Assembly: GCF_003019035.1 (NCBI RefSeq)
Contig: NZ_CP027447.1
Reading direction: 5' to 3' (one strand)
From: Escherichia coli
GTDB taxonomy: Bacteria > Pseudomonadota > Gammaproteobacteria > Enterobacterales > Enterobacteriaceae
Length of the DNA: 64,000 nucleotides
A program made the translations under genes and the position numbers. Shown here one piece after another: positions 1 through 64,000 of this stretch (positions are counted from its first letter, which is position 1; every line of letters starts with the position of its first letter). The notes beneath the pieces were generated by a model that was not told where the DNA came from, searched no databases, and saw nothing but the letters and a program-made list of their open reading frames with translations.

Positions 1-2410
<2,410 letters not shown>

Positions 2411-2462
2411 TTATCCTTAAGAGTGTAATAATTTCCTCCAGCTATCGCACTGGAGGAAAAAA

Positions 2463-2780
2463 TCAGGCATGGAGCTCTTTTCTTAATGAAATAATTTCCC
2501 TGGCTAAATCCTGGCATAATATTGCATTCATCAAATGATCCTGTGCATGAACCAGAATTAAATTAACTTCTATTTTGCCACAGCCTTCATCCTGACTAAT
2601 TAACGCGGTCTGAATCTTATGCGCCTGAAGACAGGCGGATTCAGAACTGGCCATTAGCTGAGTTGCGCCCTGCCAGTCTTTTTGCCCGGCACAACGTATG
2701 GCTTCCATCGCATCAGAACGGGCCTGTCCTGCGTTGACCAGTAACTCCATAACAAGTTCTTCATCTGCAAACATCAACAT
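2463..2780 (-). CDS. PTS lactose/cellobiose-family EIIA component
   Basis: 105 aa; resembles ChbA/CelC (helical IIA with LVHAQDHLM segment); position in IIB-IIC-IIA operon. Confidence 0.8.
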   Translation of the reverse strand: MLMFADEELVMELLVNAGQARSDAMEAIRCAGQKDWQGATQLMASSESACLQAHKIQTALISQDEGCGKIEVNLILVHAQDHLMNAILCQDLAREIISLRKELHA

Positions 2781-2801
2781 CTCCTTCCTGTGTAAATGGC
2801 A

Positions 2802-4124
2802 TTATCCGTTAGTTGTTAAGTTATTGACCTTGTTGGCGGCAATAACAAAAGGTAAATAGATCATTGTCGCCACACCTAAACATAAAAAACCCACCAGTAA
2901 CGCCAGCCAGTTTCCCCCGGTTCCGAGGAAAGCAATTAAAGGTCCGGGCGTAGTCCAGGGCACGGCATAAGCAACCGGTGGAATAATTTCCATCGAAACA
3001 AAGAAGTAACCAATGGCACAGTTAACAATAGGAACCATAATAAACGGCACCATCATGATGGGGTTAAGTACAATAGGAAGGCCGAACATTATCGGTTCAT
3101 TGATATTGAAAATACCGGGGATAAATGACATTTTTGCCAGATCACGGTATTCCGCACGCTTAGAAGCGATAAAAATAGCCAACAATAACCCCAACGTCAT
3201 ACCTGAACCGCCGCAGTTGGCGAATGCATCATTAATAGAAGTCCAGGTAATCGGATATGGCGCGCCCCAGGTAGTACCGTGTTGAGCGGCCCAGGAGAGA
3301 TTCTCCAGATTAGCCTCAGAAAAAACGGTTTCTCGAATTGCCGACGTTGTATTAGGTCCGTGGATCCCCAGCACCCAGAGGAAATTACCCACAGCCCCCA
3401 GGATAATTACCGCAAAGATATTCGTTCCCATATGTTTGAGCGGCGTCTGGATTAATGTGTAAATGAGGTCGTTTAATCCTGCCGGGGATATCAGTGTCAG
3501 GCAATAATTAAGTGCGGAAAAGAACACCATGACAAAAAATATTGGCAATAAAACTTTAAATGAACGCGCTACCGCAGGAGGTACAGCTGCCGGCATCGTG
3601 ATGGTGATTTTGGGGTTTCGAGCTAAGCGACAAAATATTTCACTGGTGATCAGTGCAACGATAACAGCAACAAATAACCCCTGCGCGCCGAGATATTTGG
3701 TCGTCAGGAATGCTTGCCCATCTATCATCTGATATGGCGTATATACAATAAAAAATGCTCCTATTGCCGTTAATCCGCATAAAAGATCATCTTGCTCATA
3801 GCTAATCGCCATATTCCTGGCGACCAGGAAAGCAATCATAATTGACATGATATTTACAGAACCATTCATTACCGGAGTAAAAATAGCTTGTGCTTTTTCA
3901 AGGTTGGGGAAAACGCTGTTCAGATGCAGCAGCCCGGCAATAAAGCCGTCGGGCGATAATATGGCAAAGTTAATTAATATAATTAATGAGCTTGCCATGA
4001 TAATTGGAAACGTAAAAACGAATCCATCTCTCACCGCTGCAACATGTTTTTGTGAGTTTAACTTGATAGCAACTGGAACAAGAAAACGTTCCATTCCACG
4101 TTCGAATGAGGCCATTAATCCCAT
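2802..4124 (-). CDS. PTS lactose/cellobiose-family EIIC permease
   Basis: 440 aa polytopic membrane protein between IIB and IIA genes. Confidence 0.8.
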   Translation of the reverse strand: MGLMASFERGMERFLVPVAIKLNSQKHVAAVRDGFVFTFPIIMASSLIILINFAILSPDGFIAGLLHLNSVFPNLEKAQAIFTPVMNGSVNIMSIMIAFLVARNMAISYEQDDLLCGLTAIGAFFIVYTPYQMIDGQAFLTTKYLGAQGLFVAVIVALITSEIFCRLARNPKITITMPAAVPPAVARSFKVLLPIFFVMVFFSALNYCLTLISPAGLNDLIYTLIQTPLKHMGTNIFAVIILGAVGNFLWVLGIHGPNTTSAIRETVFSEANLENLSWAAQHGTTWGAPYPITWTSINDAFANCGGSGMTLGLLLAIFIASKRAEYRDLAKMSFIPGIFNINEPIMFGLPIVLNPIMMVPFIMVPIVNCAIGYFFVSMEIIPPVAYAVPWTTPGPLIAFLGTGGNWLALLVGFLCLGVATMIYLPFVIAANKVNNLTTNG

Positions 4125-4237
4125 TTTTTATACCTGTTGTTTTGGATATTTATACATCCCAATAAAGCATGTATGCCATATCCATTTTATGATGTGTGAA
4201 AAGTTAGTTCAGGTAATAGTTTAATAAAATTAGATTC

Positions 4238-4549
4238 TTACTGTTGCAGTAGTTTCATCGCAAATTCAAGAACTGCCTGTCCGTTCATGGTGCCATAGTC
4301 TTTCATCTCGATAACAGCTACAGGCATTTTCCCCTGTGCAACAGCTTCAATCTCTGGTTTCTGAAAGCGAACTTGCGGGCCAAGTAAAACAACGTCAACT
4401 TCGTTATTTTTAATTTTCCCTTTAGCCTCTGCAATCGCCAATGCGGAAATATTAACTTCAAGTGAAATAGCGTTAGCATGATCAATCATACGTTTAACCA
4501 GCATACTGGTTGACATGCCCGCAGCGCAAACTAACAATATCTTTTTCAT
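4238..4549 (-). CDS. PTS lactose/cellobiose-family EIIB component
   Basis: 103 aa; MKKILLVCAAGMSTSMLV phospho-cysteine loop typical of ChbB-type IIB. Confidence 0.8.
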   Translation of the reverse strand: MKKILLVCAAGMSTSMLVKRMIDHANAISLEVNISALAIAEAKGKIKNNEVDVVLLGPQVRFQKPEIEAVAQGKMPVAVIEMKDYGTMNGQAVLEFAMKLLQQ

Positions 4550-4747
4550 ATTTTCCCTTACTGGTATATAACAGATTACATTGTGTAAATATCATATCCC
4601 GCAGTAGCTATACGTCCTGGTACATTGATCACAGTAATACAGCACTAAAGTTGTTCAACATCAGGGTGATAATTAAACGACTCGGCCATAGGATAAACCA
4701 ATCAGGACTCAACTCCTTGTTTTCAATGGCTCTTAAAAGGTGCAAAA

Positions 4748-5446
4748 GTGATTTTTCAAAAGATTGCCCGCTTACTTAAATCCGAGATCAATGGCTATTC
4801 ATGGCATGTTGGTGATTTGTTGCCGTCAGAAGCTGAACTCGCTGTTCGTTATAATGTTTCGCGTAATACCCTGCGTAAGGCATTATCCTTGCTGGAAGGC
4901 GAAGGAATTATTCATAGAAAGCATGGTTCAGGAACATACATTCAAAAAAAGAATTTTGTTGCACACATTGATCACATGAACAGTTTCAGTGAAATTGCGC
5001 ATAAAAGCGGCAAAGAGGCAGGGAGTCAGATTATGAAATTTGAAGTGCAGGATGCTTCTCCCCCTATTGCGACTGAGCTGAATTTAGTGACTGGTGAGCA
5101 GGTTTATTACATAAAGAGACTGCGATTCATTGAGGATAATGCAGCACAATTAGAAGAAACGTGGATGTCAGTGGCACGTTTTCCTGATTTAACCGTAGCA
5201 CATATGCAAAAATCCAAATTTTCGTATATTGAGAACGAATGCGGGATCAAAATCATTGGCACCTTTGAAACTTTCTCCCCGACTTTTCCTACCCCAGAAA
5301 TCGCCAGTATTTTACGGATCAGCCCACGGGATCCCATACTTAAAATTCAGACCCAGGCTGTGGACAGTAACTCTATTCCGCTGGATTATTCGTTACTTTA
5401 CAGCAATATTTTCGAGTTCCAGGTAAAGTACTTTTTCCCGCGATAA
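4748..5446 (+). CDS. GntR/HutC-family transcriptional regulator (probable regulator of the divergent PTS operon)
   Basis: 232 aa; N-terminal GntR HTH (LPSEAELAVRYNVSRNTLRKALSLLEGEGII) with UTRA-like C-terminal domain; GTG start at 4748. Confidence 0.7.
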   Translation: MIFQKIARLLKSEINGYSWHVGDLLPSEAELAVRYNVSRNTLRKALSLLEGEGIIHRKHGSGTYIQKKNFVAHIDHMNSFSEIAHKSGKEAGSQIMKFEVQDASPPIATELNLVTGEQVYYIKRLRFIEDNAAQLEETWMSVARFPDLTVAHMQKSKFSYIENECGIKIIGTFETFSPTFPTPEIASILRISPRDPILKIQTQAVDSNSIPLDYSLLYSNIFEFQVKYFFPR

Positions 5447-5452
5447 AAGCAG

Positions 5453-5485
5453 ACGCACAGAGTGCTGGCATCACATTCTGTGCGT
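5453..5485. terminator. Hairpin between convergent GntR regulator gene and eamA
   Basis: acgcacagagtg ... cacattctgtgcgt inverted repeat located between the two convergent stop codons. Confidence 0.4.
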
Positions 5486-5490
5486 ATGGT

Positions 5491-6390
5491 TTAGCCTCTA
5501 ACCTTTACCGCTTTACGCCACCGCAAGCCAAATACATTGATATACAGCCCGGTCATAATGAGCACCGCACCGAAAAATTGTAGACCCGTTAAGCGTTCAT
5601 CCAACAATAGTGCCGCACTTGCCAGTCCTACTACGGGCACCAGTAACGATAACGGTGCAACCCGCCAGGTTTCATAGCGTCCCAGTAACGTCCCCCAGAT
5701 CCCATAACCAACAATTGTCGCCACAAACGCCAGATACATCAGAGACAAGATGGTGGTCATATCGATAGTAACCAGACTGTGAATCATGGTTGCGGAACCA
5801 TCGAGAATCAGCGAGGCAACAAAGAAGGGAATGATTGGGATTAATGCACTCCAGATTACCAGCGACATCACCGCCGGACGCGTTGCGTGCGACATGATCT
5901 TTTTATTGAAGATGTTGCCACACGCCCAACTAAATGCTGCCGCCAGGGTCAACATAAAGCCGAGCATCGCCACATGCTGACCGTTCAGACTATCTTCGAT
6001 TAACACCAGTACGCCAAAAATCGCTAAGGCGATCCCCGCCAATTGTTTGCCATGCAGTCGCTCACCGAAAGTAAACGCTCCAAGCACGATAGTAAAAAAC
6101 GCCTGTGCCTGTAACACCAGCGAAGCCAGTCCAGCAGGCATACCGAAGTTAATGGCACAAAAAAGAAAAGCAAACTGCGCAAAACTGATGGTTAATCCAT
6201 ACCCCAGCAGCAAATTCAGTGGTACTTTCGGTCGTGCGACAAAAAAGATAGCCGGAAAAGCAACCAGCATAAAGCGCAAACCGGCCAACATCAGCGGTGG
6301 CATGTTATGAAGCCCCACTTTGATGACCACAAAATTTAGCCCCCATACGACCACTACCAGTAGCGCCAACACCCCATCTTTTCGCGACAT
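5491..6390 (-). CDS. eamA: Cysteine/O-acetylserine exporter EamA (YdeD)
   Basis: ORF 5491..6411; protein from MSRKDGVLALLVVVVWGLNFVVIKVG matches my recollection of E. coli EamA (299 aa, DMT superfamily) almost residue for residue; start placed at the MSRKDG methionine. Confidence 0.9.
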   Translation of the reverse strand: MSRKDGVLALLVVVVWGLNFVVIKVGLHNMPPLMLAGLRFMLVAFPAIFFVARPKVPLNLLLGYGLTISFAQFAFLFCAINFGMPAGLASLVLQAQAFFTIVLGAFTFGERLHGKQLAGIALAIFGVLVLIEDSLNGQHVAMLGFMLTLAAAFSWACGNIFNKKIMSHATRPAVMSLVIWSALIPIIPFFVASLILDGSATMIHSLVTIDMTTILSLMYLAFVATIVGYGIWGTLLGRYETWRVAPLSLLVPVVGLASAALLLDERLTGLQFFGAVLIMTGLYINVFGLRWRKAVKVRG

Positions 6391-6584
6391 TCTACCGCCT
6401 CTGAATTTCATCTTTTGTAAGCAATCAACTTAGCTGAATTTACGTTTCTTTAACAGTTGATTCGTTAGTCGCCGATTACGACGGCATTAATGCGCAAATA
6501 AGTCGCTATACTTCGGATTTTTGCCATGCTATTTCTTTACATCTCTAAAACAAAACATAACGAAACGCACTGCCGGACAGACAA

Positions 6585-7772
6585 ATGAACTTATCCCTAC
6601 GACGCTCTACCAGCGCCCTTCTTGCCTCGTCGTTGTTATTAACCATCGGACGCGGCGCTACGCTGCCGTTTATGACCATTTACTTGAGTCGCCAGTACAG
6701 CCTGAGTGTCGATCTAATCGGTTATGCGATGACAATTGCGCTCACTATTGGCGTCGTTTTTAGCCTCGGTTTTGGTATCCTGGCGGATAAGTTCGACAAG
6801 AAACGCTATATGTTACTGGCAATTACCGCCTTCGCTAGCGGTTTTATTGCCATTCCTTTAGTGAATAACGTGACGCTGGTGGTGCTCTTTTTTGCCCTTA
6901 TTAACTGCGCCTACTCCGTTTTTGCTACCGTGCTGAAAGCCTGGTTTGCCGACAATCTTTCCTCCACCAGCAAAACGAAAATCTTCTCAATCAACTACAC
7001 CATGCTCAACATTGGCTGGACCATCGGTCCGCCGCTCGGCACGCTGTTGGTGATGCAGAGCATCAATCTGCCCTTTTGGCTGGCAGCTATCTGTTCCGCG
7101 TTTCCCATGCTTTTCATTCAAATTTGGGTAAAGCGCAGCGAGAAAATCATCGCCACGGAAACAGGCAGTGCCTGGTCGCCGAAAGTTTTATTACAAGATA
7201 AAGCACTGTTGTGGTTTACCTGCTCTGGTTTTCTGGCTTCCTTTGTTAGCGGCGCATTTGCTTCATGCATTTCACAATATGTGATGGTGATTGCTGATGG
7301 GGATTTTGCCGAAAAGGTGGTCGCGGTTGTTCTTCCGGTGAATGCCGCCATGGTAGTTACGTTGCAATATTCCGTGGGCCGCCGCCTTAACCCGGCTAAC
7401 ATCCGCGCGCTGATGACAGCAGGCACCCTCTGTTTCGTCATCGGTCTGGTTGGTTTTATTTTTTCCGGCAACAGCCTGCTAATGTGGGGTATGTCAGCTG
7501 CGGTATTTACTGTCGGTGAAATCATTTATGCGCCGGGCGAGTATATGTTGATTGACCATATTGCGCCGCCAGGAATGAAAGCCAGCTATTTTTCCGCCCA
7601 GTCTTTAGGCTGGCTTGGTGCTGCGATTAACCCATTAGTGAGTGGCATAGTACTTACCAGTCTGCCGCCTTTCTCGCTGTTTATCATCTTAGCGTTGGTG
7701 ATCGTTGCTGCGTGGGTGCTGATGTTAAAAGGAATTCGTGCAAGACCGTGGGGGCAGCCCGCGCTTTGTTGA
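6585..7772 (+). CDS. ydeE: MFS transporter YdeE
   Basis: 395 aa, 12-TM MFS protein; sequence matches recalled E. coli YdeE. Confidence 0.9.
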   Translation: MNLSLRRSTSALLASSLLLTIGRGATLPFMTIYLSRQYSLSVDLIGYAMTIALTIGVVFSLGFGILADKFDKKRYMLLAITAFASGFIAIPLVNNVTLVVLFFALINCAYSVFATVLKAWFADNLSSTSKTKIFSINYTMLNIGWTIGPPLGTLLVMQSINLPFWLAAICSAFPMLFIQIWVKRSEKIIATETGSAWSPKVLLQDKALLWFTCSGFLASFVSGAFASCISQYVMVIADGDFAEKVVAVVLPVNAAMVVTLQYSVGRRLNPANIRALMTAGTLCFVIGLVGFIFSGNSLLMWGMSAAVFTVGEIIYAPGEYMLIDHIAPPGMKASYFSAQSLGWLGAAINPLVSGIVLTSLPPFSLFIILALVIVAAWVLMLKGIRARPWGQPALC

Positions 7773-7898
7773 TTTAAGTCGAACACAATAAAAATTTAAT
7801 TCAGCCTTCGTTTAGGTTACCTCTGCTAATATCTTTCTCATTGAGATGAAAATTAAGGTAAGCGAGGAAACACACCACACCATAAACGGAGGCAAATA

Positions 7899-7994
7899 AT
7901 GCTGGGTAATATGAATGTTTTTATGGCCGTACTGGGAATAATTTTATTTTCTGGGTTTCTGGCCGCGTATTTCAGCCACAAATGGGATGACTAA
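7899..7994 (+). CDS. mgtS: Small membrane protein MgtS (YneM), 31 aa
   Basis: Hand-translated ATG at 7899 after ggag SD: MLGNMNVFMAVLGIILFSGFLAAYFSHKWDD, stop TAA 7992-7994. Below the size cut-off of the ORF track. Confidence 0.75.
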   Translation: MLGNMNVFMAVLGIILFSGFLAAYFSHKWDD

Positions 7995-8024
7995 TGAACG
8001 GAGATAATCCCTCACCTAACCGGC

Positions 8025-8060
8025 CCCTTGTTACAGTTGTGTACAAGGGGCCTGATTTTT
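8025..8060 (+). terminator. Rho-independent terminator downstream of mgtS
   Basis: ccccttgt ... acaagggg stem followed by cctgattttt. Confidence 0.55.
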
Positions 8061-8065
8061 ATGAC

Positions 8066-8172
8066 GGCGAAAAAAAACCGCCAGTAAACCGGCGGTGAAT
8101 GCTTGCATGGATAGATTTGTGTTTTGCTTTTACGCTAACAGGCATTTTCCTGCACTGATAACGGATCGTTGA
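8066..8172 (-). ncRNA. mgrR: Candidate PhoP-regulated sRNA MgrR
   Basis: Minus-strand terminator hairpin ccgccggtttactggcgg plus a run of eight T (plus coords about 8066-8096) roughly 100 nt downstream of a PhoP-box-like direct repeat; location between mgtS and dgcZ agrees with where MgrR is reported. Ends are approximate. Confidence 0.5.
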
Positions 8173-8199
8173 CACAGTAGCATCAGTTTTCTCAATGAA

Positions 8200-8220
8200 T
8201 GTTAAACGGAGCTTAAACTC
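8200..8220 (-). promoter_or_regulatory. PhoP box-like direct repeat (AGTTTA-n5-CGTTTA) for mgrR
   Basis: Minus strand reads GAGTTTAAGCTCCGTTTAAC; hexamer repeats spaced 11 bp apart, overlapping the 3' end of dgcZ. Confidence 0.45.
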
Positions 8221-9103
8221 GGTGAATCACGTTTTGTTCGTCAATAAACATACAGCGATTTCTTCCGGTTTGCTTACCCTCATACATTGCCCGGTCCGCT
8301 CTTCCAATGACCACATCCAGAGGCTCTTCAGGAAATGCGCGACTCACACCAGCAGTCACGGTAATGTTGATATGCCCTTCAGAATGTGTGATGGCATGGT
8401 TATCGACTAACTGGCAAATTCTGACACCTGCACGACATGCTTCTTCATCATTAGCCGCTTTGACAATAATGATAAATTCTTCGCCACCGTAGCGATAAAC
8501 CGTTTCGTAATCGCGCGTCCAACTGGCTAAGTAAGTTGCCAGGGTGCGTAATACTACATCGCCGATAAAATGCCCGTAGGTATCATTAACCAATTTAAAT
8601 CGGTCAATATCCAACAACATTAAATAAAGATTCAGAGGATCAGCGTTGCGTAACTGATGATCAAAGGATTCATCAAGAACCCGACGCCCCGGCAATCCCG
8701 TCAGAACATCCATATTGCTACGGATCGTCAGCAAATAAATTTTGTAATCGGTTAATGCCGCAGTAAAAGAAAGCAACCCTTCCTGAAAAGCGTCGAAATG
8801 CGCGTCCTGCCAGTGATTTTCAACAATAGCCAGCATTAATTCCCGACCACAGTTATGCATATGTTGATGGGCAGAATCCATTAGCCGAACGTAAGGTAAT
8901 TCATCGTTATCGAGTGGCCCCAGATGATCAATCCACCGACCAAACTGGCACAGTCCATAAGAATGGTTATCCGTTATTTCTGGCTTACTGGCATCTCTCG
9001 CGACCACGCTGTGAAACATACTTACCAGCCACTGGTAGTGGGCATCGATAGCCTTATTGAGATTTAACAAGATGGCATCAATTTCCGTTGTCTTCTTGAT
9101 CAT
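8213..9103 (-). CDS. dgcZ: Zinc-regulated diguanylate cyclase DgcZ (YdeH), CZB sensor plus GGDEF
   Basis: Sequence from MIKKTTEIDAILLNLNKAIDAHYQW matches recalled DgcZ; RYGGEEF active-site motif present; 296 aa from the MIKKTT start. Confidence 0.9.
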   Translation of the reverse strand: MIKKTTEIDAILLNLNKAIDAHYQWLVSMFHSVVARDASKPEITDNHSYGLCQFGRWIDHLGPLDNDELPYVRLMDSAHQHMHNCGRELMLAIVENHWQDAHFDAFQEGLLSFTAALTDYKIYLLTIRSNMDVLTGLPGRRVLDESFDHQLRNADPLNLYLMLLDIDRFKLVNDTYGHFIGDVVLRTLATYLASWTRDYETVYRYGGEEFIIIVKAANDEEACRAGVRICQLVDNHAITHSEGHINITVTAGVSRAFPEEPLDVVIGRADRAMYEGKQTGRNRCMFIDEQNVIHRV

Positions 9104-9357
9104 TGCCACTCCTTTTTCACAGTTCCTTGTGCGCGCTATTCTAACGGGAGAAAAGCAAAATTACGTCAATATTTTCATAGAAATCCGAAGTTATGAGTCA
9201 TCTCTGAGATAACATTGTGATTTGAAACAAAATCAGCAGATAAAAAAGTGTTTAATTCTGTAAATTAACCCTGCATTATCGCAATTAAAAGGATGACAAA
9301 TAACATAACCCAATAACCTAATGGCCCCGTAGTTCAGGCCATCAGGCTAATTTATTT

Positions 9358-9750
9358 TTATTTCTGCAAATGAGTGACCCGAACGACGGCCGGAGCGCTT
9401 TTCTTATCCAGACTTCCGCTAATGTTGATCATCTGGTCCGGCTGAACTTCTCGTCCATCAAAGACTGCCGCAGGAATAACAACATTAATTTCACCGCTCT
9501 TATCGCGAAAAACGTAACGGTCTTCTCCTTTGTGAGAAATCAAATTACCGCGCAGTGAAACCGAAGCGCCATCATGCATGGTTTTTGCGAAATCAACGGT
9601 CATTTTTTTTGCATCATCGGTTCCGCGATAGCCATCTTCTATTGCATGAGGCGGCGGTGGCGCTGCATCCTGTTTTAATCCGCCCTGGTCATCTGCCAAC
9701 GCATAAGGCATGACAAGAAAACTTGCTAATACAATGGCCTGAAATTTCAT
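9358..9750 (-). CDS. ydeI: Periplasmic OB-fold stress protein YdeI (YgiW/BOF family)
   Basis: 130 aa with signal peptide [19 protein letters not shown]; matches recalled YdeI. Confidence 0.9.
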
Positions 9751-9980
9751 ACTGACTCCTTAATTGCGTTTGGTTTGACTTATAAAGTCTGGTTGCTATT
9801 TTTATAATTGCCAAATAAGAATACTGCCAATTGTTATAAGGCATTTAAAATCAGGCTACTAACTGTCAAATATTCAGAGAATTTAACTCACTAAGGTTAA
9901 GAAGAAGATTAAAGAGTCTTAAACATATTTCAGAACAATCAGATTTATAAATTTGAAAATTATTATAACGGAAGAGTATA

Positions 9981-10070
9981 CAAAAAAAGTAATTTTGCTG
10001 GCGACTGCGAAACGGCATTCGCATTAGCGGTGAAGTTTGCCCTCGCCCAACTGCTGCAATTACTGCTATA
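9981..10070 (+). pseudogene. Possible 3' remnant of ydeJ (CinA C-terminal-domain-like) left after deletion
   Basis: In-frame plus-strand tail ...GDCETAFALAVKFALAQLLQLLL-stop with no start or upstream body; in K-12, as I recall, ydeJ (172 aa) sits between ydeI and dcp, but only about 360 bp separate them here. Confidence 0.3.
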
Positions 10071-10115
10071 ACGAGGCTGGTCTGGCGATAAATCCAGGCC
10101 AGCCATTGGTGGTGT

Positions 10116-12161
10116 TTATACGTTCAAGCCACGATGTTGCAGCATCGGCATAATCTGAGGTGCCTTACCGCGCCATTGTCGATACAGGCGTTCCAGATCT
10201 TCGCTGTTACCTCTGGAAAGAATCGCCTCGCGAAAACGCAGCCCATTTTCACGCGTTAATCCGCCCTGCTCAACAAACCACTGATAACCATCATCGGCCA
10301 ACATTTGCGTCCACAGATAAGCGTAATAACCCGCGGCATATCCGCCACCAAAAATATGGGCGAAATAACTGCTGCGATAGCGTGGCGGTATAGCGGGAAG
10401 ATCCATATTTTCCGCCACCAGCGCCCGCAATTCGAAATCATCGACATCCTGCATTGCTTCGTTTTCTTCCAGGCAATGCCAGCGCATATCGAGAAGTGCG
10501 GCGCTAAGCAGTTCGCTCATCTCATACCCTTTATTGAACAGGCTGGCATTACGCATTTTCTGTTGCAGTTCGTCAGGCATCGCTGCCCCGCTCTGATAAT
10601 GCCGGGCGTAGCGAGCGAATACCTGCGGATGCGTTGCCCAGTGTTCGTTGATTTGCGACGGAAATTCGACAAAATCACGCGGCGTGTTGGTGCCGGAAAG
10701 CGTGGCATAACGCTGGCAGGCAAACAGGCCGTGCAGCGTATGACCAAATTCATGGAATAAGGTTATTACATCATCCCAGAGTAACAACGCAGGCTCCCCA
10801 GCAGCGGGTTTCTGATAATTGCAGACGTTATAAATTACCGGGTGCGTTTCATTCAGCGTTGATTGCTCAACAAAATTGCCCATCCATGCGCCGCCGCTTT
10901 TTGAATCACGGGCGAAGAAATCACCGTAAAATAACGCCAGCCCCACGCCATTATGATCAAAAATTTCCCACACCCGAACGTCAGGATGGTAGACAGGAAT
11001 ATCAAAACGTTCGACAAACTTAATACCGAAGAGCTGATTCGCGGTCCAGAATACACCTTCATTCAACACCGTGTTTAATTCAAAATATGGCTTGAGCTGC
11101 GACTCATCGAGATCGAATTTCTCACGTCTTACCTGCTCGGCATAAAATGCCCAGTCCCACGGCTGCGCGCTAAACCCGCCCTGCTGCTTATCGATAACCG
11201 CCTGTATGGAGGCTAATTCATCGCTTGCACGTTGACGCGCCGCTGGAACAATTTCCCGCATAAAGTTGAGTGCTGCTTCAGGTGTTTTTGCCATCTGATC
11301 GGCGATTTTCCATGCGGCATAATGAGGAAAACCAAGTAATGTTGCCTGTTGTGCACGGATCTCCACCAGACGTTGAATGATAGCGCGGGTATCATTGGCA
11401 TCATTTTTTTCCGCTCGCGTCCAGCCCGCAATAAACAGTTTTTCACGCGTCGCACGATCGCGCAGTTCAGCAAGCGCTGGTTGCTGGGTGGTATTCAGCA
11501 GCGGAATCAGCCATTTGTTATCCAGACCTTTCTCGCGAGCCGCCTCTGCCGCCAGCGCAATCTCTTGCTCACTCATTCCTGCCAGCTGCGCGATATCGTT
11601 CACAACCAGACCGCCGGATTTATTTGCTGCCAGTAACCGCTGGTTAAACTGGCTGGTCAGGGTCGCAGCTTCTGTATTCAGTACTTTTAATTTTGCTTTA
11701 TCAGCTTGCTTAAGTTTGGCTCCGGCAAGGACAAAACGTTGATGAATCACCTCCACCAGGCGGATGGATTCACTATCAAGCCCCAGGGATTCACGGCGCT
11801 GCCAGACAGCATCTACCCGCGCGAATAATTCCCCGTTCAGATAGATATCATTCGCAAGTTCCGCCAGTTCAGCGGAAAACTGTTCATCAAGACGCTGTAA
11901 TTCATCATTGGTATGCGCCGCAGTCATCGCAAAAAAGACGCTGGTAACGCGGGTAAGTAATTCTCCGCTTTGTTCCAGTGCCAGAATAGTATTGTTGAAA
12001 TCAGGCGTTTGCGGGTTAAGCGCGATGGCAGTAATTTCTGCCCGCTTTTGCAGCATTCCCTCATCGAATGCCGGGCGATAGTGATGATTGGCAATTTGAT
12101 CAAAATGGGGAGCCAGATACGGCAGTGTGCTTTGCACAAGGAAAGGATTCATTGTTGTCAT
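10116..12161 (-). CDS. dcp: Dipeptidyl carboxypeptidase II (M3 family zinc peptidase)
   Basis: ORF 10116..12227; from MTTMNPFLVQSTLPYLAPHF the protein matches recalled Dcp (681 aa); HEFGH zinc motif present. Confidence 0.9.
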   Translation of the reverse strand: MTTMNPFLVQSTLPYLAPHFDQIANHHYRPAFDEGMLQKRAEITAIALNPQTPDFNNTILALEQSGELLTRVTSVFFAMTAAHTNDELQRLDEQFSAELAELANDIYLNGELFARVDAVWQRRESLGLDSESIRLVEVIHQRFVLAGAKLKQADKAKLKVLNTEAATLTSQFNQRLLAANKSGGLVVNDIAQLAGMSEQEIALAAEAAREKGLDNKWLIPLLNTTQQPALAELRDRATREKLFIAGWTRAEKNDANDTRAIIQRLVEIRAQQATLLGFPHYAAWKIADQMAKTPEAALNFMREIVPAARQRASDELASIQAVIDKQQGGFSAQPWDWAFYAEQVRREKFDLDESQLKPYFELNTVLNEGVFWTANQLFGIKFVERFDIPVYHPDVRVWEIFDHNGVGLALFYGDFFARDSKSGGAWMGNFVEQSTLNETHPVIYNVCNYQKPAAGEPALLLWDDVITLFHEFGHTLHGLFACQRYATLSGTNTPRDFVEFPSQINEHWATHPQVFARYARHYQSGAAMPDELQQKMRNASLFNKGYEMSELLSAALLDMRWHCLEENEAMQDVDDFELRALVAENMDLPAIPPRYRSSYFAHIFGGGYAAGYYAYLWTQMLADDGYQWFVEQGGLTRENGLRFREAILSRGNSEDLERLYRQWRGKAPQIMPMLQHRGLNV

Positions 12162-12297
12162 TTTCTTCTCCTGAACGCGAGGTGTTCCATAGCGTAGGCT
12201 TACTGATAACGGAGTGCAATCTTGCAAACCAGTATTACCCGCTCTTAAGCATCACGTGCTATGTTATTGACACACAAAAGCGTTGAGGAACAGTGAG

Positions 12298-13044
12298 ATG
12301 ATCGTTTTAGTAACTGGAGCAACGGCAGGTTTTGGTGAATGCATTACTCGTCGTTTTATTCAACAAGGGCATAAAGTTATCGCCACTGGCCGTCGCCAGG
12401 AGCGGTTGCAGGAGTTAAAAGACGAACTGGGAGATAATCTGTATATCGCCCAACTGGACGTTCGCAACCGCGCCGCTATTGAAGAGATGCTGGCCTCGCT
12501 CCCTGCCGAGTGGAGTAATATTGATATCCTGGTAAACAATGCCGGCCTGGCGTTGGGCATGGAGCCTGCGCATAAAGCCAGCATTGAAGACTGGGAAACG
12601 ATGATTGATACCAACAACAAAGGCCTGGTATATATGACGCGCGCCGTCTTACCGGGTATGGTTGAACGTAATCATGGTCATATTATTAACATTGGCTCAA
12701 CGGCAGGTAGCTGGCCGTATGCCGGTGGTAACGTTTACGGTGCGACGAAAGCGTTTGTTCGTCAGTTTAGCCTGAATCTGCGTACGGACCTGCATGGTAC
12801 GGCGGTGCGCGTCACCGACATCGAACCGGGTCTGGTGGGTGGCACCGAGTTTTCCAATGTCCGCTTTAAAGGCGATGACGGTAAAGCGGAAAAAACCTAT
12901 CAAAATACCGTTGCATTGACGCCAGAAGATGTCAGCGAAGCCGTCTGGTGGGTGTCAACGCTGCCTGCTCACGTCAATATCAATACCCTGGAAATGATGC
13001 CGGTTACCCAAAGCTATGCCGGACTGAATGTCCACCGTCAGTAA
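12298..13044 (+). CDS. ydfG: NADP-dependent 3-hydroxy acid dehydrogenase YdfG (SDR family)
   Basis: From MIVLVTGATAGFGECITRRF; glycine-rich NADP site and YxxxK catalytic motif; 248 aa. Confidence 0.9.
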   Translation: MIVLVTGATAGFGECITRRFIQQGHKVIATGRRQERLQELKDELGDNLYIAQLDVRNRAAIEEMLASLPAEWSNIDILVNNAGLALGMEPAHKASIEDWETMIDTNNKGLVYMTRAVLPGMVERNHGHIINIGSTAGSWPYAGGNVYGATKAFVRQFSLNLRTDLHGTAVRVTDIEPGLVGGTEFSNVRFKGDDGKAEKTYQNTVALTPEDVSEAVWWVSTLPAHVNINTLEMMPVTQSYAGLNVHRQ

Positions 13045-13132
13045 TTTTTATACCCGGCGTAACTGCCGGGTTATTGCTTGTCACAAAAAAGTGGTAGACT
13101 CATGCAGTTAACTCACTCACAAGCAAGAACGA

Positions 13133-13819
13133 ATGACCGTCGAAACGCAACTTAATCCCACACAGCCTGTCAATCAGCAGATTTATCGTATTCTTCGTCG
13201 CGACATTGTCCATTGCCTGATTGCTCCAGGCACACCGTTGTCGGAAAAAGAAGTTTCTGTTCGTTTCAATGTGTCACGCCAGCCAGTTCGTGAAGCCTTT
13301 ATTAAACTGGCGGAAAACGGCCTGATTCAAATTCGTCCGCAGCGTGGCAGCTACGTCAACAAAATTTCCATGGCCCAGGTGCGCAACGGCAGTTTTATCC
13401 GTCAGGCCATTGAGTGTGCGGTGGCGCGTCGGGCGGCGAGCATGATTACCGAAAGCCAGTGCTACCAACTGGAACAAAATCTTCACCAGCAACGCATTGC
13501 CATTGAGCGCAAGCAACTGGATGATTTTTTTGAACTTGATGACAACTTCCATCAACTCCTGACGCAGATTGCCGACTGTCAACTGGCGTGGGATACCATT
13601 GAGAACCTGAAAGCGACCGTTGATCGCGTGCGCTATATGAGTTTCGACCACGTTTCTCCACCAGAAATGCTGTTACGCCAGCATCTTGAGATTTTCTCTG
13701 CCCTGCAAAAACGTGATGGCGATGCGGTAGAACGTGCAATGACGCAACATTTGCAGGAAATCAGCGAATCCGTGCGCCAGATCCGCCAGGAAAACAGCGA
13801 CTGGTTTAGCGAAGAGTAA
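13133..13819 (+). CDS. rspR: GntR/FadR-family regulator RspR (YdfH)
   Basis: 228 aa; N-terminal GntR HTH and FCD-like C-terminus; matches recalled YdfH. Confidence 0.85.
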
Positions 13820-13996
13820 TTCATTTCCTCTCATCCCATCCGGGGTGAGAGTCTATTCGCCCCGCCTTATGGCTCATGCATGCATCAAAAAAGATGTGAG
13901 CTTGATCAAAAACAAAAAATATTTCACTCGACAGGAGTATTTATATTGCGCCCGTTACGTGGGCTTCGACTGTAAATCAGAAAGGAGAAAACACCT

Positions 13997-14200
13997 ATGA
14001 CGACCTACGATCGTAACCGTAACGCAATCACCACTGGCAGCCGTGTTATGGTTAGCGGCACCGGTCACACTGGCAAGATCCTGTCGATTGATACTGAAGG
14101 TCTGACCGCTGAGCAAATCCGCCGCGGAAAAACCGTAGTTGTTGAAGGTTGTGAAGAGAAACTGGCACCTCTGGACCTGATTCGTCTCGGCATGAACTAA
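13997..14200 (+). CDS. ydfZ: Small protein YdfZ (putative selenium-binding)
   Basis: 67 aa [32 protein letters not shown]...; strong SD aaaggagaaa upstream. Confidence 0.85.
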
Positions 14201-14207
14201 GCGTGTG

Positions 14208-14237
14208 AATGCCGCCGATGGCGGCATTGCTTTTTTT
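14208..14237 (+). terminator. Rho-independent terminator after ydfZ
   Basis: aatgccgcc gatg gcggcatt hairpin followed by seven T. Confidence 0.6.
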
Positions 14238-15696
14238 ACTTCACGGAATATTTCGCCACGGTCGCTTTCGCACCATGCGCTAATAAAGACAAGTACGCTT
14301 CCGTCACTTTTGCAGTAAACAAGCTATTGTCTGGCAAATCATCACCAAAGATCGCCTTAATCGCCAGCAATGACTGGACGCGCGCTTTCCCTTCGGCACT
14401 ACTTTGTACAGCCTTCTGAATAACAGGTAACAGTGGGTCACTGATTTCTATCGGATTTCCCTGTTCATCAACACCACCGACATAACGCATCCAACCTGCG
14501 ACGCCCAGCGCCAGCAGATCGAACTTGCTGTCATGCGCCAGATGCCAGCGAACAGAATCCAACATCCGCTGTGGCAATTTCTGGCTGCCATCCATCGCAA
14601 TCTGCCAGGTTCGATGACGTAGCGCCGGGTTGCTATAGCGTTCAATTAATCGGTTAGCGTAATCTTGCAAATCAACGCCCTGCACTTTCAGCGTCGGCGC
14701 TTGTTCCTGCAACATCAAGGCATACGCTGCATGACGATAATGTTCATCTTCCATGCAGTCATTAATGTGCTGATATCCGGCAAGATAACCCAGATACGCC
14801 AGGAATGAATGACTGCCGTTGAGCATGCGCAACTTCATCTCTTCATAAGGCAGCACATCACTAACCAGTTCGGCTCCCGCTTTTTCCCATTCCGGACGTC
14901 CGGCAACAAAGTTATCTTCTATTACCCACTGGCGGAAAGGTTCACAGGCAACGCCAGCAGGATCGCGCACACCGGTAAGTTGTTCGATTTTCGCCAGCGT
15001 ATCCTCTGTCACTGCGGGCACAATACGGTCCACCATTGTTGATGGGAAAGTCACGTTTTCTTCGATCCATTGTGCCAGTTTTACATCAACAGCTTGCGCG
15101 TAGGAAGTGACAACGTCACGCATAACATGACCGTTTTCTGGCATGTTGTCACATGACATGACGGTAAATGCGGGAAGTCCTGCCGCTTTACGGCGAGCCA
15201 GCGCCTCAACAATCACCCCTGTTGCAGTTTTCGGCTGGTGGGGATTTTGTAAGTCGGCAACGACCATCGGGTGATCGAGCATTAACTGTCCGGTCGCCGG
15301 AGAGTGGAAATACCCTTTTTCGGTGATTGTCAGAGAGACAATCGCGATTTGCGGTTCACACATCGCAGCCAACACGGTTTCTAAGCCATCAATCTGTACG
15401 TGCAAGGCTTTTTTAACGACGCCAACGACGCGAGCCGTCCACGCATCGGCCGACATTTCCGCAACGGTATAAAGATTATCTTGCTGTTGTAAATCGGCAA
15501 TTTGCTGTTCGCCGCCGATTAAATTGACCTCATAATATCCCCAGTCACTGAAATGTTCCGTAGCAAGAATATCGGCATACACACCCTGATGCGCACGGTG
15601 AAATGCACCAAAGCCTAAATGAACAATTCTTGGGGCCAGGTTATTACGATCATAAACAGGGAGCGTCGCTTTTGCTGATAACAAATTATTTCCCAT
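14236..15696 (-). CDS. ydfI: Mannitol/mannonate dehydrogenase-family oxidoreductase YdfI
   Basis: 486 aa; Rossmann N-terminus ([12 protein letters not shown]) typical of long-chain mannitol dehydrogenases; gene order matches K-12 ydfI. Confidence 0.8.
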
Positions 15697-15784
15697 AACA
15701 ATTCCTTAAATATAAATATGGCAAGCTACATGTTTTGTTATATGAATAAAAATCCCCTCTCCGGTAAGAGAAGGGATGGAGGAT

Positions 15785-17068
15785 TTAAAGACTTCTGGAA
15801 GGTTGCGCAGCTCTGACAACATGCGGTTGATCTTCCGCAGCGTCTTCCAGCGCACTTAAATCACGGTCTTTCACTTCTGGCATTTTCAGCGCAGAAATTA
15901 AACCAATCACTGAATATGCCATGATCATAATTGCGATCGGATACCAGGATTCCGTCATGGTGCAGAAAATACCCGCCAGGATAGGACCAAAACCGGAAGC
16001 GATAAGACCACCAATTTCTTTAGAAATGGCCATCCGGGTAAAGCGGTTTTTACAGCCGAACATTTCTGCCATGGTAATGTTTTCCAGAGCAAATAATCCA
16101 AGCACCGCACAGTTATGAATCACAATCAGTGCAACCATAATGGTGCTCGGGGCATAGCTTTTATCTACGATGATAGAAAGCATTGGCCATGCCAGCACAA
16201 TCGCAGAGGTATTCATAATAATATACGGGATCCGGCGACCAATTTTATCGGATAACCAACCAAGGAACGGAATGGTCATAAAGCCGAGAATCGAACTGAT
16301 CATCAATGCATCTGTTGGAATTGCTTTGTTAAACAATAACGTCTGCACTAAATAGCCTGCAAGGAAAGTCTGAATTAAACCTGAGTTACCAGCCTGACCA
16401 AAACGCAGCCCTGTTGCCAGCCAGAAGGATTTGCTCTGGAACATGCTACCAGCAGGTGCAGGTTTTGCTGTAGGTTGGTTGCTGTCGTTAACCTTCTCAA
16501 AGACCGGGCTTTCTTTCAGATTCATACGCAACCAGATAGCAAAGACCATCACGACAACGCTCGCCAGGAACGGTATACGCCATCCCCACGCCAACAGTTC
16601 CTCTTTACTGAGAATGAAGAACATAAAGGCCCAGATTGCCGTTGCGCTCAAGGTTCCGCAGTTAGTCCCCATAGCAACAAATGAGGAGATAATTCCGCGC
16701 TTACCTTTTGGCGCATATTCCGCCAGCATCGTACCGGCACCGGAAATTTCCGCGCCTGCCCCCAGCCCCTGAATAATACGCAGCGTCACCAGCAAAATTG
16801 GCGCAAACACACCAATTTGTGCATAGGTCGGCAGCACACCAATTAAGGTGGTACAGATCCCCATCATGGTGATGGTAATAAAGAGCACTTTTTTACGCCC
16901 TATTCTGTCGCCCATTTTGCCGAAAATAAATGCTCCGACAATACGTGCCACATAACCTGCACCATAGGTTCCCATTGCCAGAATTAACGCCATTGCCGTT
17001 GACGATTCAGGAAAAAATATTTCATGAAAAACTAACGCTGCGCCGAGCGAATATAACTGGAAATCCAT
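15785..17068 (-). pseudogene. ydfJ: MFS (metabolite:H+ symporter family) transporter YdfJ, 5'-truncated at the prophage junction
   Basis: 427 aa ORF begins MDFQLYSLGAALVFHEIFFP, which aligns to the conserved (E)WFDFxxYG segment at the start of TM1 in ProP/KgtP-type transporters, so roughly 25-45 N-terminal residues are missing; an in-frame stop lies two codons upstream and prophage DNA follows. Confidence 0.75.
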
Positions 17069-17671
17069 AATTCACAGGTGTTTTTTCCCATCCTGTGGTT
17101 TCCTTGGCGTTTTCTAGGTTTTTTCAGATAGTTGCATTTTTTAAAAAGCATCCTAAGTTCGATCTCAGTGTCTATCTGGGGCCTATTTCTGTCCCATATA
17201 TGCCCCAAAAAAACTCCCCAACAGATAAGTAGTTTTTTCATGGATTTATGCGTAAAATCAAGAACGGCTGGAAATCATTCAATACTCACACTATCGAAAA
17301 ATTTACCAGCCAACCGCAGCACGTTCTTGCATAAGGCGTGTCTGCGGTTTTTCAACTATTCAGATACATCACTCCCATCACATTCATTCCTCCGCATCAA
17401 AGGCATATAGGCTATATCACCTTGATATTTTTCTTTTTCAGATAAAAACTGTTATCTATGTATACTTTTAAACCCAATCCGTGTAGAGTCTCTGCATAAG
17501 ATAGTTTGCAGTTGCCGCTTCAGCTTGCGCCATAAACCGCCTGATTTTTGCTGCCACCTGTTAGCATTCCTGTATACCTGAAACGACAATGTTTATCTAC
17601 GAACTTTAAGAACACCCAAGATAAAAATTGTCAACTATATCATATATAACACATTACTAATTCGAGGCTAT

Positions 17672-17785
17672 ATGAACAGCATACTGATAATCACTTCTCT
17701 CCTTATCATATTCAGCATTTTTAGTCATGCCCTAATAAAATTAGGGATTGGCATATCCAATAACCCAGACAAAACCGATGTATAA
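17672..17785 (+). CDS. Hypothetical 37 aa hydrophobic peptide upstream of ydfK
   Basis: cgaggctat-ATG with good SD spacing; [37 protein letters not shown]; single predicted TM helix; AT-rich context just inside the prophage end. Confidence 0.35.
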
Positions 17786-17853
17786 GTCAACATATCCTGA
17801 ATCAGACATACAATATCGCAATGAAAATCAATAATATTTTAAGGAATATCTTC

Positions 17854-18087
17854 ATGAAATCAAAAGACACCCTAAAGTGGTTCCCTGCGCAGCTTCCTGA
17901 AGTAAGAATTATCCTAGGGGATGCTGTAGTGGAAGTAGCAAAACAGGGAAGACCTATCAATACCAGAACATTGCTTGATTACATTGAAGGAAACATAAAG
18001 AAAAAATCATGGCTGGATAACAAAGAATTATTACAAACAGCGATATCAGTTCTTAAAGACAACCAAAATTTAAATGGTAAAATGTAA
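17854..18087 (+). CDS. ydfK: Cold-shock-induced prophage protein YdfK (YnaE paralogue)
   Basis: ORF 17821..18087; from MKSKDTLKWFPAQLPEVRIILGD the 77 aa protein matches recalled YdfK. Confidence 0.8.
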   Translation: MKSKDTLKWFPAQLPEVRIILGDAVVEVAKQGRPINTRTLLDYIEGNIKKKSWLDNKELLQTAISVLKDNQNLNGKM

Positions 18088-18403
18088 TATAATAAACTTA
18101 CTTTTTTATCATTTTTCCACTTTAACAACATTTTGCTCCACTTTTCCACGACCAAACAACTTGAAATCTGGTTAAAATAACACGCAACACTATTCTTCTT
18201 CCTTGAGTCCGCCCGGAACTCGAAAAACAAACCGAGTTAAAGCCATTTCTCACAAAACCGATTTTGGGTCTCACCAAAATTACGGGGTTGCATACGCATT
18301 CGTTTATTTTCGAACGTGTACATACAAATATGCACAAAAATAATCAAAATTATTTTCTGAGATGCATTATGATATGAACACCAATTTCGTATAGAGTCTC
18401 ACT

Positions 18404-18994
18404 ATGTCTCGAATTTTTGCTTACTGTCGGATATCAACGCTGGATCAGACCATCGAAAATCAACGCCGGGAAATCGAAAGTGCAGGTTTTAAAATCAAAC
18501 CTCAGCAAATAATCGAAGAACACATTAGCGGCTCAGCAGCAACCAGTGAGCGTCCTGGTTTTAACCGGTTGCTTGCTCGCCTGAAATGTGGTGATCAATT
18601 GATTGTGACAAAACTGGATCGCCTTGGTTGTAATGCAATGGATATCAGGAAAACAGTGGAACAACTGACCGAAACAGGTATCAGAGTGCATTGCTTAGCA
18701 TTGGGGGGCATTGACCTGACCAGTCCAACAGGAAAAATGATGATGCACGTAATTTCAGCAGTCGCTGAATTTGAACGAGACCTTTTACTTGAACGCACTC
18801 ATTCCGGGATAGTAAGAGCCCGCGGCGCAGGGAAACGTTTTGGTCGACCACCTGTGTTAAATGAAGAACAGAAACAGGTGGTATTCGAACGAATTAAGTC
18901 AGGTGTAAGTATAAGTGCCATTGCCCGGGAATTCAAAACCTCGCGGCAAACCATTTTAAGAGCCAAAGCAAAACTTCAGACACCTGATATATAA
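18404..18994 (+). CDS. pinQ: Serine recombinase / DNA invertase Pin (Gin/Hin/Cin family)
   Basis: 196 aa; N-terminal catalytic serine motif YCRISTLDQ and C-terminal HTH; matches recalled PinQ/PinE. Confidence 0.9.
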
Positions 18995-19094
18995 AAAATA
19001 ATCTCGGTGTGAGATGCTTTACGTCTTCCAAGCCCCCTTCCTTGCCGTAAATGGAAAGATACATCTAATTATAGAATTTATATGTTTTACCCTA

Positions 19095-19210
19095 CGGCAG
19101 TGCTGGCCATTCAATATCCTGTGCAGTTGACGTATCAACACGGTTCAGCAATACCCGATACTTTTTCCATGCTTCCAGCAACGAGGTTTCTTCCTCCGTT
19201 GCATATACAG
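19095..19210 (-). pseudogene. 3' remnant of a tail fibre assembly gene (Tfa C-terminal domain only)
   Basis: Minus-strand frame encodes ...[36 protein letters not shown]-stop, close to the conserved Tfa C-terminus (lambda Tfa ...[33 protein letters not shown]), but the upstream part of the ORF ([12 protein letters not shown]...) is unrelated and overlaps the next gene. Confidence 0.6.
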
Positions 19211-19221
19211 CCCACCTTTTT

Positions 19222-19515
19222 TCACCCACGATTAACCAACAGCCAGACCAGCAGACACGCCACCACCGGCACAGCAAAATCCATCAGGCTTGCCACATCC
19301 CACGCGCGCGGATCAAAACCGCCCCACCACGGCATATTCATTCGCTTGCCATGCCCGAACATTTCAATCCAGCGATATTCTGCCTGGGTATGTTCACGCG
19401 CAATGAAGAACGTACAACCGGCTATCGCTCCGTAAGCCCAGTTTCCGGTAAAAAGACCAACCAGTATCTGCGCAGCCACAGCACAAAGTGCATGAAGTAA
19501 GGGGCTTATATCCAT
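19222..19515 (-). CDS. Hypothetical small membrane protein (about three TM segments) downstream of the tail fibre gene
   Basis: 97 aa; [39 protein letters not shown]... and C-terminal [13 protein letters not shown] hydrophobic segments; follows stf and the 92 aa ORF on the same strand with short spacers. Confidence 0.5.
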
Positions 19516-19527
19516 TATTTCCTCCTT

Positions 19528-19806
19528 TCAGCTCCATTCCCGAAGCGGTGTTTCCAGCTCCACGACATAATCAGAGAATACAGAAACATCAAACAAGTCA
19601 TCAAGAATGCGAATGTTGACAAAATAACCGTTATTCCGGATACAGACAGGTTCTCCCTCTTCAGTTACCCCTGTTTCTGTGTAGGTGAAACCAATTTCAT
19701 CGACTAACAGTTTATTCTGGAGGTCTTCATCTTCCTCCCAGTCAAGAGATGACAGGAAGGATTTAAACTCTCTGTTACCAGGAAATTTCAAAGTTAAATC
19801 TTTCAT
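19528..19806 (-). CDS. Hypothetical acidic small protein, translationally coupled to the tail fibre gene (possible fibre chaperone)
   Basis: 92 aa; start overlaps the stf stop (ATGA overlap at 19803-19806); acidic, no Tfa-like motifs. Confidence 0.5.
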   Translation of the reverse strand: MKDLTLKFPGNREFKSFLSSLDWEEDEDLQNKLLVDEIGFTYTETGVTEEGEPVCIRNNGYFVNIRILDDLFDVSVFSDYVVELETPLREWS

Positions 19807-21833
19807 ACTGCCTCCTTGATTTGCCTGTCATTTAATTCTTTAAACCAGACTCTGAAATTTCTGATGTGTCCAAACAAATGACGCGTTCCTGCTGCGGTCT
19901 GCCCACCAAACCGGTACGATGTTGCTGTAACTCCAAATATTTTACCATTAAGGTTTGTTGTATAATTACCATTGCATATTGCATTTACTGATAAATCAGA
20001 TTTAGCTCTCACACCCACAATGAACCTTTCTCCATCTGAGGAAATTTGTGGCTGAACCATTCCTACGTTGGCGCTTATCTTTCCTGTTGAAACAAACCCC
20101 AGCGATAAATAATTATCATCAATACTGTGCCCTCCAACATCAAATATCCTTGGCGCAACATTGGGCGGTGTACTCCAGTTCCTCCTTACTTCGCACAATA
20201 CTGTAAAAGGCCGTGTTGACAGGTTATTCGCCGAGGGGATAGTAACCACATCACTTGCGCGTGTTGTTGGCATTGTAGTTACAATAAATGACGATGCCGT
20301 ATTGCCCAGTTCAATTTGCGGCGTCGTCATGGTTAATGTTGAGTCATCATAGAATGGCTCATTACTTATTTTATTTGTCATATAAAAAGCACAGTTAACG
20401 GTATCAATGTCCGTATTAGCTGTATAAGTGGCCTCATAGTAGGTCCACTCGCCCTGTTGTTCAGCTTTGGCTGTTATAAGGGATGTATTACCGCTTACTG
20501 TTGCGATCCGGGTATCCAGATCAAGATAAGAGTCAGCAGAGAATGTATCTGTTCCACCAATAATAACTGAAACTCTTAACCTGCATCGTGCTTTAGCGCC
20601 TTTAACCCGGCACGAAAAAGTGAAACATTCACCACTTGCCAGCGGGAATCTGTCTGCTGCAACCACACCATGCACAGTATAGCCACCTGTTGTTCCCACT
20701 ATACTTTCCGTGGGTGTCACCGTGGCATAATTGAACCCCTGTTTATCAGTGCCAAATGTTTTATTCAGTGCGGAATGAACAGTCCATGAGTCTGGTTTAT
20801 TTGAGTTCCTCAGATAATTTGTCCTCTGTCCTTCAATCAATAAGCCATCGCGCTCAAATCGCGGTTCGTCAACTTCAGCAAGCTTGAGTTGGCCGGACTT
20901 ATTAATATACGTTGCTGTTGAAGCACGTTTAAACTTAACAATCTTGTCGCCTGGCATTGTTATTTCATCGTCACCAATAACAATCTTTTTATAAGATGGC
21001 GAAAAACCCGTAATCATATCCAGCGAATCGTTAAACGGTATCCACACATCAGGCAGCGGCGGCACTATATTCGCATAGGGCTCTGCAGTCACTTCCGCTG
21101 CGGCTTCTGCGCGGTCTGCCGCCTTTTCAGCTCGTGTCGCTGCCGACAGAGCCTCATCCTTTTTCTGCCCGGCCTTTGTTGCGTCTGCTGCGGCCTCCCG
21201 CGCTTTTGTGGTGGCGACTCCGGCATTTTCAGCGGCTGACTCTGCATTACGGCGGGAAGCCTCTTCACTGTCTGCGGAGGCTTCTTCTGACGCACGGGCA
21301 TTTGTCTCTGAACGTTCTGCCGCTGTTGCTGCGTTTTGTGCGGCTGTTTTTGAAGAAGCTGCCGCTTTCGCGCTGTTACCTGCATTCGTCTCTGATGTTT
21401 TCGCCGCGTTCCTGGACGATGCCGCTGCTGTTTCTGATTTCTTTGCTGCCGCTGCGCTCTGAGAGGCGGCTTCAGCGTTGCGTGCTGCTTCTTCCACCAT
21501 TGCCTCAAAACGACGCAATGCCTCCGGCATGACATCATCTTCCGTCATGGCACCGAGAAAATCATTCAGCGTACCAGGTCTGGAACCTTCATAGACGGTA
21601 ATGGTTCCGGCATGTGAAGGCGGAAAACCTTCAACCAGCAGGGTGACGCTGTACTGGCCATACTCGACATCCATGCTGTAACGCCCGGCTTCATCCGGAT
21701 TTTCAGAGGCTACCGTGTTCACCAGTACCGTGGTGCTGTTACGCTTTGCCTTCAGTTGAATAGTGCAGTTCTGTATTGGTTTTCCCGCACCATCTTTCAG
21801 CACACCTGAGATTTTTACTGCTGCCATATCCAC
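19803..21833 (-). CDS. stf: Side tail fibre protein (Stf-like): lambda-type N-terminal anchor and Ala-rich shaft, divergent C-terminal receptor-binding region
   Basis: 676 aa; N-terminus M(DM)AAVKISGVLKDGAGKPIQNCTIQLKA... resembles lambda Stf; long Ala/Ser/Glu-rich repeat region (aa 120-240); C-terminal ~430 aa unlike what I recall for lambda Stf. Confidence 0.8.
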   Translation of the reverse strand: MDMAAVKISGVLKDGAGKPIQNCTIQLKAKRNSTTVLVNTVASENPDEAGRYSMDVEYGQYSVTLLVEGFPPSHAGTITVYEGSRPGTLNDFLGAMTEDDVMPEALRRFEAMVEEAARNAEAASQSAAAAKKSETAAASSRNAAKTSETNAGNSAKAAASSKTAAQNAATAAERSETNARASEEASADSEEASRRNAESAAENAGVATTKAREAAADATKAGQKKDEALSAATRAEKAADRAEAAAEVTAEPYANIVPPLPDVWIPFNDSLDMITGFSPSYKKIVIGDDEITMPGDKIVKFKRASTATYINKSGQLKLAEVDEPRFERDGLLIEGQRTNYLRNSNKPDSWTVHSALNKTFGTDKQGFNYATVTPTESIVGTTGGYTVHGVVAADRFPLASGECFTFSCRVKGAKARCRLRVSVIIGGTDTFSADSYLDLDTRIATVSGNTSLITAKAEQQGEWTYYEATYTANTDIDTVNCAFYMTNKISNEPFYDDSTLTMTTPQIELGNTASSFIVTTMPTTRASDVVTIPSANNLSTRPFTVLCEVRRNWSTPPNVAPRIFDVGGHSIDDNYLSLGFVSTGKISANVGMVQPQISSDGERFIVGVRAKSDLSVNAICNGNYTTNLNGKIFGVTATSYRFGGQTAAGTRHLFGHIRNFRVWFKELNDRQIKEAV

Positions 21834-21835
21834 TC

Positions 21836-21866
21836 CACAAAAAAGCCCGCCTGAACCGGCGGGCTG
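21836..21866 (-). terminator. Rho-independent terminator downstream of lom
   Basis: Minus strand agcccgccggttcaggcgggct hairpin followed by a T-run. Confidence 0.5.
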
Positions 21867-21891
21867 TCATAACACTGTGTTACCTGGCTAA

Positions 21892-22491
21892 TCAGAATTT
21901 ATAACCGACACCCACGATGAAACCGTCAGTGCGCCAGTCACCACTGCCGGAACCTTCATAAGCAAGGTCAATGGCCACGGATTCGGTCGGGTTAAACTGC
22001 ACGCCAGCCCCCCACGCCAGAGACGTGTTGCTGTGGCGACCGTCATCACTTCCGGTCAGCACATCGTGCGTTTTCCCCTTGTTGTCAGTTACGCGGAGAT
22101 AATCCCCGGAGAAGGTCGACACACGGCTGTAAGCCATACCCGCCATCGCATACGCGCTGAACCATTCATTCACGCGCACAGACGGCCCCGCCATCACGCT
22201 GAACCAGCGGTTACGCACGGAATCTTCATGCCAGCGGGTATCGCTGTAATGCGTTTTTTGCTCATCTTTGGCATTGGCATAACTGAATGACGTCACCAGC
22301 CCCAGCGTGTCCGTAAACTCATAACGGTATTTCACGTTAATCCCGTTCAGATCATCGCTGCCGGGAACGTTCGTCGAGGCATGAAGATACCCCGCGCTCA
22401 GCGTGGACTGATGTTCAGACGCCCATGCAGGCGCACCGGATACGGCCAGACAAATGGCTACGGACAAAATGGCGGCATAAAGTTTACGCAT
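21892..22491 (-). CDS. lom: Outer membrane protein Lom (Ail/Lom/PagC family)
   Basis: 199 aa with signal peptide; beta-barrel ending GVGYKF as in lambda Lom. Confidence 0.9.
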   Translation of the reverse strand: MRKLYAAILSVAICLAVSGAPAWASEHQSTLSAGYLHASTNVPGSDDLNGINVKYRYEFTDTLGLVTSFSYANAKDEQKTHYSDTRWHEDSVRNRWFSVMAGPSVRVNEWFSAYAMAGMAYSRVSTFSGDYLRVTDNKGKTHDVLTGSDDGRHSNTSLAWGAGVQFNPTESVAIDLAYEGSGSGDWRTDGFIVGVGYKF

Positions 22492-22557
22492 AATTACCTC
22501 TCGCTTTTCTGCAATAAAAAAGGCGTCATTTCTGACGCCCGTTATGGGTTATAAAAT

Positions 22558-25500
22558 TCAGCTGATACTGATGCCTGCGGTGGCTTTCTTCATCACCACA
22601 ACCAGCAAATCGCTGATACTTGCTGTGGGATACCAGTCATTTACCAGCCATGCTGACACCGAAAACTCCAGCGTCATGTGGCCGTGACCAGCTGGCATAT
22701 CAATAACGCCACTGTAAATCAGCGTATTATCCAGCGCGGTACGGTTATAAATTTCAGCACCGTTTTTCCGCACTATCAGACGGCATGAGGAGTAAATATC
22801 AGTATGCTCTCTCTCATGTTTAGCACCGCTGAATGCCACCGCCGGAATAACAATCTGCCGGTCAAACGGCTGATCGTCATAAATCCTGACGGTAATGGTC
22901 CCTGATGGCCACCGCTCCGGTGCCCGGGAGTCCCGCGGGAAAGCCTTACCCACTGTTTTGACAATATCGCCTTCAATCTGGTTGGCTGACAGTTTCCCTT
23001 TAATCTGACAGTTCTCATTTATCGTAACGTTGTTGAGCGTCCCGGCGTTCGCATTCACACTGCCACTGATATCCGCATTTTTCGCCGTCAGTCGCCCGTC
23101 CGGTGTCAGGGAAAATGCCGGAGGATTACCGCCGCTGGTAATGGTGGGAGCCGTCAGATATTTCAGGAACACGTCATTCATGAATATCTGATCGCCCTGA
23201 CCAACAAACATCGGCTTTGTGTTGCCATTCGCAGGATTAATCATCGCAATCCTGTCTGCCGCCAGCAGCACCTGACTCTGCATGCCGTCGGGGGTGTTCT
23301 CAATACCGGCACCGATACCCGCAATATAAAGGCGTCCGTCCTGCATCTGCTGCAGCTTCACTGCCCACATGCTGTTCAGGTTATTATTTGTATCAACCTG
23401 AACCTTCTGTATCTGCTGGATCGCTGCACTCTGGTCTTCCAGTTTCTTATTGACGGTCTGTGTTATTTCATTGCTGACATCCGTTATGGACGTCCTGATT
23501 TCAGTCAGGTCAGGCGCAAGCTGACCGTTATCAATCTGCGTCCACAGCTCCTGAGCCAGATGGGTTTTCCCTATCTCGCCTTTGAAAAAATCCAGATAGC
23601 CGGATGCATCATCACTCGGCTGACCAACAGCCTCCACGAATGCCGATTTGCCAACGGTGTTCACACTGCGAACATAAAAATAATAATCATGGCCCGGTTT
23701 GATATTGATACTGGCGGCTATCCAGTACAGCGCCGTACCAAGATAACGCGCGCTGGTTTCAACCTGCCTGATATCAGCAATCCGTTTTTCCGAGAACCAG
23801 AACTCAAACTGTACCGTCGGATCATAAACCGCAAGATGCGGCGTGGCGGTTATCTGAAAATAGCCCGGCGTCAGCTCAATCCGCGACGGCGCTGCCGGTG
23901 CGGCAATCCGGAACGATACCGACGCCGGATCGCCCTGCTGCCCCCACGCATTTACTGCCCGGACTGTCAGCCTGTAGTTCCCCAGAGCCAGTTGTGTGAA
24001 GCGGTAAGTGGTTTCCGTCGTCCGGGCCGTGCTGACCAGCCGCTCACTGCCGTCATCCGCTGCCACGGTCAGGCGAAGCAGGAAGCTCACGCCCTTCACC
24101 ACCTTCGGTGTGTCCCATCGCGCCAGCACCTGATATTCCCCGCTGTCTGCAGTGACTTCTGCGGTCAGGTGCTGCACTGCTGGCGGCGTGACACCATTCA
24201 CCGTGCCGCTCTGGTCACCGTCAAAGTGCGCCCCGTTATCCACGATGGCTTCTTTCTCCGGTACATGCTGCACGGCAGTGATGGCATACGTACCGTCATC
24301 GTTCTCACGGATACTCACACAGCGGAACAGACGCTGGCGCAGCGTCGGCAGCTTCAGCCCCCATACGCTGTATTCAGCAACACCGTCAGGAACACGGCTC
24401 ACTTTTACCTTCACGCCGTCGGTGACGGACTGAACCTCCACGCTGACCGGATTGCCACTTCCGTCAACCAGGCTTATCAGCGTGGTACCGGAGGATGGCA
24501 GCGTGATTTCACGGTCGAGCGTCAGCGTCCGGGTCTGGCTGTTCACCGCCAGCACGCGACCACCGATGCTGATACCGGCATAGTCATCATCACAGATTTC
24601 AATGACATCGCCCGGTACATGGCGAAGCCCTTCTGCGCCCACGCTGAAGTCCACGGTCTGCGTTTCCAGCAGTTCCGTTTTAATCAGCCACAGCCCGGCG
24701 CGGTGCGCCTGCCCCCGGCTGGTACAGCCAAAAGCATCCATCTTCGTGACGTTACGACCGTAACGGGCAATGGCCTGCGTGTCCTCCACAAGCTCTGTTG
24801 CCGTTTCCCAGCCGTTATCCGGGTCAATCCAGTTCACTTCAACGGCATTATGGCGGTCCTTCAGGGCGCTGAAGCTGTAGCGGAACGGCGCGCCATCATC
24901 CGGCATCACCACATTACTGCGGTTATAGGTCCACACCTTATCCGACGGTCGGTCCTGCACGAACGTCAGCGTCTGCCCGTTCCATACCGGCATACAGCGC
25001 ATCGCCGAGCAGAAATCACTGAGCACATCCCACGCCTTGCGCTGTGTGGTCAGGTACGCATTACAGGTAATGCGCGGCTCCGTGCCGCCAAAGCCGTCCG
25101 GCACCGACTGGTCGCAGTACTGGCCGATGACATACAGCGCCCATTTATCCACATCCGCCGCACCAAGACGTTTCCCCATGCCGTAGCGCGGATGGGTCAG
25201 CATATCCCACAGACACCAGGCCATGTTGTTGCTGTATGCTGGCTTAAACGTTCCGTCCCAGATACCGCTGTATTGCCGCGTCAGCGGGTTATAGTTCGAC
25301 GGCACCTGCAGAATACGCCCGCGCAGATGATAATTACGGCTCACCTGCTGGCTGCCGAACTGCTCCGAGTCCACCTGCACGCCGACCAGTGCCGTGTTCG
25401 GGTAGCACTGTTTCACATCGATGATTTCGGTGTATGACGACCAGAGCGTTTTGTTCTGCAGCTGGTCTGTAGTGCTGTCCGGCGTCATCCTGCGCATCCG

Positions 25501-26037
25501 GATACTGAACGGGCGCGGCGGCAGGTTACCCACCACCACCGAGGCCAGATACTGTGAGGTGGTTTTGCCTTTAATGGTGATGTCTTTTTCCGTCACCCAG
25601 CCACCGTTACGTTGTATCTGAACCAGCAGGCGGACTTCCGACGGATTCCGGTCACCCTTTGAGGTGGTTTCCACCAGTGCCTGCACACCAAAGGTAAAGC
25701 GCAGACGGTCGATATTTGCAGACGTGATGGTGCGGGTTATCGGCGTGTCGTATTTCACTTCCGTACCCAGCACCGTCTCGGAGCCGGAGGATTCAAAACC
25801 CTCCGGCGGTGTCTGCTCCTGCTCACCGGCCCGGAACACCACCGTGACACCGGCGATGTTGGTATTCCCTTCGCTATCCAGCACCGGCGTACTGTTCAGC
25901 AGCACGCTTTTTAATCCATCCACCGGACCTTCAATCGGCCCTTCGCTGATGGCATCGATCACACTCAGTAACTGCGTGGATTTCAGGTTGTCCTTCGCTT
26001 CGCGCGGGGTATGCCCCTTACTGCTGCCTTTACCCAT
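22558..26037 (-). CDS. J: Tail tip / host specificity protein J
   Basis: ORF 22558..26082; from [33 protein letters not shown] the N-terminal two thirds match recalled lambda J; C-terminal ~300 aa diverge from my recollection of lambda J. Confidence 0.9.
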
Positions 26038-26097
26038 TCCTAACGCTCCATAAACGACAAAACCGCCCGGAGGCGGTTTCACATAAAATATTTTGCA

Positions 26098-26769
26098 TCA
26101 GCGACCAATCACCACAACCTGACCACCATCCCCTTCGTCTGCCGTGCTGATTTCCTGAGAAACCACACGTGACCCCACGCGCATTTTCCCGTACAGAACA
26201 GGCAGAACATTGCCCTGGGCAACCATGTTATCCAGTGAGGAGAAATAGGTGTTCTGCTTACCGTTATCCGTTGTCTGTGTACGGGGAGTTCTGGCTTTCG
26301 GTGCCAGCATCTGCGCCACACCACCAAGTACCATACTGGCACCGAGAGAAAACAGGATACCGGTCATACCACCGGCCCCAATGGCTGCCCCCCATGCTGC
26401 AAGGGTGGCTCCGGCAGTAAAGAATGATCCGGCAATGGCGGCAGCCCCCAGAACAATCTGGAATACGCCCCCTGACTTAGCCCCGGCGACTCTGGGAACA
26501 ATATGAATCACAGCGCCGTCAGGCAGAGTCTCATGTAACTGCGCCGTTAACCCGGACGTGCTGACGTCCCGCCCGGCAATCCGTACCTGATACCAGCCGT
26601 TGCTCAGTTTCTGACGAAACGCCGGGAGCTGTGTGGCCAGTGCGCGGATAGCTTCAGCCCCCGTTTTCACACGAAGGTCGATGCGGCGGCCAAATCGTTG
26701 TAAATCCCCGTAAAGGCAGATGCGCGCCATGCCCGGTGACGCCAGAGGGAGTGTGTGCGTCGCTGCCAT
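26098..26769 (-). CDS. I: Tail assembly protein I
   Basis: 223 aa; matches recalled lambda I (MAATHTLPLASPGMARICLYGDLQRFG...). Confidence 0.9.
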   Translation of the reverse strand: MAATHTLPLASPGMARICLYGDLQRFGRRIDLRVKTGAEAIRALATQLPAFRQKLSNGWYQVRIAGRDVSTSGLTAQLHETLPDGAVIHIVPRVAGAKSGGVFQIVLGAAAIAGSFFTAGATLAAWGAAIGAGGMTGILFSLGASMVLGGVAQMLAPKARTPRTQTTDNGKQNTYFSSLDNMVAQGNVLPVLYGKMRVGSRVVSQEISTADEGDGGQVVVIGR

Positions 26770-27410
26770 TTGTCGGTATACCTCTCTCGTTTGCTCAGTT
26801 GTTCAGGAATATGGTGCAGCAGCTCGCCATCACCACAGTAAATGGCGGCATGATTCGGCACCGATGAACCAAAACAGCACAGCAGCACATCGCCCGGTTG
26901 TGCTGATGACAACGGCACCTGATACAGCCCTGTGGCCTCCAGATTATCCAGATAGAGATTCTGACCGTGACGCCACCAGTCATCCTCGCGATGAAAATCC
27001 GGCATCTCAATCCCCGCCAGATGATAAGCATCCCGGAACAGCGTGTAACAGTCCGTCACCCCGTGTTCAAAGCGCCGCCCGGTGAGATGCGGCACACAGC
27101 GGAACTTATGAATCGTCCCCCGGCAGACCAGCCACCACGGCAAATCACTCTGCACCTGCAGCCGCCGGTCAGCCTCACTCAGCCAGGGCAGACCACCGGG
27201 GTGGCTGTGGACCAGCGCCACAATCTCACCCTGCATTTCTGCCTGCAGCCAGTCTTCCGGCGACATACGGAAATACGCCTCCGGCTCACCGGAGATATTC
27301 ACGCAGGGGAAATATCTTTCCCCCTCCGGTGTGCTTACCACGAAGCCGCACGACTCCGCTGGCGCACATCGCCGGGCGTGCGCCAGAATCGCTGATTCTG
27401 TCTGTGTCAT
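26667..27410 (-). CDS. K: Tail assembly protein K (JAMM/MPN plus NlpC/P60 domains)
   Basis: Overlaps I as in lambda; HSHPGG JAMM motif; matches recalled lambda K. Confidence 0.9.
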   Translation of the reverse strand: MTQTESAILAHARRCAPAESCGFVVSTPEGERYFPCVNISGEPEAYFRMSPEDWLQAEMQGEIVALVHSHPGGLPWLSEADRRLQVQSDLPWWLVCRGTIHKFRCVPHLTGRRFEHGVTDCYTLFRDAYHLAGIEMPDFHREDDWWRHGQNLYLDNLEATGLYQVPLSSAQPGDVLLCCFGSSVPNHAAIYCGDGELLHHIPEQLSKRERYTDKWQRRTHSLWRHRAWRASAFTGIYNDLAAASTFV

Positions 27411-27415
27411 GGGAT

Positions 27416-28114
27416 TTACTGCGAAAGTTTGTTAATGGAAAGGAAGCCGCCAAAGTTGCCGACGTTATTGCGGAACTTACAACCGCTCAGGCATTTGCTG
27501 CATTTATCCTTCGTGATATCGGACGTTGGCTGGTCATATTCATCCGCGACAGCCGGACCGCTATAACCGCACTCGTCACCGCGATAGGTCCAGGTGCAGG
27601 TGTTGGCCAGCATGATACGTCCCGGAAAAACAGCGCCATCCGTTTCCGTCGGCGTGGACAGTACAAAGGAGGCACTCACCGCGCTCAGTTCGCTGCACTG
27701 CTCAATGCGCCAGCGGCTGATCACCTCCTGCTCCGGATCGGCGTAACTGTTTCCGTTGACGAAGTTCACCGCATCCAGAAAACGGGCGTAAACCTTACGC
27801 CGGACCACCGTTCCGCCGACCAGACTCTGCATATCTTCCGCCATCCCGGTGACCATACCGTACAGGTTAGAAACCGTCAGCGTGGGGCGCGTACTGGTGC
27901 CTTTGCCATTCAGTTCAAAACCGCTCCCCTGAATGGGATACGGCTGATACTGTCGCCCCTGCCAGGTGACCGGCTCACCTTTTTCGTTCTGCTCATTACA
28001 GAAAAAATAACGTTCTCCACCGACCTCTGTCAGGTCGATTTCCCAGAGCACCACGCTGGCCGACTGCTCCGCACGGGTGCATTCATTCAGTGTTTCCTGC
28101 CGGATATCCTGCAT
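27416..28114 (-). CDS. L: Tail tip protein L
   Basis: 232 aa; matches recalled lambda L. Confidence 0.9.
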   Translation of the reverse strand: MQDIRQETLNECTRAEQSASVVLWEIDLTEVGGERYFFCNEQNEKGEPVTWQGRQYQPYPIQGSGFELNGKGTSTRPTLTVSNLYGMVTGMAEDMQSLVGGTVVRRKVYARFLDAVNFVNGNSYADPEQEVISRWRIEQCSELSAVSASFVLSTPTETDGAVFPGRIMLANTCTWTYRGDECGYSGPAVADEYDQPTSDITKDKCSKCLSGCKFRNNVGNFGGFLSINKLSQ

Positions 28115-28443
28115 CAGTTCACCACCTGTTCAAACTCTGCGCTGAACTCAACACGCAGCATACTGACCCGCGACGACCATTTTGCGCAGGTCACCTTTAT
28201 CTGCCGCCACTCATAAGGCGGCGTCCACAGAAAGGCTTTCCAGCCCCCGTGCTCTTCCAGAAACGACTCCAGTACCGTGGCCTCCTCACGGGGGACAGAA
28301 AGCGTCACGCTGTACGTTTTCAGGTTGGCATTCAGCCCGGCAGGCGCTCGCTGGGAATAGCCATCACCAAAGCGCACCTTTCTTACAGAAGGGGCCGAAG
28401 CCACATCCATACCGGGTTTCACTTTCCAGCGGAAGGTTTTCAT
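28114..28443 (-). CDS. M: Tail tip protein M
   Basis: 109 aa; matches recalled lambda M. Confidence 0.9.
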   Translation of the reverse strand: MKTFRWKVKPGMDVASAPSVRKVRFGDGYSQRAPAGLNANLKTYSVTLSVPREEATVLESFLEEHGGWKAFLWTPPYEWRQIKVTCAKWSSRVSMLRVEFSAEFEQVVN

Positions 28444-31019
28444 CGTCCACCTCCGGAGAACAGGCCACCATCACGCATCTGTGTCTGAATTTCATCACGG
28501 GCACCCTTGCGGGCCATGTCATACACCGCCTTCAGAGCAGCCGGACCTATCTGCCCGTTCGTGCCGTCGTTGTTAATCACCACATGGTTATTCTGCTCAA
28601 ACGTCCCGGACGCCTGCGACCGGCTGTCAGCCAGACTGCCCGGTGTACCGACATAACCACCGGTGGCATAGCCGCGCATCAGCCGGTAGAGATTCCCCAC
28701 GCCAATCCGGCTGGTTGCCTCCTTCGTGAAGACAAATTCACCACGGTGAACAATCCCCGCTGGCTCATATTTGCCGCCGGTTCCCGTAAATCCTCCGGTT
28801 GCAAAATGGAATTTCGCCGCAGCGGCCTGAATGGCTGTACCGCCTGATGCGGATGCGCCGCCACCAACAGCCCCGCCAATGGCGCTGCCGATACTCCCGA
28901 CAATCCCCACCATTGCCTGCTTAAGCAGAATTTCTGTCATCATGGACAGCACGGAACGGGTGAAGCTGCGCCAGTTCTGCTCACTGCCGGTCAGCATCGC
29001 TGCCATATTCTGTGCAATACCATCAAAGGTCTGCGTGGCTGCACTTTTTACCTGCGACATACTGTCCGTGGCGCTCTCTTCCCACTCACTCCAGCCGGAC
29101 TTCAGGCCTGCCATCCAGCTCCCGCGAAGCTGGTCTTCAGCCGCCCAGGTCTTTTTCTGCTCTGACATGACGTTATTCAGCGCCAGCGGATTATCGCCAT
29201 ACTGTTCCTTCAGGCGCTGTTCCGTGGCTTCCCGTTCTGCCTGCCGGTCAGTCAGCCCCCGGCTTTTCGCATCAATGGCGGCCCGTTTTGCCCGTTGCTG
29301 CTGTGCGAATTTATCCGCCTGCTGCGCCAGCGCGTTCAGGCGCTCCTGATACGTAACCTTGTCGCCAAGTGCAGCCAGCTGGCGTTTGTACTCCAGCGTC
29401 TCATCTTTATGCGCCAGCAGGGATTTCTCCTGTGCAGACAGCTGGCGACGTTGCGCCGCCTCCTCCAGTACCGCGAACTGACTCTCCGCCTTCCACAAAT
29501 CCCGGCGCTGCTGGCTGATTTTCTCATTTGCTCCGGCATGCTTCTCCAGCGTCCGGAGTTCTGCCTGAAGCGTCAGCAGGGCAGCATGAGCACTGTCTTC
29601 CTGTCGATCGCCTGCAGACACTTTCACGCCGGACTGCTTCGGCTTTTTCAGCGTCGCTTCATAATCCTTTTTCGCTGCCGCCATCAGCGTGTTGTAATCT
29701 GCCTGCAGGATTTTCCCGTCTTTCAGTGCCTTATTCAGTTCTTCCTGACGGGCGGTATATTTCTCCAGCGGCGTCTGCAGGCGTTCGTAAGCCTTCTGCG
29801 CCTCTTCGGTATATTTCAGCCGTGATGCCTCAGACTCGGCCCAGTCCTTTGCTGCCATCTCTCTGGCCTTTTCAAGATCGGCCTGCAACGTGGCGGCTGA
29901 AAGCCCAAGTTGCGCATTCGCTCTGTCCTCCCATGCTCCCCGGAGATTGGCAAGAAATGCGGATGTTTTACCGCGCCGGTGGCTCCGGCTCTGATACCAC
30001 TGCCATTTTTTGTCCGCCTCATCAAAAGCCTTTTCTGCTTTCTCCAGCATTTCCCGGGCAGTGTCCGGGCGACCAATATCCAGCACCGAATCCCACATGG
30101 ATTTGAATGCCCGTGCTGTCCTGTCTGCCCAGGTCTCCAGCGTGCCCATGTTCTCTTTCAGGCGGCGGGTCTGGTCATCAAACCCTTTCGTTGCGGCCTC
30201 GTTCGCCGCCTGCAATGCCCCGGCTTCATCTCCGGAACGCTGCAACTGAGCAACATACGCAATCTGCTCCGCCGTCACGTTATGGAACTGACGTGCCATC
30301 GCTGTCAGTCCCGACGTCGGGTCTGTGGTCAGCTTCCCGAAGGCTTCAGCGACCTTGTCCACCTCCACGCCGGATGCAGAGGAGAAACGCGCCACACTCT
30401 GGCTGATCGCCTCAAACTGCTCACCACCACGCACACCGGCATTCACCAGCGCCGTCAGTGACTCGCTGGTCTGGTTAAACGTCAGCCCTGCCGCCTGCCC
30501 GGCTCTGGACAGGGCCAGAATACGATCTGCCGTCAGTCCCGCCTGATTGCCGGAAAGGACCAGCGTTTTGTTGAAATCGGACAGGGTTGAGTTGCCCTGA
30601 TACCAGGCATACGCCAGCGCACCGGTCGCCACCGCCAGCGAGGTGGCCCCCACCATCGGCAGGGTGATCGCACCGGCAAGCCCCCTGAACATGGGGATCA
30701 TCCCGCCGAAGGAGTCCTTAACCTGACCACCCTGTTGCAGCAGGATCAGCCACGGACTTTGCCCGCCTGCAAGCTGCGTGGCCACGTCGGTGAACTGTGC
30801 AGGCAGCATACGCATGGCGGCTTTGTACTGCCCGACGGAAATCCCCGCTTTCTGTGCAGCCAGCGCCTGTCGGCTCAGCGACTGTTCAACGACTGCCGCT
30901 GTTTTTTTCGCATCACTTTCCGTACCGGAAAAATGACGCCTGACTCTGGCCATCTGCTCGTCAAATCTGGCCGCATCCAGACTCAAATCAACGACCAGAT
31001 CGCCTACCGGTTCAGCCAT
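28440..31019 (-). CDS. H: Tail tape measure protein H
   Basis: 859 aa; matches recalled lambda H. Confidence 0.9.
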   Translation of the reverse strand: MAEPVGDLVVDLSLDAARFDEQMARVRRHFSGTESDAKKTAAVVEQSLSRQALAAQKAGISVGQYKAAMRMLPAQFTDVATQLAGGQSPWLILLQQGGQVKDSFGGMIPMFRGLAGAITLPMVGATSLAVATGALAYAWYQGNSTLSDFNKTLVLSGNQAGLTADRILALSRAGQAAGLTFNQTSESLTALVNAGVRGGEQFEAISQSVARFSSASGVEVDKVAEAFGKLTTDPTSGLTAMARQFHNVTAEQIAYVAQLQRSGDEAGALQAANEAATKGFDDQTRRLKENMGTLETWADRTARAFKSMWDSVLDIGRPDTAREMLEKAEKAFDEADKKWQWYQSRSHRRGKTSAFLANLRGAWEDRANAQLGLSAATLQADLEKAREMAAKDWAESEASRLKYTEEAQKAYERLQTPLEKYTARQEELNKALKDGKILQADYNTLMAAAKKDYEATLKKPKQSGVKVSAGDRQEDSAHAALLTLQAELRTLEKHAGANEKISQQRRDLWKAESQFAVLEEAAQRRQLSAQEKSLLAHKDETLEYKRQLAALGDKVTYQERLNALAQQADKFAQQQRAKRAAIDAKSRGLTDRQAEREATEQRLKEQYGDNPLALNNVMSEQKKTWAAEDQLRGSWMAGLKSGWSEWEESATDSMSQVKSAATQTFDGIAQNMAAMLTGSEQNWRSFTRSVLSMMTEILLKQAMVGIVGSIGSAIGGAVGGGASASGGTAIQAAAAKFHFATGGFTGTGGKYEPAGIVHRGEFVFTKEATSRIGVGNLYRLMRGYATGGYVGTPGSLADSRSQASGTFEQNNHVVINNDGTNGQIGPAALKAVYDMARKGARDEIQTQMRDGGLFSGGGR

Positions 31020-31446
31020 ACCGGACTCCTCCCGCGATCCCTTCTGATACTGTCATCAGCATTACGTCATCCTCCGTCATGTCCGCCACATCCGGGGAAG
31101 CGGGGATAACTTCATTCCCGTCCGGGCCAAAACGAACGCCTCCGGCAAGCCCTGCCGCTTTCTGCATCAGCACATCATCTTCAGGCTCTTCGTCAGCCTC
31201 GCGCCGGTTCAGCAGACTGAAATCCAGCGGATGCATATCCGGATCGCTGAAAAACAGGCTGAGCACGGTGTACGTCAGCCCGGAAAAGTGCATATCCAGC
31301 AGAACATCATGAAAATAATGGGTACTGTAAAAGCGGTGCCAGTCGGCATACTCCGTGGATGACATCCCGGCAAGCATGGCGCGCCAGTCGGGTCGCCCCA
31401 TCTCACGCGCCAGTTTCAGGGCAAAACTCAGCTCACCGTCGAACAC
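31012..31446 (-). CDS. T: T portion of the G-T tail assembly chaperone (expressed by -1 frameshift from G)
   Basis: ORF in the -1 frame begins at the slippery site at the end of G; matches recalled lambda T. Confidence 0.8.
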   Translation of the reverse strand: MFDGELSFALKLAREMGRPDWRAMLAGMSSTEYADWHRFYSTHYFHDVLLDMHFSGLTYTVLSLFFSDPDMHPLDFSLLNRREADEEPEDDVLMQKAAGLAGGVRFGPDGNEVIPASPDVADMTEDDVMLMTVSEGIAGGVRYG

Positions 31447-31850
31447 TTTCCCGCAGAAACAGGCTCTGCAGGCCCGGCGTCCTCTGCCTGTTCAGGAGCA
31501 TCATTCACCACAAACTCAGACATACCGGACAGCCGGTACACCACGTTTTCAGCATGAGAAATTGCCTCTGTGGGCCAGGTGGTAAGCACTTCCTGCTCAA
31601 TCTGTTTAACGGCTTCATTCATGGACGGCATCTGCGTCTTCTGCGGATGGTTATGCCACAGGGACATCGCCACCAGAAACGCGCCGGTTCTGATGGCGTC
31701 TTCCACAGTAAACTTCCGGTTGCTGTCTGACTCCGCCTGTTCTGCCTGCCGTTTCATCAGGGCGAGATGCTCAATGCGCTGCAGGGCTGACAGTTCAGAA
31801 AGCGTGACGGTCACACCGTTATGTTCAAATGATTCGGTTTTCAGGAACAT
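31428..31850 (-). CDS. G: Tail assembly chaperone G
   Basis: 140 aa; matches recalled lambda G. Confidence 0.9.
   Translation of the reverse strand: MFLKTESFEHNGVTVTLSELSALQRIEHLALMKRQAEQAESDSNRKFTVEDAIRTGAFLVAMSLWHNHPQKTQMPSMNEAVKQIEQEVLTTWPTEAISHAENVVYRLSGMSEFVVNDAPEQAEDAGPAEPVSAGKCSTVS
31446..31452 (-). promoter_or_regulatory. Programmed -1 ribosomal frameshift slippery heptamer G GGA AAG (G to G-T)
   Basis: Minus strand reads ...TCT GCG GGA AAG TGT TCG... in the G frame; same heptamer as the lambda G-T frameshift site. Confidence 0.75.
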
Positions 31851-31865
31851 CGCTGACTCTCCGGA

Positions 31866-32606
31866 TTAACTGGCGGTGACGGTAATTTCTGCAACCGCAG
31901 CAAACTCACCATTACCGGATACAACCGGAATGTTGACCTTGCCTGCAGCAACGCCGTTCACGGTGATGGTCATACCACTGACCGACACGGTGGCTTTTGT
32001 TTTATCCGCAGACACCGCACGAAAGCTCTTGTCGGTTACACCCTCCGGCTGGAAGGCCACGGTCAGCGTGGTGCTCTGCCCTTTCACCACCGAGGTGCTG
32101 GCAGGCGTCACGGTCATGCCGGTTGCCGCTGTTACCGTGCTGCGATCTTCTGCCATCGACGGACGTCCCACATTGGTGACTTTCACCGTGCGGGTGATCA
32201 CTTCCTTCGCCGTCACCGCCTTACCGATACTGCTGACCCAGCCACGGAACACATCGACCGTGCCGTTCGGGAAGCGGATTTTATAGGCACGGGTATCGCC
32301 TTCATTAAACCACGCCAGCAGCGCCTGCTGCCCCTGCTCTCCGGGCATCCACGCCAGCGTGAAGCTGGTATCTCCGGCAGATTTCTGCCCCTGCCCGGTC
32401 GCAGTCCAGTCTGCATCTTCATCATCGAGATAGCTGTCGTCATAGGACTCAGCGGTCAGTTCGCCGGGCGTCAGGTCTTTAACTTTTGCCAGACGCGACC
32501 AGTCAACGTCTGAAAGCGGATTCGCATAAGGGTCACCGCTCCCCTTATAAACCCACAGGGTGGTCCCGGCCCCTTTCACCGGCATTGTAGGATTTGGTAC
32601 AGGCAT
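31866..32606 (-). CDS. V: Major tail tube protein V
   Basis: ORF 31866..32636; from [22 protein letters not shown] matches recalled lambda V, including the C-terminal Ig-like domain. Confidence 0.9.
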
Positions 32607-32613
32607 AGCGTCC

Positions 32614-33009
32614 TCACATTTCATAGGTAATGACATAAGTCAGATCGGCTGAACTCCACAGGCCCGCATCATCGTCGCGCCGGTAGTCATAGCCGCTGGC
32701 CACCATACTGGTGATCAAATCTGACAGTGCCGGGATATCGCTCATCACCGGATAAATCCGGGACTCCATCCACGCATCCAGCTCTGAATCCGGCACCTGA
32801 GCAGGCAGGAAAACTTCGATATGCAGCTCCGCCTGCCAGGTATCGCTGTCCAGCTCTTCGCCCGTGTATTCAGCGCCGGTGAGATAAACGGCAACTGCCG
32901 GAAAATCCGCCTCATCAAAAACAGCGGGGCGACCATCAAAAAACGTCGCCCCGGTGTCATGCTTCTCCAGTGCATCCAGTACGGCTGCACGGAGTTCAGT
33001 ATGTTTCAT
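32614..33009 (-). CDS. U: Tail terminator protein U
   Basis: 131 aa; matches recalled lambda U. Confidence 0.9.
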
Positions 33010-33584
33010 CGCTTTATTACCATCCTCAGTTGATGCTGCAGCGCATAGCCCAGCTCTTTCGGAAGACGTTCACGCCGTATCCGCTCAATATTTTGTTTAA
33101 ACGCCGTGGTCAGCGGCACCGCCATCGGGATTTTCACCACATCAATGGGGTAACGGTTTTTCCCGGCCACACGCTGCATGACATGCCACCGGCCATTTTT
33201 CAGTTGCTGAATAAACGCGCCGGGAATACGACGGTTACCCACCACAAGCACGCTGCCGCCACCTTTCAGGGATGAACGCTGCCCCTTTTTACGACGCCTG
33301 CGGCGCGAAAGGACAACCCGCGCATTACCCAGCTTGATTACGGGCAAATCCCCCCGGTTAACTTTGATTCTGGCCTGCGGATTTTTGACCGTGGCCCTTT
33401 TCAGCCTGGCCCTTTCCTTTACCAGTTTCCGGCGTACCTTTGTCTCACGGGCAACCTGTGACGCCGACTGCGATATCGCGGATGAAGCAACGCGGTTAAT
33501 GGCCATTGCGGCGGCACCAGGCACCGCCGTTTTGCTGATACGGCTGAGGTTTTCAACGGCCTGCTCAAGACCTTTTATGGCCAT
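33006..33584 (-). CDS. Z: Tail completion protein Z
   Basis: 192 aa; matches recalled lambda Z. Confidence 0.9.
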   Translation of the reverse strand: MAIKGLEQAVENLSRISKTAVPGAAAMAINRVASSAISQSASQVARETKVRRKLVKERARLKRATVKNPQARIKVNRGDLPVIKLGNARVVLSRRRRRKKGQRSSLKGGGSVLVVGNRRIPGAFIQQLKNGRWHVMQRVAGKNRYPIDVVKIPMAVPLTTAFKQNIERIRRERLPKELGYALQHQLRMVIKR

Positions 33585-33595
33585 ACATCCCCCTT

Positions 33596-33949
33596 TCAGC
33601 GGCGACGGTTAACGGCAGGCGGTACGCCCCGTCCAAGCCAGAGATGACAACTTCCGCCATCATCCGGCGAAACCCGATCTACCCAGAAATTTTCCTCACC
33701 GATGGTCAGCGTGTCTCCACGCCGCAGCTGCCGCACCTCATCAGTCCGGACAAACAGGGACGGGCTGGAGCCTTCAACACGCACGCCCTGTCCGGCATAG
33801 CTGATATTTTCAGGATCATCAAAAACACCACGTATCACAGCACCGGACTGCTCACCGGATGTCATGGTGGCTGACGTTCCCATGTACCCGCGTATCGTTT
33901 CATCGGCGCGGGCAATGGCAGCATCGAACAGGTTATCGAAATCAGCCAC
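33596..33949 (-). CDS. FII: Head-tail connector protein FII
   Basis: 117 aa; matches recalled lambda FII. Confidence 0.9.
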   Translation of the reverse strand: MADFDNLFDAAIARADETIRGYMGTSATMTSGEQSGAVIRGVFDDPENISYAGQGVRVEGSSPSLFVRTDEVRQLRRGDTLTIGEENFWVDRVSPDDGGSCHLWLGRGVPPAVNRRR

Positions 33950-33960
33950 AGCGCCTCCCG

Positions 33961-34356
33961 TTATTGCATTCTGGCCAGGCCGCGCTCTGTCATTTCAGCT
34001 GCCACACCGGCAGAGACACGGAACGCCGTTCCCGGCAGCACAAATGCCACAGCCTCATCCCGCGTGGCGTGAAGTGCATCAGTATGCAGCGTCACCAGTG
34101 CCACAACCGTGACCAGATCAGCCGTATCAGTCACGGTATCCGGCTGCGCTGATACCACCTCATTTTCATGTCCGGTCAGCGCATTTTCCGGGCTGACAGA
34201 TGTGTCCTGACCAGCAGCGTCATCCGTGTCATCAAGCTCCTCTTCCAGCTCTGCCACACGGAGTGCCAGTTCTTCTTTCGTCCCCGTCAGGCTGACATCA
34301 CGGTTCAGTTGCTCACCCAGCACCTGAAGACGGGCAATCAGTTCATCTTTCGTCAT
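33961..34356 (-). CDS. FI: DNA packaging protein FI
   Basis: ORF 33961..34395; from MTKDELIARLQVLGEQLNRDVSLTG matches recalled lambda FI. Confidence 0.85.
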   Translation of the reverse strand: MTKDELIARLQVLGEQLNRDVSLTGTKEELALRVAELEEELDDTDDAAGQDTSVSPENALTGHENEVVSAQPDTVTDTADLVTVVALVTLHTDALHATRDEAVAFVLPGTAFRVSAGVAAEMTERGLARMQ

Positions 34357-34397
34357 GGACTCCTCCACAGAGAGAAAATGGCCCCGAAGGGCCATGA

Positions 34398-35423
34398 TTA
34401 CGCCAGTTGTACGGACACGAACGCATCAGGGTCAGCCAGCAGCATCAGCGGTGCTGACTGAATCATGGTGAACTCACGCGCCGGATCGCCGGTGGTCACC
34501 CAGTTTTTCGGGTAGCGGGCAGAGGCGTTAATACCTTCGCGCTGTGCGTCCGCATCCTGAATGCAGCCATAGGTGCGCAGACCGCGTGCCTGAGTGTTCC
34601 CCAGCACCATCGTGTTGTCCGGCAGGAAGTTCTTTTTGACGTCGTTTTCCACGTACTGTCCGGAATACACGACGATCGCCGTATCGCCATACATCCCCTT
34701 ATAGGACACCGCTTCGCCCAGGTCTTTTACCGCTGTCTCCAGCTCGGAATTAGAGCCGCGACGGGTATCCAGCTTCTCCTTGACGGCTTTGAAGGAACGG
34801 AACAGCGCCCAGCCTTTCGGATCAAACACGATGATATTCACCACACCGCTGGCGTTCAGCGCGTAGGCTTCGATATCGTCGGTCGGGTCATACGTGGACT
34901 TGTCACGCTTGCTCCACTCCGTACCGCCGGACTGCGTGATGTTGTTCGCCACACTGCGGCCCATATCCACTTCAACCGGATCGAAGGCTTCACCGGTCAT
35001 GGTATATTTGCCCTTAAGCACGGCAGAAACGGCCTGCATCTCTTCGACCTGAGCAATGGCCAGCTCTTCGTCTCGCATGTTCTGCAGGATGATGCGACGG
35101 CGGCGGTAAGCCGGGTCCGCCAGATTCTGTGGATCTTCATCCGGCAGGCGACGCAGGGTCATCTGCGGATTCACCTCATGCTTAGGCTTGACATATCCCG
35201 GTGTAAATTCAGAGGTGGAGCCGCCACGGGAGCGGATAACCTCACCGGAAACAATCGGCGAAACGTACAGCGCCATGTTTACCAGTCCCGGAATTTGTGA
35301 GAGATAGACTTTCTCCGTGGTGAAGGGATAGCTCTCACGGAAAAAGAGACGCAGAAACAGCGGATCAAACTTAAATTTCTTCTCATTTGCCGCCAGCAGC
35401 TGGGCGGTTGTGTACATCGACAT
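34398..35423 (-). CDS. E: Major capsid protein E
   Basis: ORF 34398..35450; from MSMYTTAQLLAANE matches recalled lambda E. Confidence 0.9.
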   Translation of the reverse strand: MSMYTTAQLLAANEKKFKFDPLFLRLFFRESYPFTTEKVYLSQIPGLVNMALYVSPIVSGEVIRSRGGSTSEFTPGYVKPKHEVNPQMTLRRLPDEDPQNLADPAYRRRRIILQNMRDEELAIAQVEEMQAVSAVLKGKYTMTGEAFDPVEVDMGRSVANNITQSGGTEWSKRDKSTYDPTDDIEAYALNASGVVNIIVFDPKGWALFRSFKAVKEKLDTRRGSNSELETAVKDLGEAVSYKGMYGDTAIVVYSGQYVENDVKKNFLPDNTMVLGNTQARGLRTYGCIQDADAQREGINASARYPKNWVTTGDPAREFTMIQSAPLMLLADPDAFVSVQLA

Positions 35424-35478
35424 AAAAAAATCCCGTAAAAAAAGCCGCACAGGCGGCCTTTAGTGATGAAGGGTAAGG

Positions 35479-35811
35479 TTAAACGATGCTGATTGCCGTT
35501 CCGGCAAACGCGGTCCGTTTTTTCGTCTCGTCGCTGGCAGCCTCCGGCCAGAGCACATCCTCATAACGGAACGTGCCGGACTTGTAGAACGTCAGCGTGG
35601 TGCTGGTCTGGTCAGCAGCAACCGTCAGAATGCCAACGGCAGCACCGTCGGTGGTGCCATCCCACACAACCAGCTTACGGGTGGAGGTGTCCAGCATCAG
35701 CGGGGTCATTGCAGGCGCTTTCGCACTCAATCCGCCGGGCGCGGTTGCGGTATGAGCCGGGTCACTGTTGCCCAGCGGCTGGTAATGGGTAAAGGTTTCT
35801 TTGCTCGTCAT
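35479..35811 (-). CDS. D: Head decoration protein D
   Basis: ORF 35479..35817; from [12 protein letters not shown] matches recalled lambda D. Confidence 0.9.
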
Positions 35812-35820
35812 AAACATCCC

Positions 35821-37120
35821 TTACACTGGTGTGTTCAGCAAATCGTTAACGGCATCAGATGCCGGGTTACCTGCAGCCAGCGGTGCCGGTGCCCCCTGCA
35901 TCAGACGATCCAGCGCAGTGTCACTGCGCGCCTGTGCACTCTGTGGTGCTGCGGCCAGAATGCGGCGGGCCGTTTCCACGGTCATACCGGGGGTTTCTGC
36001 CAGCACGCGGGCCTGTTCTTCGCGTCCGTGAGCTTCCTCACAGTTGAGGATCCCCATAATGCGGCTGTTTTCTGCCGCAACCGCAGCGGTGATCTGCGCG
36101 TTCACGTCCGGCTGCGCCGCGCTGGCGTTTTCGCCCTCCGTCGCTTGCACCACGTCAGTAACATCAGCCTGCGAAGCAGTGGCTGAAACAGTTGTTGATT
36201 GAGTCTCTTTGGTCATTCGCCCTCCTGAGAGACGGGATTTACGTGCATCCAGTGCATCACGCATAACGGTGATCGCATCGGTGCTGTTGACAAGTTCATC
36301 AGCCAGTCCGGCATCAATGGCCTCCTGACCGCTGTACACTGCAGCCTCGGTATCCAGCACAGCCTGCACGGACAGGCCGGTATATGCCGACACCTTCTGC
36401 GCAAACATCCGGCGGGTTGCGTCCATCCGGGACTGCAGTGTCTCCCGGACGTCATCCGGAAGATGGCTGTAGGGGTTGCCATCCACCTTATGGCTGCCGC
36501 TGTAAATCAGCGTGATTTCCACACCCTGTTTCTCCAGCGCAGCACCGTAATTACTGTGAGCCATCATGACGCCGATGGAGCCTGTCCGGGCGGTCTGCGT
36601 GACCAGACGCCGGGAGGCGGCACTGGCAAGCAACTGACCTGCACTGCAGTTCATGTCGTTGGCAAGCGCCCATACCGGTTTTATGTCACGCACACGGGCG
36701 ATGATGTCAGCGCAGTCAAATGCCCCCGCCACCATCCCGCCGGGCGTGTCCATATCGAGCAGAATGCCGTCCACCATCGGGTCGCTGGCAGCCTGTTGCA
36801 GACGGGCGATAATGCCGTTGTAACCGGTCATCCCCGAATACGGCTGCAGCGCTCGCGTCCGACTAACCAGCGTGCCGGACACCGGCAGCACGGCGATGCC
36901 GTTCATGACCTGATAACTGCGGGCCTGTCGTGGTCCGTCATCATCAACGGATAACGCCAGCGCCGCGGGTGCCTCTCCGGCAGTCAGGCTGTCGCCGGAT
37001 ACCGCATCCGTCAGGCGGCTGATCCCAAGCTGGCCTGCAAGCGCACAAAAGAAAACCCGCGCATAGGCGGGTTCAAGCATCAGCGGCTCATTAAAGGCCA
37101 TACTGGCAATATGCGGGAGA

Positions 37121-37140
<20 letters not shown>
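35821..37140 (-). CDS. C: Head maturation protease C (ClpP/S49-like) with nested in-frame scaffold protein Nu3
   Basis: ORF track extends to 37275, but GTG at 37140 preceded by aggagaag gives VTAELRNLPHIASMAFNEP, matching the recalled lambda C start. Confidence 0.85.
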
Positions 37141-40821
<3,681 letters not shown>

Positions 40822-40847
<26 letters not shown>

Positions 40848-41367
40848 TCAGCAACCCCGGTATCAGTTCATCCAGCGCGGCTGCTTTGTTCATGGCTTTG
40901 ATGATATCCCGTTTCAGGAAATCAACATGTCGGTTTTCCAGTTCCGGAAAACGCCGCTGCACCGACAGGGGAATCCCGTCGAGAATACTGGCAATTTCAC
41001 CTGCGATCCGCGACAACACGAAAGTACAGAATGCGGTTTCCACCACTTCAGCGGAGTCTCTGGCATTCTTCAGTTCCTGTGCGTCGGCCTGCGCACGCGT
41101 AAGTCGATGGCGTTCGTACTCAATAGTCCCTGGCTGGAGATCTGCCTCGCTGGCCTGCCGCAGTTCTTCAACCTCCCGGCGCAGCTTTTCGTTCTCAATT
41201 TCAGCATCCCTTTCGGCATACCATTTTATAACGGCGGCAGAGTCATAAAGCACCTCATTACCCTTGCCACCGCCTCGCAGAACGGGCATTCCCTGTTCCT
41301 GCCAGTTCTGAATGGTACGGATACTCGCACCGAAAATGTCAGCCAGCTGCTTTTTGTTGACTTCCAT
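40822..41367 (-). CDS. Nu1: Terminase small subunit Nu1
   Basis: 181 aa; matches recalled lambda Nu1. Confidence 0.9.
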
Positions 41368-41369
41368 TG

Positions 41370-41600
41370 CTCATTCCACGGACAAAAACAGAGAAAGGAA
41401 ACGACAGAGGCCAAAAAGCTCGCTTTCAGCACCTGTCGTTTCCTTTCTTTTCAGGGGGTATTTTAAATAAAAACATTAAGTTACGACGAAGAAGAACGGA
41501 AACACCTTAAACCGGAAAATTTTCATAAATAGCGAAAACCCGCGAGGTCGCCGCCCCGTAACCTGTCGGATCACCGGAAAGGACCCGTAAAGTGATAATG
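41370..41600. other. Lambda-type cos region (cosB, cosN at 41545-41556, cosQ)
   Basis: Plus strand carries aggtcgccgccc (reverse complement of the lambda 12-nt cohesive end GGGCGGCGACCT) flanked by sequence I recognise as the joined lambda left and right ends. Confidence 0.85.
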
Positions 41601-41755
41601 ATTATCATCTACATATCACAACGTGCGTGGAGGCCATCAAACCACGTCAAATAATCAATTATGACGCAGGTATCGTATTAATTGATCTGCATCAACTTAA
41701 CGTAAAAACAACTTCAGACAATACAAATCAGCGACACTGAATACGGGGCAACCTC

Positions 41756-41989
41756 ATGTCAACGAAGAACAGAACCCGCAGAACAACAACCCGCAACATC
41801 CGCTTTCCTAACCAAATGATTGAACAAATTAACATCGCTCTTGAGCAAAAAGGGTCCGGGAATTTCTCAGCCTGGGTCATTGAAGCCTGCCGCCGGAGAC
41901 TGTGCTCAGAAAAAAGAGTTTCTTCTGAAGCAAACAAAGAAAAGAGTGACATTACTGAATTGCTCAGAAAACAGGTCAGACCAGATTGA
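41756..41989 (+). CDS. Hypothetical ribbon-helix-helix (Arc/CopG-like) protein in the lambda right-end region
   Basis: 77 aa; TRNIRFPNQMIEQINIALEQKGSGNFSAWVIEACRRRL fits the RHH beta-strand/helix pattern. Confidence 0.5.
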   Translation: MSTKNRTRRTTTRNIRFPNQMIEQINIALEQKGSGNFSAWVIEACRRRLCSEKRVSSEANKEKSDITELLRKQVRPD

Positions 41990-42046
41990 AGCAATTTAGA
42001 TAATCGTGCAGACTACGCCCCCTCATATCACATGGAAGGTTTATCT

Positions 42047-42457
42047 ATGGATCAGGTAGTCATTTTTAAACAAATATTTGATAAAGTTCGAAACGATTTA
42101 AACTATCAATGGTTTTATTCTGAGCTAAAACGTCACAATGTCTCACATTACATTTACTATTTAGCCACAGAGAATGTTCATATTGTATTAAAAAATGATA
42201 ATACAGTGTTATTAAAGGGCCTAAAAAACATTGTGTCTGTCAAATTTTCAAAGGATAGGCATCTTATAGAAACGACCTCTAATAAGCTGAAATCCAGAGA
42301 GATCACATTTCAGGAATACAGAAGAAACCTTGCTAAAGCAGGAGTTTTTCGGTGGGTTACAAATATCCACGAACAAAAAAGATATTACTATACCTTTGAT
42401 AATTCATTACTATTTACTGAAAGCATCCAGAAAACTACACAGATCTTACCACGCTAA
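42047..42457 (+). CDS. ydfO: Prophage protein YdfO (DUF1398 family)
   Basis: ORF 42032..42457; from [27 protein letters not shown] matches recalled YdfO (136 aa). Confidence 0.7.
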
Positions 42458-42608
42458 ACCATAACGTCCGGCTTCTCTCACTCCTGAGCCGGACTGCATT
42501 GGTTTAATAAAAACCATCAACAATTGTGATTTAGATATTCGGAACCATTCAAATATAACAAAACCCCGTAAAAACGAGGTTTATGGATAAATTTTATTAT
42601 TGAATACA

Positions 42609-42782
42609 TCAGATTAAATTAATCTTGACATCATAGCTTTCAAGACCCGTCATTTTTTCCCGTGCGGTAAACTGAATACTGGTAACTTCTTTCCCGGTCT
42701 TTTTCTTAAGTTCAATAATTTTTTTTGTTATATATTCAGAAATATCTGCTTCTGCTTTTGTTTTTAAGTTTTCAATATTCAT
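42609..42782 (-). CDS. gnsB: GnsB-like small protein (Gns family)
   Basis: Hand-translated 57 aa: MNIENLKTKAEADISEYITKKIIELKKKTGKEVTSIQFTAREKMTGLESYDVKINLI; below the ORF-track cut-off. Confidence 0.7.
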   Translation of the reverse strand: MNIENLKTKAEADISEYITKKIIELKKKTGKEVTSIQFTAREKMTGLESYDVKINLI

Positions 42783-42953
42783 CATTTCCTCTTTTAGTCT
42801 GTTATGACTTTCCAGTTACACAGTAAGTCGATTATATGGTGCAAACGTGTAAAAGATAAGATGAAACATCGCAATAATCAACATACGATAGTCTAAATTT
42901 TACACAAACAGACAAAGAGAATTTTCCTGAATTATCAATGCAATAGCATCAAA

Positions 42954-43184
42954 TCAACTCAAGAGACTTATTGCTGCTTCCAGAATTTCTTCTGAAGTAA
43001 CATGTCGATCCGCGGCTACATAAATGACTTTATGATCTCCGGTCAGAGATGGAAACCCTGCGGCCATTACAGTAAGGTGTGTTTTTTCGCCATTTGGATA
43101 TTCACGCATGATGGTGTTAACTCCAGTCATCGCTGGCACTACCACTGCTGGTTCAGAGTTAAAAAAAACTATGATTTTTTTCAT
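42954..43184 (-). CDS. Hypothetical protein (ynfN-like position between gnsB and cspI)
   Basis: ORF 42954..43226; probable start MKKIIVFFNSEPAVVVPAMTG...; 76 aa; no recognisable motif. Confidence 0.4.
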   Translation of the reverse strand: MKKIIVFFNSEPAVVVPAMTGVNTIMREYPNGEKTHLTVMAAGFPSLTGDHKVIYVAADRHVTSEEILEAAISLLS

Positions 43185-43455
43185 GATGTTACCGTAGTAT
43201 GTGAGTATCCATCGAATAGACACCAAGCAAAAAAGCTCCCGAAGGAGCCTTCATTTTCACTTTTTTAAATCCAACGACAGACGGCTGGCATTTAAGTATT
43301 GTGAAATATTATCAAATGTAATCATCATTGATTTACAAAAGATACATTTTGCCCCGAAAGGATTCATGTCAGAAACATCAAAAGATGATGTTCTATACTG
43401 GGAACCATGACAACACGGGCATCTAAAGTGAATATGGTTTGTAATATTGTCTACC

Positions 43456-43668
43456 TCAAAGCGCCACTACATGAACAGCGGCAGGACCTTTAGGTCCGTT
43501 CTCAATACCAAATTCAACTTCCTGATTCTCAGTTAATGTTTTGAAATCGTTGCTCTGAATTGCTGAGAAATGGACAAACACATCTTTGCTGCCATCTTTC
43601 GGCGTGATGAAACCAAAACCTTTTTCAGGGTTAAACCATTTCACTAAACCAGTCATTTTGTTAGACAT
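43456..43668 (-). CDS. cspI: Cold shock protein CspI
   Basis: 70 aa CspA-family protein with RNP motifs KGFGFI and VFVHF; matches recalled CspI. Confidence 0.85.
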
Positions 43669-44030
43669 AATTATTACCTTTTGAAGAAATTAGCCCTTGG
43701 GCAGAATGGTCCGAAAAAAAATATCAGAGAGAAAAACCAACAAGGAAATCTCAAGAGGTACAAATAATAAAATTATAACAATGACTGCTTCAGATAAATT
43801 TGTAACAAACCAGAACACCATTAACGCATGATTAACCACCCATAGCAAGGATTACTTTTGTAAAGAAAAACACAGCAATGAAAGAATAGCTTTATTTATT
43901 AATAAAACGTGTCATTCTGATTAAGACCTTTTATCTTACCCTTAAGATTTCAGGAATTTTGGCTCATGGAAGAGTCCTTTTTATTTAAATTTTACATTCC
44001 GCGATGTAAATGTTCCGATTTAATATTACC

Positions 44031-45054
<1,024 letters not shown>

Positions 45055-45058
<4 letters not shown>

Positions 45059-45366
45059 AGATATTTATGATGAGGACGCTCGTGCTTATTGGCAGGATTT
45101 TCAATCTTAAAGGAGTACTGATGCTGCAGATAAGACTCAACTTTTTCTGACAATTTTTCTGCTACTTCCAGGAAGACTTGCCGGACGCTCCTTCTGGCTG
45201 CTGCCTCATAAAACTCCAGCGCAGCTCCTTCAACACGGTCCATGGCGACATCCAGGTCAAAAATTTCACCGTCAAAGCGTTCTTTGTCCTGTAAGGCTAC
45301 AGTTACCGTAACTTTATTCTCAAAATTACGGACTCCTTTCACAACCAGTTCATAGTCTTGAGTCAT
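45055..45366 (-). CDS. ydfR: Prophage protein YdfR (DUF1327)
   Basis: 103 aa; matches recalled YdfR; sits between holin and endolysin genes. Confidence 0.8.
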
Positions 45367-45370
45367 TGGA

Positions 45371-45586
45371 TTACTCTCCTCTCGCAGCCTTACGCCTGTC
45401 TTCTTTAATCTTGAAATAAAGATTTGTCAGATACGTCAGCAGGCCAAAAACCAGGCTACCCAGCACACCGATTGCAGCCCACTGTGACGGAGTTACTTTA
45501 TCGAGTAACTGCAATGCCCAGAAACCAGCATTACCCGCCGATGTGCCATAGGCAACACCTGTTGTTAACTTATCCATTGATTTCAT
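45371..45586 (-). CDS. essQ: Pinholin (S21-like class II holin) EssQ
   Basis: ORF 45371..45661; from [28 protein letters not shown] the 71 aa protein resembles the phage 21 pinholin. Confidence 0.8.
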
Positions 45587-45805
45587 ATCCTCACCCCGAT
45601 GTACACGGATGGTGCAATATGTTTGAAAAGATCGGAGTCTACGGGGTAGTTTTGACAGCACACGTTGTTCTCAACGGCGCTAAAAAAACATACACATTAA
45701 AAATGCGGGTAATTATTTTGAAAGAAAGTCATATATAAAATAATAATACGAGAAATGTTTTCATATTTAGTGTACTGTATACGGCCATTTATACAGGAAA
45801 AGCCT

Positions 45806-45976
45806 ATGTCAGAACGTAAAAACTCAAAATCACGCCGTAATTATCTCGTTAAATGTTCCTGCCCAAACTGCACCCAAGAGTCAGAACACAGTTTTTCAAG
45901 AGTACAAAAAGGTGCCCTTTTGATCTGCCCTCATTGCAACAAAGTATTCCAGACAAATCTTAAAGCTGTAGCCTGA
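45806..45976 (+). CDS. Hypothetical zinc-ribbon small protein
   Basis: ORF 45755..45976; probable start MSERKNSKSRRNYLVKCSCPNCTQESEHSFSRVQKGALLICPHCNKVF; CxCxxC...CxxC motif. Confidence 0.45.
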   Translation: MSERKNSKSRRNYLVKCSCPNCTQESEHSFSRVQKGALLICPHCNKVFQTNLKAVA

Positions 45977-46025
45977 TTGATTTTATTAGTAACAAGTATT
46001 TTTTATATTTTAATAATATATTTAA

Positions 46026-46052
46026 AGCAGATAATAAAAAACCCGCCTGAGC
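46026..46052 (-). terminator. Rho-independent terminator downstream of cspB
   Basis: Minus strand aacccgctcaggcgggtt hairpin followed by a T-run. Confidence 0.5.
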
Positions 46053-46339
46053 GGGTTTGAGATTGTGGTGCTTTTTGTGGGAGTCATCCACTTACGCACT
46101 TTGTTTTGCCATGCCAGCAGTTAGCTTCTGCTGTAAAACTATTCATGCAGCAAACCTGCACTTCACCACAATGGTTAGCATACTTTTCCTGATTAAGATT
46201 TTGCCAAATATGCTAGCCATTGTTTCATGTATTGGACCTCCTTACTTTTTATTAAAGAGATCCAATATTCACTACTCTGTCCGTATCTCTACTCAGGCAT
46301 CAGCCTTCTTCGTTATCGTATACAGACGAGCGATGAATT

Positions 46340-46555
46340 TTAATCAGTAATGATGACATTTGCTGCTGCAGGACCTTTAGCACCACTCTCTATAGAGAAG
46401 GTAACCTTTTGACCTTCAAATAAGGTTCGATAATTATCATTCTGAATCGCAGAAAAATGCACAAACACATCTTTACTACCATCAACAGGAGAAATAAAGC
46501 CGAAACCTTTATCAGCGTTAAACCATTTTACTAAACCAGTCATTTTATTTGACAT
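46340..46555 (-). CDS. cspB: Cold shock protein CspB
   Basis: 71 aa CspA-family protein; matches recalled CspB. Confidence 0.85.
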
Positions 46556-46855
46556 TCTACATTCCTTAACTTGAGCCTTTCGGCATAAATGGTTTGCATA
46601 ACAGAAACGACTTCGTACTTAATTGGAGAGACTCAAAGAAGGAATAAGTGAATAACACCTGAAATGAGAACTGCTTTAGTAAACTACTTCGTATATCGTC
46701 TGTTCTTCAAACCGACGCAATCATTAACGCATAGTTGAACATATGAAGCAATGTTTATTTTAGACATCCAGCCATCTTCAACCCCATCAAAAAACTATAG
46801 CTTTCTTCAGGAACGTGTGTATAGTGCGCCAAGTTATCAGTATTAAGGAATTTTT

Positions 46856-47068
46856 TTGTCCCGTAAAATGACAGGAATTGTCAAAACCTTTGACGGCAAA
46901 AGCGGCAAGGGTCTTATCACCCCATCCGATGGTCGTATCGATGTCCAGCTTCATGTTTCAGCGCTCAATCTCCGCGATGCAGAAGAAATTACCACCGGAT
47001 TACGCGTGGAATTTTGCCGGATAAATGGTCTGCGTGGCCCTTCAGCTGCCAATGTTTACCTTTCATGA
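46856..47068 (+). CDS. cspF: Cold shock-like protein CspF
   Basis: 70 aa; [27 protein letters not shown]...; the CspF/CspH type lacking the canonical RNP1 motif. Confidence 0.85.
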
Positions 47069-47362
47069 GCTATATTAAAGCTTTAATTTCAGGCCCCATC
47101 GGATCACACATGGAGAGTTTTTATGAATAACCCCGTCTGTCTTGATGACTGGTTGATTGGCTTTAAAAGCTTATGCTGTACTTTGGCCGTAATAGCTCTG
47201 CTAATAATATAATAAGCAGACTCATTGTGTTTAGGGACATTGTACTGGAAGAAAACATTTTAAACATCAGGCAAATAACCAAGTCACCAGCTAAATAATA
47301 AGTTAACAGACATGAGTCCCGGGATGAGATTCAACATTACCATTGCCCCATTTAAAGCACAA

Positions 47363-47489
47363 AACCCGCTCATCAGCGGGTTTTCTACTTTTTCTTAACG
47401 TCGGGTATACAAAGCCCATCGTTGAAAAAATTTTATCCATATTTTTTGAAAAATGCAAACATCATGTCGCCATCTTCAGCAAAAATCAT
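47363..47489 (-). promoter_or_regulatory. Candidate late promoter / qut / tR' terminator region downstream of Q
   Basis: Position analogous to lambda PR'-qut-tR'; minus-strand hairpin aaacccgctgatgagcggg with a T-run at about 47363-47392. Confidence 0.3.
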
Positions 47490-48242
47490 TTATCTCGTCA
47501 CCTTCCTCAATTGCGCTTCCGCGTATGCTTCTTCCTGCCAGCACTTTGTTACCAGTTTACCAATGACGTCCGCATACCCCTTATACCACTGATAATCGGT
47601 CAGGTCTGGTACCAGCTTCTGGACATGACGTCGTGCCAGCGTGGTCGGTAAACGACTAAACCGGTTTCCATTACAACGCCCACAAATCTTATATACCGGT
47701 ACGCCATGAAACCGGGTTCTTTTTTCATCCAGAACAATCCCTTTACCCTTACACCCTCTGCACGCTGTGCTGGCTTCGCCCTTACCATGGCAATGCTGAC
47801 ATAGTTCCTTCACCCATTCTTCCTTGATTACAGATTCCCCGCGTCTGTAGTGTTTCACCACTTCGCGCAATACATTATAAAATCCCGTACCTGAACAATG
47901 CTCACAGCGAGCCTTACTTGCCGCAGACCTGGAGTAATCAGCAAAGGCAAAACTCACGAGGTAAGGAATAATCTGTAACCGGATTTCTTCACTCAATTTG
48001 TTCAATGTCGGGTTATCCAGTGCCATCGCGTAATTTAGCAGGCCTTCAATCGCAAACTGAGGGTCCTGAACACCAACTTTTGCCAGAAATAAGGCCAACC
48101 CAAGTGGTGCTTTCGACTGCACCATCCCCTGCGCTGCCATTACATCCGTAATTGTTAAACAACCGGTGCCTGTCGCTGGAGCGTCATCGCTCAATTTTGG
48201 AGATTTTGGGGAGTAATATTTTGGTAAGGCTTCAAGGTTCAT
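47490..48242 (-). CDS. quuQ: Late gene antiterminator Q (QuuQ)
   Basis: ORF 47490..48272; from MNLEALPKYYSPKSPKLS the 250 aa protein matches recalled QuuQ; multiple CxxC zinc motifs. Confidence 0.85.
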   Translation of the reverse strand: MNLEALPKYYSPKSPKLSDDAPATGTGCLTITDVMAAQGMVQSKAPLGLALFLAKVGVQDPQFAIEGLLNYAMALDNPTLNKLSEEIRLQIIPYLVSFAFADYSRSAASKARCEHCSGTGFYNVLREVVKHYRRGESVIKEEWVKELCQHCHGKGEASTACRGCKGKGIVLDEKRTRFHGVPVYKICGRCNGNRFSRLPTTLARRHVQKLVPDLTDYQWYKGYADVIGKLVTKCWQEEAYAEAQLRKVTR

Positions 48243-48255
48243 GCTCGTTCTCCAC

Positions 48256-49344
48256 TTACGCCAGTACGCCAATTGTCAGCGCGCGATCGATAAAACGAAA
48301 TATCAGCTCCAGTTGGGAGCCATACTTATCTTCAAATGCCACTGTATCCGTATGCAGCTCGTTGTGATGCTTTCTGCACAAAGGCAACACAAAGAGATCA
48401 TGTGCTTTTGTTCCCATTCCGCCCTGCCCGTGACCAATCAGATGATGCGGATCGTCGGCTGGCATACCGCAGCAAGCACACGGCTGTGTCTTAACCCAAC
48501 GTGTGTATTTCTCCTTAACCCAGCGGCGACGTTTAGGCAGCTTCATGAAAGATTCCGGAGACTCTGGATCAACGGTGATGCTTACCACCGTCTTTTCCTG
48601 TGGTGATTTTTGTTGCTGGTGGGCGTAAGGCAACGGTGCAAGATTTTTTGTGCGTTGTTTCAATATGCTGGTGGCGGTCTGCTCTCCCGGTACGATGTCG
48701 CTTTCGCGGTACACCGAGCAGATTTTTTCCGCTGGTAATCCCAGCGAACGACGCGATACAGCCTCAGGTAGTGCATCCACCACCTGATTGCAGACCGCCC
48801 ACCAGGATAATTCAGCCAAAGATAATTCCCGCTCCTGCGTACCGCTTATTGCGTGACGGATGACGTCAATCACCCATGCTGTCAGATTTTGTTGAGCAAG
48901 CAGCTCCAGTGATTCCGATGTCTGGTCACGCAGTTGGTTGTCGCAGTGCCAGCACAACACCATTGCGCCGGTACCATAACGGTGAATGACTGTTTCAGTG
49001 TGATGGTAATCGCCATTAGGCCACTGGCAGGATGTAACATGACGTAATAGCCAGTCAGACAATGCGCCAACGCCGCCAGCAGCACGAATCACCCGTTCGT
49101 TACTAAAAAACGGCAGCAATGTTTTGTCTTCCGCCAGCGGCTGGCGAACGGCAGGAACGACTCCGGATGGCAGATTACGCATGCTTTTTGGTTCCGGTTC
49201 CACCAGCACTCGAGGATTATGAAATATCTGTATGGATTCACGGCCCGGCTTAAGGACCACCAGCCCAAGCTCAGGCACCAGAACAGGTCTAAGTAATACC
49301 CGCACGTTACCTCCAGATCCGTTGCTGGAAAGTGCGGGACGCAC
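48256..49344 (-). CDS. ydfU: Prophage protein YdfU (DUF968)
   Basis: 362 aa ORF; C-terminal CACCGMPADDPHHLIGHGQGGMGTKAHD cysteine/histidine cluster; start uncertain (overlaps the upstream 92 aa ORF). Confidence 0.7.
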   Translation of the reverse strand: MRPALSSNGSGGNVRVLLRPVLVPELGLVVLKPGRESIQIFHNPRVLVEPEPKSMRNLPSGVVPAVRQPLAEDKTLLPFFSNERVIRAAGGVGALSDWLLRHVTSCQWPNGDYHHTETVIHRYGTGAMVLCWHCDNQLRDQTSESLELLAQQNLTAWVIDVIRHAISGTQERELSLAELSWWAVCNQVVDALPEAVSRRSLGLPAEKICSVYRESDIVPGEQTATSILKQRTKNLAPLPYAHQQQKSPQEKTVVSITVDPESPESFMKLPKRRRWVKEKYTRWVKTQPCACCGMPADDPHHLIGHGQGGMGTKAHDLFVLPLCRKHHNELHTDTVAFEDKYGSQLELIFRFIDRALTIGVLA

Positions 49345-49585
49345 GTGGTGGGCGTTCGGAATAAGGCAGCCTGACAGAGATTATCCAGTGCCGATAGTCG
49401 AGACTGAGAGCTTTCTTAACCTCGAACCCGCGCCTGCGGTAAGAATGAATCAGCCATTCGGCCTGTTCTGCAGTGCATGGAGGGTGCTGGAACCATTCAG
49501 ACTTGAATGCGTGAGAATACCGCCCGTGCGTGCAGGCAAGAACGGGCGAATTATCAGAATTGTAATATTTTGCGTTGCGTGCCAT
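49307..49585 (-). CDS. Hypothetical protein overlapping the 5' end of ydfU
   Basis: 92 aa ORF in a different frame overlapping the first 13 codons of the ydfU ORF; could be a genuine small gene or the out-of-frame N-terminus of a longer DUF968 protein. Confidence 0.3.
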   Translation of the reverse strand: MARNAKYYNSDNSPVLACTHGRYSHAFKSEWFQHPPCTAEQAEWLIHSYRRRGFEVKKALSLDYRHWIISVRLPYSERPPRASRTFQQRIWR

Positions 49586-49651
49586 CGGTTTTCTCCGGTG
49601 GCACGGTGTTACTCAGCGGGAGTTCAGCCCCGCGCAAGATTGTAGATGAGT

Positions 49652-49903
49652 TTATTCTCCTGAAAAAGCAGAAAAGCCAGCTTTTATTCCGATCTCTTTC
49701 AATGCCTGTAATGAAGTGACAAACTCACCTTCGCGCAAGATAAATCCGTCCGTGACCCGAGCATCCACAAAATTAATTAACGCAGCCCCATTCTTTCGCA
49801 AACACATAATGCGGTAATGACTAACAAGATTTCCATTTTCAACGCACACAGCATAGAGGCCATCTTCACAAAAAATTTTACGCAGTTCTTCGATGTTCAT
49901 CAT
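49652..49903 (-). CDS. rem: Rem-like prophage protein (83 aa)
   Basis: 83 aa ORF located between ydfU and hokD, the position and length I recall for K-12 rem; assignment by position and length only. Confidence 0.45.
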   Translation of the reverse strand: MMNIEELRKIFCEDGLYAVCVENGNLVSHYRIMCLRKNGAALINFVDARVTDGFILREGEFVTSLQALKEIGIKAGFSAFSGE

Positions 49904-50019
49904 CAGAATCCTTCCGGATAATTAGCTCTCCCCTTTAAGGGACCATCCCTCTTATCCCTGCGCGCTACTTAAGTATTTTTGATTCTATTCCGGCACCGTC
50001 CAGAACTTCAAACGCGTTG

Positions 50020-50050
50020 AAAATAAAAACAAAAACCCGCCGAAGCGGGT
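50020..50050 (-). terminator. Rho-independent terminator after the relB-relE-hokD operon
   Basis: Minus strand acccgcttcggcgggt hairpin followed by tttttgtttttatttt. Confidence 0.5.
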
Positions 50051-50119
50051 TAAGTGCGGGTGCGTTGAGGATGCCTGCCACATCAGAGGTGGCGAGGGAT
50101 TTCTCCCCCGCCGGGTCTC

Positions 50120-50275
50120 TTACTCCTCAGGTTCGTAAGCTGTGAAGACAGCGACCTCCGTCTGGCCGGTTCGGATTCGTACCTCGCAGAGGTCTTTCCT
50201 CGTTACCAGTGCCGTCACTATGACGGTTAAACAGATGACGATCAGGGCGATTAACATCGCCTTTTGCTGCTTCAT
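50120..50275 (-). CDS. hokD: Hok-family type I toxin HokD (RelF)
   Basis: Hand-translated 51 aa: MKQQKAMLIALIVICLTVIVTALVTRKDLCEVRIRTGQTEVAVFTAYEPEE; absent from the ORF track because it is shorter than 60 aa. Confidence 0.85.
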   Translation of the reverse strand: MKQQKAMLIALIVICLTVIVTALVTRKDLCEVRIRTGQTEVAVFTAYEPEE

Positions 50276-50346
50276 AGCCTGCTTCTCCTGTCAACGCAAA
50301 GCAGAAGTGTCACCTTCGGTGCGAAACAGAGATGTCATGCTTTGGT

Positions 50347-50634
50347 TCAGAGAATGCGTTTGACCGCCTCGCTATATACTTCCGAGCGTTCTCTTTTCCC
50401 AACAGAAATCACGAAAACGACAACTTTCTCGTCTATAACCTGGTATACAAGGCGATAGCCTGAAGACCGGAGCTTAATCTTGTAACAATCAGGCATACCA
50501 CGGAGCTTGTTTGCTTCAATCCGGGGTGACTCAAGTACTTCAACCAGCTTCTTTTTCAACTGTTCACGTACCGTCGAGCCCAGCTTTCGCCATTCCTTTA
50601 GTGCCCGCTCGTCAAAATCCAGAAAATACGCCAT
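50347..50634 (-). CDS. relE: Type II toxin RelE (mRNA interferase)
   Basis: 95 aa; matches recalled RelE. Confidence 0.9.
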   Translation of the reverse strand: MAYFLDFDERALKEWRKLGSTVREQLKKKLVEVLESPRIEANKLRGMPDCYKIKLRSSGYRLVYQVIDEKVVVFVISVGKRERSEVYSEAVKRIL

Positions 50635-50873
50635 CAGAGTTCATCCAGCGTCACACGTACTGGCTTAGGATTACGAAGCCGTTCTTTCACTATCTCCACA
50701 AGTTCAGCATCTTCATCACTCAGGAGTGTCTGTTTGAACGGCAAGCGTTCATTGTCAGCGATATACTCGAGCATGAGACGAAGCGCTTCAGAAGGAGTTA
50801 CACCCATTTTTTCAAGCGCGGCGTAAGAACGCGCTTTAAGTTCATCGTCAATACGCAGGTTAATGCTACCCAT
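50634..50873 (-). CDS. relB: Type II antitoxin RelB
   Basis: 79 aa; matches recalled RelB; stop overlaps the relE start. Confidence 0.9.
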   Translation of the reverse strand: MGSINLRIDDELKARSYAALEKMGVTPSEALRLMLEYIADNERLPFKQTLLSDEDAELVEIVKERLRNPKPVRVTLDEL

Positions 50874-50879
50874 GTCTTA

Positions 50880-50915
50880 CACCTCTTGTAATTACAAATG
50901 TCATTACAAGTATCG
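50880..50915 (-). promoter_or_regulatory. relBE promoter/operator (relO-like inverted repeats)
   Basis: cttgtaattacaaatgtcattacaag immediately upstream of relB contains the palindromic TTGTAAT/ATTACAA half-sites. Confidence 0.55.
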
Positions 50916-51203
50916 CACTACAACATGCTTAGGGCAAGTCACGAAGGAAGTCAGAAAGTAGTCGTAAGAACGGTGATCACTGTCCGCTTTGTGCCAGGAG
51001 CAGCCATTGCTAAGTCCATCCTGTATTGTGCAGGTCAGCTCGTTTTTAAAGAGTCCGGCCATCATCTTACTGGTACAGACACCATATACTTTGTGACGGT
51101 CAGGCTACATATGCACAACTCAACTTATTCATCTATTTTTTGCTTTAGCATGTCAGTGTTGCTTTCTCGTCGGCGGGTGAGCGGTGACCTGACCTGTCGA
51201 TAA
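50898..51203 (+). CDS. ydfV: Hypothetical protein (ydfV-like position)
   Basis: 101 aa ORF divergent from relB; assignment by position and length only; start overlaps the relO region, so the real start may be internal. Confidence 0.35.
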   Translation: MSLQVSHYNMLRASHEGSQKVVVRTVITVRFVPGAAIAKSILYCAGQLVFKESGHHLTGTDTIYFVTVRLHMHNSTYSSIFCFSMSVLLSRRRVSGDLTCR

Positions 51204-51405
51204 AGGAACGTAACACGTTTTATGCAACACCCGCATGCGGCAGAAAATTATTGCCGAACGTTTACCCCTGTCAACAAGCTTTACTTTCTGAGGCGCGCCA
51301 GCCCGCGAGGAAAACAATCTGAACATCAAACAATTAATGACACAAGAAATACGATTAAAGATTTTTTTGTGCATGCCGATAGTGCTTTTTTAAAAGGAGA
51401 AATCT

Positions 51406-51738
51406 ATGTCTGTCACAATTCAGGGAAATACCTCAACCGTTATTTCAAACAACTCCGCCCCGGAAGGAACATCAGAAATAGCCAAAATCACAAGACAAAT
51501 TCAGGTGCTGACTGAAAAGCTTGGGAAAATCTCATCGGAAGAGGGGATGACGACACAGCAGAAAAAAGAAATGGCTGCATTGGTACAGAAGCAAATTGAA
51601 AGCCTCTGGGCTCAACTGGAGCAGTTGTTAAGGCAGCAGGCAGAGAAAAAGAATGAAGACGCGACAGTTCAGCCTGATAAAAAAGAAGAGAAAAAAGACG
51701 ATACAAATACCGCTGGCACCATTGATATTTACGTCTAA
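51406..51738 (+). CDS. flxA: FlxA (FliA-regulated prophage protein)
   Basis: 110 aa; MSVTIQGNTSTVISNNSAPEGTSEIAKITRQIQVLTEKLGK... matches recalled FlxA. Confidence 0.85.
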   Translation: MSVTIQGNTSTVISNNSAPEGTSEIAKITRQIQVLTEKLGKISSEEGMTTQQKKEMAALVQKQIESLWAQLEQLLRQQAEKKNEDATVQPDKKEEKKDDTNTAGTIDIYV

Positions 51739-51752
51739 GTGACAGCCGTATT

Positions 51753-51776
51753 GTGGCCCTCATCGGGCCACTTTTC
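51753..51776 (+). terminator. Rho-independent terminator after flxA
   Basis: gtggccc tcatc gggccac hairpin followed by ttttcg. Confidence 0.5.
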
Positions 51777-51825
51777 GCCATCAGCCTTTTCTTTAAAGAC
51801 ATATTATCTTTGTATCATTTCTGAT

Positions 51826-53674
51826 AGTTAACATTACAAGATATAAGTAATGGACGCACTCCCAATTAGTCTATTTAAATCGCCACGAGTTTAACTGACA
51901 ACCCATGATCAATTATGAATTGCAACTATTTCTGTAGTCACTTTTGTGGGGACAGTCCACAAAACTGCCAACTTCCGCTTCTTGCTCTTAGCGGACATTA
52001 GCATAGGCTATTTACCATAACGCCTCATTACGCGCACCGCCCAGACTGACTCAGCGCGTTTCTGGCATATCCCCGGTAAAACAAGTAACAAACCACCCGA
52101 AAATGAACACCAGAAACGCGACTTAAGAATCTACCCTATGAATGGATATGCACTCAACCGAATCGATCTTGGTTTCAATCTTTTTTATCGGGATCAGGCT
52201 TCTTTTTAGGTAACTTCGGGGGCTTAACTTGCTGATGACTTTGCGTTCGGCGCGTAAGCCAGGGATGGTCAGCTTTAGGTTTAACATAGTATTTTGAGCG
52301 TAAATCAATACGGGCATTATCCACTCGTTCATGGACACTCTTTTCATCATCCAGTGGTATAGGCTCCGGGCCATCAACATACTTTTCCCAGCCCAGCGCT
52401 TTCCCGTCATACAGAACGTTAATTTCACCGTCAAAGTTCTCGCATACAGTAACAACCGAATGCCTAAGTCGATATCCCCGGCCCTCACTGCGTACCTGAA
52501 ACGCACTGCTTTTGTACTGGAAAGTGAGATTTTTAGACAGAACGCGCTTCGCCTGTAGGCTGAAGATATAACCCAGTTCCTCTTCAGAATGGTGCACATC
52601 AAGATGAGCATTATCAGTAGTACGAGGCGACGTAGCGAACCGGTTGTTATAGGCTTCAATAAAGGTCGGCAACCATGCATTTGCTGTTTCAATATCACTG
52701 ATATTCTGAAGCCGCATTTCTTTGACCAGCCTGTCCTGTAGTGTCTGATTGGCGCGCTCTACCCGCCCTTTTGCCTGCGGGCTGTTGGCATGGATTGGCT
52801 CGATGCCCAGTGTCTTTATCGCACGAGTGAACTGGGTCAGCTCACCTTCCCGCTCTGGGTTATTTACCCTGAATATACTGTGTCTATCAGAGTAGAGAGC
52901 GAGCGGTACGCCATGATCATTAAGGTAACCCCGGAGGGTTTCCATGTAAGCCCGGGTTGTTTCAGCAGGCACAAAACGCAACGCCATCAACGCACTGGTG
53001 GCATCATCAATGAAAACGATCAGTGTACATCTGGGGCCTCGATTTTCAAACCAGTCATGAGGTGAGCCATCAATCTGGATCAGTTCACCGTAAGATGGTC
53101 GTCGCATGCGGCGTTGATATATACGGGCAATTTTACGACGGCGTTCACGCCATAACCCCTCTTCTATCATCCACTTTCTGAGAGTTTCAACGGATAAAGA
53201 TAAACCGTGTATCTCGCGCAATTTTTCGCACGCAAACGTAGGTCCAAAATCAGCGTAACGGCCTTTGAGGAGTGAAATTACTGTTGCTCTGAATTCAGTA
53301 GAAAAGGAATTATTAGGACGCTTTCCACGTCGGTGGGAAACCAGACCAGAAGGCCCTTCATTTCTATACCGTTGCACCAGACGTTTAACCTGCCGAATAG
53401 AAATGCCAATGCGTGCCGCAGCTTGTTCCTGAATAATCTGAAGTCGGTGGAGTTCCTTATGACTCATCGTAACAGTCTCTTTGATCATGAAAAATCCCCC
53501 AGAGAATTGTCTGGGGACATTTTAGAATGGTTCAAAGGGGACATTACAGCTTGGTGTTAACAATAGCCTGCTTCTCCGTGCCTTTCGGCACGTAAGAGGC
53601 TAACCTACATGTGTCTAGCATGAAATTGGCCTCAGATTAATGTTAAGCGTCTTGCAGGACGCGTAATGTTAACT
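51826..53674. mobile_element. Insertion sequence (family uncertain, IS481/ISNCY-like); boundaries tentative
   Basis: Single 437 aa DDE transposase ORF flanked by a 12-bp perfect inverted repeat agttaacattac (51826-51837) / gtaatgttaact (53663-53674); no clear target-site duplication seen. Confidence 0.35.
52175..53488 (-). CDS. DDE transposase with N-terminal HTH and rve-type integrase core
   Basis: 437 aa; HTH near N-terminus (IGISIRQVKRLVQRY); catalytic-triad candidates in IQIDGS, YSDRHSIF and KGRVERANQTL. Confidence 0.8.
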   Translation of the reverse strand: MIKETVTMSHKELHRLQIIQEQAAARIGISIRQVKRLVQRYRNEGPSGLVSHRRGKRPNNSFSTEFRATVISLLKGRYADFGPTFACEKLREIHGLSLSVETLRKWMIEEGLWRERRRKIARIYQRRMRRPSYGELIQIDGSPHDWFENRGPRCTLIVFIDDATSALMALRFVPAETTRAYMETLRGYLNDHGVPLALYSDRHSIFRVNNPEREGELTQFTRAIKTLGIEPIHANSPQAKGRVERANQTLQDRLVKEMRLQNISDIETANAWLPTFIEAYNNRFATSPRTTDNAHLDVHHSEEELGYIFSLQAKRVLSKNLTFQYKSSAFQVRSEGRGYRLRHSVVTVCENFDGEINVLYDGKALGWEKYVDGPEPIPLDDEKSVHERVDNARIDLRSKYYVKPKADHPWLTRRTQSHQQVKPPKLPKKKPDPDKKD

Positions 53675-53822
53675 GGGGCTTTTCTCTATCTGCCGTTGGT
53701 GTCCATGCCCGAGGCAGATAGCCTCAAGCACCCGCAGTCATTCTACTTAACTAAGATTTCCCCGCAAACCGTTTTTGTCCAGCACAGTAAATATCCAACT
53801 AAACCAATGGAGTTCGCTGTAT

Positions 53823-54041
53823 TTACCGCCAGTATTCAATGCACATGACCGCCATGAACACCCCTAAAAAAAGGGCATTTATATATCCAAATATTAATAT
53901 CAAAACATCAACTTTTTCCATATACCTTGCTGTGAAGATGATGGGCATACATGATGCGAACAACCAGAACGCAACAAACAAAAACTGCAATGCGTTTTTC
54001 ATTATTCCTCCTACAATCAATGTGCAATTACATTTAAACAC
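53823..54041 (-). CDS. Hypothetical small membrane protein (two predicted TM helices)
   Basis: 72 aa ORF (likely start MKNALQFLFVAFWLFASCMPIIF...); AT-rich codon usage unlike the flanking phage genes. Confidence 0.4.
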   Translation of the reverse strand: MFKCNCTLIVGGIMKNALQFLFVAFWLFASCMPIIFTARYMEKVDVLILIFGYINALFLGVFMAVMCIEYWR

Positions 54042-54433
54042 ACCTCAATTTGGCCGGACATATAAATATCTAAACCAGAAAAAATCACTTACATAGCGTT
54101 ACAAACTCTTTAGTCTAAAGGTTCATCGTAAAACATTCCCCATACTTATCAGTCCGTTCCGCGCCAGGTAGCTCATTGCCTTATCTGGCAACCTGTAATC
54201 AGGTTTCCGCTTTTTCAGTTGGCTGGTCGTTTAACCGACATAGTTAATCCATTAATCTAGTTGCCGGATGTTGGTGGATTTTCGCGTTTTAGTTGTTCAT
54301 AAAAGTGCACAGCTTTAACCAGTTCTTCTGATGTAACTGGGACTGGTGAGGCAGTGAATAAGGCCTGAATTTGATAGTTCGGCCTGTCGTTACAATCCTC
54401 TTTTTTCGGTACATATTTCCAGTCACCAGACCA

Positions 54434-54892
54434 CTACTTCCCCTGAAAGTCCGTAACGCCTTTTTTCACGTAGCGATATCGCCATGCCACTGGTTTTGCT
54501 TGCCCCGCCGTTTCATGCCCTTCCTGATAATTAATCTCGCTCATTCATCGCCCCACTCATCACAATATGCTTCGACCGGAGTTTTTCCCGCTTCATAGTC
54601 ATCACGCTAGGATTCGACATCAGCAGCACTTCCACCGCGTAACTCACCATAGTCCATTAATAGTTCATCCCGCTCTTCAAAACTGATGTTATATTTAGCT
54701 GAACAAAAATCAGCCACTTTGTTCTTCCTCATCGTCTTTTATTTCGTGGTATGAGTAATTGCAGTAGTTAAAGAAAATTTCTTATGCTCCGTCATGAATT
54801 TCCTCAGGTGTTGCGTCATCGTCCACTTCGAATACATCCTCAAAATCTCCACCAGCTATTCCCGTTTCAATAATAATTTTGAACTTTCGCAT
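54434..54892 (-). other. Cluster of tiny overlapping ORFs (23-41 aa) in shifting frames; probably decayed gene(s)
   Basis: Hand translation gives 36, 41, 23 and 36 aa ORFs at 54782-54892, 54607-54732, 54531-54602 and 54434-54544; an alternative frame across the second gap reads protein-like DDYEAGKTPVEAYCDEWGDE; SD sequences are weak. Confidence 0.3.
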
Positions 54893-55154
54893 TTCACTAC
54901 CGCCCTTTCGGGCGGCCTCCTGATGTTCTGAGGGTGCAGAAATCCATCCGGTTAAGGATTAAATTTTATTTACAGAACTGAATTTAATTATTCAGATATA
55001 CGTATCTGTAGCCTTACGAATCTACTCACTGGATGCCTCTTTCATAAAAATAATCCAGTGGGTTTTATCGTTTTTTCCCTGTTCGTTGACAGATAACAGG
55101 TTTTCTGTCTGTCAGTGCCAGAATCTGGCTTACCGGTATTTGCGTTTCATTCCA

Positions 55155-55511
55155 TTAAAAAATCAGAACGCCGTGCGGCCTCAACACCCGAAAGGCTTCT
55201 TTAAATCTCTGTCGCGAATCATCACGCCAGGCATCTTTATTCAGCCGTCCATATTTCTTTCCCATCCAGGCGTTATCACCAACACTCTCAAGATGCGGAG
55301 GGTCTAATACAACCATCGAAAAAGATGCGTCTGCAAATGATAATGCACGAAAATCTGCGATAATGTCAGGGCTGATAATCAAGCGTCTCCCATTGCGTAA
55401 TGTGTATCCTTCTTTTCTGATATCGCTGAATATCGCCCGTTCGTCAGACTTATCGAACCAGAACATGCGGCTGCCACAGCACATATCAAGAATGGTTGCC
55501 GGTGCACTCAC
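55155..55511 (-). CDS. SAM-dependent methyltransferase-like protein (motif I and DPPH motif IV), possibly truncated
   Basis: 118 aa; ILDMCCGSR resembles SAM-binding motif I and VVLDPPH resembles the D/N-PP-Y/F/H motif IV of amino-methyltransferases; too short for a complete DNA MTase. Confidence 0.45.
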   Translation of the reverse strand: MSAPATILDMCCGSRMFWFDKSDERAIFSDIRKEGYTLRNGRRLIISPDIIADFRALSFADASFSMVVLDPPHLESVGDNAWMGKKYGRLNKDAWRDDSRQRFKEAFRVLRPHGVLIF

Positions 55512-55930
55512 TGCGCCACGTCCTGAAAATTACCCTGATAGAAAGCCAGTATGCGCTGCATAACTTCGCTCTTCCGGCACTCGCGACAGATTATGTTTAG
55601 GCGACTGTCGTAGCGACGTATTTCTCCGTCAGGTGATGACCAGATAAGGTCCGGATCAACCACAGCAGGTTTCTTCACCTTTGCCCTCGAGAGTTTTTTG
55701 CGGGCGTTTTGCCAGTCCTTACGCGCCTGTTCAGAGGGGAATAACCCGTAGCCGGAGTTGTATACATCGCCACTGGCTACCAGCTCTCTGGCAAGAACGC
55801 TCATCAGATATCTAGTCGCACCTGTTTTAGCTTCCAGTTGCCGTAACGTCTCACGGCCGCTCTGGCGCACGAGTTCCACCACCTGCCATTTAATTTTTTC
55901 CCGCTCTTCTTGTGTAAAAACTTTTGCCAC
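55508..55930 (-). CDS. Hypothetical protein (early-region, possible DNA-binding)
   Basis: 140 aa; basic; CRECR near C-terminus; stop overlaps the start of the methyltransferase-like ORF. Confidence 0.5.
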   Translation of the reverse strand: MAKVFTQEEREKIKWQVVELVRQSGRETLRQLEAKTGATRYLMSVLARELVASGDVYNSGYGLFPSEQARKDWQNARKKLSRAKVKKPAVVDPDLIWSSPDGEIRRYDSRLNIICRECRKSEVMQRILAFYQGNFQDVAQ

Positions 55931-55970
55931 AAGTCCCCCTTAAAATTACCTCATGACCTGAAATCAACAC

Positions 55971-56990
55971 TTATCCTCTGAAACCAGGCGGAATTTCTGT
56001 ATCCGGTTCAGAAATATGATTAACACAACGCTGTACAGGTGAACGTCCCAGGCGGATGACCAGTTCGTCCCATTTTTCGCGGAGCTTTGACGGGCTCATG
56101 ATGTTTTTTACCCAGAATGGATCTCGCTGAACCCGACCAAACATTTCGCAAATTTGTCTGTGGCTTCTGCCATCCAGCATCCGCATTGTGCGCACGTCAT
56201 TGGCCCAGGCAGTCCAGTTAGGCTCTTTTGGTCGCATGATCTCGCCATCATCACTGGCTGCCTGTTCGTAGAGACCCACGATCCGCCCCCAGATCCACTG
56301 CGCACACGCCAAATCCTCCCTGCTACCCCACTGGCGTTTTTTCGCACTAAACACAACCGCGTCGGAGTTCCGGGTTAAAAAATCCTGTTCAGTCGTCTGC
56401 GGGTCCGGTTGCGAAGCTTCCGGACGAAAAGTGTTTTTATTCTCTGTAGTAATCTCTGTTGTATTCTCTGTAAGATCATCAGGCCATTTTGACCCGATGA
56501 CATTGGGTCGTTTTGAACCAATGGAGCGTTTCATTTTGACCTCTTCCATCGTGTCATTTTGACCTGATGGAGCGGCGCATTTTGAACCGATGGATTCGCT
56601 CAATTTGCCACCATCTAAAAGCTCGCTCCCATAGTTGATCGTGTAGAAATTGGTCATATCGCGCTTTGATTTATTGAGCTTTTCACAACGCAAAAGCCCC
56701 AGCGTTTTCAGACTTGCAAACGCGCGCTTTAACGTTGACTCTGACCAGAATGGGAACTGTTCCAGCCATTGTTCCGTTGTGTTATAAATCCAGCGAACAC
56801 CATCACATTCCATGCCGGAGTTGGTATCTCTCAACCAGTAGTGCAGTTGTTGCAAAACAATGGCTTCGTTTAAGCCAATTTTCATTGCCAGCTGCGTGTT
56901 TATAACCAGTGGGCGTTCAGCAAAAAGAAGGCTCATAATTCCATCCAGCTTTTTGTTGGTATTGCTGTCGATACGCAAGTTTGAAAGCAA
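55971..56990 (-). CDS. Putative replication initiation protein (replisome-organiser-like)
   Basis: 339 aa ORF in the position of lambda O, downstream of the cro-like dicC; N-terminal winged-helix-like segment; start may be the internal MSLLFAERPLV. Confidence 0.45.
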   Translation of the reverse strand: MLSNLRIDSNTNKKLDGIMSLLFAERPLVINTQLAMKIGLNEAIVLQQLHYWLRDTNSGMECDGVRWIYNTTEQWLEQFPFWSESTLKRAFASLKTLGLLRCEKLNKSKRDMTNFYTINYGSELLDGGKLSESIGSKCAAPSGQNDTMEEVKMKRSIGSKRPNVIGSKWPDDLTENTTEITTENKNTFRPEASQPDPQTTEQDFLTRNSDAVVFSAKKRQWGSREDLACAQWIWGRIVGLYEQAASDDGEIMRPKEPNWTAWANDVRTMRMLDGRSHRQICEMFGRVQRDPFWVKNIMSPSKLREKWDELVIRLGRSPVQRCVNHISEPDTEIPPGFRG

Positions 56991-57438
56991 TTGCTTTTTC
57001 TATAAGTTCGTCAGTTTCACGATCCACTACGGCAGGATCAGCAAAAAGCAGTCCGGACTCCACCACATCGCCATATTCTTTGTTTAACCCGGCGATCATG
57101 CACGTGATGCTTTTTCCGTCAGTAATTTCACGATACAACCTGAAATCATTAATCCGGATAGCCTCCATAATTGCAGGCACTAGCGCCGTGAACTTTTCAC
57201 GCTTATCCCTGGTGTCGATAGCCTTCCAGCGTTCAAATATCTTCACTCGATTAACGCCAAGCGCTCGCTGATCAATCGCGCCACCTTCATATGTGACACG
57301 CTGAACATCGATGTTCGGGCGCTCTTTCAAAGCCCAGAATGCTTCAGTGATTAATATCGTCGCCTGCTCCTGTGTCATTCCTGGTCGACATATCCAGGCA
57401 TCCAGAGCCTCACGAGCCTGTTCAGGAGTGATTTTCAT
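56917..57438 (-). CDS. Hypothetical protein directly downstream of dicC
   Basis: 173 aa ORF overlapping the dicC stop and the next ORF; no motif recognised. Confidence 0.45.
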   Translation of the reverse strand: MKITPEQAREALDAWICRPGMTQEQATILITEAFWALKERPNIDVQRVTYEGGAIDQRALGVNRVKIFERWKAIDTRDKREKFTALVPAIMEAIRINDFRLYREITDGKSITCMIAGLNKEYGDVVESGLLFADPAVVDRETDELIEKAIAFKLAYRQQYQQKAGWNYEPSFC

Positions 57439-57652
57439 TGTTCAACCGCCCCGCCCGCTTCGTCTTACGATATTCATCATAAACTTTGGGATCATACTGA
57501 AGCTCCCCGCCAGATGCCTCCTGTAGACGCATCGCGCGACCTTCGGGAACTAAATCCCCTTTCCAGCTATAAAGCGAAGCCAAACGAATACCTGCTGCTT
57601 GTGCAAGTTTTGTTTTTGAACCGAAATACAAAAGAGCGTCAGTTTTAAGCAT
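57422..57652 (-). CDS. dicC: Cro-like regulator DicC
   Basis: 76 aa; matches recalled DicC. Confidence 0.85.
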   Translation of the reverse strand: MLKTDALLYFGSKTKLAQAAGIRLASLYSWKGDLVPEGRAMRLQEASGGELQYDPKVYDEYRKTKRAGRLNNENHS

Positions 57653-57735
57653 TTAAAACACCTTTATTGTTAGTCATAACTAACAAGATAGATGTTAACA
57701 AAAACATAGTCAATACGATTTAGCATTAGCTAACT
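57653..57735. promoter_or_regulatory. Divergent dicA/dicC promoter-operator region
   Basis: Palindromes tgttagtcataactaaca and ttagcattagctaa in the 83-bp intergenic region. Confidence 0.5.
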
Positions 57736-58143
57736 ATGGAAACAAAAAATTTAACTATCGGCGAACGCATCAGGTATCGTCGGAAAAACCTCAAACACAC
57801 CCAAAGGTCTCTTGCTAAAGCCCTGAAAATCTCCCATGTGTCTGTATCACAATGGGAACGGGGTGATAGTGAACCTACAGGGAAGAACCTTTTTGCCCTC
57901 AGCAAAGTATTGCAATGCTCACCAACATGGATTCTATTTGGCGATGAAGACAAGCAACCAACACCACCTGTTGAGAAGCCAGTTGCCTTATCCCCCAAAG
58001 AACTAGAGCTCCTTGAGCTGTTTAATGCACTGCCAGAATCAGAACAGGATACCCAGCTCGCCGAAATGCGAGCTCGAGTAAAAAACTTCAATAAACTCTT
58101 TGAAGAATTACTAAAAGCCCGTCAGCGGACAAATAAAAGATAA
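57736..58143 (+). CDS. dicA: HTH-XRE repressor DicA
   Basis: 135 aa; matches recalled DicA. Confidence 0.9.
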   Translation: METKNLTIGERIRYRRKNLKHTQRSLAKALKISHVSVSQWERGDSEPTGKNLFALSKVLQCSPTWILFGDEDKQPTPPVEKPVALSPKELELLELFNALPESEQDTQLAEMRARVKNFNKLFEELLKARQRTNKR

Positions 58144-58309
58144 CATCATCAATGAGTTATCTTTTACCACATCAATTATGTTAGCTATAGCATACAAAAT
58201 CACTTGACCGATATGTTAGTCATGGCTAATCTTGTTTGCATCAACACACCGCACGGTGTTCTCAGCAAACAGTTCCGCTACCCCAGCGTTAAGGGGAAAT
58301 GAGGTCAGC

Positions 58310-58465
58310 ATGGATACTATCGATCTTGGCAACAACGAATCTCTGGTGTACGGCGTGTTTCCAAACCAGGACGGCACGTTCACCGCAATGACGTATACCA
58401 AAAGCAAAACGTTTAAAACCGAAAATGGTGCCCGTCGCTGGCTGGAAAGAAACTCAGGTGAGTGA
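58310..58465 (+). CDS. ydfA: Small protein YdfA
   Basis: ORF 58232..58465; from MDTIDLGNNESLVYGVFPNQDG the 51 aa protein matches recalled YdfA. Confidence 0.75.
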   Translation: MDTIDLGNNESLVYGVFPNQDGTFTAMTYTKSKTFKTENGARRWLERNSGE

Positions 58466-58466
58466 T

Positions 58467-58595
58467 ATGGATTTCGACACAATCATGGAAAAGGCTTACG
58501 AAGAATACTTCGAAGGCCTTGCCGAAGGCGAAGAAGCTCTCAGCTTCAGTGAGTTTAAACAGGCGCTTTCCAGTTCGGCAAAATCTAACGGCTGA
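58467..58595 (+). CDS. ydfB: Small protein YdfB
   Basis: Hand-translated 42 aa: MDFDTIMEKAYEEYFEGLAEGEEALSFSEFKQALSSSAKSNG. Confidence 0.7.
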   Translation: MDFDTIMEKAYEEYFEGLAEGEEALSFSEFKQALSSSAKSNG

Positions 58596-58624
58596 TAAGC
58601 GAAACAGCACCGCGAGGAATCAGT

Positions 58625-58843
58625 ATGCAGAAACGAGAACCCGTCATCATCGCGCCAGACTATACCGATGATGAACTTTATGAGTGGATGCGCCAGAAAA
58701 TTAATGCAGCGCAGGATCTGAAATGGGCTAATGAAGCCAGGGCTAAGCAGGCTGAAAATCTGTCCGCTCTGGAGCAGGATATCACCAATCTGGAAAAAGC
58801 AGCGGCATTAAGCATTGCCAGAATGATTACATACCCGCGTTAG
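58625..58843 (+). CDS. ydfC: Small protein YdfC
   Basis: 72 aa; matches recalled YdfC. Confidence 0.8.
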   Translation: MQKREPVIIAPDYTDDELYEWMRQKINAAQDLKWANEARAKQAENLSALEQDITNLEKAAALSIARMITYPR

Positions 58844-59183
58844 TAGCTAATCAACAAAGCTAAGGTTAGTAATTAAGGAGTTCTCCACGGGTGAGGTGGA
58901 GTGCGTGCGCCGGACACGGGTGCGCATCCGGAACTGACAGTTTACTGAAAGGATATTTCCCTGAAAAGTCAGACCATAACGCGAAAGCGCACGGCGAGGT
59001 AGCTGGTTCATAGATAGCCTGTCGTTAAATTTTCGTCGACCGTGCGCTTCCGGTTGTGGCAACCCGCGAAATGGCGCGGCGGTAAGTATGGCGGGGTTAT
59101 TCCTTCCCCGTTGAGGACACCGGGTTGTCAGGTTGACCATACGCTTAAGTGACAACCCCGCTGCAACGCCCTCTGTTATCAAT

Positions 59184-59236
59184 TTTCTGGTGACGTTTGG
59201 CGGTATCAGTTTTACTCCGTGACTGCTCTGCCGCCC
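59184..59236 (+). ncRNA. dicF: DicF small RNA (ftsZ-targeting antisense sRNA)
   Basis: tttctggtgacgtttggcggtatcagttttactccgtgactgctctgccgccc followed by ttttt matches the 53-nt DicF sequence I recall. Confidence 0.85.
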
Positions 59237-59410
59237 TTTTTAAAGTGAATTTTGTGATGTGGTGAATGCGGCTGAGCGCACGCGGAACAGTTAAAACCAA
59301 AAACAGTGTTATGGGTGGATTCTCTGTATCCGGCGTTAATTGTTAACTGGTTAACGTCACCTGGAGGCACCAGGCACTGCATCACAAAATTCATTGTTGA
59401 GGACGCGATA

Positions 59411-59599
59411 ATGAAAACGTTATTACCAAACGTTAATACGTCTGAAGGTTGTTTTGAAATTGGTGTCACTATCAGTAACCCAGTATTTACTGAAGATGCC
59501 ATTAACAAGAGAAAACAAGAACGGGAGCTATTAAATAAAATATGCATTGTTTCAATGCTGGCTCGTTTACGTCTGATGCCAAAAGGATGTGCACAATGA
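59411..59599 (+). CDS. dicB: Cell division inhibitor DicB
   Basis: ORF 59306..59599; from MKTLLPNVNTSEGCFEIGVTISNP the 62 aa protein matches recalled DicB. Confidence 0.9.
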   Translation: MKTLLPNVNTSEGCFEIGVTISNPVFTEDAINKRKQERELLNKICIVSMLARLRLMPKGCAQ

Positions 59600-59787
59600 A
59601 TTCAGCATTTGTGCTTGTTCTGACAGTTTTTCTTGTTTCCGGAGAGCCAGTTGATATTGCAGTCAGTGTTCACAGGACAATGCAGGAGTGTATGACTGCA
59701 GCAACCGAACAGAAAATTCCCGGTAACTGTTACCCGGTCGATAAAGTTATTCACCAGGATAATATCGAAATCCCGGCAGGTCTTTAA
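59596..59787 (+). CDS. ydfD: YdfD (small membrane protein of the dicB operon)
   Basis: ORF 59542..59787; start MNSAFVLVLTVFLVSGEP overlaps the dicB stop (ATGA); 63 aa. Confidence 0.8.
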   Translation: MNSAFVLVLTVFLVSGEPVDIAVSVHRTMQECMTAATEQKIPGNCYPVDKVIHQDNIEIPAGL

Positions 59788-59879
59788 AACAGTTCCGTAA
59801 TAAATATCCGGTTTCATTCTTATATGCCAGCAATGGCAGGGATTTGTTCATCCTTAAATCTGTCATGAGGTTAAAACAA

Positions 59880-62351
59880 ATGAGTAAAGTCTTTATTTGC
59901 GCCGCTATTCCTGACGAACTGGCAACAAGGGAAGAAGGCGCTGTGGCTGTAGCCACAGCCATTGAAGCTGGCGACGAACGCCGTGCTCGAGCAAAATTTC
60001 ACTGGCAATTCCTGGAACATTATCCGGCTGCTCAGGACTGCGCTTATAAATTTATTGTCTGCGAGGATAAACCTGGCATACCCCGCCCTGCCCTCGATTC
60101 ATGGGATGCTGAATATATGCAGGAAAACCGCTGGGATGAGGAGTCTGCTTCTTTTGTCCCGGTTGAGACTGAATCCGATCCGATGAACGTCACTTTTGAC
60201 AAGCTGGCCCCTGAAGTACAGAACGCTGTCATGGTTAAGTTCGACACATGTGAAAACATCACCGTTGATATGGTTATTAGCGCACAGGAATTGTTGCAGG
60301 AAGACATGGCAACATTCGACGGACATATCGTTGAAGCGTTGATGAAAATGCCAGAAGTTAACGCCATGTATCCGGAGCTTAAGTTGCACGCCATTGGGTG
60401 GGTTAAGCATAAATGTATTCCTGGTGCTAAATGGCCCGAAATTCAGGCAGAGATGCGCATCTGGAAAAAACGTCGCGAAGGTGAACGCAAGGAAACCGGA
60501 AAATACACGTCTGTTGTTGATCTCGCCCGCGCCAGAGCCAATCAACAGTACACTGAAAATTCAACAGGAAAAATCAGCCCGGTCATTGCTGCCATTCATC
60601 GCGAATACAAGCAGACATGGAAAACACTGGATGACGAACTGGCCTACGCTCTCTGGCCTAGTGATGTGGATGCCGGAAACATTGACGGCAGCATCCATCG
60701 CTGGGCAAAAAAAGAAGTTATCGACAACGACCGCGAAGACTGGAAGCGTATCTCGGCATCAATGCGCAAACAGCCTGATGCCCTTCGCTACGACCGCCAA
60801 ACTATTTTTGGCCTTGTCCGTGAGCGTCCGATCGACATTCACAAAGATCCCGTAGCACTGAACAAATATATCTGCGAATACCTGACGACAAAGGGCGTGT
60901 TTGAGAATGAAGAAACAGACCTGGGCACTGTTGATGTTCTCCAGTCATCAGAAACACAAACTGATGCAGTGGAAACTGAGGTATCTGATATCCCAAAAAA
61001 TGAAACCGCGCCGGAAGCTGAACCATCTGTAGAGCGTGAGGGGCCGTTCTATTTCCTCTTCGCAGATAAGGACGGAGAAAAATACGGTCGCGCAAACAAA
61101 CTCTCTGGTCTGGATAAGGCACTGGCTGCTGGCGCCACTGAAATCACAAAAGAAGAATATTTTGCCCGAAAAAATGGCACATACACGGGCTTACCGCAAA
61201 ATGTAGATACCGCTGAAGATTCAGAACAACCAGAGCCGATAAAAGTTACCGCTGACGAAGTAAACAAAATTATGCAGGCAGCCAATATCAGCCAGCCTGA
61301 CGCCGATAAGTTGCTTGCTGCATCACGTGGTGAATTTGTTGAAGGGATTAGTGACCCGAATGATCCGAAATGGGTTAAGGGGCTCCAGACCCGCGATTCT
61401 GTGAACCAGAACCAGCATGAATCGGAACGGAACTACCAAAAAGCGGAACAAAACAGTCCAAATGCGTTACAAAACGAGCCAGAAACGAAACAGCCTGAAC
61501 CAGTAGCGCAACAGGAAGTGGAAAAAGTCTGCACCGCCTGCGGTCAGACCGGCGGCGGCAACTGCCCTGATTGTGGCGCGGTGATGGGCGACGCAACATA
61601 CCAAGAAACATTCGATGAAGAGTATCAGGTTGAAGTTCAGGAAGATGATCCGGAGGAAATGGAAGGCGCTGAACATCCACACAAGGAGAACACTGGCGGC
61701 AATCAGCATCACAATAGCGATAATGAAACTGGCGAGACGGCAGATCACCCAATTAAGGTGAACGGTCATCACGAAATCACATCCACCAGCAGGACGTGTG
61801 ACCATCTAATGATCGACCTTGAAACCATGGGAAAAAATCCTGATGCCCCGATCATCTCAATAGGTGCAATATTTTTCGATCCGCAAACCGGAGATATGGG
61901 ACCGGAATTTAGTAAGACTATCGATCTGGAAACTGCTGGCGGAGTCATTGATCGGGACACCATTAAATGGTGGCTTAAGCAATCACGCGAAGCGCAATCT
62001 GCCATTATGACCGATGAAATCCCGTTAGATGATGCACTGTTACAATTGCGAGAATTTATCGACGAAAACTCCGGTGAATTTTTTGTTCAGGTTTGGGGAA
62101 ATGGAGCCAACTTCGACAACACGATTTTGCGCCGTTCATACGAACGGCAGGGGATCCCCTGCCCGTGGCGTTACTACAACGATCGCGATGTACGCACAAT
62201 CGTTGAGCTGGGGAAAGCCATAGACTTCGATGCCAGAACGGCTATTCCATTCGAAGGTGAGCGCCATAATGCACTTGATGACGCCCGTTACCAGGCAAAA
62301 TACGTTTCAGTTATCTGGCAAAAACTGATCCCGAGTCAGGCTGATTCTTAA
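59880..62351 (+). CDS. ydfE: YdfE-like large early protein with central zinc ribbon and C-terminal DEDDh 3'-5' exonuclease domain
   Basis: ORF 59844..62351; N-terminus MSKVFICAAIPDELATREEG as recalled for K-12 YdfE; CTACGQTGGGNCPDCG zinc ribbon; C-terminal MIDLETMG / WGNGANFDNTIL / HNALDDARY fit DnaQ-like Exo I, II and III motifs. Confidence 0.7.
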   Translation: MSKVFICAAIPDELATREEGAVAVATAIEAGDERRARAKFHWQFLEHYPAAQDCAYKFIVCEDKPGIPRPALDSWDAEYMQENRWDEESASFVPVETESDPMNVTFDKLAPEVQNAVMVKFDTCENITVDMVISAQELLQEDMATFDGHIVEALMKMPEVNAMYPELKLHAIGWVKHKCIPGAKWPEIQAEMRIWKKRREGERKETGKYTSVVDLARARANQQYTENSTGKISPVIAAIHREYKQTWKTLDDELAYALWPSDVDAGNIDGSIHRWAKKEVIDNDREDWKRISASMRKQPDALRYDRQTIFGLVRERPIDIHKDPVALNKYICEYLTTKGVFENEETDLGTVDVLQSSETQTDAVETEVSDIPKNETAPEAEPSVEREGPFYFLFADKDGEKYGRANKLSGLDKALAAGATEITKEEYFARKNGTYTGLPQNVDTAEDSEQPEPIKVTADEVNKIMQAANISQPDADKLLAASRGEFVEGISDPNDPKWVKGLQTRDSVNQNQHESERNYQKAEQNSPNALQNEPETKQPEPVAQQEVEKVCTACGQTGGGNCPDCGAVMGDATYQETFDEEYQVEVQEDDPEEMEGAEHPHKENTGGNQHHNSDNETGETADHPIKVNGHHEITSTSRTCDHLMIDLETMGKNPDAPIISIGAIFFDPQTGDMGPEFSKTIDLETAGGVIDRDTIKWWLKQSREAQSAIMTDEIPLDDALLQLREFIDENSGEFFVQVWGNGANFDNTILRRSYERQGIPCPWRYYNDRDVRTIVELGKAIDFDARTAIPFEGERHNALDDARYQAKYVSVIWQKLIPSQADS

Positions 62352-62423
62352 TGTTCAACTGTCGCCGGTTGTGACTGGTATTCTGCAACCGGCGCTCGTC
62401 TGATGTAAGAGATAAAGAAATCG

Positions 62424-62675
62424 ATGAGCGAAGTAATCATGATTGTCTCTCCCGGCAAATGGGTATCCGAAGAGCAGTTAATTGCGCTGAAAGGAATAAA
62501 AAAAGGTACGTTAAAAAAGGCCCGGGAAAAATCGTTTATGGAAGGAAGGGAATATAAGCATGTCGCTCATGACGGTATGCCATGGGATAACAGTCCATGC
62601 TTTTACAACCTGGAAGAAATTGATCGCTGGATTGAGCGCCAGGCATCAGCGAGACCAAGACGTCATCTTACTTGA
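62424..62675 (+). CDS. Putative excisionase / small DNA-binding protein
   Basis: 83 aa basic protein immediately upstream of the integrase gene; no strong motif. Confidence 0.4.
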   Translation: MSEVIMIVSPGKWVSEEQLIALKGIKKGTLKKAREKSFMEGREYKHVAHDGMPWDNSPCFYNLEEIDRWIERQASARPRRHLT

Positions 62676-62694
62676 CTAAAAGCCACACTAACTA

Positions 62695-63990
62695 ATGAGA
62701 GAAGTTGAAATGAAATATCCGACAGGCGTGGAAAACCATGGAGGGAAATTACGTATCTGGTTTGTTTATAAAGACGTAAGAGTCAGGGAAAATCTGGGGG
62801 TTCCTGACACAGCAAAAAACAGGCGCGTTGCAGGTGAACTACGCTCCTCTGTTTGTTACGCAATAAAAACTGGTGTTTTCGACTATGCAAAACAGTTTCC
62901 CTCCTCACGCTATCTGGAAAAATTTGGTGAGGCCCGACAAGATTTAACCATAAAAGAACTGGCTGAAAAATTTCTGGCACTGAAAGAAACTGAAGTCGCC
63001 AAAACATCACTCAACACATACCGTGCCGTCATCAAAAATATCCTGAGCATAATCGGTGAAAAAAATCTTGCCTCATCGATTAATAAAGAAAAATTACTGG
63101 AGGTTCGTAAAGAGTTACTGACTGGATACCAGATCCCCAAAAGTAACTATATTGTTACACAACCAGGGAGATCGGCTGTAACTGTAAATAATTACATGAC
63201 AAATCTTAACGCCGTGTTCCAGTTTGGTGTTGATAACGGTTACCTGGCAGATAATCCGTTTAAGGGGATCTCGCCATTAAAGGAATCAAGAACCATTCCG
63301 GATCCTCTTTCGCGGGAAGAATTTATCCGTCTTATCGATGCGTGCAGAAATCAGCAAGCAAAAAATTTATGGTGTGTTTCTGTTTATACTGGAGTTCGCC
63401 CTGGTGAGCTGTGTGCACTTGGATGGGAGGACATAGATCTGAAAAATGGAACAATGATGATCAGGAGAAATTTAGCAAAAGACCGTTTCACGGTACCAAA
63501 AACACAGGCGGGAACCAATCGGGTCATTCATCTTATTAAGCCAGCAATCGACGCTCTCCGGAGTCAGATGACATTAACGAGACTGAGCAAAGAGCATATC
63601 ATTGATGTTCACCTCAGAGAGTATGGCAGAACAGAAAAACAAAAATGCACCTTTGTTTTTCAACCTGAAGTGTCAGCGAGAGTAAAAAATTATGGTGACC
63701 ATTTTACCGTTGACTCAATAAGGCAGATGTGGGACGCAGCGATAAAACGTGCCGGACTCCGCCATCGAAAATCATATCAGTCGAGACATACTTATGCCTG
63801 CTGGTCGCTGACAGCTGGTGCTAACCCGGCATTTATAGCAAACCAGATGGGCCATGCAGATGCGCAAATGGTATTTCAGGTATACGGAAAATGGATGTCT
63901 GAAAACAATAATGCACAGGTAGCTTTGTTAAATACACAGTTAAGCGAGTTTGCCCCAACCATGCCCCATAACGAAGCAATGAAAAATTAA
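62695..63990 (+). CDS. Tyrosine site-specific integrase (lambda Int family)
   Basis: 431 aa; C-terminal catalytic region with the conserved arginine, the HxxR box and the tyrosine nucleophile (RHTYACWSLTAGANPAFIANQMGHADAQMVFQVYGKWM); true start may be the internal MKYPTGVENHGG. Confidence 0.85.
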   Translation: MREVEMKYPTGVENHGGKLRIWFVYKDVRVRENLGVPDTAKNRRVAGELRSSVCYAIKTGVFDYAKQFPSSRYLEKFGEARQDLTIKELAEKFLALKETEVAKTSLNTYRAVIKNILSIIGEKNLASSINKEKLLEVRKELLTGYQIPKSNYIVTQPGRSAVTVNNYMTNLNAVFQFGVDNGYLADNPFKGISPLKESRTIPDPLSREEFIRLIDACRNQQAKNLWCVSVYTGVRPGELCALGWEDIDLKNGTMMIRRNLAKDRFTVPKTQAGTNRVIHLIKPAIDALRSQMTLTRLSKEHIIDVHLREYGRTEKQKCTFVFQPEVSARVKNYGDHFTVDSIRQMWDAAIKRAGLRHRKSYQSRHTYACWSLTAGANPAFIANQMGHADAQMVFQVYGKWMSENNNAQVALLNTQLSEFAPTMPHNEAMKN

Positions 63991-64000
63991 TTTAATATTT

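Follow-up and report, generated by a model that had tools for sequence, protein, structure and literature searches.

The early-right (nin) region of a Qin-type lambdoid prophage of Escherichia coli contains, on the minus strand, a 72-codon open reading frame (ORF) with a GTG start (53823..54041) that is left unannotated by RefSeq/PGAP in every RefSeq genome sampled; is this stretch a gene and, if so, which protein does it encode and what might that protein do for the prophage? The DNA considered here is a window of 64,000 nucleotides (the whole stretch that was analyzed); the region examined is 100% identical to the chromosome of ATCC 8739. On the minus strand, the early-right operon proceeds from dicA/dicC through replication genes and nin-region genes to hokD-relBE, rem, ydfU, and Q. 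The original prediction, made from the letters of the DNA, placed in this phage early region an AT-rich gene for a small membrane protein; the ORF is present in the ORF list exactly as described, its location is indeed the early-right (nin) region of a lambdoid prophage, and its composition differs from that of its neighbors, that is, the GC content is 0.34 over 53850-54149 (the most AT-rich stretch of the neighborhood) versus 0.45-0.50 on both flanks. Rfam matches elsewhere in the window include the STnc560 Hfq-binding sRNA (7988-8201, minus strand; 282 bits), two cspA-type thermoregulator leaders (43429-43814 and 46324-46716, both minus strand), and DicF (59185-59236, plus strand).

Homologues fall into four diverged lineages: the window type, TA280 (78% identical to the window copy), the nin region of an Stx phage (P0090 in L089; 54%), and phylogroup-B2 chromosomes (P0079/P0085; 41%). 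In all four lineages the GC content of the gene is low (0.32-0.38). The features of the locus on which the following argument depends are these:

53823..54002, minus strand: 59-aa coding sequence (ATG 54002-54000, stop codon TAA 53825-53823; ORF list and conservation).
54003..54041, minus strand: in-frame 13-codon upstream extension from GTG 54041, with stops in two lineages.
54007..54012, minus strand: Shine-Dalgarno sequence AGGAGG, 4 nt 5' of the ATG (sequence).
54030..54042, minus strand: conserved motif T.TG.TTAA.T.T, about 30 nt 5' of the ATG; its specified columns do not vary across the DNA alignment of the four lineages.
53928..53993, minus strand: hydrophobic helix 1, codons 4-25 (Kyte-Doolittle, AlphaFold2, and invariant W13, S17, C18, P20, I21, and I22).
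53838..53912, minus strand: hydrophobic helix 2, codons 31-55 (Kyte-Doolittle, AlphaFold2, and invariant G39, A43, and G47).
53866..53872, minus strand: T7 homopolymer within the 59-aa gene, the site of the commonest frameshift alleles.
53839..54096, plus strand: antisense 85-aa ORF, called 'hornerin' or hypothetical in phage records and judged spurious here.

The ORF offers two starts, and the original prediction had already preferred the internal ATG at 54002, the product of which is a 59-aa protein (MKNALQF...EYWR). This choice is correct: the Shine-Dalgarno sequence lies 4 bases upstream of that ATG, and the upstream extension is closed by stop codons in the B2-type (L085) and Stx-phage (L089) lineages; therefore, the 59-aa form is the protein, and the 72-aa form was rejected. 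The ribosome-binding site of relatives reads AGGAGG, AGGGGG, or GGGGGG, that is, it is purine-rich throughout; the upstream ATG of TA280 has no Shine-Dalgarno sequence before it. The extension is probably untranslated and a part of the 5' leader.

One could argue that the stretch is not a functional gene, that is, that the ORF arose by chance in the AT-rich spacer before the hok promoter or that the antisense 85-aa ORF is the real gene. ORFs of such length commonly arise by chance, and the length alone is not significant because 80 ORFs of ≥30 aa fall wholly or partly within 50-58 kb; PGAP never calls the 59-aa gene (the databases name its product solely 'hypothetical protein' or 'membrane protein'), and the annotators of phage genomes picked the opposite strand. 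The comparison of the lineages speaks against chance. All four encode exactly 59 aa in a gap-free alignment, whereas the flanking DNA requires gaps, so that length and frame are kept down to 41% identity; of the six frames, only the 59-aa sense frame is open in all four lineages. Differences accumulate in excess at third codon positions (e.g., 16/10/34 by codon position), and dN/dS is 0.13-0.32 for pairs of lineages. When the same number of substitutions was placed at random, the observed amino acid identity together with an open frame was reached in ≤0.1% of 20,000 trials for every tested pair (p ≤ 0.001 per lineage pair).

The antisense ORF fares no better. Three phage records contain the 59-aa gene, and all of them annotate the opposite-strand 85-aa ORF instead (e.g., PV340562.1, 10959-11210; ON470612.1, 23105-23356); however, the 'hornerin' frame contains two stops in each of the B2-type and Stx-phage copies and lacks a Shine-Dalgarno sequence, and we rejected it as a gene because of these stops. 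By manual derivation from the frame offsets, the antisense and sense frames share their third codon positions, and this would account for the open antisense frame among close relatives. Searched against family profiles, the antisense ORF gave nothing above noise (DUF5445 at E = 0.38 is sub-threshold). The phage records that annotate the wrong strand merit correction.

Within populations the gene is largely intact. In a sample of 117 prophage copies for which the sole criterion was a 29-nt start-codon DNA pattern, and which is therefore blind to the integrity of the ORF, 114 encode the 59-aa protein intact; of the three truncated alleles, two terminate at the T7 tract, which is also the site of the frameshift variants P0022, P0024, and P0026. 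Because truncated and frameshifted alleles exist, the gene is dispensable. Among 23 closely related haplotypes, all five polymorphic sites are non-synonymous; thus, there is no signal of purifying selection inside the window lineage, and this would suit a chance ORF. The intactness of the 1045 B2-type copies says little about selection because they are near-identical (≥95% identity for all and ≥99% for 1009 of them). In the window, the 59-aa gene is intact although the genes upstream are pseudogenes (54123-54544 and about 54710-54892, minus strand; in the ATCC 8739 annotation, a hypothetical protein with a frameshift and a DUF7167 gene interrupted by a stop codon) and hok is severed. We conclude with high confidence that this is a real gene for a membrane protein; the reading as a chance or antisense ORF is largely refuted already, and we regard it as very improbable.

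The protein was predicted to be strongly hydrophobic with two transmembrane helices, and both expectations are borne out: the grand average of hydropathy is 1.27, Kyte-Doolittle analysis (19-residue windows) identifies two segments above 2.0 (residues 4-25 and 31-55), and the AlphaFold2 model (12-sequence alignment; mean pLDDT 73.6) contains helices at residues 2-25 and 31-58 that are separated by a five-residue turn. The original prediction had staked itself on these helices and on conservation of the ORF; both are found. Seventeen columns of the alignment are invariant, and most are inside the helices: L5, L8, W13, S17, C18, P20, I21, and I22 in helix 1, with an invariant S17-C18-x-P20 motif; L36, F38, G39, A43, and G47 in helix 2, where G39-x3-A43-x3-G47 forms a small-xxx-small packing face; and E56, W58, and R59 at the C-terminal end of helix 2. 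Substitutions within the helices exchange one hydrophobic residue for another. Each lineage has one or two basic residues at the N-terminus, and the loop (ARYMEKVDV, AEEMEEVDV, SEYLTEAS, and AKHIPEVDV in the four lineages) has a net charge of 0 to -5.

By the positive-inside rule, the basic N-terminus and the neutral-to-acidic loop suggest that the protein is probably an inner-membrane hairpin with an N-in/loop-out/C-in topology, that is, the short basic N-terminus and the C-terminus would be cytoplasmic and the acidic turn of 5-8 residues would be periplasmic. Because almost nothing extends outside the bilayer and the invariant residues are located in the helices, the protein would act inside the membrane by helix-helix contacts; the G/A/G face of helix 2 would be the surface by which it packs, either with itself or with another membrane protein.

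The term 'orphan' applied to this gene needs qualification. The part that stands is the lack of relatives among known families: scans of Pfam (hmmscan, E ≤ 1), PHROGs, NCBIfam, and PADLOC returned no family match (the PHROGs and PADLOC scans, at E ≤ 1, covered two lineages and were both empty), TIGR03647 at E = 0.12 for the B2-type protein is sub-threshold noise, and a Foldseek search of the AlphaFold2 model against the PDB found no match. A word-indexed search and an exhaustive HMM search (1.84 billion cluster representatives) retrieved Escherichia/Shigella sequences only; the sole match among 100,044 GTDB species representatives is a 100%-identical contig in a Collinsella metagenome-assembled genome (MAG). 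This 5.5-kb contig (L094; JAIJJM010000167.1, 'Collinsella sp.' MAG) carries the gene of the E. coli prophage and is almost certainly an E. coli contig that was mis-binned into the Collinsella genome. The part that does not stand is solitude, that is, the gene belongs to a small family of four lineages; from these searches, the family appears to be new and confined to the accessory genome of E. coli/Shigella, although small membrane proteins of prophages as a general kind are already well known.

Within E. coli the gene is common. The window type is present in 1568 of 5426 complete genomes and the B2 type in 1045 of the 5426, including CFT073, Nissle-like strains, and ST131, in which it is unannotated. 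The B2-type copy is located inside a decayed prophage remnant between ttcA and uspF, and its 59-aa ORF is intact despite the decay around it. This remnant (L088, which is CFT073 3113-5298; L085; L086) also contains an integrase and a DUF1627 protein, both as fragments, the remains of a deleted hok, and a metal ABC permease gene with a frameshift. The Qin prophage of K-12 MG1655 lacks the 4.8 kb that correspond to 52360-57158 of the window, so that the 59-aa gene is gone together with the replication genes, the sok/hok leader, and most of the transposase; the deletion joins a C-terminal fragment of the transposase (ydfW) to ydfX. The gene has never been studied because it is deleted from the Qin prophage of K-12. 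The 59-aa sequence string was not found in any paper, and a preprint surveying Hok nowhere mentions the upstream gene.

What surrounds the gene bears on its function, and here the original prediction, which placed it next to an insertion sequence (IS), was right in part: an IS is nearby, but a 260-bp remnant of a hok/sok leader intervenes, and the 'IS' is a larger unit that carries cargo genes. The neighboring features in the window are:

53562..53733, minus strand: hok/sok 5' leader (sok and the start of mok), cut from the hok coding sequence (Rfam RF01794 sok, 104.1 bits).
53563..53577, strand not assigned: 15-bp direct repeat ATAGCCTGCTTCTCC, copy 1, in the Shine-Dalgarno-to-start region of hok (target-site duplication; exact repeat D10).
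50289..53562, strand not assigned: IS1202-family unit of 3,274 bp with transposase, ydfW, flxA, ydfV, relB, and relE (junctions and repeats).
52175-53488, minus strand: transposase of the unit, 437 aa (ORF list).
50274..50288, strand not assigned: 15-bp direct repeat, copy 2, which supplies the Shine-Dalgarno sequence and start codon of hokD.
50120..50275, minus strand: coding sequence of hokD (3' half of the interrupted hok locus; ORF list).

The arrangement is explained by the intact hok locus of phage vB_EcoS-640R1, to which the leader aligns up to the hok start codon and which split-aligns onto 53861-53563 and 50289-50025 of the window; this locus is also the empty site for the unit (L002, about 3000-3060), with a single copy of the repeat. 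In 77 of the 99 informative IMG/VR copies, as in vB_EcoS-640R1, hok (51 codons) directly follows the leader, and its product is identical to HokD in vB_EcoS-640R1 and in 60 of the 77 sampled copies; a mobile element is found exactly at the hok start codon instead in the window and in 21 of the sampled copies. Hence the typical locus consists of nin genes, the 59-aa gene, a spacer of about 54 nt, the hok promoter (putatively TTTGCG-17-TAGAAT, 53768-53740), and hok/sok.

The unit that severs hok has imperfect terminal inverted repeats of about 30 bp (TGTTAACACC... and ...GCGTTGACA), of which about 23 of 30 positions are identical in a hand alignment of the junction sequences (an automated comparison that was one base out of register scored 9/40). 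A 99.8%-identical copy is present on IncF plasmids of Enterobacter, Salmonella, and E. coli, inside other hok loci, and a variant with different middle cargo is present on a Citrobacter plasmid. The plasmid copies (L092, 2501-5801; L093, 2001-6155) are flanked by 14-bp and 16-bp duplications and are inserted at the equivalent position of plasmid-type hok, that is, in the Shine-Dalgarno-to-ATG sequence GGAGAAG(C/A)AGGC(T/C)AT. Insertion at the hok start region is thus seen in three contexts, with duplications of 15, 14, and 16 bp; this implies that the insertions were independent and targeted to hok.

PGAP names the transposase of the plasmid copies 'IS1202-like element ISEsa1 family'. Members of the ISTde1-type subgroup of IS1202 encode a single DDE transposase of 400-500 aa and have imperfect terminal inverted repeats and 15-17-bp direct repeats; they are 1.3-2.0 kb long with no passenger gene or a single one (10.1101/2022.12.17.520857). 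Our unit resembles them in its 437-aa transposase, imperfect terminal repeats, and 14-16-bp duplications but differs in its length of 3,274 bp and its five passengers ydfW, flxA, ydfV, relB, and relE. ISfinder gives ISEsa1 as 1,609 bp with no detectable target duplication (PMC10132070); the duplication emerges when the unit is taken as 3.27 kb rather than 1,609 bp. Together these observations suggest a relBE-carrying transposon that would target the translation-initiation region of hok; insertion at the hok start would account for the position of hokD behind relBE without a mok/sok leader. We found no paper in the literature that links a relBE-carrying unit to hok-targeted insertion. Compared with the plasmid copies, the transposase in the window has a 27-bp in-frame deletion near codon 20 that removes nine codons (ESINRHITQ) from the N-terminal region; because of this deletion, the prophage copy of the unit may be immobile.

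Is the 59-aa gene then a part of the hok/sok locus? One reading is that its product is a functional partner of the adjoining hok/sok, e.g., a modulator of Hok or an immunity factor, so that the two genes would form a membrane cassette. The linkage is extensive: in the window type and TA280 the ORF is contiguous with the hok/sok leader as a single block, a sok leader lies ≤330 nt downstream of the ORF in 111 of the 117 copies, and the B2-type copy is followed by the decayed hok remnant; three of the four lineages are hok-linked. The linkage is nevertheless broken in both directions. Thousands of genomes, and also Stx phages, carry the leader unaccompanied by the ORF (e.g., hokW of 933W has a different gene upstream), and the ORF persists where hok is severed (the window and the 21 copies), decayed (the B2 type), or absent (the Stx-phage copy L089); moreover, plasmid hok loci function, to our knowledge, without any such upstream gene. 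We consider a partnership with Hok quite improbable.

The Stx-phage copy is instructive in this respect. In L089 the ORF is on the strand opposite to every neighbor and beside a C4/isrK antirepressor module; neither a Hok-like ORF nor a sok match was found beside it, only a 41-nt piece on the opposite strand that resembles a plasmid hok leader. Within 5650-6600 of L089, the homologue is convergent with this P1/P7-like antirepressor module (C4 antisense RNA, 71 bits; isrK, 55 bits) and adjoins a match to sRNA-Xcc1 (76 bits); its upstream region contains inverted TTGTCAAC/GTTGACAA repeats. The orientation opposite to that of all of its neighbors in L089 argues for a putative promoter of its own; in the window type, in which the gene is co-oriented with the early operon, it may simply be transcribed by read-through.

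The lineages are homologous solely over the ORF, about 40 nt on its 5' side, and about 25 nt on its 3' side. The conserved upstream segment includes the T.TG.TTAA.T.T motif (L004, about 4540-4552; L085, about 790-802; L089, about 5961-5973), which is spaced like an extended -10 element (TGnTTAAAT) but has a hexamer (TTAAAT/TTAACT) without the near-invariant A at -11; the motif could be an extended -10-like element, the start of a short upstream reading frame, or a binding site. A sigma-70 consensus scan around the ORF identified no promoter and no useful terminator, RNAalifold detected no conserved RNA structure in the leader (consensus energy, -0.12 kcal/mol), and the four-lineage alignment contains no conserved blocks for an antisense promoter or terminator.

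Given its occurrence in the absence of hok and its inversion in one Stx phage, the gene behaves as a self-contained accessory cassette of the moron type in the lambdoid early-right (nin) region, usually located directly upstream of a complete hok/sok. It resembles the morons of lambdoid prophages in its atypical composition, variable presence (the 1568 of 5426 genomes and the three phage records), orientation independent of the operon in L089, and homology confined to the ORF and short flanks; it is unlike them in that no clear promoter or terminator of its own was found.

As candidate roles for a protein of this kind, the original prediction named exclusion, toxicity, and inhibition of cell division. 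Taken whole, the explanation toward which we lean, with modest confidence, is that a genuine unannotated gene for a hairpin protein constitutes a portable cassette, and that its product acts within the membrane in an exclusion-type role. The 59-aa protein would self-associate or bind a membrane protein of the host or of a phage, and it would act for the prophage or the lysogen, beside hok/sok, in exclusion or in abortive infection; we prefer this role because the gene behaves like a moron and survives in decayed prophages with dead neighbors, and we put forward the exclusion-type mechanism itself only tentatively. The hok/sok locus itself has been reported to exclude T4, and T4 Imm and HK97 gp15 are small superinfection-exclusion membrane proteins that act on DNA entry at the membrane and are of use to the lysogen. 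The 59-aa protein is like the latter two in being a short protein of the inner membrane (here by prediction) that is encoded by an accessory or moron gene; unlike them, it has no match in PHROGs or PADLOC. In a bolder version, which we judge unlikely, the hairpin would be the active determinant of a new exclusion family that, alone or with hok/sok, blocks DNA entry or aborts infection by way of a host transporter or the incoming injection machinery; such a family would have been missed because K-12 has deleted it and gene callers skip it.

The main rival to an exclusion role is that the protein is a small membrane-damaging toxin of the GhoT/OrtT type, in which helix 2 would form a glycine-zipper-like oligomer that depolarizes or permeabilizes the inner membrane, with a use in lysis timing, abortive infection, or stabilization of the prophage. 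GhoT and OrtT are about 57 aa long and have two transmembrane helices; the 59-aa protein likewise has two hydrophobic helices with almost no soluble part and is encoded in the accessory genome, its G39xxxA43xxxG47 pattern is invariant, and an intact membrane toxin gene, hok, directly adjoins it in the 77 of 99 informative copies described above. Against this, the Pfam search at E ≤ 1, which included the GhoT_OrtT model, detected no sequence similarity; no conserved upstream partner gene is present as a candidate antitoxin (i.e., no equivalent of GhoS); neither a structured leader nor a conserved antisense unit such as keeps type I toxins in check was found; and the gene is intact in decayed prophages without a visible control element. 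A toxin of this type is thus possible but, in our estimate, doubtful. The Hok/Gef type I toxins offer a similar comparison: they too are small hydrophobic inner-membrane peptides encoded in prophages, but the 59-aa protein has two helices rather than one and no Pfam match, and its gene has no mok-like overlapping frame, Sok-like antisense RNA, or folded leader (the Rfam sok match is restricted to 53562-53733, downstream of the ORF, and does not cover the gene). The small size and two helices would also suit a class II holin or a pinholin-like lysis protein; however, the gene is located in the nin region, about 7-10 kb from the lysis cassette (the cspA leaders and the essQ/rrrQ region), the protein lacks a charged C-terminal tail (it ends at EYWR, two residues past helix 2) and a dual-start motif, and no holin family of PHROGs or Pfam matches it, so we give a lysis function hardly any credence.

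The gene is missing from K-12, from RefSeq annotation, and from Pfam, PHROGs, and NCBIfam, so screens that are based on K-12 or on annotation are blind to it. It is a cheap target for small-protein work: it is short, its invariant intramembrane residues are amenable to mutation, and null alleles occur naturally. If it is true that its expression excludes phages or kills the cell, the 59-aa proteins would be a new family among the few very small membrane effectors.

Follow-up and report, generated by a model that had tools for sequence, protein, structure and literature searches.

A row of three decayed early-region genes in a Qin-type cryptic prophage of Escherichia coli

Introduction

Among the closest described counterparts of the locus studied here is the cryptic prophage Qin (Kim) of Escherichia coli MG1655, which occupies the same site and has the same flanking dicABC, relBE, hokD, flxA and ydfW genes as the prophage in our window, the 64,000-nucleotide stretch of contig NZ_CP027447.1 that was analysed. 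Because MG1655 has deleted the segment between ydfX and ydfW, the window represents an earlier, less reduced stage of Qin. The same process, in which point mutations inactivate genes, IS elements insert and segments are deleted, wears down grounded or defective prophages in general (Ramisetty & Sudhakari 2019, PMC6379469; Wang et al. 2010, PMC3105296). The many hypothetical ORFs of Qin have been counted as possible de novo genes (review PMC6379469), whereas the small ‘hypothetical’ ORFs of the window can be shown to be fragments of older genes.

The closest working relatives of these older genes form a trio in FORC_029 and EC7518 (WP_001224672.1; WP_032295776.1/WP_000753060.1; WP_028985605.1/WP_021526748.1), with the same order, overlapping junctions and leader hairpin as the window and a nucleotide identity of ~91-93%. 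All members of this trio are open, whereas the window copies, which we call genes 1, 2 and 3, carry one, one and four disabling lesions, respectively. Parts of this decay have been recorded already. In NZ_CP026085, the DNA of which is 100% identical, PGAP lists C1467_RS25645 (‘DUF7167 family protein, internal stop’) at the coordinates of gene 1 and C1467_RS25205 (‘hypothetical protein, frameshifted; internal stop’) at those of gene 3, 54123-54544; gene 2 (54541-54717) is unannotated in the PGAP records, which hold neither the individual lesions nor their order nor the intact ancestors. The decay of genes 1 to 3 is routine, and mostly already flagged as pseudogenes in RefSeq. Here we describe the interval 54123-54892 gene by gene and find that it is very probably a row of three pseudogenes, each knocked out by its own mutations in the course of ordinary prophage decay.

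Results

Prophage context

The cluster at 54123-54892 on the minus strand consists of three adjacent decayed early-region genes (Table 1), in a stretch shared at 100% identity with several hundred E. coli chromosomes. The prophage reads, in order, exonuclease, ydfD, dicB, ydfC/B/A, dicA, dicC, ydaT-like, O-like, DUF977 and methyltransferase genes, followed by the gene 1-3 cluster, an IS, ydfW, flxA, ydfV, relBE, hokD, rem, ydfU and Q, so that the cluster has the replication, DUF977 and methyltransferase genes on one side and the hok locus on the other. Judged by its synteny with dicB/dicA/dicC, relBE and hokD and by its integration beside rspB/ynfA, the element is a cryptic lambdoid E. coli prophage of the Qin type, with the cluster in its early-right operon. 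In IAI39 the element adjoins rspB, the Qin site, and has an integrase at its edge, and the same locus of MG1655 is annotated as ‘cryptic prophage Qin’; there, the DNA from ydfX to ydfW is absent and the entire gene 1-3 cluster is gone. The Qin operon is normally repressed by DicA.

The ydaT-like, O-like and DUF977 genes upstream are still open, and the four consecutive genes downstream of them are dead. The first of these four, the methyltransferase gene, has an in-frame TAA at 55155-55157 and then a frameshift (it reads …GVLIF-stop-WNETQIPVSQ…), with a phrog_954 match (E=4.7e-73) that spans the TAA, and newer PGAP runs flag it as ‘frameshifted; internal stop’. An RNA gene beneath the small ORFs was ruled out, as an Rfam scan of 54100-54900 returned no RNA gene and its sole match, sok, lies farther downstream. 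Promoter and terminator scans gave counts at chance level.

Table 1 Positions of the genes, lesions and small open reading frames described in the text
Feature	Position	Strand	Description	Basis or relation
Methyltransferase pseudogene	55022..55511	minus	phage DNA methyltransferase, phrog_954	upstream neighbour
Gene 1 leader	54900..54921	minus	AGGAGG (54916-54921) and hairpin CCGCCC-GAAA-GGGCGG (54900-54915)	
Gene 1 pseudogene	54710..54892	minus	DUF7167/phrog_1997, 60 codons; ATG 54890-54892; normal stop TGA 54710-54712	
Gene 1 lesion	54782..54784	minus	AAA (Lys37) to TAA, codon 37	alignment
Gene 2 pseudogene	54541..54717	minus	58 codons	phrog_519 C-terminal region, WP_000753060-like
Gene 2 lesion	54607..54609	minus	TGG (Trp37) to TAG, codon 37	alignment
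Gene 2 substitution cluster	54589..54617	minus	7 substitutions in 29 bp, including the TAG	window clade against L018
Gene 3 pseudogene	54123..54544	minus	phrog_660	intact form 171 aa
Gene 3 lesion 1	54434..54436	minus	TAG at codon 37 (CCG/Pro in FORC_029)	alignment
Gene 3 lesion 2	54273..54281	minus	junction of 90-bp in-frame deletion	AATCC(G/A)CC direct repeats
Gene 3 lesion 3	54257..54259	minus	CAG (Gln) to TAG	shared with L003
Gene 3 lesion 4	54225..54226	minus	4-bp deletion, frameshift	alignment
ORF 36 aa	54782-54892	minus	gene 1 N-terminal stump	
ORF 37 aa	54739-54852	minus	spurious, alternative frame over gene 1	no PHROG match
ORF 41 aa	54607-54732	minus	gene 2 frame, ends at in-frame TAG	
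ORF 39 aa	54531-54650	minus	spurious, alternative frame over gene 2	no PHROG match
ORF 36 aa	54434-54544	minus	gene 3 N-terminal stump	
ORF 20 aa	54423-54485	minus		no family match
ORF 45 aa	54289-54426	minus	spurious, within gene 3	no PHROG match

Small open reading frames and the genes beneath them

A preliminary description of this DNA had drawn attention to a run of tiny ORFs of 23-41 aa in shifting frames on the minus strand. The run is there, with sizes of 20-45 aa: the ORF listing for the minus strand of 54289-54892 holds seven ORFs of at least 20 aa. Since the surrounding 3.5 kb contain 62 ORFs of at least 20 aa, short ORFs lie here at background density and the pattern alone is uninformative. 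What exceeds chance is instead the homology that runs across the stops. In a family scan of the unrepaired pieces, the stumps as they stand match positions 1-36 of 57 in phrog_1997 and 34-68 of 193 in phrog_660, and homology carries on in frame beyond each stop, while the PHROG scan yielded no family match for any of the alternative-frame ORFs (37, 39, 20 and 45 aa). The frame-shifting look arises because spurious alternative-frame ORFs (37, 39 and 45 aa) interleave with the rest. The small ORFs are therefore best read as N-terminal stumps of three genes together with chance ORFs in other frames. The peptide DDYEAGKTPVEAYCDEWGDE, at 54544-54603, had been taken for an alternative frame that still reads like protein; it is present, but is read in the frame of the 41-aa ORF, from which only the in-frame TAG splits it (...AADVES-stop-RDDYEAGKTPVEAYCDEWGDE-stop), and it is ‘alternative’ only with respect to the overlapping spurious 39-aa ORF. 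It is the C-terminus of gene 2 and matches the C-terminus of phrog_519.

Each window gene was conceptually repaired, and the family libraries were then scanned. With its stop read as Lys, gene 1 matched Pfam PF23768 at 51.6 bits (cut-off 24.4) over profile positions 1-60 of 60 and phrog_1997 at E=1.6e-29 over positions 1-57 of 57. Repaired gene 2 matched phrog_519 (E=1.6e-13). Gene 3 matched phrog_660 (E=5.6e-30, profile positions 34-133 of 193) in the frame that carries the TAG, with the part after the stop matching the next phrog_660 segment, and it aligned colinearly with the FORC_029 protein. Genes 2 and 3 gave no meaningful Pfam match and none of the three genes an NCBIfam match; no solved structural relative was found for the ancestral proteins, and no mention of DUF7167 was found in the literature.

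In relatives at ~90-93% identity with intact CDSs (FORC_029, EC7518, YZLc1-3, 3347558, EH031 and phage 640R1), the three genes are separate CDSs of 183 bp, 177 bp and, when the last is intact, 516 bp. The gene 1 stop overlaps the gene 2 start in these relatives as ATGGCTGA, and the gene 2 stop overlaps the gene 3 start as ATGA; the working copies are tightly packed and translationally coupled. The window retains both overlaps, of 8 nt between gene 2 and the end of gene 1 and of 4 nt between gene 2 and the start of gene 3; its gene 2 starts with GTG (54715-54717), where relatives have ATG. Each of the homologues retrieved is confined to a single one of the three genes.

Lesions of the three genes

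Gene 1 is intact in relatives as a 60-aa CDS, and codon 37 is AAA in every intact relative aligned. The TAA found there in the window is also present in the metagenome contig L018, in L020 and in the whole clade at 99% identity or more, and leaves a stump corresponding to profile positions 1-36 of 57. Because this TAA truncates the domain, gene 1 is a pseudogene of the DUF7167 family, not a member protein. Its leader is preserved: the hairpin lies 7 nt 5' of the ATG according to fold prediction, and its stem is invariant in relatives and also precedes an unrelated DUF4014 gene in EDL933.

The gene 2 family was found by tblastn in 198 phage records. Over its full length gene 2 resembles free-standing proteins of 51-64 aa, including Det7 gp16 (64 aa, Ackermannviridae) and phiKDA1 ORF26 (51 aa, Autographiviridae). 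Trp37 is invariant across all gene 2 homologues retrieved, as part of an invariant D-A-E/D-A-W motif; the window has D-V-E-S-stop at this place, and ‘DVES’ occurs in none of the homologues. A protein search also returned an intact 58-aa gene 2 protein, P0001, which is 97% identical to the window allele and is encoded by L018. The window clade differs from L018 at seven sites within 29 bp (54617, 54616, 54612, 54610, 54608, 54598 and 54589), and at all seven L018 matches every other relative. Against a background of 13 mismatches in 4807 bp between the window clade and L018, such a cluster has a Poisson probability of ~3e-12 per given 29-bp window, or ~6e-10 after correction. Either a short tract was converted from a copy that has not been sampled, or one complex mutational event produced all seven changes. 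No donor was found: the window contains no second copy at three or fewer mismatches, and all 28 patch-bearing contigs in IMG/VR are of the window type.

The 29-bp patch partly resembles an imperfect direct repeat 42 nt downstream. A template switch on this repeat was considered and not adopted, the evidence being equivocal, with three of the seven changes directed towards the repeat and two away from it. A path from Trp through Gln to the stop was rejected as well: the ‘DVESQ’ of the database proteins P0003 and P0004 is TAG in the DNA of L021 and stems from a table-15 gene call, and an exact search of viral contigs found no CAG version of gene 2.

Intact gene 3 proteins have 171 aa and a 516-bp CDS (FORC_029, WP_028985605.1; EC7518, WP_021526748.1), and lesions were called against the intact FORC_029 allele. 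Two TAGs and deletions of 90 bp and 4 bp interrupt the frame of the window copy. The first TAG and the 90-bp deletion, which takes out 30 codons, VETGAWKDAVDWVLREACCAAILGKADNPP, are common to the ~93% relatives L002, L003 and L004. Beyond the 4-bp deletion the C-terminus (...QLKKRKPDYRLPDKAMSYLARNGLISMGNVLR-stop) runs on in another frame to 54123, so that the real feature reaches farther left than the limit of 54290 set earlier. Frameshifting had been proposed as the mode of decay, and this holds for gene 3, which has a deletion and a frameshift in its stretch down to 54123; genes 1 and 2 have nonsense codons only, and within 54290-54892 the disabling changes are in-frame nonsense substitutions (TAA, TAG and TAG). 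Phage vB_EcoS-640R1 carries an 85-aa CDS in the same frame as the spurious 45-aa ORF, which is a mis-call because the phage has an A8 run there where the window has A6.

Order of loss and spread through the population

Gene 3 died first, because its TAG at codon 37 and the 90-bp deletion are also found in relatives at ~93% whose genes 1 and 2 are intact. L018 matches the window at 99.17% identity over 4807 bp, in an identical IS/flxA/relBE context, and carries the TAA of gene 1 and all gene 3 lesions; as it keeps gene 2 open beside dead genes 1 and 3, gene 2 died last. The distribution of lesions thus gives the order gene 3, gene 1, gene 2. No complete E. coli genome has the full L018 state, the best full-length match being of the window type, at 98.2%.

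Between ~495 and 526 complete-genome records have the allele at 99% identity or more, which corresponds to roughly 500 of the 5426 complete E. coli genomes. The three stops are fixed in this clade, being found in every member examined, namely three complete genomes (99.2-99.4%) and 28 IMG/VR contigs (98.9-100%). Since the lesions are reproduced across ~500 complete genomes and these 28 contigs, they are not sequencing errors. In addition, several members of the clade have acquired extra, independent frameshifts, insertions, deletions and missense changes in genes 1, 2 or 3, which means that decay is continuing.

Compared with IAI39, the early block shows 2 mismatches over 5083 bp with the IS fragment included (99.96% identity), and the late region is 98.1% identical. 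Constraint was rejected as the cause of the 100% identity across phylogroups, given that the near-identity of the 5083 bp includes the IS fragment; it looks as though a mosaic block was shared recently. The dN/dS of genes 1 and 2 together was ~0.37 on the window lineage and ~0.16 among intact relatives, a contrast that is non-significant with so few sites (Fisher p=0.25), so that sequence statistics alone are no proof of relaxed selection.

Discussion

Taken together, homology, lesions and their distribution argue for three pseudogenes lost one by one. Gene 3 was hit first, by an amber codon and by the 90-bp deletion, mediated by repeats, and later by a second amber codon and the 4-bp deletion; gene 1 was then lost through the change of AAA to TAA, and gene 2 through that of TGG to TAG within the 29-bp, seven-substitution cluster. 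A later step, in K-12, was deletion of the whole segment. Polarity after translational coupling was broken may have aided the loss. As to the cause, we infer neutral loss under relaxed selection in a silent, repressed operon, and not selected inactivation.

Selected inactivation would mean that the methyltransferase and genes 1 to 3 were harmful when expressed leakily and that knocking them out aided retention of the prophage. That four consecutive genes are dead next to three open upstream ORFs is in keeping with this, as are the small, very acidic products of genes 1 and 2 and the loss of an invariant Trp from gene 2; some phage-encoded inhibitors of host proteins are likewise small and very acidic. 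We nevertheless regard this account as unlikely, for no PADLOC, literature or structure data speak for toxicity of any of these families, gene 2 was still intact in L018 and L020 long after the death of its neighbours, and the lesions are staggered in time, as drift predicts. A related proposal, that the stop of gene 2 came in one multi-nucleotide event (a templated or error-prone repair patch) on top of a serial knock-out by selection against leaky harmful proteins, seems to us quite improbable. Were it true, one would have in the acidic DUF7167 and gene 2 proteins candidates for inhibitors of host functions, and in the locus a natural, dated record of how domestication proceeded step by step.

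The ORFs of 36-41 aa are very unlikely to encode working small proteins of the early operon, for instance as N-terminal fragments that were domesticated. The original starts and the gene 1 leader are retained, hundreds of genomes share an identical allele, two of the ORFs were entered as proteins by the depositors of phage record PV340562, and the first stop falls at codon 37 in three of three genes. However, the near-identity is not ORF-specific, extending over 5083 bp with an IS fragment, and looks like recent shared ancestry; moreover, within the clade the fragments go on acquiring frameshifts, insertions and missense changes, MG1655 does without the entire segment, and the alternative-frame ORFs have no homologues. 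The common position of the stops is best read as coincidence, because the three arose at different times. The converse idea, that the intact relatives are derived fusions of micro-ORFs, is contradicted by the full-length homologues that similarity searches place in unrelated phage families. The preliminary description had preferred decay to genuine micro-ORFs, and in this it is borne out: the 36-aa pieces match family N-termini only, and in-frame homology crosses every stop.

The same description had envisaged a single ancestral gene of ~150 aa over 54290-54892, fragmented by frameshifts, to which we give almost no credence. Gene 3 alone (54123-54544) does fit the picture of one gene, a 171-aa gene in its case, decayed by deletion and frameshift. 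However, there are three genes here, of 60, 58 and 171 codons, belonging to three PHROG families; a search for one intact homologue across the frames found none that covers more than one of them, and related prophages carry separate intact CDSs with their own starts, the very observation that the preliminary description had named as speaking against a single gene. Furthermore, genes 1 and 2 contain in-frame nonsense codons without any frameshift, and the gene 2 family is free-standing (51-64 aa) even in Ackermannviridae and Autographiviridae.

Finally, we consider amber recoding or programmed read-through, in which TAG would stand for an amino acid (Gln under translation table 15), hardly credible. 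In its favour, the database proteins P0003, P0004 and P0026 have Q at the TAG positions, ~350 bp contain three in-frame TAGs, and the intact homologue has Gln opposite the second TAG of gene 3. However, the underlying DNA is TAG and the Q comes from table-15 translation only; the other TAGs align with Trp and Pro; it is TAA that stops gene 1 and the methyltransferase; a deletion and a frameshift add to the damage in gene 3; and the E. coli host uses the standard code. The likeness to amber-recoded (table 15) phages is thus superficial, lying in the several in-frame TAGs that prompt table-15 gene calls; the window differs in having TAGs at Trp, Pro and Gln positions together with TAA stops and frameshifts, and no suppressor, since there is no tRNA gene in the window.

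The reading of the locus as three pseudogenes has some value for annotation. The pseudogene of gene 2 is missing from RefSeq records, and automated callers have deposited TAG=Gln ‘proteins’ from this locus. In PV340562 a gene stump and the spurious 39-aa ORF, the latter as a ‘hypothetical protein’, are annotated as proteins; this stump and chance ORF, like the wrong-frame 85-aa CDS of vB_EcoS-640R1, are mis-annotations. More generally, small hypothetical ORFs in grounded prophages should not be counted as newborn genes. The series that leads from gene 3 through gene 1 and gene 2 to the deletion of the segment in K-12 illustrates the stepwise reduction of a prophage.

Coincident stops of different ages in three genes

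In all three adjacent pseudogenes of the early operon of this Qin-type cryptic prophage, gene 1 (DUF7167/phrog_1997), gene 2 (phrog_519 C-terminal region) and gene 3 (phrog_660), codon 37 holds the earliest premature stop (54782-54784, 54607-54609 and 54434-54436, respectively), leaving three stumps of 36 aa. A naive post-hoc calculation gives this shared position a probability of about 1e-4. The three stop events differ in age: that of gene 3 is common to relatives of ~93% identity, that of gene 1 is shared with L018, a closely related metagenome contig, and that of gene 2 is confined to the window clade. Because of these differing ages, we read the regularity as a coincidence.

Elements flanking the dead genes

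Features surrounding the three pseudogenes
Feature	Coordinates	Strand	Remarks
Gene 1 leader	54900-54921	-	AGGAGG and hairpin CCGCCC-GAAA-GGGCGG; 7 nt from hairpin to ATG
Orphan hok leader/sok	53562-53733	-	Rfam sok (RF01794)
59-aa ORF	53823-54002	-	MKNALQFLFVAFWLFASCMPIIFTARYMEKVDVLILIFGYINALFLGVFMAVMCIEYWR; no annotation; hydrophobic
Phage DNA methyltransferase pseudogene	55022-55511	-	In-frame TAA at 55155-55157, later frameshift in A-run

The 59-aa ORF, whose ATG is preceded at 6 nt by GGAGG, was intact in 8 of the 8 relatives checked (99.4-100% identical), even in those just ~93% identical across the adjoining genes. PGAP does not call it; a metagenome gene caller does so in L018, and searches of Pfam, NCBIfam and PHROG returned zero matches. 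Possibly this ORF encodes a genuine small membrane protein and has survived among dead neighbours.

Variation in the gene 1 leader hairpin, which is given as 18 nt, is confined to the loop, the stem being invariant, and its predicted folding would give normal spacing between the Shine-Dalgarno sequence and the start codon. In O157:H7 prophages, a 45-nt leader of the gene 1 type (95.7% identical) stands ahead of an unrelated DUF4014 gene.

The hok leader, which matches the full Rfam sok model at 104 bits, is detached from its gene and still retained in the window. Colinearity with L003, a ~93% relative, ends 2 nt inside the L003 hokD start codon (junction 53562/53563), and the hokD sequence picks up again 3.27 kb away, at 50289-50033. 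The block splitting the locus carries an IS transposase, ydfW, flxA, ydfV and relBE, with a 16-nt overlap at each of its two junctions; insertion of relBE at the hokD locus has been reported before (PMC6379469, citing Ramisetty & Santhosh 2016).

Mosaic divergence of the prophage

Compared with the same Qin element in E. coli IAI39, the early region and IS (52268-57350) show 2 mismatches in 5083 bp (99.96% identity), whereas the late, lysis and structural region (34049-47740) shows 243 in 13.7 kb (98.1%). This difference suggests that the early block was recently exchanged between distant E. coli lineages.

An E. coli-type early region (~90% nucleotide identity; hits H29 and H50) also occurs in PP818812, labelled Actinobacillus phage vB_Apl-pPE4. 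One would not expect such a region in a phage of Pasteurellaceae; the record may be mislabelled as to host or contaminated.

Misleading database records

Two GenBank entries are mis-annotated at this locus. In phage vB_EcoS-640R1 (ON470612; L002 3450-3707), the 85-aa 'hypothetical protein' corresponds to gene 3 translated out of frame past an A8 tract, which is A6 in the window, and in PhiR42_1 (PV340562; L016 9309-9419 and 9551-9670) the 36-aa stump of gene 1 and a chance 39-aa alternative-frame ORF are annotated as proteins. Older RefSeq records likewise still label a 118-aa stump of the methyltransferase, which lies directly upstream of the three dead genes, as a complete 'class I SAM-dependent methyltransferase' (WP_001310834.1). 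Finally, three proteins in public collections (P0003, P0004 and P0026) carry Gln at the TAG positions of this locus (L021, window 53706-54939) because a gene caller, faced with short contigs in which several TAGs lie in frame, applied translation table 15 instead. Clusters of pseudogenes of this type can be falsely identified as amber-recoded phage.

What the first reader, a model, noticed from the sequence alone, without database searches (positions are those of the whole stretch)
54893..55155. Non-coding AT-rich spacer with a GNRA-loop hairpin and a 30-bp palindrome downstream of the methyltransferase-like gene
ccgccc-gaaa-gggcgg forms a stable GNRA tetraloop hairpin without a T-run, and tgacagataacaggttttctgtctgtca is a near-perfect palindrome. 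Neither looks like a simple terminator; they could be protein-binding sites, an RNA processing signal or an origin-associated element.
Basis: seen in the sequence. Interest (0 to 1): 0.25.

Follow-up and report, generated by a model that had tools for sequence, protein, structure and literature searches.

The report
Decayed gene tail plus ribosome-site hairpin
The "spacer" is half the dead tail of a broken phage methyltransferase gene (the palindrome sits in it and means nothing), and half a short linker, shared among E. coli lambdoid phages, whose GC-rich hairpin sits between a strong ribosome-binding sequence and the start codon of the next small gene, which is itself broken here.

Summary
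The window holds a fuller copy of the E. coli cryptic prophage Qin, and the genes around the finding lie on the minus strand.

**What the spacer is**
- 55022-55154 is not intergenic. It is the 3' end of the methyltransferase ORF, cut off by an AAA->TAA nonsense codon (55157-55155) and a +1 A frameshift (A-run 55071-55076).
- The "palindrome" (55087-55114) falls on the codons LTDRKPVIC. It folds no better than shuffled sequence, and 90 homologues do not conserve it.
- The true intergenic part is 54893-55021.

**The hairpin**
- The hairpin is real at 54900-54915: -14.8 kcal/mol, with 0 of 200 shuffles folding as well.
- It is one part of a conserved cassette: AGGAGG, then CCGCCC-GAAA-GGGCGG, then 6-8 nt, then ATG.
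- The same cassette precedes at least three unrelated small genes in lambdoid phages: DUF7167, a 72-aa membrane protein and a third family.

**Best reading (inferred)**
- This is a split translation-initiation region like T4 genes 38 and 25. The hairpin shortens the SD-to-AUG distance from 23 nt to about 7 nt.
- Covariation is too weak to prove an RNA structure.
- In this window the downstream gene is a pseudogene, so the cassette is a relic.

It is not a terminator, a nut site or an origin. Interest is modest.

The parts
55155..55511 (-). Truncated class I SAM-dependent (DNA) methyltransferase ORF: 118 codons plus a premature TAA at 55157-55155
   Evidence: ORF list. RefSeq annotates it as WP_001310834.1. 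At this codon all 116 homologous genes sampled have AAA or AAG (Lys).
55022..55154 (-). Relic 3' coding region of the methyltransferase (WNETQIPVSQILALTDRKPVICQRTGK.. THWIIFMKEASSE*), ending at the ancestral TAG 55024-55022
   Evidence: In-frame translation. The repaired protein aligns end to end with 244 phage methyltransferases. DNA alignment to intact genes. The doubly repaired 162-aa protein matches phrog_954 over residues 5-161, E = 6.7e-80.
55071..55076 (-). A6 run carrying a +1 insertion (GGGAAAAAACGAT against GGGAAGAACGAT in intact genes). It shifts the frame and creates a TAA at 55067-55065
   Evidence: Alignment gap at this point.
55087..55114 (.).
   Evidence: z = -2.0 and -1.4; 51% of pair cells kept in 90 homologues, and wobble positions do not covary.
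55024..55063 (.). Second inverted repeat (11-nt arms, 18-nt loop) on the codons THWIIFMKEASSE. It is a by-product of relic coding sequence
   Evidence: z = -4.45. The far arm is absent in the Salmonella and Klebsiella homologues.
54893..55021 (-). True intergenic segment. 54922-54995 is an AT-rich linker that recurs between accessory genes of E. coli lambdoid phages
   Evidence: Window 54890-54995 matches ArgO145 L003 2501-2598 at 87%. 21 phage records carry it. The same junction follows an intact methyltransferase gene in L269.
54930..54949 (-). Upstream helper stem. The common form is GGAGGG...CCCUC. Here it is mutated to GGAUGG, so CCUC can pair with the Shine-Dalgarno sequence instead
   Evidence: Upstream contexts. 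Folding and unpaired probabilities for the window form against the common form.
54916..54921 (-). Shine-Dalgarno sequence AGGAGG, 23 nt upstream of the ATG
   Evidence: Duplex energy with the 16S 3' end is -10.3 kcal/mol. In sequences anchored only on the gene start it varies only to GGGAGG or AGGAAG, and a rare recombinant form lacks it entirely.
54900..54915 (-). GNRA-tetraloop hairpin CCGCCC-GAAA-GGGCGG. A seventh G.U pair uses the last G of the SD and the first U of the spacer
   Evidence: (pairing probability about 1). Conservation.
54893..54899 (-). 7-nt single-stranded spacer UAGUGAA between the hairpin and the AUG
   Evidence: The spacer is 6-8 nt in all cassette copies.
54710..54892 (-). 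DUF7167 pseudogene: ATG at 54892-54890 and an internal TAA at 54784-54782 replacing Lys
   Evidence: Pfam PF23768, E = 3e-13, with the profile starting at residue 2. RefSeq notes 'internal stop'. Intact 60-aa homologues.

Best explanation
The 263-bp 'spacer' is a composite left behind by decay of the Qin cryptic prophage.

(1) 55022-55154 is the dead 3' end of a phage DNA methyltransferase gene. The gene was inactivated by an AAA->TAA nonsense mutation and a +1 frameshift. Both the palindrome and a second inverted repeat are incidental features of that former coding sequence and have no function of their own.

(2) 54893-55021 is a short linker that E. coli lambdoid phages reuse between small accessory genes. 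It ends in a portable translation-initiation cassette: a strong Shine-Dalgarno sequence (AGGAGG), immediately followed by a very stable 6-7-bp GNRA-tetraloop hairpin, then 6-8 unpaired bases, then the AUG.

The proposed mechanism is a split ribosome-binding site. In the mRNA the hairpin folds and loops out 16 nt, so the SD, which is 23 nt from the AUG in the linear sequence, is presented at an effective distance of about 7 nt. The 30S subunit can then engage both. T4 genes 38 and 25 work this way.

Shown here: the anatomy, the relic coding sequence, conservation of the cassette, and its use in front of unrelated genes. Inferred: that the hairpin forms in vivo and promotes initiation rather than blocking it. 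In this window the cassette is a relic, because the DUF7167 gene it serves has an internal stop and the upstream helper stem is mutated.
For: Relic coding sequence:
- The in-frame continuation after the TAA reads WNETQIPVSQ....
- All 116 sampled homologues have Lys at the TAA position.
- The repaired protein aligns over its full length with 244 phage methyltransferases and with phrog_954 at E = 7e-80.
- The frameshift is visible in the alignment.

Palindrome not conserved. Not beyond chance.

Cassette:
- Hairpin MFE is -14.8 kcal/mol with 0 of 200 shuffles as good, and its pairing probability in context is about 1. In the common variant the SD stays mostly unpaired, at 0.62-0.82 per base.
- AGGAGG binds the anti-SD at -10.3 kcal/mol.
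- The cassette is flush with the SD in every copy, and the spacer to the ATG is always 6-8 nt.
- The same cassette precedes DUF7167 (phrog_1997), a 72-aa protein (phrog_1832) and a third family (MAELTKEQ...). The copies sit in different reading frames relative to the ATG, so the cassette is non-coding and portable.
- Family profiles begin at the ATG after the hairpin.
- One G-C to A-U compensatory change is seen, and 12 U.G cells are tolerated on the mRNA-sense strand, against 4 A.C-type cells that would suit the antisense strand.

Precedent: in T4 genes 38 and 25 a hairpin reduces the SD-AUG spacing from 22 to 5 nt and from 27 to 11 nt, and destabilising it lowers translation (PMC3014915).
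Against: - Covariation is statistically empty. There is one compensatory pair, and 152 of 500 shuffles reach the observed value. The copies are so similar that sequence conservation alone explains the 95% pairing.
- 11 variant cells break a pair, yet those copies persist.
- The 3' arm GGGCGGU is itself a moderate SD-like sequence (-7.8 kcal/mol) at normal spacing, so the hairpin could equally be inhibitory.
- Distant homologues of DUF7167 (L212) and of the 72-aa protein (L252) use ordinary ribosome-binding sites without any hairpin, so the hairpin is not required for these genes.
- No expression data were available.
- In this window the downstream gene is dead, so no function can be claimed for this copy.
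Confidence: 0.5

Rival explanations
1. The hairpin is a negative translational element. It would work either by sequestering the SD-like 3' arm (GGGCGGU) and sterically hindering the 30S subunit, or by serving as the operator for a phage or host RNA-binding protein that sits between the SD and the AUG and represses these accessory genes.
For: The 3' arm pairs with the anti-SD at -7.8 kcal/mol, at the position where distant homologues carry their conventional SD (GGGGGAG or GGGAG). The stem is very stable. GNRA-type loops are known protein-recognition sites, lambda N with boxB being one example (my own knowledge). An upstream CCCUC element can pair with either a pseudo-SD or the real SD, which resembles a switch.
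Against: A perfect AGGAGG is conserved immediately 5' of the stem and stays unpaired in the common variant. There would be no reason to keep it if the cassette existed only to silence. No candidate binding protein was identified. The geometry matches the activating T4 examples.
Confidence: 0.2
2. The hairpin is an intercistronic mRNA stabiliser or processing boundary. It would protect the upstream cistron's 3' end from exonucleases, or the downstream cistron's 5' end after cleavage.
For: It is a GC-rich stable stem without a U-run, located 3-100 nt after upstream stop codons. It recurs in intergenic positions up to twice per locus.
Against: Its position is fixed relative to the downstream SD and AUG, not relative to the upstream stop, whose distance varies from 10 nt to about 100 nt. 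At 7 bp it is too short for RNase III (my own knowledge).
Confidence: 0.12
3. The conserved linker and hairpin matter at the DNA level. They would act as a 'boundary sequence' that provides homology for recombinational shuffling of accessory-gene cassettes, or as a target of a homing endonuclease. Any RNA structure would be incidental.
For: The linker is nearly identical at different junctions and is repeated within one phage: three partial copies lie within 1.4 kb of ArgO145. It borders different genes, namely Ea22-like, LygF and the methyltransferase. L067 shows a fusion in which the cassette and the first codons are joined to another gene. An HNH endonuclease gene lies next to one copy. Covariation does not demonstrate an RNA structure.
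Against: This reading does not explain why the stem always abuts an SD and lies 6-8 nt from an ATG. Recombination homology needs no palindrome. The variants favour U.G (fine in sense RNA, a mismatch in DNA) at 12 cells against 4. This explanation is compatible with the main one rather than exclusive of it.
Confidence: 0.1
4. One reading: the hairpin and the palindrome are protein-binding sites of an origin-associated element, a nut-like antitermination site, or an unusual terminator downstream of the methyltransferase gene.
For: The region is somewhat AT-rich at 40.7% GC and lies downstream of the replication genes. The loop is GNRA, as in the folded form of boxB.
Against: There are no direct-repeat families with three or more copies. 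No boxA is found even with 2 mismatches allowed. The loop is a tetraloop, not a pentaloop. No terminator is called in 54893-55154, and the only nearby minus-strand call is a weak G.U-rich stem inside the methyltransferase ORF at 55189-55166. Nothing in Rfam matches. The palindrome lies in relic coding sequence and is not conserved.
Confidence: 0.03

Closest known systems
Split translation-initiation regions of bacteriophage T4 genes 38 and 25 (Nivinskas et al. 1999; Malys & Nivinskas 2009; reviewed in PMC3014915)
   Same: The SD lies too far from the AUG in linear sequence: 23 nt here, 22 and 27 nt in T4. A stable hairpin lies exactly between them. Removing the hairpin from the path gives a functional spacing: about 7 nt here, 5 and 11 nt in T4.
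   Different: The phage group differs: temperate lambdoid phages, not T-even phages. The stem here is a minimal 6-7-bp GC helix with a GAAA tetraloop. The cassette is portable and serves at least three unrelated genes rather than one locus. No experimental test exists. The copy in this window serves a pseudogene.
Lambda-type nut site boxB hairpin (N-dependent antitermination)
   Same: It is a short GC stem capped by a GNRA-type fold in an early transcript of a lambdoid phage.
   Different: boxB has a 5-nt loop and a boxA partner, and lies just downstream of pL or pR (my own knowledge). Here the loop is 4 nt, there is no boxA, the element abuts start codons in the accessory region, and it occurs up to twice per locus.
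PeSL mobile regulatory cassettes of T4-type phages, and 'boundary sequences' at module junctions of lambdoid phages (recalled from the literature, not checked here)
   Same: These are short conserved intergenic units containing a stem-loop and expression signals. They flank small accessory genes and provide homology for shuffling them.
   Different: PeSLs carry an early promoter plus a stem-loop. No promoter is detectable here, and the unit carries a translation signal instead.
Phage orphan DNA methyltransferases of the phrog_954 family (class I SAM-dependent, DPPH motif)
   Same: The truncated ORF plus the 'spacer' sequence reconstitute a full-length member: 162 aa, E = 7e-80, with 56-84% identity to intact genes from other phages across the listed hits.
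   Different: This copy carries a nonsense codon and a frameshift. RefSeq annotates only the 118-aa stump.

Membership tests
Split (hairpin-bridged) translation initiation region, T4 gene 38/25 type | A Shine-Dalgarno sequence lies too far upstream of the start codon (>13 nt) to act in linear form | tested here: met
   AGGAGG at 54921-54916 and ATG at 54892-54890 leave 23 nt between them. Anti-SD duplex energy is -10.3 kcal/mol.
Split (hairpin-bridged) translation initiation region, T4 gene 38/25 type | A stable secondary structure occupies the interval, and the effective spacing without it is 5-11 nt | tested here: met
   The 16-nt hairpin has an MFE of -14.8 kcal/mol and a pairing probability of about 1. 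The residual spacer is 7 nt here and 6-8 nt in all copies.
Split (hairpin-bridged) translation initiation region, T4 gene 38/25 type | No competing accessible SD at normal spacing | tested here: inconclusive
   The 3' arm GGGCGGU would bind the anti-SD at -7.8 kcal/mol at normal spacing, but it is locked inside the stem.
Split (hairpin-bridged) translation initiation region, T4 gene 38/25 type | The structure is supported by compensatory variation among relatives | tested here: inconclusive
   95% of cells are paired, but there is only one double change, and 152 of 500 shuffles do as well.
Split (hairpin-bridged) translation initiation region, T4 gene 38/25 type | Destabilising the hairpin lowers translation, and restoring it rescues translation | not testable with these tools
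   This needs reporter fusions or toeprinting.
nut site (boxA + boxB) | A boxA motif lies a few nt upstream of the hairpin | tested here: not met
   No match to CGCTCTTA or TGCTCTTTA with up to 2 mismatches in 54893-55160.
nut site (boxB) | A 5-nt GNRA-like pentaloop on a 5-bp stem, present once downstream of each early promoter | tested here: not met
   The loop is 4 nt (GAAA). The element abuts start codons and occurs up to twice per locus.
Intrinsic (Rho-independent) terminator | A GC-rich stem followed by a U-run | tested here: not met
   The stem is followed by UAGUGAAAUG. The scan calls no site in 54893-55154.
Lambdoid replication origin | An array of iterons (three or more direct repeats) next to an AT-rich stretch | tested here: not met
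   Only two-copy, 11-19-nt chance-level direct repeats are found in 54700-55300.
Any curated RNA family (Rfam 15) | A covariance-model match | tested here: not met
   No hit falls in 54893-55155 even at E <= 10. The only real hit nearby is sok at 53562-53733.
Phage DNA methyltransferase phrog_954 / class I SAM-dependent MTase (for 55022-55511) | Full-length collinear similarity, including the C-terminal KWNETQIP...THW block | tested here: met
   The match is met only after repairing the TAA and the +1 frameshift, so this copy is a pseudogene.

The most novel reading that the evidence does not exclude
The roughly 70-nt unit (pseudo-SD GGAGGG, anti-SD-like CCCUC, true SD AGGAGG, GNRA hairpin, AUG) is a self-contained, mobile translational control module of lambdoid phages. 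In this reading it is a riboregulator or protein operator that times the expression of small accessory or host-takeover genes, and it spreads from gene to gene by recombination at the linker. No such portable post-transcriptional cassette has been described for temperate coliphages.
Probability: 0.12. Interest if true: 0.5.

Novelty: new member of a known kind. Interest (0 to 1): 0.27.

Why it matters
For genome annotation, the result shows that a 263-bp "intergenic" gap in a very common E. coli prophage is mostly a methyltransferase pseudogene tail. The junction covers at least 80% of the query in 485 of 5426 complete genomes. The 118-aa "class I SAM-dependent methyltransferase" annotated in RefSeq is therefore a truncated stump.

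For phage biology, the SD-hairpin-AUG cassette would be a natural example, outside the T-even phages, of a structure-bridged ribosome-binding site. It is compact (a 16-nt GAAA hairpin) and modular. That could explain why gene callers sometimes pick wrong upstream starts for these genes: 87-aa calls appear instead of 60 aa. It could also be a handy part for synthetic biology. It is easy to test with reporter fusions. It does not bear on any long-standing open question.

Tried and rejected
- **Rfam** search of 53500-56500 at E <= 10 found nothing in the spacer.
- **Promoter and terminator scan** found nothing credible in the spacer. The one minus-strand terminator-like call, at 55189-55166, is a weak G.U-rich stem inside the methyltransferase ORF.
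- **Searching for divergent DUF7167 loci** to obtain covariation did not help. `search for related loci` returned 80 loci, all 100% identical at protein level. The 5.8-billion-protein search showed that the family is essentially confined to E. coli, with identity of at least 62%. The most distant members either sit in the same Qin context or lack the cassette altogether.
- **Formal pair counting on 31 distinct cassette variants** gave no significant covariation.
- **A general scan of about 300 fetched loci** for any SD, flush perfect hairpin and start codon found only this one family.
- **The idea that the 13-codon mini-ORF** (GTG 55028 to TAA 54987) is an internally deleted Ea22-like gene was not supported. 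No full-length gene with that 3' end exists among the fetched loci. It remains speculation, based on the Stx2c phage arrangement.
- **A possible compensatory change in the palindrome** between the window and the Stx2c phage (GACAGA/TCTGTC against GACCGA/TCGGTC) did not hold up across 90 homologues.
- **Literature searches** for the hairpin sequence and for DUF7167 returned nothing.
- **The SPP1 paper** turned up by one search was irrelevant.

Full report
**Context.** The window around the finding is a more complete version of the E. coli cryptic prophage Qin. A 651-bp query spanning the finding is 100% identical in many complete E. coli genomes, including ATCC 8739. It covers at least 80% of the query in 485 of 5426 genomes, and parts of it occur in 2606 genomes. 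RefSeq annotation of the ATCC 8739 copy gives the gene order on the window's minus strand:
- dicA and dicC, a YdaT-like gene, a replication-protein-like gene, a DUF977 gene and a 118-aa "class I SAM-dependent methyltransferase";
- then the gap in question;
- then a DUF7167 pseudogene ("internal stop"), a frameshifted hypothetical gene, an ISNCY transposase, ydfW, flxA, relBE and hokD.

**Checking the observation.** The hairpin CCGCCC-GAAA-GGGCGG is present at 54915-54900 on the minus strand.
- Alone it folds at -14.8 kcal/mol, counting an extra G.U pair. None of 200 dinucleotide shuffles folds as well.
- Perfect 6-bp GC-rich stems with a GNRA loop occur three times in the window, against 0.27 expected. 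The other two sit in a sok/hok leader and in a terminator.

The "30-bp palindrome" is the 28-nt string at 55087-55114.
- It is imperfect, with two alternative registers, 9 of 10 in the tool's register.
- It folds at about -10 kcal/mol with z = -2.0 (minus strand) and -1.4 (plus strand). 9 and 14 of 200 shuffles do as well.

**Half of the "spacer" is dead coding sequence.**
- Reading on from the methyltransferase stop in the same frame gives ...HGVLIF*WNETQIPVSQILALTDRKPVICQRTGKKR*.
- With the TAA replaced by Lys, the protein aligns over its whole length with methyltransferase genes in 244 phage records, from Stx2c phages (84%) to Gordonia and Acinetobacter phages (55-60%).
- A pattern scan that did not constrain the codon in question recovered 116 homologous genes. 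All have AAA or AAG where the window has TAA.
- Alignment with intact genes from an Stx2c phage, Salmonella phage Oslo and a Klebsiella phage shows a second lesion. One extra A in an A-run (55071-55076) shifts the frame. In the ancestral frame the ORF continues ...GKNDKTHWIIFMKEASSE and ends at TAG 55024-55022.
- The doubly repaired 162-aa protein matches the phage DNA methyltransferase family phrog_954 over residues 5-161, E = 6.7e-80.
- An IMG/VR contig (L269) has the intact gene followed by the same downstream junction, so the junction is older than the lesions.

It follows that 55022-55154 is a pseudogene tail. The palindrome lies on the codons L-T-D-R-K-P-V-I-C, and the second inverted repeat on T-H-W-I-I-F-M-K-E-A-S-S-E.

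**The palindrome is not conserved.** I projected the window's ten predicted pairs onto 90 distinct homologous segments, which are in register and ungapped.
- Only 51% of cells are standard pairs, against 27-37% for slid controls. Some excess is expected, because the structure was derived from one member of the set.
- The median homologue keeps 5 of 10 pairs.
- Only the two closest E. coli sequences keep all ten.
- The wobble-position pairs do not covary.

The far arm of the 55024-55063 repeat is likewise missing outside the E. coli clade.

**The true intergenic segment and the hairpin.** 54893-55021 (129 nt) is non-coding. Its distal 100 nt (54890-54995) is a linker that recurs in E. coli lambdoid phages.
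- In ArgO145 it matches the gap between an Ea22-like gene and gp12 (87% identity). Shorter parts match two other gaps within 1.4 kb.
- 21 phage records carry it, including Stx2a phages, mEp460, Rac-type phages and PhiR42_1.
- In a Rac-type sequence it lies between lygF (DUF977) and the DUF7167 gene.

The linker ends in a fixed arrangement: cAGGAGG, then CCGCCCGAAAGGGCGG, then UAGUGAA, then AUG.

I collected copies in two ways. One was a pattern that left the stem free. The other, less biased, anchored only on the downstream gene starts or used a fuzzy match. These gave the following.
- The SD is AGGAGG in nearly all copies. The variants are GGGAGG, a single AGGAAG, and a rare recombinant form that lacks the SD.
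- The hairpin always abuts the SD, and the spacer to the ATG is always 6-8 nt.
- The cassette precedes at least three unrelated genes: DUF7167 (phrog_1997, 57-60 aa), a 72-aa hydrophobic protein (phrog_1832) and a third protein beginning MAELTKEQ.
- Spacer lengths differ between copies, which places the cassette in different frames. It is therefore non-coding.
- Pfam and PHROG profiles begin at the ATG that follows the hairpin, which confirms the start codon.

**Mechanism.** In linear sequence the SD is 23 nt from the AUG, which is too far. With the 16-nt hairpin folded, the path is 7 nt.
- In context the stem has a pairing probability of about 1.
- In the common variant the SD bases are 62-82% unpaired, because an upstream GGAGGG pairs with the CCCUC that could otherwise mask the SD.
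- AGGAGG binds the 16S 3' end at -10.3 kcal/mol.

T4 genes 38 and 25 have this same geometry. There a hairpin shortens 22 nt to 5 and 27 nt to 11, and destabilising it lowers translation (PMC3014915). I therefore take the hairpin to be the structural bridge of a split ribosome-binding site. This is an inference from anatomy and precedent.

**Limits of the evidence.** Across 31 distinct variants, 95% of cells pair. However, there is only one compensatory G-C to A-U change, and 152 of 500 column shuffles do as well. The copies are too similar for covariation to speak.
- One-sided changes favour U.G, which is tolerated only in the sense RNA: 12 cells, against 4 A.C-type cells. Another 7 cells are plainly broken.
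- The 3' arm GGGCGGU is itself SD-like (-7.8 kcal/mol) at normal spacing.
- It resembles the conventional RBS of distant homologues that lack the hairpin: GGGGGAGUGAAAG-AUG in L212 and GGGAGUGAU-AUG in L252.

A repressive role by sequestration, or a protein operator, therefore cannot be excluded. An mRNA-stabiliser role and a DNA-level role as recombination homology are also open. The DNA-level role is compatible with the main reading: L067 shows the cassette plus its first codons fused to a different gene.

**What it is not.**
- No Rfam family matches.
- No promoter or terminator is called in the spacer, and no U-run follows the stem.
- There is no boxA, and the loop is a tetraloop rather than the boxB pentaloop.
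- There are no iteron-like repeats.

**State in this window.** The copy here is a relic.
- DUF7167 has Lys->TAA at 54784-54782.
- The helper stem is mutated (GGAGGG->GGAUGG), so CCUC now pairs with part of the SD. Two SD bases have unpaired probabilities of only 0.13-0.31.
- Together with the two methyltransferase lesions, that makes three inactivating mutations within about 400 bp, as expected in a decaying cryptic prophage.

**Verdict.** The palindrome is ordinary. The hairpin belongs to a conserved, portable SD-hairpin-AUG cassette that most likely works like the T4 split initiation regions. I found no description of such a cassette in lambdoid phages. It is a new member of a known kind, of modest interest, and easy to test.

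Noticed in passing
window 53562-53733 (-): There is a strong Rfam match to the sok antitoxin / hok mRNA leader (RF01794, 104 bits, E = 7e-24). No Hok ORF follows it. The leader runs straight into the ISNCY element, whose transposase ATG is at 53488, and tblastn with HokD finds nothing in 51800-54300. The toxin gene appears to have been displaced by the IS, leaving an orphan sok/leader.
   Followed up: partly
window 54782-54784, 55155-55157 and 55071-55076: Three inactivating lesions lie within about 400 bp. Two are Lys (AAA/AAG)->TAA nonsense codons, one in DUF7167 and one in the methyltransferase. The third is a +1 A in an A-run of the methyltransferase. All three are shared at 100% identity by many E. 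coli genomes. RefSeq annotates the 118-aa methyltransferase stump as an ordinary protein (WP_001310834.1).
   Followed up: yes
window 54930-54949 with 54916-54921 (-): A three-part arrangement resembles a small switch. In most phage copies the upstream GGAGGG pairs with CCCUC and leaves the true SD free. In the Qin copy a G->U change frees CCUC to pair with the SD.
   Followed up: partly
window 54987-55028 (-): A 13-codon mini-ORF (GTG AGT AGA ... TCT GAA TAA) overlaps the relic methyltransferase stop. It starts where Stx2c phages start an Ea22-like gene (GTGAGCAAGATTGAC...). It ends with the CTGAATAA that ends an Ea22-like gene in ArgO145. It may be an internally deleted Ea22-like gene, but no full-length counterpart was found.
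   Followed up: partly
L212/L213 158-337 and L252 near 1488: Distant homologues of DUF7167 and of the 72-aa protein use conventional ribosome-binding sites (GGGGGAGUGAAAG-AUG and GGGAGUGAU-AUG). Their sequences resemble the 3' arm plus spacer of the cassette (GGGCGGUAGUGAA-AUG). This hints that the hairpin evolved around an older SD.
   Followed up: no
proteins P0002, P0003, P0006: Some database entries call DUF7167 as 87 aa instead of 60 aa, starting 27 codons upstream and reading through the hairpin. This is probably a gene-caller error provoked by the unusual SD-to-ATG distance.
   Followed up: no
window 52175-53488 (-): An intact 437-aa ISNCY-family transposase ORF lies between the decayed accessory region and ydfW/flxA. 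The ATCC 8739 copy is annotated as partial.
   Followed up: no

Follow-up and report, generated by a model that had tools for sequence, protein, structure and literature searches.

The open reading frame of 118 codons at positions 55155..55511 (minus strand) of the window, a 64,000-nucleotide stretch of Escherichia coli contig NZ_CP027447.1, is very likely a pseudogene fragment of a phrog_954-type methyltransferase gene in a decaying prophage. We put the probability of this reading at about 0.92. The frame starts with GTG and comprises codons 1-118 of an ancestral gene of 162 codons, followed by a premature stop; the interval given includes this TAA. The rest of the gene can still be read downstream, where it carries a second lesion. 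Both lesions recur in more than 470 complete E. coli genomes.

Motifs and profile matches

Two motifs of this frame had been pointed out in the sequence-only reading, and both are there: motif I, ILDMCCGSR, at residues 7-15 (55467..55493, minus strand), and motif IV, VVLDPPH, at residues 67-73 (55293..55313, minus strand). In the structural model described below, residues 7-11 form strand 1, followed by the glycine loop, and VVLDPPH lies at the end of strand 4. The placement of ILDMC on strand 1 and of MVVLD on strand 4 agrees with the proposal that the motifs have the order and spacing found in amino-methyltransferases. The frame ends 45 residues after DPPH, close to the 40 or so estimated at first.

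The profile search suggested earlier as a check was run with Pfam, PHROGs and PADLOC, and it found homology to a methyltransferase family. The 118-residue sequence matches the PHROG family phrog_954, 'DNA methyltransferase', with E=6.7e-58, at positions 52-165 of the 229-position profile only. In Pfam it has marginal matches only, to Methyltransf_11 and Methyltransf_25, and no family-level match was found in the NCBIfam profile library. The protein obtained by repairing both lesions matches the PADLOC profiles PDLC03288 'MTase_II' (Type II methyltransferase, E=1.8e-66) and PDLC03730 'oMTase' (orphan methyltransferase, E=3.4e-45). Motif I, the acidic residue D30 of motif II and D-P-P-H are all retained in the 118-residue frame. 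Judging by the profile matches and the invariance of DPPH, the two motifs are genuine methyltransferase motifs and a chance pattern is excluded.

Two lesions in an ancestral gene of 162 codons

Intact homologues have 157-165 amino acids. Examples are the 160-residue protein of Klebsiella phage ST846-OXA48phi9.2 (QBP07693.1), a 164-residue protein of an Stx2c phage, and proteins of 157 and 162 residues from E. coli prophages. The lesions were placed by aligning the DNA of the window with that of the Stx2c phage copy and of three E. coli copies, two of them intact and one decayed. The first is a premature TAA replacing AAA, the codon of Lys119 (55155..55157, minus strand; alignment column 359), by an A-to-T change at 55157 in the minus-strand reading. 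After this TAA, 25 codons keep matching intact homologues in frame (codons 120-144, 55080..55154, minus strand; WNETQIPVSQILALTDRKPVICQRT). The second lesion, at about codon 146 and some 27 codons past the first, is a GGG run with one extra G compared to intact homologues, that is, a +1 frameshift (55077..55079, minus strand; alignment column 437). The last 17 codons, KNDKTHWIIFMKEASSE, are out of frame and lead to the original TAG at 55022-55024 (remnant 55022..55076, minus strand).

Read through its stop, the window gives HGVLIF, the stop, WNETQIPVSQILALTDRKPVICQRTGKKR and another stop, where homologues have HGVLIFKWNETQIPV.QILALTD.KP.IGQRTGK.DKTHWIIF.K. The +1 frame of the window carries on as GKNDKTHWIIFMKEASSE up to a stop codon. 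When both lesions are repaired, a frame of 162 codons closes at the ancestral TAG, and the part after the second repair matches homologues up to that stop. Intact relatives have neither the TAA nor the extra G. The 118-codon frame is the 5' 72% of the gene and lacks the C-terminal 44 residues of every intact member of the family.

The idea of a truncated phage methylase is borne out in that the gene is cut by a nonsense codon, its remainder is still readable downstream, and intact homologues are longer. The alignment with intact relatives located both lesions. The frame had further been called too short for a complete methylase. It is truncated indeed, but the complete enzyme is itself only about 160 residues long.

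Residues 5-118 align end to end with enterobacterial members of phrog_954 at about 80% identity, with the same motif I, D30 and DPPH. However, every intact member continues past codon 119, where the window copy stops, and has the invariant residues K119, W120 and P138 that this copy lacks. At four of 44 highly conserved columns (P58S, F69L, G102R and G141C) the repaired protein differs from the consensus of the family, whereas its five closest intact relatives have zero or one such difference. This gives modest support to the notion that constraint on the repaired protein has been relaxed. The two alleles that were compared differ by two synonymous and two non-synonymous substitutions in the frame and by two substitutions in the remnant, which is too few for a dN/dS estimate.

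Predicted structure of the repaired protein

The AlphaFold model of the repaired 162-residue protein, made with a 60-sequence alignment, is a compact class I methyltransferase with a mean pLDDT of 94.7. It has strands 1 (residues 7-11) and 2 (26-30), a hairpin (34-46) and strand 4 (64-70). The C-terminal half contains helix D (95-109), strand 5 (110-121), helix E (127-131), strand 6 (140-144) and strand 7 (150-156). According to the model, strands 1-4, helix D and most of strand 5 would be left in the 118-residue product. The stop at codon 119 is predicted to remove the end of strand 5, helix E and strands 6-7, and with them the invariant K119, W120 and P138. The product therefore falls short of the complete core of about 155 residues, to which these elements belong.

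Between strands 1 and 4, where helices A-C are usual for class I methyltransferases, DSSP assigns zero helices in the model, and the beta-hairpin 34-46 is found instead. On the model, the phrog_954 family would seem to be a Rossmann-like methyltransferase pared down to an unusual degree.

Distribution and annotation of the alleles

The alleles were counted in 5426 complete E. coli genomes by megablast with 41-mers centred on each lesion, so that a match requires the allele. Of these genomes, 474 have the nonsense allele and 471 the frameshift allele, each in one copy per genome and always on the chromosome. The intact AAA allele is present in 375 genomes, in up to four copies, with seven on plasmids. 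Since the lesions recur in more than 470 complete genomes, they are not errors of assembly or sequencing; the counts of 474 and 471 rule out sequencing error as their source. The lesions are old and fixed in a vertically inherited defective prophage, and intact copies circulate in other, more mobile prophages.

At least 1000 contigs carry the exact 118-residue sequence, which is RefSeq WP_001310834.1. Where a genome matches the window exactly, PGAP lists it as an ordinary CDS named 'class I SAM-dependent methyltransferase'; to a copy at 98.8% identity that has both lesions it gives the label 'SAM-dependent methyltransferase; frameshifted; internal stop'. The pseudogene C6W75_RS11095 of isolate 07-4299, the copies under WP_001310834.1 and the copy in the record of Escherichia phage PhiR42_1 are identical to the window or 98.8-99% identical at the DNA level and have the same two lesions, and for copies at this locus in other genomes the sole difference is annotation as CDS versus pseudogene. 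In the PhiR42_1 record the same truncated allele is entered as 'methyltransferase protein' XSB42581.1. Another 118-residue variant has the substitution R108W at a position invariant in the family.

The CDS label is a naming decision and says nothing on function. As a pseudogene the frame is ordinary, has entries in the databases already and is of little significance in itself, being one decayed gene of a defective lambdoid prophage present in about 9% of complete E. coli genomes. Consistent annotation as a pseudogene, with no methyltransferase CDS, is desirable. Inventories of E. coli methylomes and restriction-modification systems should leave out WP_001310834.1 as a potential methyltransferase.

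Prophage context

The window carries a Qin-type (dicA/dicC) lambdoid prophage of E. coli, and positions 54400-56000 are 100% identical to many complete E. coli chromosomes. The order in one identical genome is dicA, dicC, a YdaT-like gene, an O-like hypothetical gene, DUF977, the methyltransferase gene, two pseudogenes and an ISNCY transposase. The hypothetical protein encoded 5' of DUF977 matches O-like replication initiators in PHROGs. The intact QBP07693.1 and WP_001275735.1 (157 aa, E. coli 2002-3211) occupy the same site in the early/replication module.

The neighbourhood supports the pseudogene reading, as the next two genes downstream are also pseudogenes, followed by an IS, in genomes identical to the window. 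On the other hand, the start codon and the overlap with the DUF977 gene are kept, so that a polypeptide of 118 residues could still be made.

These observations suggest the following history. A Qin-type prophage would once have held a gene of 162 codons for a small class I SAM-dependent methyltransferase of the phrog_954 family, sited in the early replication operon just 3' of the O-like replication gene and DUF977. An A-to-T change would have turned the codon of the invariant Lys119 into TAA, and a 1-bp insertion would have arisen 27 codons downstream. The locus would now yield at most the first 118 residues. Such a product would have an incomplete Rossmann-like sheet and would probably have lost methyltransferase activity. 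The operon is presumably silent under DicA repression.

Several other features of the segment were observed. The O-like protein frame (55971-56990, minus strand) has 339 codons from a TTG start and is annotated by PGAP with 321 amino acids (966 nt) in identical genomes; the two differ in the start codon alone. The coordinates of the two downstream pseudogenes were mapped from the PGAP annotation of a genome identical over 54400-56000. One is a DUF7167 gene with an internal stop (54710-54892, minus strand), also visible in the translation of the window as MRKFKIIIETGIAGGDFEDVFEVDDDATPEEIHDGA, a stop and EIFFNY; the other, a hypothetical gene (54123-54544, minus strand), has both a frameshift and an internal stop. 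A transposase frame of 437 codons (52175-53488, minus strand) corresponds to the gene that PGAP calls 'ISNCY family transposase' in matching genomes. Further insertions of IS3, IS5, IS66/ISEc22, IS1, ISVsa5 and IS903B are present in the same prophage stretch of other genomes, and this stretch is therefore an insertion hotspot.

The full YdaT/O-like/DUF977/methyltransferase segment is present in NZ_CP026085.1 (4.83 Mb, labelled E. coli DH5alpha), where the ISNCY transposase is partial. In the Qin prophage of K-12 MG1655 this segment is deleted, and the remnants ydfX and ydfW come after dicC. For NZ_CP026085.1 a check of the strain label may be worthwhile.

Alternative explanations

One alternative is retention of the fragment in a new role other than catalysis, for instance to bind SAM or to interfere with the homologous methyltransferase of a superinfecting phage. 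The allele occurs widely and is stable at a single locus on the chromosome, but vertical inheritance of a fixed defective prophage, with one chromosomal copy per genome, accounts for this spread. Motif I, D30 of motif II and DPPH are retained; however, R108W has hit an invariant position in the other 118-residue variant, and P58S, F69L and G102R all fall on highly conserved positions inside the window frame. No sign of selection was found in the comparisons made. We regard a new role as very improbable.

Another alternative concerns the upstream frame of 140 codons (55508..55930, minus strand), assigned to DUF977 / 'Ren-like exclusion protein' by Pfam (PF06163, E=5e-29) and PHROG. The GTG of the 118-codon frame overlaps its TGA as GTGA, and the same overlap of four nucleotides is seen in the PGAP annotation of an identical genome. 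The sequence-only reading offered this protein as a candidate partner of a minimal methyltransferase domain. On such an explanation the 118 residues would be a working module completed in trans, which is reminiscent of the fold neighbours Trm11, Bud23 and Trm9 that work with the partner Trm112. DUF977 also adjoins intact family members directly upstream in several E. coli prophages. However, it is two genes away from the methyltransferase gene in the Klebsiella phage, and it is absent beside the intact members of Erwinia phage vB_EhrS_49, Gordonia phage Pickett and Providencia phage PSTRCR_117lys. Comparison of DUF977 with Pfam, PHROGs and PADLOC found no match to a methyltransferase or Trm112-like family. 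Moreover, the truncation has taken away K119, W120, P138 and strands 6-7, that is, three invariant residues and two core strands. The missing part persists downstream as a decayed remnant, which therefore indicates recent truncation of a 162-residue enzyme and not an evolved short form. On these grounds the partner hypothesis lacks support and is hardly credible. Judging from its distribution and profile comparisons, DUF977 is a translationally overlapping neighbour and not a conserved methyltransferase partner.

Finally, programmed recoding, by stop readthrough plus frameshift, might be thought to restore the full-length enzyme, as both lesions are fixed together in about 470 genomes and the frameshift lies in a G3A6 homopolymer tract (GGGAAAAAA), a slippage-prone type of sequence, but it is exceedingly unlikely: two independent events are required, the stop is TAA followed by T, a context in which termination is efficient, neither feature occurs in intact relatives, and the neighbouring genes bear ordinary inactivating lesions, which fits neutral decay of the whole segment.

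The phrog_954 family and its substrate

Intact members of the parent family occur commonly in temperate phages, and their substrate would merit a biochemical test. The family is very large and comprises 7675 proteins at E<=1e-5 in a collection clustered at 90%, forming 1982 clusters at 50% identity, from temperate phages of Proteobacteria, Firmicutes, Actinobacteria, Bacteroidetes and Fusobacteria. Invariant positions in an alignment of 60 diverse members are D30, P48, D70-P71-P72-H73, E105, R108, K119, W120 and P138. Searches of Pfam and PDB found neither a Pfam family of its own nor a close solved structure. Full-length members consist of the catalytic core only, 157-170 residues, with no target-recognition domain. 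Searches of the literature on DUF977 with methyltransferase, orphan phage methylases and the smallest DNA methyltransferase found no study of this family, and papers on E. coli methylomes contained no enzyme of this type; the search on the DPPH motif was swamped by the antioxidant reagent of the same name.

DPPH is invariant and occupies the structural position of motif IV after strand 4, with His as the fourth residue. The canonical fourth residues of this motif, (D/N/S)PP(Y/F/W), do not include His. Motif I followed by an invariant DPPH at the end of strand 4 is the arrangement seen in methyltransferases of exocyclic amino groups, and with D-P-P-H in the place of motif IV the intact ancestor most probably transferred methyl to such a group on a nucleic-acid base.

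Compared with PDB, the single sequence had nothing below E=0.9, and the family profile matched only the generic methyltransferase PH0226 (3e-5), with Trm11 at E=0.1. Foldseek matches had E-values of 3e-5 or higher and were a mix of Trm11, an rRNA m4,2C synthase, M.TaqI, an N4-cytosine DNA methyltransferase and M.BceJIV. The fold and profile comparisons leave DNA and RNA amino-methyltransferases unseparated for this family.

No Pfam family of DNA methyltransferases was reached at its curated threshold, the nearest being PF01555 with 18.0 against 26.7 bits for one member (E=0.003). Beta-class N6-adenine/N4-cytosine DNA methyltransferases (PF01555; SpSL1_16, M.EcoGIX) likewise have D-P-P-aromatic/His at the end of strand 4. 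They share with the family of the window a pattern W...F.E.FRV about 20 residues past motif IV, and there is a weak pairwise similarity from DPPH to FRVL (E=9e-4). However, beta-class enzymes have motif IV ahead of motif I, with a target-recognition domain in between, whereas in the window family motif I comes first, this domain is absent and the protein has about 160 residues. Two enzymes considered as possible members, M.EcoGIX and the silent 'N6-adenine methylase' SpSL1_16 of the pneumococcal Streptococcus phage SpSL1, were rejected as beta-class DPPY enzymes.

The RNA amino-methyltransferases Trm11, TrmN, Trm14, RsmC and TrmM, which have the motif (D/N)PP(Y/F), are among the closest known systems. 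RNA m2G enzymes of the Trm11/RsmD type are recognized by a THUMP-like domain or the Trm112 partner, whereas the window family has no extra domain. The similarity to Trm11 amounts to the profile match at E=0.1, and its fold scores are no better than those of generic methyltransferases.

Phage records name family members variously as DNA, cytosine, N4-cytosine or plain methyltransferases. From this annotation and the weak similarity to DNA enzymes, phage DNA would be the most likely target of the ancestor. The earlier label of an antirestriction DNA methylase holds as regards a phage methylase; the antirestriction role on a DNA substrate is database annotation only. On balance we favour, with some reserve, the interpretation that intact members would be DNA amino-methyltransferases with little sequence specificity, made early from the replication module and serving in restriction evasion. 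A competing and rather doubtful interpretation is that they are no ordinary sequence-specific DNA methylases, acting instead on DNA independently of context or on single-stranded DNA, or else on RNA or another substrate.

Some members are longer than the core. A recurrent form of 248 residues in Leclercia and other Enterobacteriaceae has a conserved C-terminal extension of about 90 residues, containing LRYATKRIVELE and HHQRRLKHHINRMW, for which Pfam gives no match. Pfam likewise has no match for the N-terminal extensions of other members, which are 50-160 residues long and in one case have CxxC pairs. Pfam searches of members with N- or C-terminal extensions found no DNA- or RNA-binding domain.

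In Gordonia phage Pickett the small methyltransferase gp57 (158 aa, intact) overlaps by four nucleotides the 3' end of gp56, a 'DNA methylase' of 525 residues (gp56-gp57 at 918-2968 of the locus). This translational coupling hints that the small enzyme does something that the large one does not.

Follow-up and report, generated by a model that had tools for sequence, protein, structure and literature searches.

This locus raises the question of how a lambdoid prophage replicates with an initiator and without a recognizable helicase loader. The window, as we call the whole stretch of Escherichia coli DNA that was analyzed, comprises 64,000 nucleotides. Downstream of the cro-like gene dicC (57422-57652, minus strand; NCBIfam DicC, 1.8e-47; Pfam P22_Cro, 1.7e-11), with dicA at 57736-58143 (NCBIfam, 3e-70), the first-pass annotation had placed three ORFs of 173, 339 and 140 aa. 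All three were found again on the minus strand, at 56917-57438, 55971-56990 and 55508-55930, respectively. In that annotation the second ORF was called replication-initiator-like, and the missing loader was explained either by reliance on host loaders through an unfamiliar adaptor or by an IS insertion that removed part of the module. The rightward early operon in which the module lies begins with dicC.

The absence of a loader was borne out. None of the three ORFs matched a P-loop ATPase, lambda P, DnaC or DnaB in Pfam, PHROGs, NCBIfam or the PDB sequences, and neither a family profile match nor a Walker A motif indicated a P-loop ATPase or helicase-loader fold among them. The adjacent 118-aa methyltransferase ORF, whose PHROG profile is only partly covered, likewise gave no match to these four families in the same collections. 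Searches by phmmer, in which five P proteins and DnaC of E. coli were compared with every window ORF of 100 aa or more, returned no homologue at E ≤ 1, and matches to the Walker A pattern in the window fell only in lysis genes and spurious ORFs. In the whole 64-kb window no homologue of P, DnaC or DnaB was found, and an identical 48.7-kb phage, PhiR42_1, also has no loader. An O-only module is defined by an O homologue in a phage genome that has no helicase, loader or primase (PMC12315714), which is what the window scan and the full PhiR42_1 annotation showed. The prophage is Qin-like, and its lambdoid replication module is of this initiator-only ('O-only') kind. Of the enterobacterial lambdoid phages, about a tenth (34/314) have an O gene only, and how they replicate was called 'not yet understood' in a study that mentions neither the tail described below nor DnaT (PMC12315714; Genome Res 2025). 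Our literature search found no paper on 'initiator-solo'.

The upstream 173-aa ORF, which overlaps the initiator start by 20 nt, matched PHROG 163 'CII-like transcriptional activator' (5.5e-40) and Pfam YdaT_toxin (PF06254; 24.2 bits against a curated cut-off of 21), with weak PDB matches to 3c4r and 8bt1 YdaT. By these similarities the protein is a regulator of the YdaT/CII-like kind and not a replication protein, and therefore the replication module proper consists of a single gene. Downstream of this gene a gap of 40 bp, in which no P remnant was found, leads to the 140-aa ORF, which matched Pfam DUF977 (PF06163; 5.1e-29) over its full length (profile positions 1-134 of 134) as well as PHROG 142, and had no sequence match in the PDB.

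The 339-aa ORF is a mechanical one that opens at TTG. The start is likely the ATG at 56936, giving a protein of 321 aa (55971-56936, minus strand), as also annotated in PhiR42_1, whose 'DNA replication protein O' is 100% identical, and by RefSeq (WP_000054512.1), where the product is merely a 'hypothetical protein'. The match to PHROG 391 'replication initiation O-like' (1.3e-91) agrees with the earlier call and specifies a lambda-O-type initiator; the initiator module is present in 263 complete E. coli genomes. The putative origin-binding N-terminal domain (about aa 1-105; 56622-56936, minus strand) matched PHROGs 6493, 428 and 11233. No Pfam match to the Phage_rep_O N-terminal domain (PF04492) was obtained in the initiator; its N-terminus falls into a different and widespread family of initiator N-domains, and over about 125 aa it shares 44-47% identity with the N-termini of initiators from Staphylococcus, Bacillus and Pseudomonas phages. 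The C-terminal helical domain (about aa 183-296; 56049-56390, minus strand) is of the lambda O C-terminal domain family, with 36% identity between residues 170-294 and the lambda domain (about residues 170-280 of lambda O; tblastn, E 2e-16) and with the conserved motifs PNWxxWANxIRLM and FWxxNILSPxKLREKW. The protein closes with a variable linker and a DnaT-type C-terminal tail (55974-56048, minus strand).

Iteron repeats, which the first-pass annotation had suggested might lie inside the 339-aa gene, were found there as five 23-bp units (56477-56499, 56501-56523, 56524-56546, 56547-56569 and 56570-56592), the third of them degenerate. The array spans 56477-56592 with units spaced 23-24 bp (repeat families D1 and D2) and encodes a repeated SIGSK/VIGSK peptide. 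The iteron pattern CATYRGKTCAAAAYG has 4 matches in the array and none elsewhere in the window, where 0.17 would be expected, and 0 of 100 shuffles reached 4 matches. Adjoining the iterons is an AT-rich, strand-asymmetric tract (56420-56476), the presumed unwinding element, in which the GC content falls to 0.33-0.38 in 40-bp windows and TACAGAGAATAMAA occurs twice (repeat D7: 56435-56448 and 56459-56472). The lambda ori has the same layout of iterons followed by an AT-rich tract. DnaA boxes were not found in the iteron or AT-rich region, and the whole window has 4 against 6.7 expected. These observations strongly support the conclusion that the 321-aa protein is a lambda-O-type initiator with its origin, consisting of iteron array and AT-rich tract, inside its own gene. 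By analogy with lambda, the N-terminal domain would bind the iterons and open the AT-rich tract.

The explanation that a loader was lost through the IS did not hold. The position of the IS and the intact flanking genes speak against it, and the IS is not the cause because relatives in intact prophages (P0099 and P0038) and the plaque-forming phage LLS, which has an O-only module (PMC12315714), also have no loader. Further loader-less relatives were found in 79 viral contigs and in phage VIT_AJPSC. The absence of P, DnaC and DnaB is a conserved trait of the family. The other explanation, reliance on host loaders, gained some support, with the DnaT-type tail as the candidate adaptor.

The last 21 residues of the initiator (VQRCVNHISEPDTEIPPGFRG) match the C-terminal tail of DnaT with 14/21 identities, including the signature ..SEPDxxIPxGFRG. 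The match covers positions 160-179 of 179 of NCBIfam PRK02854 and extends to PDB chains 2ru8, 6aep and 9zbt_D; taken alone it is borderline, with E values of 0.006-0.04. Outside the tail no similarity to DnaT was detected by phmmer or NCBIfam. The whole-protein DnaT score was 16 bits against a cut-off of 201, the initiator gave no match to the N-terminal oligomerization domain or the acidic PriB-binding linker of DnaT, and in hhalign the profile of the O C-terminal domain reached a probability of 0.5% against the DnaT C-terminal domain, too low to be used. Among 80 Enterobacteriaceae species compared, 79 keep the tail in the host DnaT. Variants of the tail follow the host: in DnaT, the ..GFRGAK form is confined to genera of the Enterobacter group (Enterobacter, Lelliottia, Pseudenterobacter), and O proteins with a named source organism show the ..GFRGAKQ form in Enterobacter genomes only. 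The idea that the tail was captured recently from host dnaT was rejected because the DNA identity in this region is about 75% and the IPPGFRG codons differ at synonymous positions. No paper on the PPGFRG motif was found.

Across relatives, tail class appears to correlate with loader class, in sampled loci that are phylogenetically redundant and represent perhaps 10-12 independent lineages. Lambda-type W-acidic tails were followed by P in 6/6 cases. DnaT-type tails never preceded P in the sampled loci; as next gene there was either no loader or a full-length DnaC homologue. The latter arrangement was found in L260, where the loader is 48.5% identical to E. coli DnaC, in the host dnaT-dnaC operon, and in Rac, where YdaU ends in ..VNTVSLPDSAIPPGFRG and is followed by YdaV, 50% identical to DnaC. 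The YdaU-YdaV pairing was seen in 76/76 viral contigs. The O protein of LLS ends in ..KIPEGFRG, and the same type of tail occurs in 77 relatives with four types of N-terminal domain. A first rule, in which a DnaT tail implied the absence of a loader, was contradicted by P0122/L260 and Rac; in the rule that replaced it, a DnaT tail would go with a DnaC-lineage loader, either phage-borne or from the host. Since another tail class (..ADGSF) is also paired with more distant DnaC-like loaders, use of DnaC does not need a DnaT-type tail. A viral-contig scan with P0200, of the ..RVD tail class, found no relatives.

The most direct comparison is offered by L009, a Qin-like locus that shares the YdaT, O and DUF977 genes (O with 75% identity), in which a Phage_lambda_P gene lies between O and DUF977 and the O protein ends in ..DGWEDVL. 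The DNA homology to L009 stops at the codons ..RLG, right upstream of the tail. Judged from this alignment, L009 represents a natural experiment in which tail and P were apparently swapped together at a clean mosaic junction.

With moderate confidence we favor the explanation that the DnaT-type tail borrows the DnaC-DnaB complex of the host. In lambda, O has a W-acidic tail and hands over to P bound to DnaB. The present initiator ends instead in [IV]PxGFRG, and this tail would dock a DnaC-lineage loader bound to DnaB, with DnaC, DnaB or the complex as the candidate partner. The docked complex would here be that of the host, and therefore the origin-bound initiator may act like an origin-targeted DnaT. 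For DnaT itself, the literature covered gives preprimosome structures in which tail residues 154-179 are not built, and the way in which DnaB/DnaC is recruited 'remains unknown' (PMC13377028). The Keck-lab model assigns this recruitment to DnaT's N-terminal domain, which is not present in the phage initiator. An AF2 prediction of DnaC joined through (GGGGS)x6 to the DnaT tail, using a 22-row paired alignment from dnaT-dnaC operons, reached a mean pLDDT of 42.7 with DnaC itself unfolded, which makes it uninformative on the tail. A wider reading, which we advance tentatively as possible rather than probable, is that the [IV]PxGFRG-COOH tail of DnaT, Rac YdaU and O-only initiators is the missing DnaC-DnaB recruitment motif, that O-only phages present an origin-bound DnaT mimic, and that the dnaT-dnaC operon would be a co-domesticated phage initiator-loader pair. 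Domestication of dnaC has been published, in a paper that does not mention a phage origin of DnaT (PMC5109545).

The tail could instead have a role in DNA binding or self-association, since DnaT without residues 154-179 binds dT30 less tightly (Kd 27 instead of 9.9 uM) and less cooperatively (Hill coefficient 2.1 instead of 2.7; PMC4132743). It would then make no direct contact with DnaC-DnaB and would bind DnaT-like helical domains, by self-assembly of the initiator or by nucleating a filament of host DnaT at the unwound origin, or PriA/PriB, so that the helicase arrives via the restart primosome. An AF2 model of the C-terminal domain with the tail hints at docking onto the helical domain, as the pLDDT climbs to 78 at the final residues, and the alignment of YdaU 211-285 to DnaT 111-179 (40% identity, E 9e-9) reaches beyond the tail. 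Recombination, through RecBCD and Chi sites, also helps growth of LLS. We nevertheless consider this route unlikely: the tail keeps a steady gene neighborhood with DnaC-lineage genes in the host operon, Rac and L260, LLS O keeps the same tail on an unrelated C-terminal domain, and the hhalign probability between the C-terminal domains of O and DnaT is only 0.5%.

Quite unlikely is the explanation that the module is a decayed remnant that lost P, no longer initiates its own replication and persists passively, as Qin does in K-12. It would fit with the often cryptic state of Qin-like prophages, the IS and pseudogenized ORFs 0.4-3 kb downstream, the partial methyltransferase ORF and the existence of a P-containing relative, L009. 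However, the 40 bp between O and DUF977 hold no trace of P, the junction with L009 is a clean replacement of tail and P jointly, and the tail is conserved, with synonymous differences from dnaT in its IPPGFRG codons. Furthermore, the P-less design recurs in many intact prophages and in LLS, and the remainder of the prophage makes up a complete lambda-like genome that has been deposited as phage PhiR42_1; for this phage no paper was found, and growth data were found neither for it nor for the prophage. Finally, that DUF977, which directly follows the initiator and has no PDB match, or the YdaT-like protein is an unrecognized helicase adaptor replacing P is very improbable, and both were rejected as hidden loaders because DUF977 coexists with P in L009 and lies downstream of the DnaC-like gene in L260, other O-only modules have a different next gene (PerC-like, a 147-aa protein, or, in LLS, which has no DUF977 in its module, a methyltransferase directly after O) or none, and the 173-aa protein belongs with the CII/YdaT-type regulators.

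If borrowing of host DnaC-DnaB through the tail is correct, it would give a tail-swap rule, in which a lambda-type tail goes with P, and for a DnaT-type tail the loader is one of the DnaC lineage or host DnaC. The phage data make the tail a candidate for the DnaB/DnaC recruitment step left open by the preprimosome structures (PMC13377028). If the hypothesis is wrong, the locus remains a clean and widespread initiator-only module with a well-defined intragenic origin.

The module resembles the lambda O-P module in its place in the early-right operon, where it follows cro and cII, in the iterons and AT-rich tract inside the gene, and in the C-terminal domain. It differs in having no Phage_rep_O N-domain and no P gene, and the initiator ends in ..IPPGFRG whereas lambda O ends in ..TDWIYGVDL. 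The genes ydaS-ydaT-ydaU-ydaV-ydaW of the Rac prophage in E. coli K-12 follow the same order of cro-like gene, YdaT-like gene, initiator and DUF977 gene, the last of which we take to be ydaW, and YdaU has a DnaT-type tail. In contrast, YdaU is a DUF1376 protein and the DnaC homologue YdaV comes directly after the initiator, where the window has none. Phage LLS (PQ299149) shares the single O-like gene, a genome without helicase or loader and the tail type, but its O protein has other N-terminal and C-terminal domains (Phg_2220_C type).

Host DnaT, which serves as adaptor in the PriA-PriB-DnaT restart primosome, and the initiator have near-identical last 21 residues, and both would act upstream of DnaB loading. 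The initiator has neither the N-terminal domain nor the acidic linker of DnaT, and similarity of the helical domains is not demonstrable (hhalign 0.5%). Whereas DnaT is targeted by PriA and fork structure, the initiator would, by analogy with lambda, be targeted by sequence-specific iteron binding. The domesticated O/P-like pair DopC-DopE includes an O-like HTH protein with a DnaT C-terminal motif (Brezellec et al. 2017; PMC5509034). DopC is chromosomal, has no iterons and has a P-like protein as its partner, whereas the initiator is phage-borne with iterons and no P; in both, an O-like protein is linked to DnaT, for which DopC-DopE provides a precedent in the literature.

A Qin-like lambdoid prophage of E. 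coli makes up the right end of the window and contains hokD, relBE, flxA, dicA, dicC, dicB, a full-length exonuclease gene, xis and int. Many complete E. coli genomes contain the 6.5 kb around its replication module at 100% identity, and at least 80% of this region is present in 263 genomes. An identical region also occurs in the record of Escherichia phage PhiR42_1 (48.7 kb, host given as ECOR13), a complete lambda-like genome from Nu1 through J, Stf and Tfa. Viability of the window prophage and of PhiR42_1 is putative. The exonuclease gene is an 835-aa exonuclease VIII/YdfE-like ORF (59844-62351) with a C-terminal DnaQ-like exonuclease region; the copy in K-12 Qin is truncated.

As the first-pass annotation had it, ORFs of 173, 339 and 140 aa lie downstream of dicC (57422-57652), all four on the minus strand. 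A 118-aa SAM methyltransferase gene (55155-55511, minus strand) follows, its product spanning positions 52-165 of 229 in PHROG 954. From there to the ISNCY transposase ORF (52175-53488) only decayed ORFs were found (53500-55155), where RefSeq lists a hypothetical gene with a frameshift and a DUF7167 gene interrupted by an internal stop; along this stretch the nin-like region is degenerating.

The 339-aa ORF (55971-56990) opens at TTG and encodes 321 aa from the ATG at 56936, a product called a hypothetical protein in RefSeq and 'DNA replication protein O' in PhiR42_1. The initiator-like character noted on first reading was confirmed by a match to PHROG 391 ('replication initiation O-like', 1.3e-91) and by 36% identity between residues 170-294 and the lambda O C-terminal domain (E 2e-16), and assignment as an O-type initiator is strongly supported. 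The N-terminal third is 44-47% identical to initiator N-termini of Staphylococcus, Bacillus and Pseudomonas phages. The 173-aa protein (56917-57438) matched PHROG 163 (5.5e-40) and Pfam YdaT_toxin above cut-off, with weak matches to PDB entries 3c4r and 8bt1; by these matches it is a YdaT/CII-like regulator and no replication protein. The 140-aa protein (55508-55930) is DUF977 (5.1e-29).

A search for iterons inside the 339-aa gene, proposed earlier, was positive. Five 23-bp units with a spacing of 23-24 bp occupy 56477-56592, and the core pattern CATYRGKTCAAAAYG has four copies there and none elsewhere in the 64 kb (expected 0.17). In gene direction the units are followed by a tract of 33-38% GC with two TACAGAGAATAMAA repeats. 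Iterons followed by an AT-rich tract within the initiator gene reproduce the layout of ori-lambda, and an intragenic origin is strongly supported; no DnaA box was found at it. The iterons encode a repeat peptide, SIGSK/VIGSK, that is kept in relatives. Natural 290-aa variants of the initiator (P0018-P0021) lack 31 aa (93 bp), exactly four 23-bp iterons, and the difference is a copy-number polymorphism of the origin.

The first-pass annotation had recognised no DnaC/P-type ATPase or DnaB-like helicase in this module, and wider searches confirmed this. None of the module proteins, the three ORFs included, matched P-loop ATPase, lambda P, DnaC or DnaB families in Pfam, PHROGs, NCBIfam or PDB sequences, and a search of all window ORFs of 100 aa or longer with E. 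coli DnaC and five P proteins gave nothing at E<=1. Walker-A strings in the window were confined to lysis genes and spurious ORFs, and the PhiR42_1 annotation contains no helicase, loader or primase. That the prophage has no phage-encoded loader is thus strongly supported.

The idea that the IS insertion had removed part of the module is refuted: the ISNCY transposase ORF lies ~2.5 kb past the initiator stop codon, beyond intact DUF977 and methyltransferase genes, the 40-bp initiator-DUF977 gap is free of any remnant, and relatives are loader-less too. Relatives 68% identical occur without a loader in complete Salmonella, Citrobacter and E. coli operons (cI, cro, cII, DUF4222, O-like, small protein, methyltransferase, RusA, Q, lysis genes), and a loader is likewise absent from Shigella phage VIT_AJPSC and 79 viral contigs. 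For the comparison with IS-free relatives, suggested earlier, the Qin-like locus L009 is the cleanest case. It has the same YdaT-like gene, an initiator that is 75% identical but ends ..GDWNSADGWEDVL, and DUF977, with a Phage_lambda_P gene between the last two; DNA homology to the window ends exactly after the ..RLG codons, immediately before the tail. Downstream of its DUF977 gene, L009 (8936-9193) encodes an 85-aa DNA_pol3_theta (HolE-like) protein, a putative phage-borne homologue of Pol III theta. Loader absence as a family trait is strongly supported, and the earlier proposal of reliance on host loaders is supported. The locus belongs to the O-only class, lambdoid modules with an O-like initiator and no phage loader, which is recognised in the literature and unexplained; phage LLS (PQ299149), with a one-gene replication module, forms plaques on K-12 (PMC12315714).

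The last 21 residues of the initiator, VQRCVNHISEPDTEIPPGFRG, match the C-terminal end of DnaT from E. coli; the match is borderline by itself (E 0.006-0.04) but recurs in several ways. Among 1.84 billion representatives searched, the lambda-O-type C-terminal domain had 2886 relatives; it is joined to many N-terminal domains, and its ends fall into a few recurrent tail classes, which also include ..IDGYAVRVD and ..VPAGEVAL. LLS O ends ..KIPEGFRG despite a different C-terminal domain (Phg_2220_C type), and 77 relatives with four N-terminal domain types end likewise. The motif [IV]PxGFRG is kept at the very end, and the preceding linker varies in length and sequence; one O-like initiator (P0192, L262:5001-6044) carries two tandem DnaT-type motifs, ..DYSIPKGFRGHDENEGYRGFGSPQKHVSDDVETEIPHGFRG. 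The host DnaT tail is kept in 79/80 Enterobacteriaceae species. In the dnaT-dnaC loci L232-L258, DnaT has the ending ..GFRGAK in Enterobacter, Lelliottia and Pseudenterobacter and ..GFRG in most other sampled genera; ..GFRGAK also occurs in two loci with the label Escherichia sp. ESNIH1 and in one Citrobacter MAG. O proteins mirror this variant with the ending ..GFRGAKQ, which among those of named source was confined to Enterobacter genomes. Recent capture of the tail from dnaT is ruled out because the aligned DNA is ~75% identical to the dnaT 3' end and the IPPGFRG codons differ at synonymous positions.

Tail class was compared with loader class across loci that are phylogenetically redundant and amount to roughly 10-12 independent lineages. 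W-acidic tails, such as the ..TDWIYGVDL end of lambda O, were directly followed by a P homologue in 6/6 cases (lambda, L009, L083, L095, L096 and Klebsiella phage 2b), and among the loci examined no DnaT-type tail was followed by P. Most DnaT-type tails came without any loader (the window, L003-L006, LLS, 79 + 77 viral contigs, and also L092, L093/094, L097, L098, L261 and L262). A rule that a DnaT tail means no loader is nevertheless falsified by P0122, the initiator of L260, and by Rac YdaU, each followed by a DnaC homologue. P0122 ends ..RDINRISRPDSSVPPGFRG, and the gene directly after it encodes a protein with 48.5% full-length identity to E. coli DnaC; K-12 YdaU ends ..RQVNTVSLPDSAIPPGFRG and precedes YdaV (50% identical to DnaC), a pairing found in 76/76 Rac-type contigs. 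The YdaU alignment to DnaT reaches beyond the tail (211-285 versus 111-179, 40% identity, E 9e-9), and the host gene order is dnaT then dnaC. A better rule pairs the DnaT-type tail with a loader of the DnaC lineage, supplied either by the phage or by the host. Tails of a third class, ..GVGADGSF, occurred with a distant DnaC-like loader in 7/7 loci: the initiators of L346-L352 end ..QDYRxGVxADG[ST]F and each overlaps the next gene, which encodes the loader (34-36% identity to E. coli DnaC, AAA+ region only). This class lends support to the notion that, in general, the initiator's extreme C-terminus selects the loader. An O-like protein of Vibrio phage K62 (L344:2581-3510) with a lambda-type C-terminal domain has an acidic ..DDSEGDPQFRF end and neither P nor a DnaC-like gene next; possibly this end, too, is a docking tail for a host factor, and we expect the host to use DciA.

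By analogy with lambda, the N-terminal domain would bind the iterons and open the AT-rich tract. Comparative genomics suggests that the tail may then dock DnaC bound to DnaB, supplied here by the host, so that the origin-bound initiator would act as an origin-targeted DnaT. The DnaT literature is compatible with such docking: the model of the C-terminal domain in the 2026 preprimosome structures covers residues 84-153 and does not include the DnaT tail, and recruitment of DnaB/DnaC by DnaT 'remains unknown' (PMC13377028). The same group favours DnaT's N-terminal domain as the recruiter, and deletion of DnaT residues 154-179 weakened cooperative ssDNA binding (PMC4132743). For both reasons, a tail that serves self-association or nucleates a DnaT filament stays a serious rival to DnaC docking.

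We found no paper in open-access text describing the tail motif, a rule linking tails to loaders or a tie between DnaT and O-only phages. Enterobacterial dnaC is a domesticated phage gene according to a published study in which DnaT goes unmentioned (PMC5109545), and DopC-DopE is a precedent linking O-like proteins with the DnaT C-terminus (PMC5509034). The module gives a specific, testable mechanistic lead that bears also on the handover from DnaT to DnaB-DnaC. Since only the tail is common to both, and the N-terminal domain and linker of DnaT are missing, the initiator is not a member of the DnaT family. Compared with the O-P module of lambda, the window locus would work alike, with the P step replaced.
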